Shown one piece after another: positions 1 to 50,741 of a DNA stretch of 50,741 bases (its first letter is position 1; each line of letters begins with the position of its first letter). This DNA comes from an uncultured Clostridia bacterium. Its GTDB lineage: Bacteria > Bacillota > Clostridia > TANB77 > CAG-508. The stretch covers positions 6,857 to 57,597 of the forward strand of contig CAPBNZ010000002.1 in the NCBI GenBank assembly GCA_948585895.1. Direction: 5' to 3'. The notes beneath the pieces were generated by a model, which made no database searches, was not told the DNA's origin, and was given only the letters and a program-made list of their open reading frames with translations. Made by a program: the position numbers and the translations under genes.

Positions 1-28
1 GTTGCCAAAAAGGAGGTAATCAATTTAT

Positions 29-1033
29 ATGAAAAAAGAAGAAAGAGCTTCTATTTCTATTATGAAAATTATATGCATTAGCATCATTCTAATATTAATA
101 TCAGGAATTGGTGTTATGGCAGTAAACACAAAATTAAATGATGTCAAAATTATCCTACAAAATGGGTATGAAATGACAGCCTTAACATCAAAAACAAAAG
201 TATCTGAAATCTTAGAGGAAAACAATATTCTATTAGAAGAAAATCAAAAAACAATACCAGACTTAGAAAGTGAAATAACAGCAGGAGGAAGTATTAAAAT
301 TACAGATAAATCGTATCAAGAAGTACAAATTGCTAAAATATCAGAAGAAGGTGTAGAAACATCACTAAACCAATTGTTAGAGAACTATGCACCAATCACT
401 GAAAAGATAGTAGTAGAACAAGTAGTAATACCTTATGAAACGATAACAAAAAAAGCAACAGAAGCTTCAGGTGATACTACAAACAAAGTATTACAACAAG
501 GTAAGGATGGCTTAAAAGAAGTAACTTACAAAATAAAATACCAAAAAGAAGTAGAAATTGAAAAAAACTTGTTATCAGAAGTTGTAATACAAGAACCAGT
601 AAACAAGATTGTGCAAGTTCAGAAAAAAGAAACAGCAAAAGAAACATCAAGAGCAGGAACACCAAGAACAACAACTACAACATCTTATTCAGGAGGAAAA
701 TGGAGTTATTCTGCCAGTGAATTTGATTTATTATGTGCTATTACTGCACAAGAATGTAGTTCAAGTTATGCTGGATCATTAGCTGTTATCACTACAGCAT
801 GTAACAGAGCACAAGCTAGAGGAACAGATCCACTAACAGAATATAAAAGAAAAGGTCAATTTTGTTATACAATTGACTCACACTGGAAAAAAAGATTAAA
901 TGGAAATTATGCAAGTAGTGTATCACAAGCGGTTACAGACGCACTAAATGGAGCTAGAAATCACAACTATCGTTCTTTTAGAGCAGGTGGTACACATGCA
1001 GGAGTCAATATTGGAGGCAATGTATATTTTTAA
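29..1033 (+). CDS. Membrane-anchored DUF348/G5-domain protein with C-terminal SleB-like cell-wall hydrolase domain
   Basis: 334-aa ORF preceded by AGGAGG. N-terminal TM helix. G5-like stretch TNKVLQQGKDGLKEVTYKIKYQ. C-terminal EFDLLCAITAQEC..AVITTACNR resembles SleB/Hydrolase_2 (by eye). Confidence 0.7.
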   Translation: MKKEERASISIMKIICISIILILISGIGVMAVNTKLNDVKIILQNGYEMTALTSKTKVSEILEENNILLEENQKTIPDLESEITAGGSIKITDKSYQEVQIAKISEEGVETSLNQLLENYAPITEKIVVEQVVIPYETITKKATEASGDTTNKVLQQGKDGLKEVTYKIKYQKEVEIEKNLLSEVVIQEPVNKIVQVQKKETAKETSRAGTPRTTTTTSYSGGKWSYSASEFDLLCAITAQECSSSYAGSLAVITTACNRAQARGTDPLTEYKRKGQFCYTIDSHWKKRLNGNYASSVSQAVTDALNGARNHNYRSFRAGGTHAGVNIGGNVYF

Positions 1034-1054
1034 AATATAAATACAAAAAATAAG

Positions 1055-1084
1055 AAGGGTTACTTTTTAAAGTACCCTTTTTTG
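1055..1084 (+). terminator. Rho-independent terminator after the G5-domain gene
   Basis: AAGGGTTACTT / AAGTACCCTT stem followed by a T-run, 20 nt after the stop codon. Confidence 0.6.
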
Positions 1085-1403
1085 TTCTTGTATAGAAAAG
1101 ACTTCATACAAAGTTACAATACAAAAAGGAAAATACAAAGCTATAAGCCTAAAACCTTGTAACAACCCATAAGTGTACCATTAGAGTAACTATCAAATGT
1201 TGTATTGAGAAGAATTAACATACAATGTGTTATCTAAATAACACATTAGACTTTAAGTCTACAATTTTTTAGAGAAATGGTGGAGATGGTATAAAAAACA
1301 AATGAAAAGTCAGGACTTTTTAATTATGTTATAGTTATTCTTGCTATTTTTTCTAAATTATAGTACAATCATACACAATAGTTAAAGGAAAGGAGACTAA
1401 GAA

Positions 1404-2156
1404 ATGAAATTAATTTCTTGGAATGTAAATGGAATACGAGCATGTGTCAGCAAAGGATTTGAGGAATTCTTTAACAAAAGCAATGCAGACATATTCTGTA
1501 TTCAAGAGACAAAATGTCATCCAGACCAAATTGACTTACAATTTAAAGGATATAAAAGCTATTGGAATAGTGCAGAAAAAAAAGGCTATTCAGGAACCGC
1601 AATATTTACAAAGAAAGAACCAATTTCAGTAACGTATGGGATAGGAAAGGAAGAACATGACAAAGAAGGAAGAATCATCACATTAGAATTTAAAGATTTT
1701 TACCTGGTAAACAACTATACACCTAACTCAAAAAGAGAACTAGAAAGATTAGAATACAGACAGATATGGGAAGATGAAATAAGAAAATATTTAGTAAGCC
1801 TGAATAAAACCAAGCCAGTCATTATGTGTGGAGACTTAAATGTAGCACATAAAGAAATTGACTTAAAAAATCCAAAAACAAACAAAAGAAATGCTGGATT
1901 TACAGATGAAGAGAGAGAAAAAATGACACAATTATTAGAAGCTGGATTTACAGATAGCTTTCGTTATTTATATCCAGACAAAGAAAATATGTATAGTTGG
2001 TGGTCTTATATGGGAAGAGCCAGAGAAAAAAATGTAGGATGGAGAATCGACTACTTTCTGGTATCAAATAACATGCAAGAAAAAATCAAACAAGCAACCA
2101 TTTATTCAGAAGTTATGGGAAGTGACCACTGCCCAGTAGGATTAACGTTAGTTTAG
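1404..2156 (+). CDS. xth: Exodeoxyribonuclease III (AP endonuclease)
   Basis: 250 aa. MKLISWNVNGIRA start, internal QETK, C-terminal GSDHCPV, all typical of the ExoIII/ExoA family. GGAAAGGAG RBS. Confidence 0.9.
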   Translation: MKLISWNVNGIRACVSKGFEEFFNKSNADIFCIQETKCHPDQIDLQFKGYKSYWNSAEKKGYSGTAIFTKKEPISVTYGIGKEEHDKEGRIITLEFKDFYLVNNYTPNSKRELERLEYRQIWEDEIRKYLVSLNKTKPVIMCGDLNVAHKEIDLKNPKTNKRNAGFTDEEREKMTQLLEAGFTDSFRYLYPDKENMYSWWSYMGRAREKNVGWRIDYFLVSNNMQEKIKQATIYSEVMGSDHCPVGLTLV

Positions 2157-2249
2157 GCAGTTTAGTCTATTCTGTAGTTTATATGGTAAGGTTATAATAT
2201 ATTTTTTTATTGTAACCAAATAAATGAATTTTTTTGAAAGAGGGATAAC

Positions 2250-3401
2250 ATGAATGAAATAAAAAACCATGCAAAGAAGTGGCTATATTGGTTCTTTTTA
2301 GGAGTAGCCATTATCGTAGTATATAAAGCACTTGACAATTTTTCAGATGTAATGGGAGTAGCTAAAACATTTTTGGATATTATAACACCATTTTTAGTAG
2401 GTATCTTTATTAGTTATTTGTTGTATATTCCATGTAAAAAGATTGAAGAGATGTATGCAAAATCAAAGCTAAAATTTTTAAGAAAAAAAGCTAAAACATT
2501 GGGAATTTTGACAGTATATCTAATTGTACTACTGTTATTAATAATATTAATAAATTTTATCTTACCAGTGATATTTGAGAGTGTAACTGATTTAATAAAT
2601 AATATACAAAATTACTATGAAATAGCCATTAACAATTATAATAGTTTACCAGATGATAATATTTTAAAAAGTGATGTGGTAAATGATACTATACAAAGTA
2701 TTCAAAATCTTGATATCAAGCAATACTTAAAATTAGACAAAATATTAGAATATGTGATTAGTGCAATTGATGCAGTAACAGGAATATTTGATGTATTTGT
2801 TGCGGTTATTGTATCTGTTTATATCTTAGCAGAAAGAACACAAATGATAGCTTTTCTTAAAAGGCTGGCAGAGGCGATGTTTAAAGAAAGAACTTATAAA
2901 AACCTGGATAAATATTTTAACAATTCAAATGAAATATTCTTTAAATTTATAGCTAGCCAATTTTTAGATGCTATTATTGTAGGAATTTTGGTCACAATCG
3001 CAATGAGCATTATGGGAATTAAATATGCACCATTATTAGGATTTCTGATTGGATTATTTAACATGATTCCATATATTGGAGCTATTATTGCAGTGGCAAT
3101 TGCAGCCATTATAACCCTAATAACAGGAGGCTTGTCACAAGCAATATGGATGTTAATTGTAGTTATTGTTTTACAACAAATAGATGCTAATATCATTAAC
3201 CCTAAAATTATAGGTCAATCTTTAAAAATAAGTCCATTATTGGTTATCTTTGCCATTACAGTGGGTGGAGCTTATTTTGGAATATTAGGTATGTTTTTAG
3301 CAGTGCCAGCTGTTGCTGTTATTCGAATCGTAATGGAAGACTATGTTGATTATAAACTAGCCATTAAAAATGTAACAAAAATTTCAGAAGAAAAAGAATA
3401 A
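2250..3401 (+). CDS. AI-2E family transporter (PerM/UPF0118-type membrane protein)
   Basis: 383 aa and multi-TM. The C-terminal region IINPKIIGQSLKISPLLVIFA..LGMFLAVP is typical of the family. Confidence 0.8.
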   Translation: MNEIKNHAKKWLYWFFLGVAIIVVYKALDNFSDVMGVAKTFLDIITPFLVGIFISYLLYIPCKKIEEMYAKSKLKFLRKKAKTLGILTVYLIVLLLLIILINFILPVIFESVTDLINNIQNYYEIAINNYNSLPDDNILKSDVVNDTIQSIQNLDIKQYLKLDKILEYVISAIDAVTGIFDVFVAVIVSVYILAERTQMIAFLKRLAEAMFKERTYKNLDKYFNNSNEIFFKFIASQFLDAIIVGILVTIAMSIMGIKYAPLLGFLIGLFNMIPYIGAIIAVAIAAIITLITGGLSQAIWMLIVVIVLQQIDANIINPKIIGQSLKISPLLVIFAITVGGAYFGILGMFLAVPAVAVIRIVMEDYVDYKLAIKNVTKISEEKE

Positions 3402-3423
3402 AAATTGATAAAAGGAGTTTATT

Positions 3424-3915
3424 ATGTTAAAAAAATATTTATTAGTGTTTTTTATATCCATGATACCACTTATAGAATTGAGAGGAGCTGTTCCAGTTGG
3501 ATTAAGCCAATTATGGGGAGAACCAATTTCAATCCTTCCATTATATATCATTTGTATTATAGCAAATATGTTACCAGTTCCCGTTATTTACTTTTTTGCC
3601 AGAAAAGTCTTAGAGTGGGGGGCAGATAAAAAGTTTATTGGGAAATTTTTTAAATTTTGCTTAGAAAAAGGAGAAAAAGGAGGAAAGAAGTTGCAAGAGA
3701 AAGCTGGACGTGGTTTGTATTGGGCATTATTTCTTTTTGTAGGAATACCACTTCCAGGTACAGGTGCATGGACAGGTACACTTGCAGCAAGCCTTTTAGA
3801 TATGGATTTTAAAAAAAGTATTATTGCTGTTATGGCTGGTGTAGTTTTAGCAGGTATCATAATGGGGCTAGCTTCTGCTGGAGTATTTGGAGCAATGGGT
3901 ACAATTTTTAATTAA
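3424..3915 (+). CDS. Small multidrug-export-like membrane protein (COG2426-type)
   Basis: 163 aa with 4 TM segments. N-terminal PLIELRGAVPVG motif. AAAGGAG RBS. Confidence 0.6.
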   Translation: MLKKYLLVFFISMIPLIELRGAVPVGLSQLWGEPISILPLYIICIIANMLPVPVIYFFARKVLEWGADKKFIGKFFKFCLEKGEKGGKKLQEKAGRGLYWALFLFVGIPLPGTGAWTGTLAASLLDMDFKKSIIAVMAGVVLAGIIMGLASAGVFGAMGTIFN

Positions 3916-4068
3916 ACAATAAAAGACTGCTATTGTACCAAAACCATATTAATATGGTCGATACCATGCAATGCTGTAGGACATAAAAGGGAAAAGAGAA
4001 GACGGTAAAAAAGGTAAGTTATTTTGTTTTCGAAGTTACTATTTTTCTATAAAAGATGCGTAAAACCC

Positions 4069-4098
4069 TTGACAACAGTAGGCAAAATATGGTATCCT
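4069..4098 (+). promoter_or_regulatory. Candidate sigma-A promoter of the rpoB leader
   Basis: TTGACA, 18-nt spacer, TATCCT preceded by TGG. The spacer is non-optimal. Confidence 0.35.
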
Positions 4099-4154
4099 AA
4101 TAAAGATGATTAGAAAAAGAATAAAATTTAAAAACATAAAAATGAGCAAAGCTT

Positions 4155-4197
4155 AGAGCCAGTTGAAAAACAAAGTTTTTCAACAGCTCTTTTATTG
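4155..4197 (+). terminator. Intrinsic terminator/attenuator hairpin inside the rpoB leader
   Basis: AGAGC-AGTTGAAAAAC / GTTTTTCAAC-GCTCT stem with a 3-nt loop, followed by TTTTATT. Lies about 200 nt upstream of the rpoB start. Confidence 0.55.
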
Positions 4198-4399
4198 CCG
4201 TTTTAGGTATCTATTATTTTTTTCTTATGCAAAACTTAAAAGAAGAGGAATTAAATGCAAGAAGCCCTAAGAATTTTTGGATTGTAAAAGCAGACAAAGC
4301 CAGAACCTTAGACAAGCACATTGCAATTTAAGAAGGACTTCTTTTAAAGAATTACCACAATGAATTCTGCTTAATATCATAATCTAAGGAGTGATTTTT

Positions 4400-7300
4400 T
4401 TGAAAATCAAAGAAGTAAATTATGAGAAAGCCTCTCGTAAAGATTTCGCAAAAGTTGGGGACTATATCGAAATGCCAAACCTAATCAAAGTACAAAAAGA
4501 TTCTTATGATTGGTTTGTAGAAGAAGGGTTAGGAGAAGTATTAAAAGATATATCACCAATTGAAGACTACTCAGGAAATTTAGTACTTGAATTTTTTGAT
4601 TACTATATGGAAGAAAAAACAAAATACAGTGTAGAAGAAGCAAAAGAAAGAGATGCAACCTATTCAACAAGATTGCATGTAAAAGTCAGATTAATCAATC
4701 GTGAAACAGGAGAAATCAAAGAGCAAGAAATTTACTTAGGAGATTTTCCATTAATGACAGATAGTGGAACTTTTGTCATCAATGGAGCAGAAAGAGTTGT
4801 TGTAAGCCAGTTAGTACGTTCACCAGGATGTTACTATGGAGAAGAATTTGATACAAAAACAGGAAAAAGAACATACAATTCTACTGTTATGCCACTTAGA
4901 GGAGCATGGCTTGAATACGAAACCGATGGAAACGACATTTTCTATGTACGTGTTGATAGAACCAGAAAAGTTCCTGTAACAACCTTATTACGAGCAATTG
5001 GTATTGTATCAGATGACCAAATGAGAGAATTATTTGGTGAAGAAGAAATGTTAACAGCAACCATTGCAAAAGATACAATCAAAGACCAAGACGAGGCATT
5101 AATAGAAATCTACAAAAAATTAAGACCAGGAGAATTACCAACAGTAGATGCTGCTAGAAATTTATTCAATGGACTATTTTATGACAATAAAAGATATGAC
5201 CTAGCAAAAGTAGGAAGATATAAATTTAACCAAAAATTAGGATTAGCAGGAAGAATTAAAGATAAAGTAGCAGCAAAAGACATTGTAGATAATGAAACAG
5301 GTGAAGTATTAGTACAAGCAGGAGAAATCATTACAGAAGAAGCAGCAGAAGAAATTCAAAATGCAGGAATCAACATAGTAGACATTTTAATGGGAGAAAG
5401 AAAAATAAGAATCATAGGAAATGCCATATGTAATATCCATAAAGTATTGCCAACAGTTGATTTAAGCAAATTACACTTCAAAGAATTTGTAAATTATAAT
5501 GTGTTAAAAAATATCATAGACAATACAACACCAGAAGATTTAGTAAAAGTAATTGAAGAAAGACAAGATGAATTAGTACCAAAAACAATTACAACAGAAG
5601 ACATGATTGCATCCATAAATTACTTACTAAACCTTTCACATGGACTAGGAAAACCAGACGACATTGACCACTTAGCAAACCGTAGAATTCGTCAAGTAGG
5701 GGAACTACTACAAAATCAATTTAGAATTGGATTAACAAGATTAGAAAGAGTGGTTCGTGAGAGAATGACCATTCAAGATTTAGATGTTGTAACACCACAA
5801 ACTTTAATCAATACAAAACCAATTACATCATCTATCCGTGAGTTCTTTGGAAGTTCACAATTATCACAATTCATGGATCAAACGAATCCACTATCAGAAT
5901 TAACCCATAAAAGAAGAATATCAGCCTTAGGACCTGGTGGATTAACAAGAGAAAGAGCTGGTTTCGAAGTACGTGACGTACACTATACACACTATGGTAG
6001 ACTATGTCCAATTGAATCACCAGAAGGACCAAATATTGGATTAATCTCAGCCCTTTCATCCTTTGCGAGTATCAATGAATATGGATTTATTGAAACACCA
6101 TATCGCAAAGTAGACCCAGAAACACATAAATTAACAGACATTGTAGAATATATGAGTGCAGAAGTAGAAGACAATTACATTATTGCACAAGCATCTGAGC
6201 CAGTAACAAAAGAAGGAGAATTTGTAAATCCAAGAATCAGAGTTAGATTCAAAAATGAAGTAATCGAAGTAGATAGAGAAAAAGTTCAATATGTTGATGT
6301 TTCACCAAAACAATTAGTTTCCATTGCAGCAGCTATGATACCATTCTTAGAGCATGATGATGCAAAAAGAGCATTAATGGGTGCAAACATGCAACGTCAA
6401 GCTGTTCCACTTATGATAACAGAAAGTCCAGTCATAGGAACAGGAATTGAATACAGAGCAGCAAAAGACTCAGGAATTTTAGTATTAGCACAAGAAGATG
6501 GAATTGTTGAAAAAGTAACAGGAGATAGTATAACTGTAAAATATAATACAGGAAAAACCCTTACTCACAAACTTCGTAAATTCAAAAGAACCAATGGTGG
6601 TACTTGTATCAATCAAAAGCCAATTGTAAAAGTGGGAGAAGAAGTAAAAAAAGGAGATGCCATAGCAGATGGACCATCTACTAGCAATGGAGAAATGGCA
6701 CTTGGTAAAAATGTATTAGTAGCATTCTCAACTTGGGAAGGATACAATTACGAAGATGCAATTTTAATTAATGAAAAATTAGTAAAAGAAGATGTCTTTA
6801 CTTCTATTCATATTGAGGAATATGACTGCGAATGCCGTGATACAAAATTGGGAGCAGAAGAAATCACACGTGATATACCAAACATTGGAGATGATTCTTT
6901 AAAAGACTTAGATGAAAATGGAATTATCCGAATTGGTGCAGAAGTAAGACCAGGAGATATTTTAGTAGGTAAAGTTACACCAAAAGGAGAAACCGAACTA
7001 ACAGCAGAAGAAAGACTACTAAGAGCTATTTTTGGTGAAAAAGCAAGAGAAGTAAGAGATACTTCTTTAAGAGTACCACATGGAGAAGCAGGAACCATTG
7101 TAGATGTTAAAATCTTTACAAGAGACAATTCTGATGAATTAGGACCTGGTGTCAACCAAATTATTAGATGTTACATAGCAACCAAAAGAAAGATTTCAGT
7201 TGGTGACAAAATGGCAGGACGTCATGGTAACAAAGGTGTTATTTCAAGAGTATTACCAGAAGAAGATATGCCATTTATGCCAGATGGTACACCAATTGAT

Positions 7301-8164
7301 ATTCTGTTAAACCCACTAGGAGTTCCTTCTCGTATGAACTTAGGTCAAGTTTTAGAAGTACACTTAGGTGGAGCAGCAAAAGCTTTGGGGTGGAAAATAG
7401 CAACACCTGTATTTGATGGAGCAACACAAGAAGACGTAGAAGAATTATTAGAAAAAGCAGGTATGAGTAAAGACGGAAAAACCGTTCTTTATGATGGTAG
7501 AACGGGAGACCCATTTGCTAGTCCAATTACAGTTGGTGTTATGTACATGTTAAAACTACATCACTTGGTAGATGATAAAATTCATGCTCGTTCAACAGGA
7601 CCATACTCATTAGTTACCCAACAGCCACTTGGAGGAAAGGCACAATTTGGTGGACAACGTTTTGGAGAGATGGAAGTTTGGGCATTAGAAGCATATGGAG
7701 CAGCCTATACTTTACAAGAAATGTTAACAGTTAAATCGGATGATATCGTAGGAAGAGTAAAAACTTATGAAGCTATTGTAAAAGGAGAAAATGTTCCAGA
7801 GCCAGGTGTTCCAGAAAGCTTTAAAGTTCTTGTAAAAGAATTACAATCATTAGGATTAGACGTTCGTTTATATTCAGAAGATAATCAAGAATTAGAGCTA
7901 AAAGAAAACATTGAAGAAGGAATCGAATATGACCCTGAAAAAGAAAAGAAATTATTAGCAGAGGAAGAAGTGCTTGCAGATGGAGATTTAGACGGTTATA
8001 GCGAAGAATTAGAAGATGATATGTTATTAGATGAGGAAACAAGTACCATAGAAGAAGAGAGTGATGAGCTTTTCCAAGGTTTAGACGATGAAGGTGATGA
8101 GCTTCTATTTGATAGTGATTTAGCCAATGATAACCTAGATGACGAAAATGATATCATTGAATAG
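4400..8164 (+). CDS. rpoB: DNA-directed RNA polymerase subunit beta
   Basis: Unmistakable RpoB sequence ([16 protein letters not shown] and others). The track ORF starts at GTG 4391, but AAGGAG at 4386-4391 favours TTG 4400 ([10 protein letters not shown]). Long acidic C-terminal tail. Confidence 0.97.
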
Positions 8165-8188
8165 AGTAGAAATAGGAGGGATGTAGAA

Positions 8189-8761
8189 ATGAGAGATAGA
8201 AAATTAGACTTAGAATATAAGGAAATAGATGAGCAAAATGCAATAAAATTATGTGTGAAGAATTATTTTATGAATCGAATTAAAAAATTGGAAGATGGTC
8301 AGACGATTCAACCAGAAGAGTTAATGAAAGATGTAATCCGAGCAATACCAGAAATAGAAGGAAAGCTTGGTATACAAAAGCAAGCATTAGAAGAGGCTAT
8401 AAAAATGTTACAATCACAAAAAATAATAGAAATTGACCCAAGTGGAGCTTTTAGAAAAGATGAAAAAGGAAACATAACTGAAAGAGAAAAAGCATTAGCA
8501 ATCAGAGAAGAGGCATTTAAGCTAGTAACGGAAGTAATTCAAAAAACAGGAGCAACTAAAAAAACACAAATATTTGACTACTTAAAAGAAAACGACTTAA
8601 GAAGTTATGAAAAATATAAAACCTCCATATCTCTTCTATGTTCTATGGGAGCAATTCCAGGATTAGAAAATGATAAACAAGAAATCGAAAGAAAAAAGTT
8701 TTTTAACAAAAGAGATTCTACTAGCATAGTAAGGTATGATGAAGAGGAAGAGATTCGATAA
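8189..8761 (+). CDS. Hypothetical 190-aa protein encoded between rpoB and rpoC
   Basis: Clean ORF with a GGAGGG RBS 25 nt after the rpoB stop. Same strand and same AT-rich codon style. Lys/Glu-rich with a short acidic C-terminus (YDEEEEIR). No family recognised. Confidence 0.6.
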   Translation: MRDRKLDLEYKEIDEQNAIKLCVKNYFMNRIKKLEDGQTIQPEELMKDVIRAIPEIEGKLGIQKQALEEAIKMLQSQKIIEIDPSGAFRKDEKGNITEREKALAIREEAFKLVTEVIQKTGATKKTQIFDYLKENDLRSYEKYKTSISLLCSMGAIPGLENDKQEIERKKFFNKRDSTSIVRYDEEEEIR

Positions 8762-8864
8762 ATAGAATAATCATAATTAAATAAACTTCAAAAAGGAAAG
8801 AAGCGACTGGAAGGAATTGTTCGAGCGGTGGGGAGCCTTCTAAACCTATTTTGAGGTTCTACTA

Positions 8865-8903
8865 GATGTCAGGTGGGTATTAGCTTGATACCTATCTGAT
8901 ATC
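8865..8903 (+). promoter_or_regulatory. 16-bp RNA hairpin with three G-U pairs in the orf190-rpoC spacer
   Basis: GATGTCAGGTGGGTAT / ATACCTATCTGATATC with a 7-nt loop. The three non-Watson-Crick positions are G-U only on the + strand transcript. It sits in a locally GC-enriched 8800-8905 segment with two further small hairpins. Confidence 0.45.
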
Positions 8904-9010
8904 AGTTTCATAAATAGCAAATAAAAAAGAGTATTCACTGGAATGGAATGTTTCTTGTGGGCAGAAATGTTGTAAAAGAAACGTCCCTATCCGATAAGGG
9001 AGGAAAGTGT

Positions 9011-19169: not shown

Positions 19170-19955
19170 ATGGCAAGAATCCGCAAAGAAAATATGAATA
19201 CTTCCTTTTTTCATACTATGGTTCAAGGAATTAACAAAGAATATATTTTTGAGTCTATAAAAGATAGAAATCAATATTTAAAAATAATGAAAGAGACAAG
19301 AGAAAAAATAGACATTACTATTTTGGCTTATTGTATTATGAGCAATCATGCACATATATTATTTTATGAACAAAACAAAGAAAATTTGACGAAATATATG
19401 CACAGAATAAACTTATTATATGCTAAATATTATAATAAAAAATATGATAGAGTGGGTTATGTTTTCCGCGATAGATATAAGACACAGCCAATATATAGCG
19501 AAAAATACCTATATATGTGTGTAAAATATATACACAATAATCCAATAAAAGCGAATATATGTAAGGAGGCAAATGAATATAGATATTCAAGTTGCCATCA
19601 TAATATTTTTTATAGGGATACAGAATTGGAAAGAAATATTAAAAATAACATGTATGTACAACAAACGAAACGAGAGGAAGAGCAAAATTTTATATTAATG
19701 GAAGAAGACTTTAACAAAGAAGAAATATGCAATCAAATAATAAAAGAAATTGCAATGGAAAATCATATAACAAAAGAAGAAATTTGTCAGAGCAATGAAC
19801 GAATAGGTCTGCTTATTAAAAAGTTAAAAATTCAAAATAATATATCCTATCGAATGTTAGAAAGCGTATTAGGAATTAACCGTAAGAAGCTAAAAAGGAT
19901 TGAGCAAGAACAAATAGAAGGAAAAACAGATGCAGAAAGGTTAGAAAATGAATAA
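19170..19955 (+). CDS. IS200/Y1-transposase-like (REP-associated tyrosine transposase, RAYT-like) protein with C-terminal HTH-like extension
   Basis: HUH motif in CIMSNHAHILF and catalytic Tyr context YIHNNPIKA. The roughly 100-aa C-terminal extension (ISYRMLESVLGINRKKLKRI) looks like an HTH. Overlaps tilS by 8 nt. Confidence 0.8.
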   Translation: MARIRKENMNTSFFHTMVQGINKEYIFESIKDRNQYLKIMKETREKIDITILAYCIMSNHAHILFYEQNKENLTKYMHRINLLYAKYYNKKYDRVGYVFRDRYKTQPIYSEKYLYMCVKYIHNNPIKANICKEANEYRYSSCHHNIFYRDTELERNIKNNMYVQQTKREEEQNFILMEEDFNKEEICNQIIKEIAMENHITKEEICQSNERIGLLIKKLKIQNNISYRMLESVLGINRKKLKRIEQEQIEGKTDAERLENE

Positions 19956-21006
19956 AAGAAAAAATGAAAAAGAAAAGTTAGAAAATAAAATAATAGAAAC
20001 CATAAAAAAGTATGATTTAATAAAAAGTGGAGAAAAGGTAGTTATAGGGGTTTCAGGAGGACCAGATTCCATATGTCTATTAGATAACTTAAATAGAATT
20101 AGAAAAAAGAATCCATTAAGTCGAAAATATCACCAAACAAACCTGGAACCAGTGGAGACGAATTTTGAAATTGTAGTTGCACATATCAATCATATGATTC
20201 GAGAAGAAGCCAAACAAGATGAGCAATATGTGAAAGAATATTGTAAAAAAAATGATATTGAATTTTATGCAAAAAGTATAGATGTCCAGAAAATGGCACA
20301 TACTAATAAAATAGGAACAGAAGAAGCAGGAAGAATAGCAAGGTACCAATTCTTTGATGAAATCTTGCACAAAACCGAAGCAAATAAAATAGCAGTGGCA
20401 CATAACAAAAACGATAAAATAGAGACTATTTTAATGAATACATTAAGAGGTAGCGGAATGGAAGGATTAAGAGGAATCGAACCAAAAAGAGGAAAGATTA
20501 TAAGACCTTTAATTGAATGTGAAAGAACACAAATAGAAACATACTGTGAAGAAAGGCAGTTAAACCCAAGAATTGATAAAACAAATTTTGAAAATATTTA
20601 TAATAGAAATAAAATTAGGAATGTTGTTATTCCGTATATTCAAGAGGAATTTAATCCTAATATTATCACAACAATAGATAGATTATCAGATATTATAACC
20701 CTAGAAAATGAATATATGGAGAAACAAACACAAAACATATATCAGAAGTTAGTAATAGAAGAAAAAGAAAAAGAAATCATAATCAATTTAAAAAGCTTTA
20801 ATTCACAAGAAATAGTAATAAAATCAAGGTTAGTAAGATATATTATAAAAAGGTTATTAGCGAGTAATACAAGTATTGAAAAGATACATATAGAGGATAT
20901 AATAAAATTATGCAACAACAATATAGGAAATAAATATCTAACACCAAACAAAAATATGAAGGTTTTAGTCAGAAATCACAAAATTTATTTTATAAGTCAA
21001 AGATAA
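19948..21006 (+). CDS. tilS: tRNA(Ile)-lysidine synthase
   Basis: PP-loop VVIGVSGGPDSICLL. Conserved position upstream of ftsH. Confidence 0.9.
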   Translation: MNKRKNEKEKLENKIIETIKKYDLIKSGEKVVIGVSGGPDSICLLDNLNRIRKKNPLSRKYHQTNLEPVETNFEIVVAHINHMIREEAKQDEQYVKEYCKKNDIEFYAKSIDVQKMAHTNKIGTEEAGRIARYQFFDEILHKTEANKIAVAHNKNDKIETILMNTLRGSGMEGLRGIEPKRGKIIRPLIECERTQIETYCEERQLNPRIDKTNFENIYNRNKIRNVVIPYIQEEFNPNIITTIDRLSDIITLENEYMEKQTQNIYQKLVIEEKEKEIIINLKSFNSQEIVIKSRLVRYIIKRLLASNTSIEKIHIEDIIKLCNNNIGNKYLTPNKNMKVLVRNHKIYFISQR

Positions 21007-21181
21007 ATAGCCGTAACAAATTATAAAAAGGTGAACGTTTGTAATAAAAAAGTCATAAAAAAAATATTTACAAACCAACAATTATATGTTATAAAATCAA
21101 TGGAAAAAACAAAGCATATGTCCCAAAGTGGACAAATGTCCATTTAGAAACATTCCCAATGGGGACAAAGGAGGAATTATT

Positions 21182-22990
21182 TTGAAGAACGGAATTAAAA
21201 CATTAGCCATGTGGTTAATTATAGGAATTATTTTTATAGTAGTATTGTCATCTATAGTAGAAAATAGTGATGCTAAATTAAAATACTCAGAATTAATTGG
21301 AGATATTAATAGTGGGAAAGTAGAAGCCATACAAATTGAATCAGATGGAAAAATGGCAACTGTTACCCTAAAAGATGATAAAATTAAAAAAGAAGTAAAT
21401 ATACCAGACTTAGAAAGCTTTATGTCATACACAGAAGATTTTCTAAAAGAAGGAGCTTTTACTTTAGAAGAGAAATCTCAATCTATCTTTATTACCATTC
21501 TTAGTCTACTTACTCCATTTGGACTATTAATCATATTCTTTATTTTCTGGTTCTTTATGATGGGAGGAGCAGGTCAAGGTGGAGCAGGAAATAAAACTAT
21601 GACATTTGGAAAAAGCAAAGCAAGAATGATGACACCTGCCGAGAAAAATAAAATTACATTTGAAGATGTAGCAGGAGTAGATGAAGAAAAAGAAGAATTA
21701 GAAGAAATCGTGCAATTTTTAAAAAATCCAAAGAAATTTACAGATATGGGGGCAAGAATACCAAAAGGAGTTTTATTAGTAGGACAGCCAGGTACAGGTA
21801 AAACCTTATTAGCTAAAGCAGTAGCAGGAGAAGCAGGAGTACCATTCTTTATTATAAGTGGATCAGACTTTGTTGAAATGTTTGTTGGTGTAGGAGCTTC
21901 AAGAGTTAGAGACTTATTTGATCAAGCTAAGAAAAATGCACCATGTATTATATTTATTGATGAAATTGATGCAGTAGGACGCCAAAGAGGTGCAGGACTT
22001 GGTGGAGGACATGATGAAAGAGAACAAACATTAAACCAATTATTAGTAGAAATGGATGGATTCGCAGAAAACGAAGGTGTTATTGTACTTGCAGCAACCA
22101 ATAGACCAGACGTATTAGACAAAGCTTTACTTAGAGCAGGAAGATTTGACAGACAAATAGTAGTTGGTTTACCAGATGTCAAAGCAAGAGAACAAATCTT
22201 AGAAGTACATTCTAGGAAAAAACGTTTTGCAGAAGATGTAGACTTAAAAGTAATTGCTAAAAATACATCAGGATTTGCTGGGGCAGACTTAGAAAACATT
22301 CTAAACGAAGCAGCTTTATTAGCTGCTAGAAGAAACTTAAGTGAAATAGGAATGAAAGAAATTGAAGATGCTATGGTAAAAGTAACCATGGGACCAGAAA
22401 AGAAAACAAAAGTAAGAAGTGAAAAAGAAAATAAATTAGTAGCTTATCATGAAGCAGGTCATGCAGTAGTAAGCCATTACTTAGAAACACAAGACCCAGT
22501 GCATCAAATATCAATTGTGCCAAGAGGTATGGCAGGAGGATATACTATGTATCGTCCAACAGAAGACAAATCTTTCATGTCAAAAACAGAAATGGAAGAA
22601 AATATTGTATCACTACTTGGGGGAAGAGTAGCAGAAGCTTTAATTTTAAATGACATTTCTACAGGAGCAAGTAATGATATTGAAAGAGCAACAAAGATTG
22701 CAAGAAGTATGGTAACCAAATATGGAATGAGCGAAAAAATTGGGGCATTAATGTTAGGCTCTAATCAAGAAGAAGTATTCCTTGGAAGAGATTTTGCACA
22801 AGCAAAAGAATATTCAGAAGAAACAGCAGCAGTAATAGACGAAGAAACAAAAAGAATTGTAGATACAGGATATAACAGAGCAAAACAAATTTTATCAGAC
22901 AATATAGATAAATTGCATCAAGTGGCAGGAATCTTATTAGAAAAGGAAAAAATCGAAGCAGACGAATTCGAGGCAATATTTGGAGAATAG
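21182..22990 (+). CDS. ftsH: ATP-dependent zinc metalloprotease FtsH
   Basis: Walker [17 protein letters not shown] region, zinc site HEAGHA. AAAGGAGG at 21167-21174 favours TTG 21182 over the track start 21128. Confidence 0.95.
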
Positions 22991-22996
22991 GAAAAT

Positions 22997-23530
22997 ATGA
23001 AGAATTATTATGAGATATTAGAAGTAAATAACAAAGCTTCACAAGAAGTAATTGAAAAAGCATATAAAGTATTAGTAAAAAAATATCACCCAGATTTATA
23101 TACCAATCAGATAAACCCAGAAGCCAATAAAAAAATAAAAGAGATTAATGAAGCATATGAAGTACTTTCTAACCACTTTTTAAGAGAACAATACAATCTT
23201 GAATTGCAAAAAGAAGAAAATAGAGTAAAGCAAGAAATAAGGCAGAAAAGAGTTCAAAAGCCCAAAGAAGTAAAACAAGCTAATGATAATAACAAAAAAT
23301 ATAAAGTTGGCACTCTTTCTGGAATTATTGAACTAATAAAAGAATTATATAAAAACAAGCCAAAAAGAGAAGAAATAAAAGAGCTTACCAAAAAAGATTT
23401 CATAGCAGTAATATTAACAATTATAGTTCTTATCATAATTGGAATTATTTTATGGTTTATACCATTTACAAATGGATGGATGAGAGAACTTCTATTTGAA
23501 AATCCATTATTTAGTTGGATAAGTAAATAA
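22997..23530 (+). CDS. J-domain (DnaJ-like) protein with C-terminal TM anchor
   Basis: [32 protein letters not shown] contains the HPD motif. Hydrophobic segment [20 protein letters not shown] near the C-terminus. Confidence 0.75.
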
Positions 23531-23577
23531 CACATGTGTTTTTCCTCAAAACAATTTAATTATGAATACTAAAAAAT

Positions 23578-23625
23578 GAAACCGCAAAAATCCTATTCTT
23601 CAGGTATTGTTGCGGTTTCTTTTTT
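23578..23625 (+). terminator. Rho-independent terminator of the tilS-ftsH-J-domain unit
   Basis: GAAACCGCAA / TTGCGGTTTC 10-bp stem followed by T6. Confidence 0.8.
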
Positions 23626-23722
23626 AGCATTTGTTTGTTGGAATAAGAGGTATCAAACAACTTGAAAAAAGTAACATTTTAAATCATTACAAAAAGAAGC
23701 AGTATTATTTGAATACTAACTA

Positions 23723-23751
23723 TTGACAAGTCCAAACCTTTCATGTATAAT
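23723..23751 (+). promoter_or_regulatory. Consensus sigma-A promoter of rpsU
   Basis: TTGACA, 17-nt spacer, TATAAT. Confidence 0.75.
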
Positions 23752-23816
23752 AAATAACGTTAAAAGGGTTATCCCACATACAGTCTTTGTATGGACCGGA
23801 AGGAGGGGAAAATAAA

Positions 23817-23987
23817 ATGTCAGAGATAAAAGTTAATAATGGTAATATAGAAGATGCCTTAAAAAGATTTAAAAGACAATGTGCAAGAAATGGAGTCATT
23901 CAAGAAGTACGTAAAAGGGAGCATTATGAAAAACCTAGTGTAAAGAGAAAGAAAAAATCAGAGGCAGCAAGAAAAAGAAAATTTTAA
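23817..23987 (+). CDS. rpsU: 30S ribosomal protein S21
   Basis: [55 protein letters not shown]. Internal ATG of track ORF 23787. Confidence 0.95.
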
Positions 23988-23994
23988 AAAGTGG

Positions 23995-24040
23995 ATTGGA
24001 AGTTAAGGGTGAAAGATTACTTAAGGCTTCCAATTTTTGT
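23995..24040 (+). terminator. Rho-independent terminator of rpsU
   Basis: ATTGGAAG-TTAAG / CTTAAGGCTTCCAAT stem followed by TTTTTG. Confidence 0.7.
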
Positions 24041-24148
24041 TTACAACAATGAGAACAAAAGGAAAAAATTAGAAATTAGTAAAATACAAACGATGTTAAA
24101 GTATAATAAAGTAAAAATGTAGTATACTAAATCAAAGGAGGAAAAGAG

Positions 24149-25417
24149 ATGGAATACAAACAAACAGAATTAAAAAAGGGAATTAATTTCCACACCATTC
24201 ATACTGATAAATTCAAAACAAACTTAATTGCTATATTTTTAACAACAGCATTAAATCGAGAAAATGTAACGAAAAACGCAGTAATATCAGCCCTTTTAAG
24301 AAGAGGTTCAAAAACAATGCCTTCACAAGAAGAAATCAGTAAAGAAATGGAAGAAATGTATGGTGCAAGTTTCGATTGTGGACTAGACAAAACGGGAGAC
24401 AATCAAGTTTTAAAATTTTATATAGAAACAATAAATGATAACTTTTTGCCACAAAAAGGAGAAGATATATTAGAAACATCCATTGAAAAACTATTAGAAA
24501 TTGTATTAGATCCTTATATAGAAGAAGGATTTAAAACAGAATATGTAGAACAGGAGAAAAACAATATTAGACAAAGAATTGAGGGGAAAATTGACAACAA
24601 AGCCAAATATGCAATGGATCGTTGCATAGAAGAAATGTATAAAGACCAACCATTTGGGTTATACCGATTTGGCTATTTAGAAGATTTAGACAAGATGGAT
24701 GGCAAAAATCTTTATAACTATTATCAAGAATTAATAAATACCTGTAAAATTGATATATTTGTATCAGGAATTATAAAAGATGATATGAATCAAATCGTTA
24801 AAAATAATGACAATATAAAAAAATTAAAAGAAAGAACACCAAATTATAAAATTCCAAAAGAGTTAAATAAAAACCTGATGGAAAAAGAAAAAGTAGTAAC
24901 TGAATCCATGGAAGTAACACAAGGAAAACTAATATTAGGATTAGATGTCCACTTAGAAAAAGAAGATTTAAGATATGACACATTAATTTATAATAGTATC
25001 TTAGGAGGTAGTGCCAACTCTAAAATGTTCCAGAATGTTAGAGAAAAGGCACATTTAGCATATGTAGCAAGTTCGAGTTATTTAAGATATAAAAATAATA
25101 TATTTGTAAATTGTGGAATTGAAATAGCAAACTATGAAAAAGCATTAGCATTAATCAAACAACAAATAGAGGACATGAAAAAAGGTGAATTTACAGAAGA
25201 AGAAATTGAAAATGCTAAAAAAGGAATTATAGCTACCATAAAAACTATAGAAGATGAGCAAGATACAGGAATCACCTATTATTTTGGGCAAGAATTATCA
25301 CAAAATAATATTTCAATAGAAGAATATATGGAAAAGATTGAAAAAGTCACAAAAGATGATGTCATTCACATAGCAGAAAATATAGCAATTCATACAATTT
25401 ATTTCCTAAAAAATTAA
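24149..25417 (+). CDS. M16-family (pitrilysin-like) peptidase, non-catalytic subunit type
   Basis: 422 aa with insulinase-like fold and length but no HxxEH motif. Paired with the catalytic paralogue downstream. Confidence 0.8.
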   Translation: MEYKQTELKKGINFHTIHTDKFKTNLIAIFLTTALNRENVTKNAVISALLRRGSKTMPSQEEISKEMEEMYGASFDCGLDKTGDNQVLKFYIETINDNFLPQKGEDILETSIEKLLEIVLDPYIEEGFKTEYVEQEKNNIRQRIEGKIDNKAKYAMDRCIEEMYKDQPFGLYRFGYLEDLDKMDGKNLYNYYQELINTCKIDIFVSGIIKDDMNQIVKNNDNIKKLKERTPNYKIPKELNKNLMEKEKVVTESMEVTQGKLILGLDVHLEKEDLRYDTLIYNSILGGSANSKMFQNVREKAHLAYVASSSYLRYKNNIFVNCGIEIANYEKALALIKQQIEDMKKGEFTEEEIENAKKGIIATIKTIEDEQDTGITYYFGQELSQNNISIEEYMEKIEKVTKDDVIHIAENIAIHTIYFLKN

Positions 25418-25483
25418 AAACTTAGGTAAAGGCGGAAGAATATAGAAACTTTACATTAAAATAATATTTAAAGGAGGAGAAAA

Positions 25484-26746
25484 GTGCAGATTATTGAGAA
25501 TTTAAAAGTAAAAGAAAAAGTCTATATCGAAAAATTAAAAAATGGTTTAACAGTAATCATAATCCCTAAAAAAGACATTCAAAAAAAATATATGATATGG
25601 GGAACAAAATATGGTTCAAATGAAAGCAGTTTTGTAGTTCCTGGAGAGGAAGAAGTAACAATTGTACCAAATGGAGTAGCACACTTTTTAGAACACAAGC
25701 TATTTGAACAAGAAAATGGCACAAACAGTTTAGATACGTTAACAGCATTGGGAGTAGATGCTAATGCATACACAACAAATGACCATACAGCATATTTATT
25801 TGAATGTACAGATAATTTTTATGAAGCTATGGATGAATTAATGGATTATGTACAACATCCTTATTTTACAGACGAGAATGTTGAAAAAGAAAAAGGAATT
25901 ATAGGTCAAGAAATTATGATGTATGACGATTATCCTGAATGGAGAGTTTACTTAAATGCAATGCAAGCAATGTATCATAACAATCCAGTAAAAATAGACA
26001 TTGTAGGAACCATTGAGACGATTGGTAAAATTGATAAAGAAATTTTATACAAATGTTACCATACTTTTTATAATCCATCTAATATGACAATGGTATTATG
26101 TGGTGATTTTAGCCCAGAAGACATGATACAGCAAGTAAAGAAGAGATTAGTAGAAAAAGAACCAAGTGGAGAAATAAAAAGAGTATATCCAGAAGAACCA
26201 GAGGAAATTGTACAAGAAAAAATAGAGCAAAAATTAGAAGTAAGTCAACCATTATATACAATAGGAATAAAAGATACTGGAAAATGCGAAGTAAAAAAAC
26301 ATATTGCAATGGAAATTTTGTTGAATTTACTGATAGGAAGAAGCTCCAATTTATACAAAGAGCTTTACAACCAAGGTATTATTTATGCCCAACCTAGTTT
26401 AGAATATGAATTTACCAATATTTATGCACATGCAATAATAAGTGGTCAATCCAATGAGCCAGAAAAAGTTTATCAAAAATTTAAAGAAGAAGTACAAAAA
26501 TTTAAGACAGAAGGAATTAATCAGGCAGATTTTAATCGTATGAAAAAGATGATTTATGGTGGATATATAAAAGAATATAATGATGTTGCAGATATAGCTA
26601 GAATGTTTTTAGCAGACTATTTTAAAGGAATCAACAGTTTTGACTATTTAGAGGAGATAGAAGGGATTACTGTAGAATATTTGGAGCAAATATTAAAAGA
26701 TGTCTTCAATGAGGAGAAAATGGTTCTTTCTATCGTAAGAAGTTAA
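25484..26746 (+). CDS. M16-family zinc peptidase, catalytic type
   Basis: GTG start after AAGGAGGAG. Inverted zincin motif HFLEHKLF (HxxEH). Confidence 0.85.
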   Translation: MQIIENLKVKEKVYIEKLKNGLTVIIIPKKDIQKKYMIWGTKYGSNESSFVVPGEEEVTIVPNGVAHFLEHKLFEQENGTNSLDTLTALGVDANAYTTNDHTAYLFECTDNFYEAMDELMDYVQHPYFTDENVEKEKGIIGQEIMMYDDYPEWRVYLNAMQAMYHNNPVKIDIVGTIETIGKIDKEILYKCYHTFYNPSNMTMVLCGDFSPEDMIQQVKKRLVEKEPSGEIKRVYPEEPEEIVQEKIEQKLEVSQPLYTIGIKDTGKCEVKKHIAMEILLNLLIGRSSNLYKELYNQGIIYAQPSLEYEFTNIYAHAIISGQSNEPEKVYQKFKEEVQKFKTEGINQADFNRMKKMIYGGYIKEYNDVADIARMFLADYFKGINSFDYLEEIEGITVEYLEQILKDVFNEEKMVLSIVRS

Positions 26747-26784
26747 AAAAATGAATAAAAATGGGAAAAAATAAAATGTAATAA

Positions 26785-26824
26785 AAACGGCATTTACAGA
26801 GGAAAAATGGAAATGCCGTTTTCT
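26785..26824 (+). terminator. Rho-independent terminator
   Basis: AAACGGCATTT / AAATGCCGTTT 11-bp stem followed by a T-run. Confidence 0.8.
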
Positions 26825-26964
26825 GCTGTCTATCTATGTCGGAAAAAGATAAAAGGGGTCGTACGAAAGTTGACAAAAAGCCTTGAAAATACTTGACTTG
26901 GGAAGAATGTTGTGGTAATTTATAAGTATACAAAAGATAAATAGAATAAAAAGGAGATATAAAT

Positions 26965-27135
26965 ATGTTAAATGATGAAATTTGTAAATTAAGAGATAAA
27001 CTAAATAAAAGTATAGAACAAGGTGATGATTATAGTGTCACTTATCAATTAAGTGTCGAATTAGACGAACTAATTGCTAAATATTATGAAAGTTTAAAAA
27101 ATAGTAAAAAAAAACTGATAATGACAAACAGCTAG
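26965..27135 (+). CDS. Spo0E-family aspartyl-phosphate phosphatase-like small protein (56 aa, absent from the ORF track)
   Basis: AAAGGAG RBS. MLNDEICKLRDKLNKSIEQGDDYSVTYQLSVELDELIAKYYESLK matches the Spo0E-like two-helix pattern with an SxELD-type motif. Translation was checked codon by codon. Confidence 0.6.
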   Translation: MLNDEICKLRDKLNKSIEQGDDYSVTYQLSVELDELIAKYYESLKNSKKKLIMTNS

Positions 27136-27138
27136 ACT

Positions 27139-27173
27139 AAAACCTCCTAAATGCTTTGCACATAGGAGGTTTT
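27139..27173. terminator. Hairpin between convergent genes (possible bidirectional terminator)
   Basis: AAAACCTCCTA / TAGGAGGTTTT 11-bp stem with a 13-nt loop. Confidence 0.55.
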
Positions 27174-27214
27174 AATTGACTTAGTGGGAATGCCCACCAA
27201 GTAATGAAACAGAC

Positions 27215-27793
27215 TTATGCTAGTAGTCTATCGATGCAATTAAGAATAACTTTTAAATTATTCTCGGTAAATTGCCGAATACCAGCATTTACAATAGCAT
27301 CTGTTTGCCAGACTTTTTCTGTTTTGATAATAGGACTATTTTTTTTATCAACTTCTAGTAGATGGTGATAGTCCAGAGTCACAGTCTTATTTTTGGGAAG
27401 ACTAAGCCAATAAATGGCAGGCTTTATTGGCAAACCGAACACACCACCATACACAACATTTCGCTTTGTGACTTTTTCTCCCTTTTTTGTCACATTCCAT
27501 TTTGGGGATGCATTTTGTCTACCACTTCGCTGAATAGCAAAGTTAAACAATTCTGCTATTTTCCTTTTTTTCTGCGGCTGATATTTTAAATAGCCATCAT
27601 CTTGAAAGCTAGAAACAATATCTAAAAAATTAATATGAAATAAAATAATTTTCTTAGAATCGGTTTCTGGAAACGTTCCTAACTTTCGTAAAGATTTTTG
27701 TAATGCCAAGAGACGTTTCGTCTCTTGGGGTTCAAGTGTTTTTCTTAAAAATTCTGCATACCGTTGATTTTTTTGTCTTTTTTTCTGTTTCAT
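27215..27793 (-). CDS. Hypothetical basic protein (192 aa)
   Basis: One of only two host genes on the minus strand. GGAGG RBS. Visibly more GC-rich than its neighbours. Contains two in-frame CGG codons (codons 11 and 173). No family recognised. Confidence 0.55.
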   Translation of the reverse strand: MKQKKRQKNQRYAEFLRKTLEPQETKRLLALQKSLRKLGTFPETDSKKIILFHINFLDIVSSFQDDGYLKYQPQKKRKIAELFNFAIQRSGRQNASPKWNVTKKGEKVTKRNVVYGGVFGLPIKPAIYWLSLPKNKTVTLDYHHLLEVDKKNSPIIKTEKVWQTDAIVNAGIRQFTENNLKVILNCIDRLLA

Positions 27794-27996
27794 TGTTTTC
27801 CTCCATAAATATTTGGTGATTACTACAGTTTTTACTTTAATATTATAACATAGTATACATAAATAGTAAATACAAAATTATTTAATTACAAAAAGAAATT
27901 TGTTATTTTTCTAAAAAATATTTGAAATAGGCACTTAGATTAGTTGTAATTATAACATGGAAGTTGGCAAAATTTAGTGGCTTTTGAGTAAATTGC

Positions 27997-28025
27997 TTGC
28001 AAGCCTTAAAAATATATACTATAAT
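27997..28025 (+). promoter_or_regulatory. Candidate sigma-A promoter of aspartate kinase
   Basis: TTGCAA, 17-nt spacer, TATAAT. Confidence 0.55.
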
Positions 28026-28093
28026 AACAACATATAAGGATAACTCTATTTAAAATTAAATAAAGTTTTGCAAAAAATAAAGGTGTGACGAAA

Positions 28094-29269
28094 ATGAACA
28101 CAGTAGTATTAAAATTTGGTGGAAGCTCTGTAGCAGATAATATTAAACTAAATGTCGTTGCAGACAAAGTAATAAGCTTAAAAAAAGAAGCAAAAAATGT
28201 AGTAGTTGTTGTATCAGCACAAGGAAAAACAACCAATCAATTAATTAAGGAAGCACAAGAATTATCAGCCATTCCAGAGGAAAGAGAAATGGATATGTTG
28301 TTATCGACAGGAGAACAGATAACAGCATCAAAACTAAGCATACTATTGAACCGAAAAGGATATCCAGCCATTTCCCTAACAGGTTGGCAAGCAGGAATTA
28401 GAACCAATTCAATTCATACAAGTGCAAAAATTGAACGTATTTGTATCGATAGAATGGAAAAAGAGTTAGAAAAGGGAAAAATTATAGTAGTAGCTGGATT
28501 CCAAGGATTAGATGAACAAGAAAATATTACAACATTAGGAAGAGGAGGGTCTGATACAACAGCAGTAGCCTTGCAAGTAGCTCTTAAAGCAGATAAATGT
28601 TATATCTTTTCAGATGTAGATGGAATTTATTCTGCTGATCCCAATATGATTACAATGGCAAAAAGATTAGATGAAATATCTTTTGATGAAATGCAAGAAG
28701 TTGCTGATAGTGGAGCAAAAGTATTACATAATCGTTGCATTCAGATTGGAAAAAAATTTGATTGTAGTATAATTGCTAAATCAACTTTTTTAAATGAAGG
28801 TGGAACTAAAATATGTCAGCAAATTGAATCATCTGAAGTAAAAAGTATTGTAAAGAACGACAAATTAGTGATGATTTTGATGGAAAAAGAAGGAAATATC
28901 GAAGAAGGGGAATTCTATAATATATATCAAAATTTACTACAAAATAATATTATTGTAGAGGCATTTCAAAAACAAGGTAATCAAGTACAATTTAGAATAA
29001 AAGAAACAGAACAAAATAAAGTACAAGAAATATTAGAAAGTAAATATCTAACCTATCAAATCCAACAAAAGAATTTTGTAAAATTGAGTATTGTTGGGTA
29101 TGGTATTACACAAGACAACCAAGTATTAAATCAAGTAATAGAAATATTAAAAAAGCGTAAAATAGAAATAATAGATATTTATTTAACACAATCTAAAATA
29201 GAAATTTTAGTAAAAGAAATAGAAAATGACAGCGTTGCAGAATTGCATCAAAAATTAATAAAAGAATAG
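28094..29269 (+). CDS. Aspartate kinase
   Basis: VVLKFGGSSVAD and LGRGGSDTTA motifs, with C-terminal ACT-like repeats. ATG 28094 was chosen within track ORF 28085. Confidence 0.9.
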   Translation: MNTVVLKFGGSSVADNIKLNVVADKVISLKKEAKNVVVVVSAQGKTTNQLIKEAQELSAIPEEREMDMLLSTGEQITASKLSILLNRKGYPAISLTGWQAGIRTNSIHTSAKIERICIDRMEKELEKGKIIVVAGFQGLDEQENITTLGRGGSDTTAVALQVALKADKCYIFSDVDGIYSADPNMITMAKRLDEISFDEMQEVADSGAKVLHNRCIQIGKKFDCSIIAKSTFLNEGGTKICQQIESSEVKSIVKNDKLVMILMEKEGNIEEGEFYNIYQNLLQNNIIVEAFQKQGNQVQFRIKETEQNKVQEILESKYLTYQIQQKNFVKLSIVGYGITQDNQVLNQVIEILKKRKIEIIDIYLTQSKIEILVKEIENDSVAELHQKLIKE

Positions 29270-29376
29270 CCAAATAGAATGGGTTAGTGTGACTTTGTAA
29301 AACTGGAAAGGTTCGTGGTAATATTTTTATATTTTGTATTTTAAATAATATATTTTTGTATGAAAAGATAGGTGAA

Positions 29377-29508
29377 ATGTATAACAGCAATAAATTATCA
29401 CTATTAAGTGATGAAATATTAAATAAGTTAGCAAACATGCAAAAGAAACGATTAAAATATAGTAGTTTTGTGATAAATATGTTTTTACGAAATGTAATAA
29501 AATGTTAA
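29377..29508 (+). CDS. Possible ribbon-helix-helix (CopG/Arc-like) small protein (43 aa, absent from the ORF track)
   Basis: AGGTGA RBS 4 nt upstream. MYNSNKLSLLSDEILNKLANMQKKRLKYSSFVINMFLRNVIKC fits a beta-strand/helix/helix RHH pattern by eye. Confidence 0.35.
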   Translation: MYNSNKLSLLSDEILNKLANMQKKRLKYSSFVINMFLRNVIKC

Positions 29509-29529
29509 AACTGATGGAAAATGATGATA

Positions 29530-41067: not shown

Positions 41068-41404
41068 ATTGAATTTTAATTAGCATGTTACACATCTTCA
41101 TTATAAATTACAAATTTGGAATGGATTTCGATACATTTTCTAGCTTGTAATTTATAAAAAAGATATATAATATATGAAATTGATAGGCAATTTAATGAAA
41201 TGAAAAAATAAAAAGAAACCAAAACACTTGATTTTTTAGCAAAAGTATTGTAAAATGCTTATGCATAAAGAAGTTATTAAATTTATTAAATAGTAGCTGA
41301 AGGCAAAGAAAAAGATAAAAAAGAGTAAAATGCCAAGCATTTTGTAAATTTATCTGTAATCGGTAAAGCCACAACAGCTAACTCAAAATTAAGGAGGATT
41401 AAAA

Positions 41405-42607
41405 ATGGCAAAAGCAAAATTTGAAAGAACAAAACCACACGTTAATATTGGTACAATTGGTCACGTAGACCACGGAAAAACAACAACAACAGCAGCTATT
41501 ACAAAATATTTATCATTATTAGGAAAAGCACAATTTGAAGCATATGATCAAATCGATGGTGCTCCAGAAGAGCAAGCAAGAGGAATCACAATTAACACAG
41601 CACACGTTGAATATGAAACAGACAACAGACACTATGCACACGTTGACTGTCCAGGACATGCTGACTATGTTAAAAACATGATTACAGGTGCAGCACAAAT
41701 GGATGGTGCAGTATTAGTTGTATCAGCAGCAGATGGACCTATGCCACAAACAAGAGAACACATATTACTTGCTAGACAAGTTGGGGTTAAATACATCGTT
41801 GTATATTTAAACAAATGTGATATGGTTGATGACCCAGAATTATTAGAATTAGTTGAAATGGAAGTTAGAGACTTACTTAGTGAATATGATTTCCCAGGAG
41901 ATGATATTCCAATCATAAAAGGATCTTCATTAAAAGTATTAGAAAGCACTTCAACAAATCCTGATGACGAAGTTTATAAACCTATGAAAGAATTAATGGA
42001 AGCAGTTGATAGTTATATTCCAACACCAGAAAGACCAGTTGACCAACCATTCCTAATGCCAGTTGAAGACGTATTCACAATTACAGGACGTGGAACAGTT
42101 GCAACAGGTAGAGTAGAAAGAGGAATTATTAAAGTTTCTGATGAAGTTGAAATCATTGGATTATCAACAGAAAGAAAGAAAACTGTTATTACAGGTGTTG
42201 AAATGTTCAGAAAATTATTAGATCAAGCTGAAGCTGGAGATAATATTGGAGCATTATTAAGAGGAATTGATAGAAAAGAAATCGAAAGAGGTCAAGTTCT
42301 AGCTAAACCAGGAACAATCAATCCACATACAAAATTCACTTCTGAAGTTTATGTATTAACAAAAGAAGAAGGTGGAAGACATACACCATTCTTCAATGGA
42401 TATAGACCACAATTCTATTTCAGAACAACAGATGTTACAGGTGTTATTGAATTAGCAGCTGGAACAGAAATGGTTATGCCAGGAGATAACATATCAATGA
42501 CAATTGAATTAATTACACCTATCGCTATCGAAAAGGGACTAAGATTCGCTATTCGTGAAGGTGGTAGAACAGTAGGTTCAGGTGTTGTTGCTGATATATT
42601 AGAGTAA
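41405..42607 (+). CDS. tuf: Elongation factor Tu
   Basis: [27 protein letters not shown] and DCPGHADY motifs. 400 aa. Confidence 0.97.
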
Positions 42608-42618
42608 TAAAACCAGTA

Positions 42619-42660
42619 ATAGCAAGGGTTACAAAGATTTGTAGCACCTTGCTATTTTTA
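42619..42660 (+). terminator. Rho-independent terminator of tuf
   Basis: ATAGCAAGG..CCTTGCTAT stem with an inner TACAAA/TTTGTA stem, followed by TTTTTA. Confidence 0.8.
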
Positions 42661-42689
42661 TATTTAACAACTTTTTAACAACTTGGTAT

Positions 42690-43847
42690 TTAATCAAATA
42701 CGGAATTTAATGTATTTACAGAATTTTGTTTTGACTCTGGTAATACTGCAAGATATATTTCTGTTGATGATAATTTTTTATGTCGCATAAGTTTCATAAT
42801 AGTATATAGGTCTGTTCCATTGAGTAATAATAGAACGGCAAATGTATGCCTTAAATCGTGAAATACTCTATATGTAAATCCTTTGTTTTCTTTCATAAGT
42901 TTTAATATTTTCTTTTTAAATACTTTTTGTAAATCTTTTTTATCTATTTGATGACCATTAGCAGTAAATACATATTCTGATGTTCTAGGAAGATTTATCA
43001 GTAAATTATAAATGAAATCTGACATTGGAATAATATCAATACTACTTTCAGTTTTAGGTTTTCCATTTTTGGTTTCATATCCGACTTTTTTTCGTGTAGT
43101 TTTATCATATACTGCTGAACGAGTTGTATTATTTTTAACATAAATTTCTCTTTTTTCAAAATTTAAATGGATCCATTTTAGTCCGACAATTTCGCCCTCT
43201 CTCATTCCTGTTCCAAGTGCAAAATCAACAACATCTTTATATTTATTATCTTCAAATTCTTTTCTTAATATTTTTACCTCTTCAGTAGTAAAATATTTAA
43301 AAGGAATTTTTTTCTTTTCAATAAGAGCATCTACATCTATATCTTTATTTTGGGGAATAGTTGTATTAGCACAAGGGTTCTTTTCAACATAACCTTCCTT
43401 TTCACAATATTTAAAAAAAGGATTTAATAATTTATGTACTTTAATAATATTCGATTCAGATTTACCATCATCAGCTAATTTATTATAAAAATTTTGTATC
43501 ATTATGCTTTTAATATTGCAAATATCTACATTTGATATTTCGTAAGGCTCTACATGATTTCTATATGTTCCCTCATACGATTCAAAAGATGTATCTTTTA
43601 ATTCATTTACTTTTACAGTAAATAACCATTCTGGCAATAGAATATTTATGGTATAGCATTTATTTTTATCTGCAAGGATACCATTTTTTAATTTTTCTAT
43701 ATAATCATCTGCTTTTTGTTCCGCTTCTGATTTACTAGATCCATAGAATTGTTTTTTTATTGGGATACCATTTGCTTTATGTCCAATAGTTTTTGTTGTT
43801 CTATAATAATCATAGCCATTAACAGTTGTGTTGGTTTTCTTTGCCAA
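42690..43847 (-). CDS. int: Phage tyrosine integrase
   Basis: C-terminal catalytic signature HDLRHTFAVLLL..LMRHKKLSSTEIYL. A GGAGG RBS 9 nt before TTG 43847 gives (M)AKKTNTTVNGYDYY. The track ORF extends to 43892. Confidence 0.9.
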   Translation of the reverse strand: MAKKTNTTVNGYDYYRTTKTIGHKANGIPIKKQFYGSSKSEAEQKADDYIEKLKNGILADKNKCYTINILLPEWLFTVKVNELKDTSFESYEGTYRNHVEPYEISNVDICNIKSIMIQNFYNKLADDGKSESNIIKVHKLLNPFFKYCEKEGYVEKNPCANTTIPQNKDIDVDALIEKKKIPFKYFTTEEVKILRKEFEDNKYKDVVDFALGTGMREGEIVGLKWIHLNFEKREIYVKNNTTRSAVYDKTTRKKVGYETKNGKPKTESSIDIIPMSDFIYNLLINLPRTSEYVFTANGHQIDKKDLQKVFKKKILKLMKENKGFTYRVFHDLRHTFAVLLLLNGTDLYTIMKLMRHKKLSSTEIYLAVLPESKQNSVNTLNSVFD

Positions 43848-44047
43848 TTTATTCGACCTCCAATGCACATTTTTTTGACCAAACACTTGCAAATTTACGA
43901 CTATTCATATATAATACAAATAGTCGTGTAAGTGTTTTATCTTTTGTACACTTGCAATGGAATCTTTAGTTTTTACAATTTATTGTAAATTACGAGGATA
44001 GTTAGAGCGAAATCATTATGAGAGGTTTGGTTCTAACTATTTTTATT

Positions 44048-44311
44048 TTAATATTCATATTTAGGTCTAATTAACATCCAAATTATCCAAAGCCCAGCTG
44101 TACAAAGTATTAAAATAAAATCTAATAAATGATTATAATGCTTTTTCTGTTTTGTAGGACCAGTAGCAGATGATGAAGAAGAGGCAGAATTATTTATTAT
44201 AATATTTTTATCAGATTGTTTATTATAACTTTTTGTAGGCTCTCCACAACTAGGACATACAATTGCATTGTCATTCTCCATTTGTTTTCCACAATGCTCA
44301 CAATATTTCAT
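44048..44311 (-). CDS. Zinc-ribbon membrane protein (moron position between int and cI)
   Basis: MKYCEHCGKQMENDNAIVCPSCGEP has two CxxC pairs. Poly-Ser linker and a C-terminal TM helix. Confidence 0.5.
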   Translation of the reverse strand: MKYCEHCGKQMENDNAIVCPSCGEPTKSYNKQSDKNIIINNSASSSSSATGPTKQKKHYNHLLDFILILCTAGLWIIWMLIRPKYEY

Positions 44312-44338
44312 AACATTACTCCTTTCTAAATTTATATA

Positions 44339-44995
44339 TTATAAAAATGCCGATTTCATTTCAACTCTAATGACTTTACCTATTATATGTATATCTCCAG
44401 ATTTTTCTTTTGGAAAATATGGGTTTAAAGGTTCTAGCTCATACTCATTGTTATCTAGTATTAGAATTTTTCTAATAAGTATTTTATTATCATTAATCAA
44501 TAAGTAAACCTTATTGTTTTTTATATCAGAACATTTTTCAATTATTGCAGTATCTTCTTTTCCTAAAAGGGGCAACATTGAGTCATCTCTAGCAATAAAA
44601 GCAATATATTCTTTGTTTTCTTCTAACTTAAAATTAGCATATATATATTCTTGTGCTGGATCAGTTATAAAAGAATTATTTTTTTTATCATAATTTATTC
44701 TAATAACAATGGGAATTTTATTATTTTTATTTGAAACATTGTCATCAAAAAAGTCATCTATTAAATAATCTGTATATCCACATACTTGCATTAGTTCTCG
44801 ATAGTTAGTCATTCCTTTAGAATTTGTAGCAATGTTTTCAAGTATTTTAGGAGATGGTGGCTTTTCTTTTTTCATGTTCATATATTCTGATAAGTACCCT
44901 CTACTAACACCAACTTTAGAGGAAAATTCTCTTTGTGTGTCAAAGGTTTCATATATTTCTTTTAGAATCTTCGCAAATTTATTTTTATCAAACAT
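44339..44995 (-). CDS. CI-like phage repressor (XRE HTH + S24 LexA-like peptidase)
   Basis: AGGAGG RBS then ATG 44995 (MFDKNKFAKILKEIY). HTH REFSSKVGVSRGYLSEYMN. S24 signature ARDDSMLP with the downstream Lys region HIIGKVIRV. Confidence 0.85.
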   Translation of the reverse strand: MFDKNKFAKILKEIYETFDTQREFSSKVGVSRGYLSEYMNMKKEKPPSPKILENIATNSKGMTNYRELMQVCGYTDYLIDDFFDDNVSNKNNKIPIVIRINYDKKNNSFITDPAQEYIYANFKLEENKEYIAFIARDDSMLPLLGKEDTAIIEKCSDIKNNKVYLLINDNKILIRKILILDNNEYELEPLNPYFPKEKSGDIHIIGKVIRVEMKSAFL

Positions 44996-45039
44996 AAAAA
45001 AACCTCCTAAACCTATTGTACAGCAATGGTTCAAAAAAG

Positions 45040-45079
45040 TCAACAAAAAAAGTTGAATTTTTTTAACAAAAAGTGTTGA
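45040..45079. promoter_or_regulatory. Two operator-like inverted repeats in the cI/cro divergent region
   Basis: TCAAC-N7-GTTGA (45040-45056) and TTAAC-N7-GTTGA (45063-45079), with centres 23 bp apart. The second overlaps the -35 of the rightward promoter. Confidence 0.45.
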
Positions 45080-45104
45080 CTTTTTTTATTTAATATAATA
45101 AAAT
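45076..45104 (+). promoter_or_regulatory. Candidate rightward (early lytic) promoter
   Basis: TTGACT, 17-nt spacer, TAAAAT. Confidence 0.45.
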
Positions 45105-45157
45105 GAGTTTGGTCAAAAAAATGACTGAAAAAATATAGGGAAAGGAAGAGGCAAGAA

Positions 45158-45373
45158 ATGAAGTTAAATATTAAAGCTATTAGCGAGTTAATAGATACAC
45201 AATATAGAAGCAATGTATCATGGTTCGCTGATGAAATTGGCATAAATAGAAGCTACTTAACTATGATATTGAATGGCAAGCAACGAGACGATAGTGCGAA
45301 AGTAATTAACCATCTTTGCCTTTATTGCAAAAAGAAAAACCTTGATTACAAAAAGTATATTTTTTTACCTTAA
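45158..45373 (+). CDS. Cro/XRE-like HTH regulator
   Basis: 71 aa, divergent from the repressor. HTH-like WFADEIGINRSYLTMILNGKQ. Confidence 0.7.
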   Translation: MKLNIKAISELIDTQYRSNVSWFADEIGINRSYLTMILNGKQRDDSAKVINHLCLYCKKKNLDYKKYIFLP

Positions 45374-45385
45374 ACGGTCAAAAAA

Positions 45386-45652
45386 ATGACCAAGAAAGGA
45401 GGGAGAGTTTTGGAAGAACAGTGGTTAAGCCTAAATCAATATGAAAAACGATACAATTTAGGACACAACACAGTTTTACAAATGATTGAAAATCACGAAG
45501 TAGAGTACATAAGAACAGGTACAAGATACAAAATTAAAGTTGGCAGTAAAAACACTGTTCCTAGGGAAATGTTTGAAAAAGAACAGGCAGCAAGAATTAA
45601 GGCAGAAACAACATTGGATTTACTAAAGAAAGTTTTAGAGGGAGGAAAATAA
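45386..45652 (+). CDS. Small DNA-binding (excisionase/MerR-like HTH) protein
   Basis: WLSLNQYEKRYNLGHNTVLQMIENHEVEYIRTGTRYKIKV resembles excisionase-family HTH proteins. A likelier start is TTG 45410, after AAAGGAGGG. Confidence 0.5.
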   Translation: MTKKGGRVLEEQWLSLNQYEKRYNLGHNTVLQMIENHEVEYIRTGTRYKIKVGSKNTVPREMFEKEQAARIKAETTLDLLKKVLEGGK

Positions 45653-45653
45653 G

Positions 45654-45890
45654 ATGAAAGTTGTAAACAAAGGAAAATTTATTTCAAGAATGATTGAATT
45701 TCTAATTATAATAGGAACAATTATTTTAACACCAAAGGCTATTACTTATGCAAATATTTGTAGAGGTTACAAAGGATACGGAGGAGAATACTTAATTCCA
45801 GTTTTAGGATTATTAGCAATATTAGTTATTGAAACAATTTATGAAGAATTTGAAAAGACAAAAAGAGGTGGAAAACATGGAAAAAGGTAA
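45654..45890 (+). CDS. Small phage membrane protein
   Basis: 78 aa with two hydrophobic helices. Tightly packed with its neighbours. Confidence 0.4.
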   Translation: MKVVNKGKFISRMIEFLIIIGTIILTPKAITYANICRGYKGYGGEYLIPVLGLLAILVIETIYEEFEKTKRGGKHGKR

Positions 45891-45981
45891 GCCAGATAAA
45901 TTGGATAAATGCTATTATTGGCACATTATAACATTAGCAAAATTAAAATGTAAATTAAAAGAATTGAAAGGAGATATGTAA
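45877..45981 (+). CDS. Possible 34-aa phage ORF (absent from the ORF track)
   Basis: AGAGGTGG RBS 5 nt before the ATG. It overlaps the previous gene's stop and ends 1 nt before the next ATG, which suggests operon packing. Confidence 0.3.
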   Translation: MEKGKPDKLDKCYYWHIITLAKLKCKLKELKGDM

Positions 45982-45982
45982 A

Positions 45983-46228
45983 ATGTCAGAACAAAATGAA
46001 ATTAAGAGATTATCAAGTATTATTGAAAGAAAGGATCTAGAAATTCAAGATATTAAAACTTCTTTAGCAGATATCTTACAACAAATAAGAGATATAAACG
46101 AGTCTGTAAATGAAATAGATCCAGAAGTAAAAAGAAGAAAAATATCAGAAATGTGTACTAACACTATATATGAATTATTAGTAGATGAAAAACACAGAAC
46201 TATTACAGCCGACCAAAGCAATAAATAG
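45983..46228 (+). CDS. Hypothetical phage protein (coiled-coil)
   Basis: 81 aa. AAAGGAG RBS. Confidence 0.45.
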   Translation: MSEQNEIKRLSSIIERKDLEIQDIKTSLADILQQIRDINESVNEIDPEVKRRKISEMCTNTIYELLVDEKHRTITADQSNK

Positions 46229-46288
46229 TCCTATGTTAAAAGAAAATTTATATAAATTCACTTTATTTGCATTTTATCACAAAATCAA

Positions 46289-46510
46289 ATGGGGTGCAAT
46301 AGAGAGGAGAAAATTTTGGCTAAACCAGTACAAAGAAAAAGATACAAAAATAAACGAAATATTACTTGTGAACAATGTATGAATTGTATGTATGTTGAGC
46401 ATGGAGATATGTATTGTGATCAAAGAAGTGATATGCCATTTGTATATGATGAATTTTGCCCAACAGAAAATTACATGTGGTGCAATGGCAAAAAATATGA
46501 AGAGAGGTAA
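46289..46510 (+). CDS. Cys-rich small phage protein
   Basis: CEQCMNC..YCDQ..FCP..WC pattern. A likelier start is TTG 46316, after GAGAGGAG. Confidence 0.4.
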   Translation: MGCNREEKILAKPVQRKRYKNKRNITCEQCMNCMYVEHGDMYCDQRSDMPFVYDEFCPTENYMWCNGKKYEER

Positions 46511-46514
46511 TAAA

Positions 46515-46688
46515 ATGGAAACTTGTAGTATATGTGGAAAAAAGTATAAAGGTTATGGTAATAATGCTAGACCAGTAAATGATGGAAGATGTTGTGATGA
46601 TTGCAATTTTAAAGTAGTAATTCCAAAAAGAATTGAAGTTTCAATGAGTTTAAAGGCACATAAAAAATCAGATATGAAAGGTTGGTAA
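46515..46688 (+). CDS. Small zinc-ribbon phage protein
   Basis: METCSICGKKY..RCCDDCNF has two Cys pairs. GAGAGG RBS. Internal Met of track ORF 46392. Confidence 0.45.
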   Translation: METCSICGKKYKGYGNNARPVNDGRCCDDCNFKVVIPKRIEVSMSLKAHKKSDMKGW

Positions 46689-46690
46689 TT

Positions 46691-47314
46691 ATGACTAGGG
46701 AGGAATGGTTAGAAGAAAGAAAAACTGGAATTGGCGGTTCAGATGCCTCTGCAATATTAGGGTTAAATCCATATAGCGATAACATTAAATTATGGGAAAT
46801 AAAAACTAAAAGGGCAGAGCAAGAAGATATTTCAAATAAGCCTTATGTACAATATGGTGTAGCAATGGAAGATAACTTGAGACAAAGTTTTGCAATAAAA
46901 CACCCCGAATTTGAAGTTATACATGAAGAAAATACAATAATTAGACATCCTAAATATCCATTCTTATTTGCTAGTTTAGATGGTGTTCTAATAAATAAAG
47001 AAACTGGAGAAAAAGGAATTTTAGAAATAAAAACATCAGAGATTTTAAGAAGTATGCAAAAAGAAAAATGGAATGATCGTGTTCCAGATAATTATTTCAT
47101 ACAAGTATTACATTACTTAAATGTTACTGGATTTTCATTTGCATATTTATTTGCAGAACTAACCTATTCAGAAGATTTACAGATGACAAAAACATTTAAA
47201 TTTGACAGAAATAATTTAACTGAAGATATAGATTATTTACAAGAAAAAGAAATTGAATTTTGGAAATATGTCGAAGAGGATAAAAGACCTCCTCTAGTAT
47301 TACCAAATATGTAG
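46691..47314 (+). CDS. YqaJ-like viral recombinase exonuclease (lambda Exo-type)
   Basis: REEWLEERKTGIGGSDASAILGLNPY is the hallmark YqaJ N-terminus. PD-(D/E)xK-like LDG...EIK. Confidence 0.85.
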   Translation: MTREEWLEERKTGIGGSDASAILGLNPYSDNIKLWEIKTKRAEQEDISNKPYVQYGVAMEDNLRQSFAIKHPEFEVIHEENTIIRHPKYPFLFASLDGVLINKETGEKGILEIKTSEILRSMQKEKWNDRVPDNYFIQVLHYLNVTGFSFAYLFAELTYSEDLQMTKTFKFDRNNLTEDIDYLQEKEIEFWKYVEEDKRPPLVLPNM

Positions 47315-47323
47315 GAGGGAAAT

Positions 47324-47650
47324 ATGGAAAAGAAAATTTATTCGTCATGGGCATTTACAGAAAATGAAGAAGAGAAATCAAAAATAAACAATAGTATTTA
47401 TAAAGAGCTGAAAGAAAAATACAGAATATTAAAAGTTAGTGATGTTGATCATACAGAACCTACGAGCAAAGAATTAGAACAAAATGACATAGTCTATTCA
47501 AGAAAGGCTTGTTATGCACATGGAGAATATAAAATTTATAAATGTCCTAATGAAGTAACATTAGATGAATTAGCCTTAATATGTGATGGCGGAAATTTAT
47601 GCTTTGGATATAGAGGGAATAGGAATTTTTTATCTGTATCAGAAGATTAA
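47324..47650 (+). CDS. Hypothetical phage protein
   Basis: 108-aa ORF with a GGAGGG RBS. Confidence 0.45.
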   Translation: MEKKIYSSWAFTENEEEKSKINNSIYKELKEKYRILKVSDVDHTEPTSKELEQNDIVYSRKACYAHGEYKIYKCPNEVTLDELALICDGGNLCFGYRGNRNFLSVSED

Positions 47651-47670
47651 AAAGAAAGGATGATTTTAAA

Positions 47671-47955
47671 ATGAATAAATATGAAAGTGTAATGATAGTT
47701 ACTCCAACTATGAATGATAAACAACAAAAGGAGATAGAAAATAAATACACAAAACTAATTAATGAAAATGGAAAAGTAGAGAGTTTTGAAAATTTAGGAA
47801 AGAAAAAATTAGCTTATGAAATTAGAAAATATAAAGAGGGTTTTTATATGACATTTAATTTTGAGAGTGAAGCATCATTTATTTCAGAGCTAGAAAGACA
47901 ATATAGAATTGATGATGATGTAATTAAATTTATAGTAGTTAGGAGGGAAGATTAG
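47671..47955 (+). CDS. Ribosomal protein bS6 homologue encoded in the prophage
   Basis: MNKYESVMIVTPTMNDKQQKEIENKYTKLINENGKVESFENLGKKKLAYEIRKYKEGFYMTFNFES..DDDVIKFIVVRRED aligns along its full length with bacterial S6 (KYE..P...G....G.K.LAYEI...GFY...DD.I....VV). Confidence 0.85.
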   Translation: MNKYESVMIVTPTMNDKQQKEIENKYTKLINENGKVESFENLGKKKLAYEIRKYKEGFYMTFNFESEASFISELERQYRIDDDVIKFIVVRRED

Positions 47956-47957
47956 AT

Positions 47958-48773
47958 ATGGAATTAAAGGTTGAAGAAATAAAATCGTTAGCACCTATTC
48001 AATTCAATTATGAAGATATTAAGAAATGGGTAACAGAAAAGGCAAAGGAATATAAATCATTAGTATATACAGAAGAAACTATTACTGCTGCTAAAACAGA
48101 TAGGGCAACATTGAATAAAGTAGCAAAAGCTATAAATGATGAAAAAATTAGAATTAAAAAAGAAGTATTAAAACCATTTGAAGATTTTGAAAATAAGTGC
48201 AAAGAATTACAAGGAATAATTACAGATGCATCAAGTTCGATAGATGCACAAGTAAAATCGTTTGAAGAAAAAGAACAAAACGAAAAGAGAGAGCAAATAA
48301 AAACGATATTTGATGCCTACATAGGAGATTATAAAGATTTAATTATATTTGACTCAATATTTAATCCAAGATGGTTAAATAAAACATACACTATAAAGAA
48401 AATAGAAGAGGAAATAAATCATTTAGTAATTAAAACATCAGATGATATGAAAGTTTTAAAAGGTCAAATAAATGATGAAGTGATTCTAAAACAAGTACAA
48501 GCATTTTATTTTTCACATATAGCAGACTCTGATTGCTTAAGTGGTTCATTAAAATATGGAATGAATGTTATTGAGAGCAATAGAAAACTAGAAGAATTAA
48601 AGCAACAACAAGAGGCAAAAAAAGAAATACAAGCTCCTAGTATAGCACAAGAGACAACTACACAAGAACAATTACAAGTTATTGATTTTAGAGTATGGGT
48701 TACCCAAGAACAAAAGATGAAAATTAGAGATTTTCTAATTCAAAATAATATTAAATATGGAAAGGTGGATTAA
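47958..48773 (+). CDS. DUF1351-like phage protein
   Basis: 271 aa. The N-terminal pattern and its position in a recombination module resemble DUF1351 of Firmicutes siphophages (by eye). Confidence 0.55.
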   Translation: MELKVEEIKSLAPIQFNYEDIKKWVTEKAKEYKSLVYTEETITAAKTDRATLNKVAKAINDEKIRIKKEVLKPFEDFENKCKELQGIITDASSSIDAQVKSFEEKEQNEKREQIKTIFDAYIGDYKDLIIFDSIFNPRWLNKTYTIKKIEEEINHLVIKTSDDMKVLKGQINDEVILKQVQAFYFSHIADSDCLSGSLKYGMNVIESNRKLEELKQQQEAKKEIQAPSIAQETTTQEQLQVIDFRVWVTQEQKMKIRDFLIQNNIKYGKVD

Positions 48774-48776
48774 TTT

Positions 48777-49103
48777 ATGAATTTAGCGGAATTATTATTT
48801 GGAAAACCAAAAATGAAAGGAAAAATTAGTGTTGAAGTAGATGATGAAATAGAAAAAGCAGAAACACAAATAGAAGGAAGTCTTCCATCTGTTTTAACAA
48901 TGATAAGTTTAATTTGTTCCAACTTACAGGAACATGGAATCCCTAAAGAGCTTATTAAGGGAGCAGTAGCTATTGGGCTTAATGAAGATAAAGGAAACAA
49001 AGAAAAAAATAAGAAAGTTATTGAAAAAACAATTGTTGTAGATAGTGAAGAAAAAGCAAAAGAAGTAAAAGAATTATTAAAGAAACTAGGGGTGGAGGAT
49101 TAA
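48777..49103 (+). CDS. Hypothetical phage protein
   Basis: 108-aa ORF, tightly packed with its neighbours. Confidence 0.45.
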   Translation: MNLAELLFGKPKMKGKISVEVDDEIEKAETQIEGSLPSVLTMISLICSNLQEHGIPKELIKGAVAIGLNEDKGNKEKNKKVIEKTIVVDSEEKAKEVKELLKKLGVED

Positions 49104-49107
49104 TAAT

Positions 49108-49371
49108 ATGGAAATTTTAAAAATATCAAGTAAATCAAATGTGAATTCAGTTGCTGGAGCATTAACTGCTCAAATAAAACAATCTGGAAAATCAGAAATG
49201 CAAGTAGTAGGAGCTGGAGCATTAAATCAAGCTGTAAAGGCAATAGCAATAGCAAGAGGTTTTGTTGCACCAATGGGAATAAATTTAGTATGTATTCCAG
49301 CATTTACAGAAGTAGAAATTGACAACGAGAATAAAAGTGCAATTAAGTTAATTGTAAGGGAGGAAAAGTAA
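49108..49371 (+). CDS. spoVS: Stage V sporulation protein S (SpoVS) homologue encoded in the prophage
   Basis: MEILKISSKSNVNSVAGAL..GAGALNQAVKAIAIARGFVAPMGINLVCIPAFTEVEID..SAIKLIV is near-colinear with Bacillus SpoVS (86 aa). Confidence 0.9.
   Translation: MEILKISSKSNVNSVAGALTAQIKQSGKSEMQVVGAGALNQAVKAIAIARGFVAPMGINLVCIPAFTEVEIDNENKSAIKLIVREEK

Positions 49372-50741: not shown

What the first reader, a model, noticed from the sequence alone, without database searches (positions are those of the whole stretch)
47671..47955. Prophage-encoded ribosomal protein S6 homologue inside the recombination module
The 94-aa ORF aligns end to end with bacterial bS6 (KYE..P, LAYEI, GFY, DD.I..VV). It lies between phage genes: YqaJ exonuclease upstream, DUF1351-like and RecT downstream. 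Virus-encoded ribosomal proteins have been reported, mostly bS21, and remain functionally obscure. In bacterial genomes rpsF is classically linked to ssb (rpsF-ssb-rpsR). This phage places S6 where an SSB gene often sits in Exo/RecT modules. That suggests capture via an rpsF-ssb locus, or a moonlighting or ribosome-modifying role.
Basis: partly seen in the sequence, partly recalled or inferred. Interest (0 to 1): 0.6.

Follow-up and report, generated by a model that had tools for sequence, protein, structure and literature searches.

The report
Prophage copy of ribosomal protein S6
A temperate phage of an uncultured gut Clostridia bacterium carries a well-preserved copy of its host's ribosomal protein S6 gene inside its DNA-recombination operon; phage S6 genes were already catalogued, but this shows a large phage lineage has kept one for a long time.

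Summary
ORF 47671-47955 (+) is a full-length bS6: Pfam Ribosomal_S6 101 bits, TIGR00166 91 bits, and an AlphaFold model that superposes on ribosome-bound bS6 (TM 0.90-0.96).

It lies in a prophage integrated beside tuf, in the rightward early operon: YqaJ, a 108-aa gene, S6, DUF1351, a second 108-aa gene, SpoVS, RecT. The host has its own rpsF-ssb-rpsR on another contig.

The gene is not a one-off. It belongs to a strongly supported clade of about 93 protein clusters. All seven alleles I examined sit in the same YqaJ-S6-DUF1351-RecT slot. The clade branches with rpsF of the host's own genus, so it was captured from that lineage. dN/dS is 0.13-0.18.

The bS18-contact loop (KKLAYE) and K86 are conserved. 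The host's S6:S18 autoregulatory leader is absent. Clade-specific substitutions cluster on helix alpha-1, away from the S18 interface.

Other S6 copies on mobile elements in the same bacterial family lie beside ERF and SSB genes. This fits the idea that rpsF and ssb were captured together.

My best reading is a functional S6 that pairs with host bS18 and enters 30S subunits. That step is inferred, not shown. Virus-encoded bS6 was already listed by Mizuno 2019, so this is a new member of a known kind.

The parts
41405..42607 (+). Host tuf (EF-Tu). This is the chromosomal flank of the prophage.
   Evidence: A 400-aa ORF whose sequence is plainly EF-Tu. The same tuf-integrase junction occurs in relative L008, where the gene hits the GTP_EFTU Pfam families.
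42690..43892 (-). Prophage tyrosine integrase.
   Evidence: Pfam Phage_integrase 79.6 bits plus Phage_int_SAM_3.
44339..45046 (-). CI-like repressor (HTH plus S24 peptidase).
   Evidence: Pfam Peptidase_S24 49.2 bits and HTH_3. Divergent promoter-like sites lie at 45015-45043 (-) and 45076-45104 (+).
46682..47314 (+). YqaJ-type exonuclease of the recombination module.
   Evidence: Pfam YqaJ 116.6 bits. It is 64-96% identical in all related prophages.
47324..47650 (+). 108-aa accessory gene (phrog_10455, function unknown). It is an insertion specific to this prophage.
   Evidence: PHROG hit at 99.6 bits. It is absent from relatives, where S6 follows YqaJ after 15-30 nt.
47655..47660 (+). Shine-Dalgarno sequence AAAGGA of the S6 gene. 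No S6:S18-binding leader is present.
   Evidence: Read directly from the sequence. Compared with the conserved leader of host rpsF genes.
47671..47955 (+). Prophage-encoded bS6 paralogue (94 aa), the subject of the finding.
   Evidence: Pfam 101.2 bits and TIGR00166 91.2 bits. AlphaFold2 and Foldseek match to bS6. Member of a 99-100% supported prophage clade. dN/dS 0.13-0.18.
47958..48773 (+). DUF1351 protein, a conserved partner gene in the module.
   Evidence: Pfam DUF1351 132.2 bits and phrog_674.
48777..49103 (+). Conserved gene of about 105 aa with unknown function, lying between DUF1351 and RecT.
   Evidence: No Pfam or PHROG hit. A gene of 85-108 aa occupies this place in most relatives.
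49108..49371 (+). Phage-borne SpoVS homologue, an accessory gene.
   Evidence: Pfam SpoVS 115.2 bits and phrog_35646. It is present in relative L074 and absent from most others.
49372..50334 (+). RecT single-strand annealing protein.
   Evidence: Pfam RecT 129.8 bits.

Best explanation
The ORF is a host-derived copy of rpsF (ribosomal protein bS6). An ancestor of this temperate phage lineage captured it from the host's own genus of low-GC gut Clostridia. The lineage has kept it under purifying selection in a fixed slot of the early YqaJ/DUF1351/RecT recombination operon.

Shown here:
- It has the bS6 sequence and fold.
- It is part of the prophage, and the host has its own rpsF-ssb-rpsR.
- It belongs to a large monophyletic prophage clade with conserved synteny.
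- It lacks the host rpsF leader, which looks like the known S6:S18 repressor-binding site. Its expression therefore follows the phage early promoter and not ribosomal-protein feedback.
- The residues that contact bS18 in E. coli (the RQLAYP loop and R85, equivalent to K45-E50 and K86 here) are conserved.
- The substitutions fixed in the phage clade cluster on helix alpha-1 (K17, Q18, Q19, E21, I22, N24, Y26, K28) plus Q77 and D81, away from that interface.

Inferred:
- After induction the phage S6 pairs with host bS18.
- It is then built into new 30S platforms in place of host bS6.
- This gives ribosomes an altered surface next to bS18, bS21 and the anti-Shine-Dalgarno region, which could bias translation initiation in the phage's favour.

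I recall that the two helices of bS6 face the solvent in the 30S subunit. I could not check this with these tools.

Its position inside a single-strand-annealing module is most simply a legacy of how phages sample the host rpsF-ssb-rpsR operon when they acquire ssb.
For: Identity:
- Pfam 101.2 bits and TIGR00166 91.2 bits. The host's own rpsF scores 103.6 bits on the same profile.
- AlphaFold2 pLDDT 93.9. The top Foldseek hits are all ribosome-bound bS6, TM 0.90-0.96.

Prophage location and a separate host copy:
- Integrase, repressor, YqaJ and RecT surround the gene.
- The host rpsF-ssb-rpsR is on contig C1.

Lineage:
- The prophage S6 clade holds 93 of 163 rows, with SH-aLRT 100 and 99 in two trees.
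- It groups with host-genus rpsF at 97 and 93.
- A scan of 400 genomes of the class gave the best cellular matches in the same genus (57-65% identity), then the same family (47-57%), then other orders (35-50%).

Synteny:
- All seven alleles examined (window, P0010, P0019, P0030, P0037, P0039, P0048; 69-100% identity; about 15 loci) lie between YqaJ and DUF1351 in integrase/S24-repressor prophages.
- These prophages use different attachment sites.
- P0048 alone is indexed in more than 1000 assembly blocks.

Selection:
- dN/dS is 0.13-0.18 among phage alleles, against 0.15-0.37 among host-genus rpsF genes.
- All 15 positions that are universal in cellular S6 of this class are kept.

bS18 interface:
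- E. coli S6 aligns to the window protein without gaps.
- Babina et al. 2015 (PMC4647458) define the S6:S18 interface as S6 RQLAYP plus R85. They used E22 on helix alpha-1 as a non-interface control.
- The equivalent residues K45-E50 and K86 are 84-100% conserved in the clade, while the clade-specific changes surround E23.

Leader:
- Host rpsF genes across the family share CCTTAC-hairpin-GGTTATA..CC[A/G]..AAGGAGGTG directly before the ATG. The phage gene has none of this.

Precedent:
- bS6, bS18 and bS21 form the pocket at the anti-SD region (PMC7797042).
Against: - No expression, ribosome-association or bS18-binding data exist.
- bS6 is not among the loosely bound, exchangeable ribosomal proteins that viruses tend to encode (PMC6375957). 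Only newly assembled 30S subunits could receive it.
- Several positions invariant in host S6 vary within the phage clade: E37, L61, E65, R79 and D82. This may mean partly relaxed or shifted constraints.
- The gene is tied to recombination modules, not to translation-related phage genes. A different S6 clade occupies the same slot in L063. This could point to a role linked to recombination.
- Related DUF1351/RecT modules exist without S6: L064, G014, G065 and G067. The gene is therefore accessory, not essential.
Confidence: 0.5

Rival explanations
1. The phage S6 captures bS18 to act as a regulator and is not a ribosome part. By taking host bS18, the RNA-binding half of the S6:S18 translational repressor, it would change translation of the host rpsF-ssb-rpsR operon. 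That would change the supply of host SSB, which the phage's RecT and replication need, since this phage has no ssb of its own nearby.
For: - The bS18 interface is conserved, even in the very divergent second mobile-element clade, which has lost other universal residues such as K44.
- The host operon places ssb between rpsF and rpsR, behind a conserved leader.
- The S6:S18 complex is a known repressor of this operon (PMC3854524, PMC4647458).
- No SSB gene lies within about 6 kb in window-type modules.
- S6 is tied to RecT or ERF modules in several element families.
Against: - In E. coli, overexpressing S6 alone had essentially no effect on the rpsF-leader reporter. Both proteins were required (PMC4647458).
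- The direction of any effect is unclear. More complex would repress ssb, which would not obviously help the phage.
- Elements of the second clade carry their own SSB and still keep S6.
Confidence: 0.15
2. The phage S6 has a new function as an accessory of the recombination module. The S6 fold would have been co-opted to bind ssDNA, RNA or a module protein (RecT, DUF1351, YqaJ or host SSB), and it would no longer act on the ribosome.
For: - The slot between exonuclease and DUF1351/RecT is fixed in all seven alleles examined.
- An S6 of a different clade occupies the same slot in L063.
- Other mobile-element S6 genes sit beside ERF and SSB.
- The stem branch of the clade is long (0.23-0.35), with a cluster of fixed, more basic substitutions on helix alpha-1: A17K, G28K, E24N.
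- A co-resident phage has its SSB gene in the equivalent position.
Against: - The profile score is as high as the host protein's.
- All universal S6 residues and the bS18 interface are kept. That would be unexpected if ribosomal partners no longer mattered.
- No extraribosomal DNA-related role of bS6 is listed in a 2024 review beyond S6:S18 autoregulation (PMC10931766).
- It has no OB fold and no SSB-like acidic tip.
Confidence: 0.2
3. The gene is a neutral passenger: a piece of host DNA picked up by imprecise recombination, with no function for the phage.
For: - Phages sample host DNA at random (discussion in PMC6375957).
- Some related modules lack S6.
Against: - The clade holds about 93 clusters at 90% identity, diverged down to about 65-70% identity, with intact frames.
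- dN/dS is 0.13-0.18 and the position is conserved.
- The same allele has identical DNA in otherwise divergent modules, L011 and L012, which indicates exchange of a retained cassette.
Confidence: 0.05
4. The gene is an assembly or binning artefact: really the host's rpsF, or DNA from another organism joined to this contig.
For: The genome is a metagenome-assembled bin of 147 contigs with 5.4% estimated contamination.
Against: - The same gene order is assembled independently in many samples and on contigs up to 693 kb, flanked by host genes.
- The host's own rpsF is separate and only 60% identical.
Confidence: 0.02

Closest known systems
Virus-encoded ribosomal proteins (Mizuno et al. 2019, Nat Commun 10:752, PMC6375957), which list bS6 in 5 uncultivated viral contigs
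   Same: It is a single ribosomal-protein gene of cellular origin carried by a bacterial virus and kept under purifying selection. bS6 was reported as enriched in phages of animal-associated bacteria. The present host is a gut bacterium.
   Different: That survey gave no gene context, phylogeny or dN/dS for bS6; its table lists dN/dS as N/A. Here the gene is shown to be a conserved part of a temperate-phage recombination operon, derived from the host genus, and to have lost its autoregulatory leader. Incorporation into ribosomes was shown there only for bS21 and bL12, which are exchangeable proteins. bS6 is an assembly protein that binds as a heterodimer with bS18.
Cellular rpsF (bS6) in the rpsF-ssb-rpsR operon of Firmicutes, with its S6:S18-binding leader (PMC3854524, PMC4647458)
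   Same: It has the same fold, the same length, the same signature G-K-K-K-L-A-Y-E-I and the same bS18-contact residues. It is 57-65% identical to rpsF of the host genus.
   Different: It is not in the operon and has no leader, no adjacent ssb and no rpsR. It carries about 10 clade-specific fixed substitutions, mostly on helix alpha-1. It is transcribed with phage early genes.
S6-SSB modules of other mobile elements in the same bacterial family (G000 contig C7, G028 contigs C59 and C60, loci L069-L073, IMG/VR locus L004)
   Same: These are mobile-element S6 paralogues embedded in single-strand-annealing (ERF) and SSB modules, in hosts of the same family.
   Different: They form a separate, faster-evolving clade. 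S6 lies 0-3 genes upstream of a host-like SSB, as in rpsF-ssb. The annealase is ERF, not RecT. Some universal S6 residues (K44, G34, R76) are lost.
Phage SSB genes placed next to the exonuclease and annealase (for example the Rad52-like / PD-(D/E)XK / SSB module of the co-resident phage on contig C47)
   Same: The position in the module corresponds: directly downstream of the exonuclease.
   Different: There is no homology and no OB fold. S6 is an alpha/beta split beta-alpha-beta RNA-binding protein.

Membership tests
bS6 (Pfam PF01250 Ribosomal_S6 / NCBIfam TIGR00166) | Full-length profile match above the curated cut-offs | tested here: met
   PF01250: 101.2 bits against a cut-off of 27, profile positions 1-90 of 90. 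TIGR00166: 91.2 bits against a cut-off of 42.9.
bS6 (Pfam PF01250 Ribosomal_S6 / NCBIfam TIGR00166) | Four-stranded sheet with two helices (beta-alpha-beta-beta-alpha-beta) that superposes on solved bS6 | tested here: met
   The AlphaFold2 model has pLDDT 93.9 with elements E2-10, H16-33, E34-51, E54-66, H68-80 and E84-92. Foldseek TM is 0.90-0.96 to bS6 chains in ribosome structures.
bS6 (Pfam PF01250 Ribosomal_S6 / NCBIfam TIGR00166) | Conserved bS18-contact residues (E. coli RQLAYP loop and R85, from Babina 2015) | tested here: met
   The gapless alignment to E. coli S6 maps these residues to K45-K46-L47-A48-Y49-E50 and K86. They are 84-100% conserved in the prophage clade. The interface definition comes from PMC4647458.
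bS6 (Pfam PF01250 Ribosomal_S6 / NCBIfam TIGR00166) | Encoded in the rpsF-ssb-rpsR (or rpsF-priB-rpsR) operon behind the S6:S18-binding leader | tested here: not met
   The gene lies between phage genes. It has no leader motif, no ssb and no rpsR. The host's canonical locus is elsewhere.
bS6 (Pfam PF01250 Ribosomal_S6 / NCBIfam TIGR00166) | Physical component of the 30S platform, bound with bS18 to the 16S central domain | not testable with these tools
   This needs ribosome proteomics or binding assays. No multimer prediction or read mapping was available.
Virus-encoded ribosomal proteins (Mizuno 2019) | Gene lies inside a bona fide viral genome, not in host DNA at a contig edge | tested here: met
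   It is flanked on both sides by phage genes (integrase, S24 repressor, YqaJ, DUF1351, RecT; RusA and replication genes in relatives). The same order recurs at different attachment sites. Structural genes lie outside the window.
Virus-encoded ribosomal proteins (Mizuno 2019) | Purifying selection after transfer | tested here: met
   Nei-Gojobori dN/dS is 0.13-0.18 among four phage alleles. Host-genus rpsF gives 0.15-0.37.
Virus-encoded ribosomal proteins (Mizuno 2019) | Incorporation into host ribosomes | not tested
   In the cited paper this was shown only for bS21 and bL12.
SSB (PF00436), the protein whose usual slot S6 occupies | OB fold / SSB profile match and an acidic C-terminal tip | tested here: not met
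   The only Pfam hit is Ribosomal_S6. The fold is alpha/beta. The C-terminus is RRED and has no DDLPF-type tip.

The most novel reading that the evidence does not exclude
S6 copies on mobile elements in this bacterial family are not ribosome parts. They are bS18-directed effectors that belong functionally to single-strand-annealing modules (RecT or ERF, with or without SSB). By capturing host bS18 they would rewire the S6:S18-controlled rpsF-ssb-rpsR operon, and with it the SSB supply. Alternatively they act directly with the annealase. Either would explain why S6 genes of two separate clades occupy the same YqaJ-DUF1351 slot, and why only the bS18 interface is conserved in the most divergent copies.
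Probability: 0.15. Interest if true: 0.8.

Novelty: new member of a known kind. Interest (0 to 1): 0.52.

Why it matters
Virus-encoded ribosomal proteins are known mainly as catalogue entries. Only bS21 and bL12 have any functional data, and bS6 had just five unannotated metagenomic sightings.

This locus gives the bS6 case a concrete, abundant and evolutionarily well-defined system:
- It is a widespread family of gut-Clostridia prophages.
- The S6 gene has a known donor, the host genus.
- Its operon position is fixed.
- Its bS18 interface is intact.
- It has lost its feedback leader.
- One surface, helix alpha-1, is remodelled.

These features turn the question of what a phage does with an assembly-type ribosomal protein into direct experiments: bS18 binding, rpsF complementation, ribosome proteomics and recombineering with or without S6.

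The recurrent link between mobile-element S6 and the RecT/ERF/SSB genes also documents how the conserved rpsF-ssb-rpsR operon feeds genes into phage recombination modules.

Tried and rejected
- **Rfam.** Scans with permissive E-values around all three S6 copies and the prophage found no rpsF-leader or other family. The host leader was then found by eye and alignment. It looks like the published S6S18CBM, but I did not model it.
- **PHROGs.** No family matches the S6.
- **INPHARED phage records.** tblastn gave 26 hits, all below 45% identity. Most are unannotated faecal fragments labelled 'Bacteriophage sp.', or 'phage' records whose S6 is annotated or behaves like host rpsF. None is a close relative.
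- **IMG/VR.** A scan with the single protein returned only one distant locus, L004.
- **Genome-collection scan with DUF1351.** It returned only two loci.
- **Independent capture of the two mobile-element clades.** The ML trees favour it, but the AU test does not reject a single origin (p = 0.24). I therefore do not claim it as established.
- **Link to the lineage's CGG +1 frameshift habit.** I considered this, prompted by earlier notes of this scan. bS6 sits on the platform, far from the decoding centre, and nothing in the data connects the two, so I dropped it.
- **This being the host's only rpsF.** Rejected.
Full report
**1. The observation**

The ORF at 47671-47955 (+) exists as described. 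It encodes 94 residues and is preceded by AAAGGA at 47655-47660. It begins 20 nt after the stop codon of the upstream gene.

It matches Pfam Ribosomal_S6 over the whole profile (101.2 bits, cut-off 27). It matches the NCBIfam equivalog model TIGR00166 (91.2 bits, cut-off 42.9). No PHROG family matches it. Every PDB sequence hit is bS6.

An AlphaFold2 model built on 43 relatives has mean pLDDT 93.9 and the beta-alpha-beta-beta-alpha-beta topology. Its best Foldseek matches are bS6 chains taken from solved ribosomes, with TM 0.90-0.96 and rmsd 1.0-1.6 A. This is far beyond what chance would give.

**2. The surroundings**

The window corresponds to contig C2, positions 6857-57597, of a 1.95-Mb bin of 147 contigs with about 29% GC. 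The gene order is as follows.

- tuf lies at 41405-42607.
- A tyrosine integrase lies at 42690-43892 (-).
- An S24/HTH repressor lies at 44339-45046 (-).
- Divergent promoter-like sites lie at 45015-45104.
- A rightward operon of small genes follows, then YqaJ (46682-47314).
- Next come a phrog_10455 gene (47324-47650), S6, and DUF1351 (47958-48773).
- A 108-aa gene (48777-49103), SpoVS (49108-49371) and RecT (49372-50334) follow.
- A replication gene then runs to the end of the contig.

No convincing plus-strand terminator lies between the early promoter and recT. S6 is therefore an early-operon gene of a prophage.

**3. The host has its own S6**

A whole-genome search finds three S6 genes.

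- C1:18590-18868 heads a canonical rpsF-ssb-rpsR operon.
- C2 holds the window copy.
- C7:37083-37382 lies in another mobile element, with the order ERF, a 555-aa protein, S6, a 94-aa protein, SSB, and further on an ArdC-N protein and a primase-like protein.

The window protein is 60% identical to the host S6 and 42% identical to the C7 copy.

**4. It is one member of a large prophage lineage**

A search of 5.8 billion proteins returned more than 3,300 S6 hits. The best 120 are 65-98% identical to the window protein.

I fetched the encoding contigs for six of them: P0010, P0019, P0030, P0037, P0039 and P0048. They span 69-84% identity and all subclades, including the basal one. In every case the gene sits in the same arrangement:

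- integrase
- S24 repressor
- small genes
- YqaJ
- S6
- zero or one variable gene
- DUF1351
- a gene of about 100 aa
- sometimes SpoVS or other small genes
- RecT
- replication genes
- RusA

These prophages are integrated next to different host genes (tuf, cdaA, argS) and occur on contigs up to 693 kb. P0048 alone is indexed in more than 1000 assembly blocks. No SSB gene was called within about 6 kb of S6 in any of these loci.

The modules are mosaic. L012 has a YqaJ 95% and a RecT 96% identical to the window's, but an S6 only 69% identical. L011 and L012 share an identical S6 DNA sequence although the rest of their modules differ. The S6 gene therefore moves between prophages as a cassette.

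**5. Origin**

Among 81 species-representative genomes of the host's family, 77 have S6. All examined copies lie in rpsF-ssb-rpsR. Only 5 genomes have extra copies.

Across 400 genomes of the class, the best cellular matches to the window protein are:

| Group | Identity to window S6 |
|---|---|
| Same genus | 57-65% |
| Same family | 47-57% |
| Other orders and families | 35-50% |

All of these matches are in rpsF-ssb loci.

In two maximum-likelihood trees the prophage S6 proteins form one clade. SH-aLRT support is 100 and 99, and the stem length is 0.35 and 0.23. This clade groups with rpsF of the host genus at 97 and 93. The gene was therefore captured from this host lineage and has since diversified inside the phages.

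**6. Other S6 genes on mobile elements**

A second, long-branched clade (support 93 and 96) holds the following copies:

- the C7 copy
- copies in G028, G058, G025 and G044
- an IMG/VR viral contig (L004)
- the relatives found with the C7 protein

Their contexts are again ssDNA modules:

- Gp3-like, ERF, a 555-aa protein, S6, one to three genes, SSB and a DnaG-like primase, on contigs of about 28-33 kb.
- S6 directly followed by SSB in G028:C59.
- S6, an 85-aa gene, ERF, and further on a 108-aa protein ending in DDLPF, in L004.
- Settings that resemble conjugative elements: DUF4314-S6-DUF3846 in L071, and a sortase / surface-protein / M23-peptidase neighbourhood in G025:C27.

The SSBs next to these S6 genes resemble the host's (56-74% identity to the host SSB). 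The SSB of the unrelated phage on contig C47 is only 40% identical. This is what co-capture of rpsF and ssb would leave behind.

One copy, G025a, pairs with the rpsF of its own host (support 88 and 83), which suggests a further capture.

An AU test does not reject a single origin for the two large mobile-element clades (p = 0.24). Multiple captures are therefore favoured but not proven.

In locus L063, which I found through its DUF1351 protein, the YqaJ-DUF1351 slot holds an S6 of the second clade, only 36% identical to the window's. Other DUF1351/RecT modules (L064, G014, G065, G067) have no S6. S6 is thus an accessory gene, but one that recurs in this slot.

**7. Constraints on the protein**

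Pairwise Nei-Gojobori dN/dS among four phage alleles is 0.13-0.18, at dS 0.4-1.1. Host-genus rpsF genes give 0.15-0.37.

All 15 positions that are near-universal in cellular S6 of this class are kept: Y4, E5, G34, G43, K44, L47, A48, Y49, G57, Y59, F64, E73, L74, R76 and I80.

Ten positions are fixed in the phage clade but rare in hosts. Eight of them lie on helix alpha-1: K17, Q18, Q19, E21, I22, N24, Y26 and K28. The other two are Q77 and D81. D81 also occurs in one bona fide host rpsF (G025), so it is compatible with ribosomal function.

E. coli S6 aligns to the window protein without gaps. Babina et al. (PMC4647458) mapped the S6:S18 interface to the S6 RQLAYP loop and R85. They used E22 on helix alpha-1 as a non-interface control. 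These map to window residues K45-E50, K86 and E23. So the bS18 interface is conserved, even in the divergent second clade, which keeps [IL]KKLAYEI and K86. The phage-specific changes sit on a surface that is not part of that interface.

Some positions invariant in hosts vary within the phage clade: E37, L61, E65, R79 and D82.

**8. Regulation**

All host rpsF genes of the family, and some beyond it, carry a conserved leader directly before the start codon: CCTTAC-hairpin-GGTTATA..CC[A/G]..AAGGAGGTG. It resembles the published S6:S18 complex-binding motif, a hairpin with an unpaired CCR next to a sequestered Shine-Dalgarno sequence (PMC3854524). Rfam did not detect it.

The phage gene has no such leader. 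The capture took the coding sequence only. Expression now follows the phage early promoter.

**9. Mechanism**

The evidence supports a functional bS6 that still needs to bind bS18.

The simplest consequence is incorporation into newly assembled 30S platforms in place of host bS6, with an altered helical surface. bS6, bS18 and bS21 line the region where the 16S 3' end and anti-SD sequence sit (PMC7797042). bS21 is the ribosomal protein most often carried by phages (PMC6375957). An effect on translation initiation is therefore plausible. This step is inference.

I could not verify the orientation of helix alpha-1 in the 30S subunit. My recollection is that the helices of bS6 face the solvent.

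The rivals are:

- bS18 titration that changes the S6:S18 feedback on rpsF-ssb-rpsR. This is weakened by the E. coli result that S6 alone does not affect the leader reporter.
- A new role inside the recombination module. The fixed slot and the second-clade replacement in L063 suggest it. The retained ribosomal features argue against it.
- A neutral passenger. The size of the clade and the dN/dS values disfavour it.

**10. Comparison with what is known, and novelty**

Mizuno et al. 2019 listed bS6 among 13 ribosomal proteins found in uncultivated viral contigs. There were five contigs, from animal-associated samples, and no dN/dS was given. I found no paper describing S6 in phage recombination modules.

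Earlier notes of this scan report phage or mobile-element bS6 genes in two other genomes. I treat those as leads only.

The finding is therefore a new and much better defined member of a known kind. What this analysis adds is:

- the conserved synteny
- the identification of the donor lineage
- the loss of the leader
- the split between a conserved interface and a remodelled helix alpha-1
- the recurrent link to RecT, ERF and SSB genes

**11. Limits**

- The genome is a metagenome bin with 5.4% estimated contamination. Assigning contig C7 to the same cell is uncertain.
- The trees rest on only 94 alignment columns.
- The dN/dS values use only four alleles.

Noticed in passing
window 49108-49371: A SpoVS homologue (Pfam 115 bits) is wedged directly before recT. 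The same insertion occurs in the distant relative L074, from a bioreactor metagenome, but not in most other relatives. It is a second recurrent host-derived accessory gene in this module.
   Followed up: partly
G000 contig C7:32883-41058 (locus L003 covers 35589-38873): This is a second mobile element in the same bin. Its gene order is Gp3-like, ERF, a 555-aa coiled-coil protein, S6 (99 aa), a 94-aa protein, a host-like SSB (67% identical to host SSB), an ArdC-N/metallopeptidase protein, a primase-like protein and a methyltransferase. Relatives are about 28-33 kb contigs with the same order.
   Followed up: partly
L014 (G025:C23:1-6000) and L019 (G044:C23): Here S6-like N-terminal domains are fused to long C-terminal extensions that end in acidic tails (EEESEEEI, EDTQDLEE). 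They sit in runs of small proteins that nearly all end in acidic tails as well (EEEEEL, EEEDEL, EEEENEQ). This may be tail mimicry of SSB or of glutamylated S6. It remains unexplained.
   Followed up: no
L011:4001-4285 and L012:4001-4285: The S6 DNA is identical in two prophages whose YqaJ, DUF1351 and RecT differ strongly (64/65/69% versus 95/85/96% identity to the window's proteins). This indicates recent exchange of the S6 cassette between prophages.
   Followed up: partly
G000 C1:18471-18589, and the equivalent upstream regions in L021, L028, L030, L034, L040, L052 and L058: A conserved rpsF leader (CCTTAC-hairpin-GGTTATA..CC[A/G]..AAGGAGGTG-ATG) is present in all host rpsF genes examined. 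Rfam did not report it even at E <= 1. It is probably a divergent AT-rich form of the S6:S18-binding motif.
   Followed up: partly
L063:4689-4961: In a MAG labelled 'uncultured Clostridium sp.', the YqaJ-DUF1351 slot holds an S6 of the other mobile-element clade (36% identical to the window's), although YqaJ is 91% and DUF1351 is 76% identical to the window's.
   Followed up: yes
G000 contig C47:4802-7080: A third phage in the bin has a Rad52-like annealase, a PD-(D/E)XK nuclease and an SSB in a row. Its SSB ends in DDFLE where the host SSB ends in DDLPF.
   Followed up: partly
INPHARED records OR851074, OR845280, OR850463, OR847167 and others: Several short records named as Salmonella, Escherichia, Staphylococcus or Listeria phages contain an S6 gene at the identity expected for the host's own rpsF. 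They are unannotated. They look like host DNA fragments (contamination or transduced DNA) and not like phage-encoded S6.
   Followed up: no
window 50360-50741: The replication-organiser gene at the contig end is split by a frame break. Earlier notes of this scan attribute this to a lineage-wide CGG +1 shift. I did not re-examine it, and I found no link to S6.
   Followed up: no
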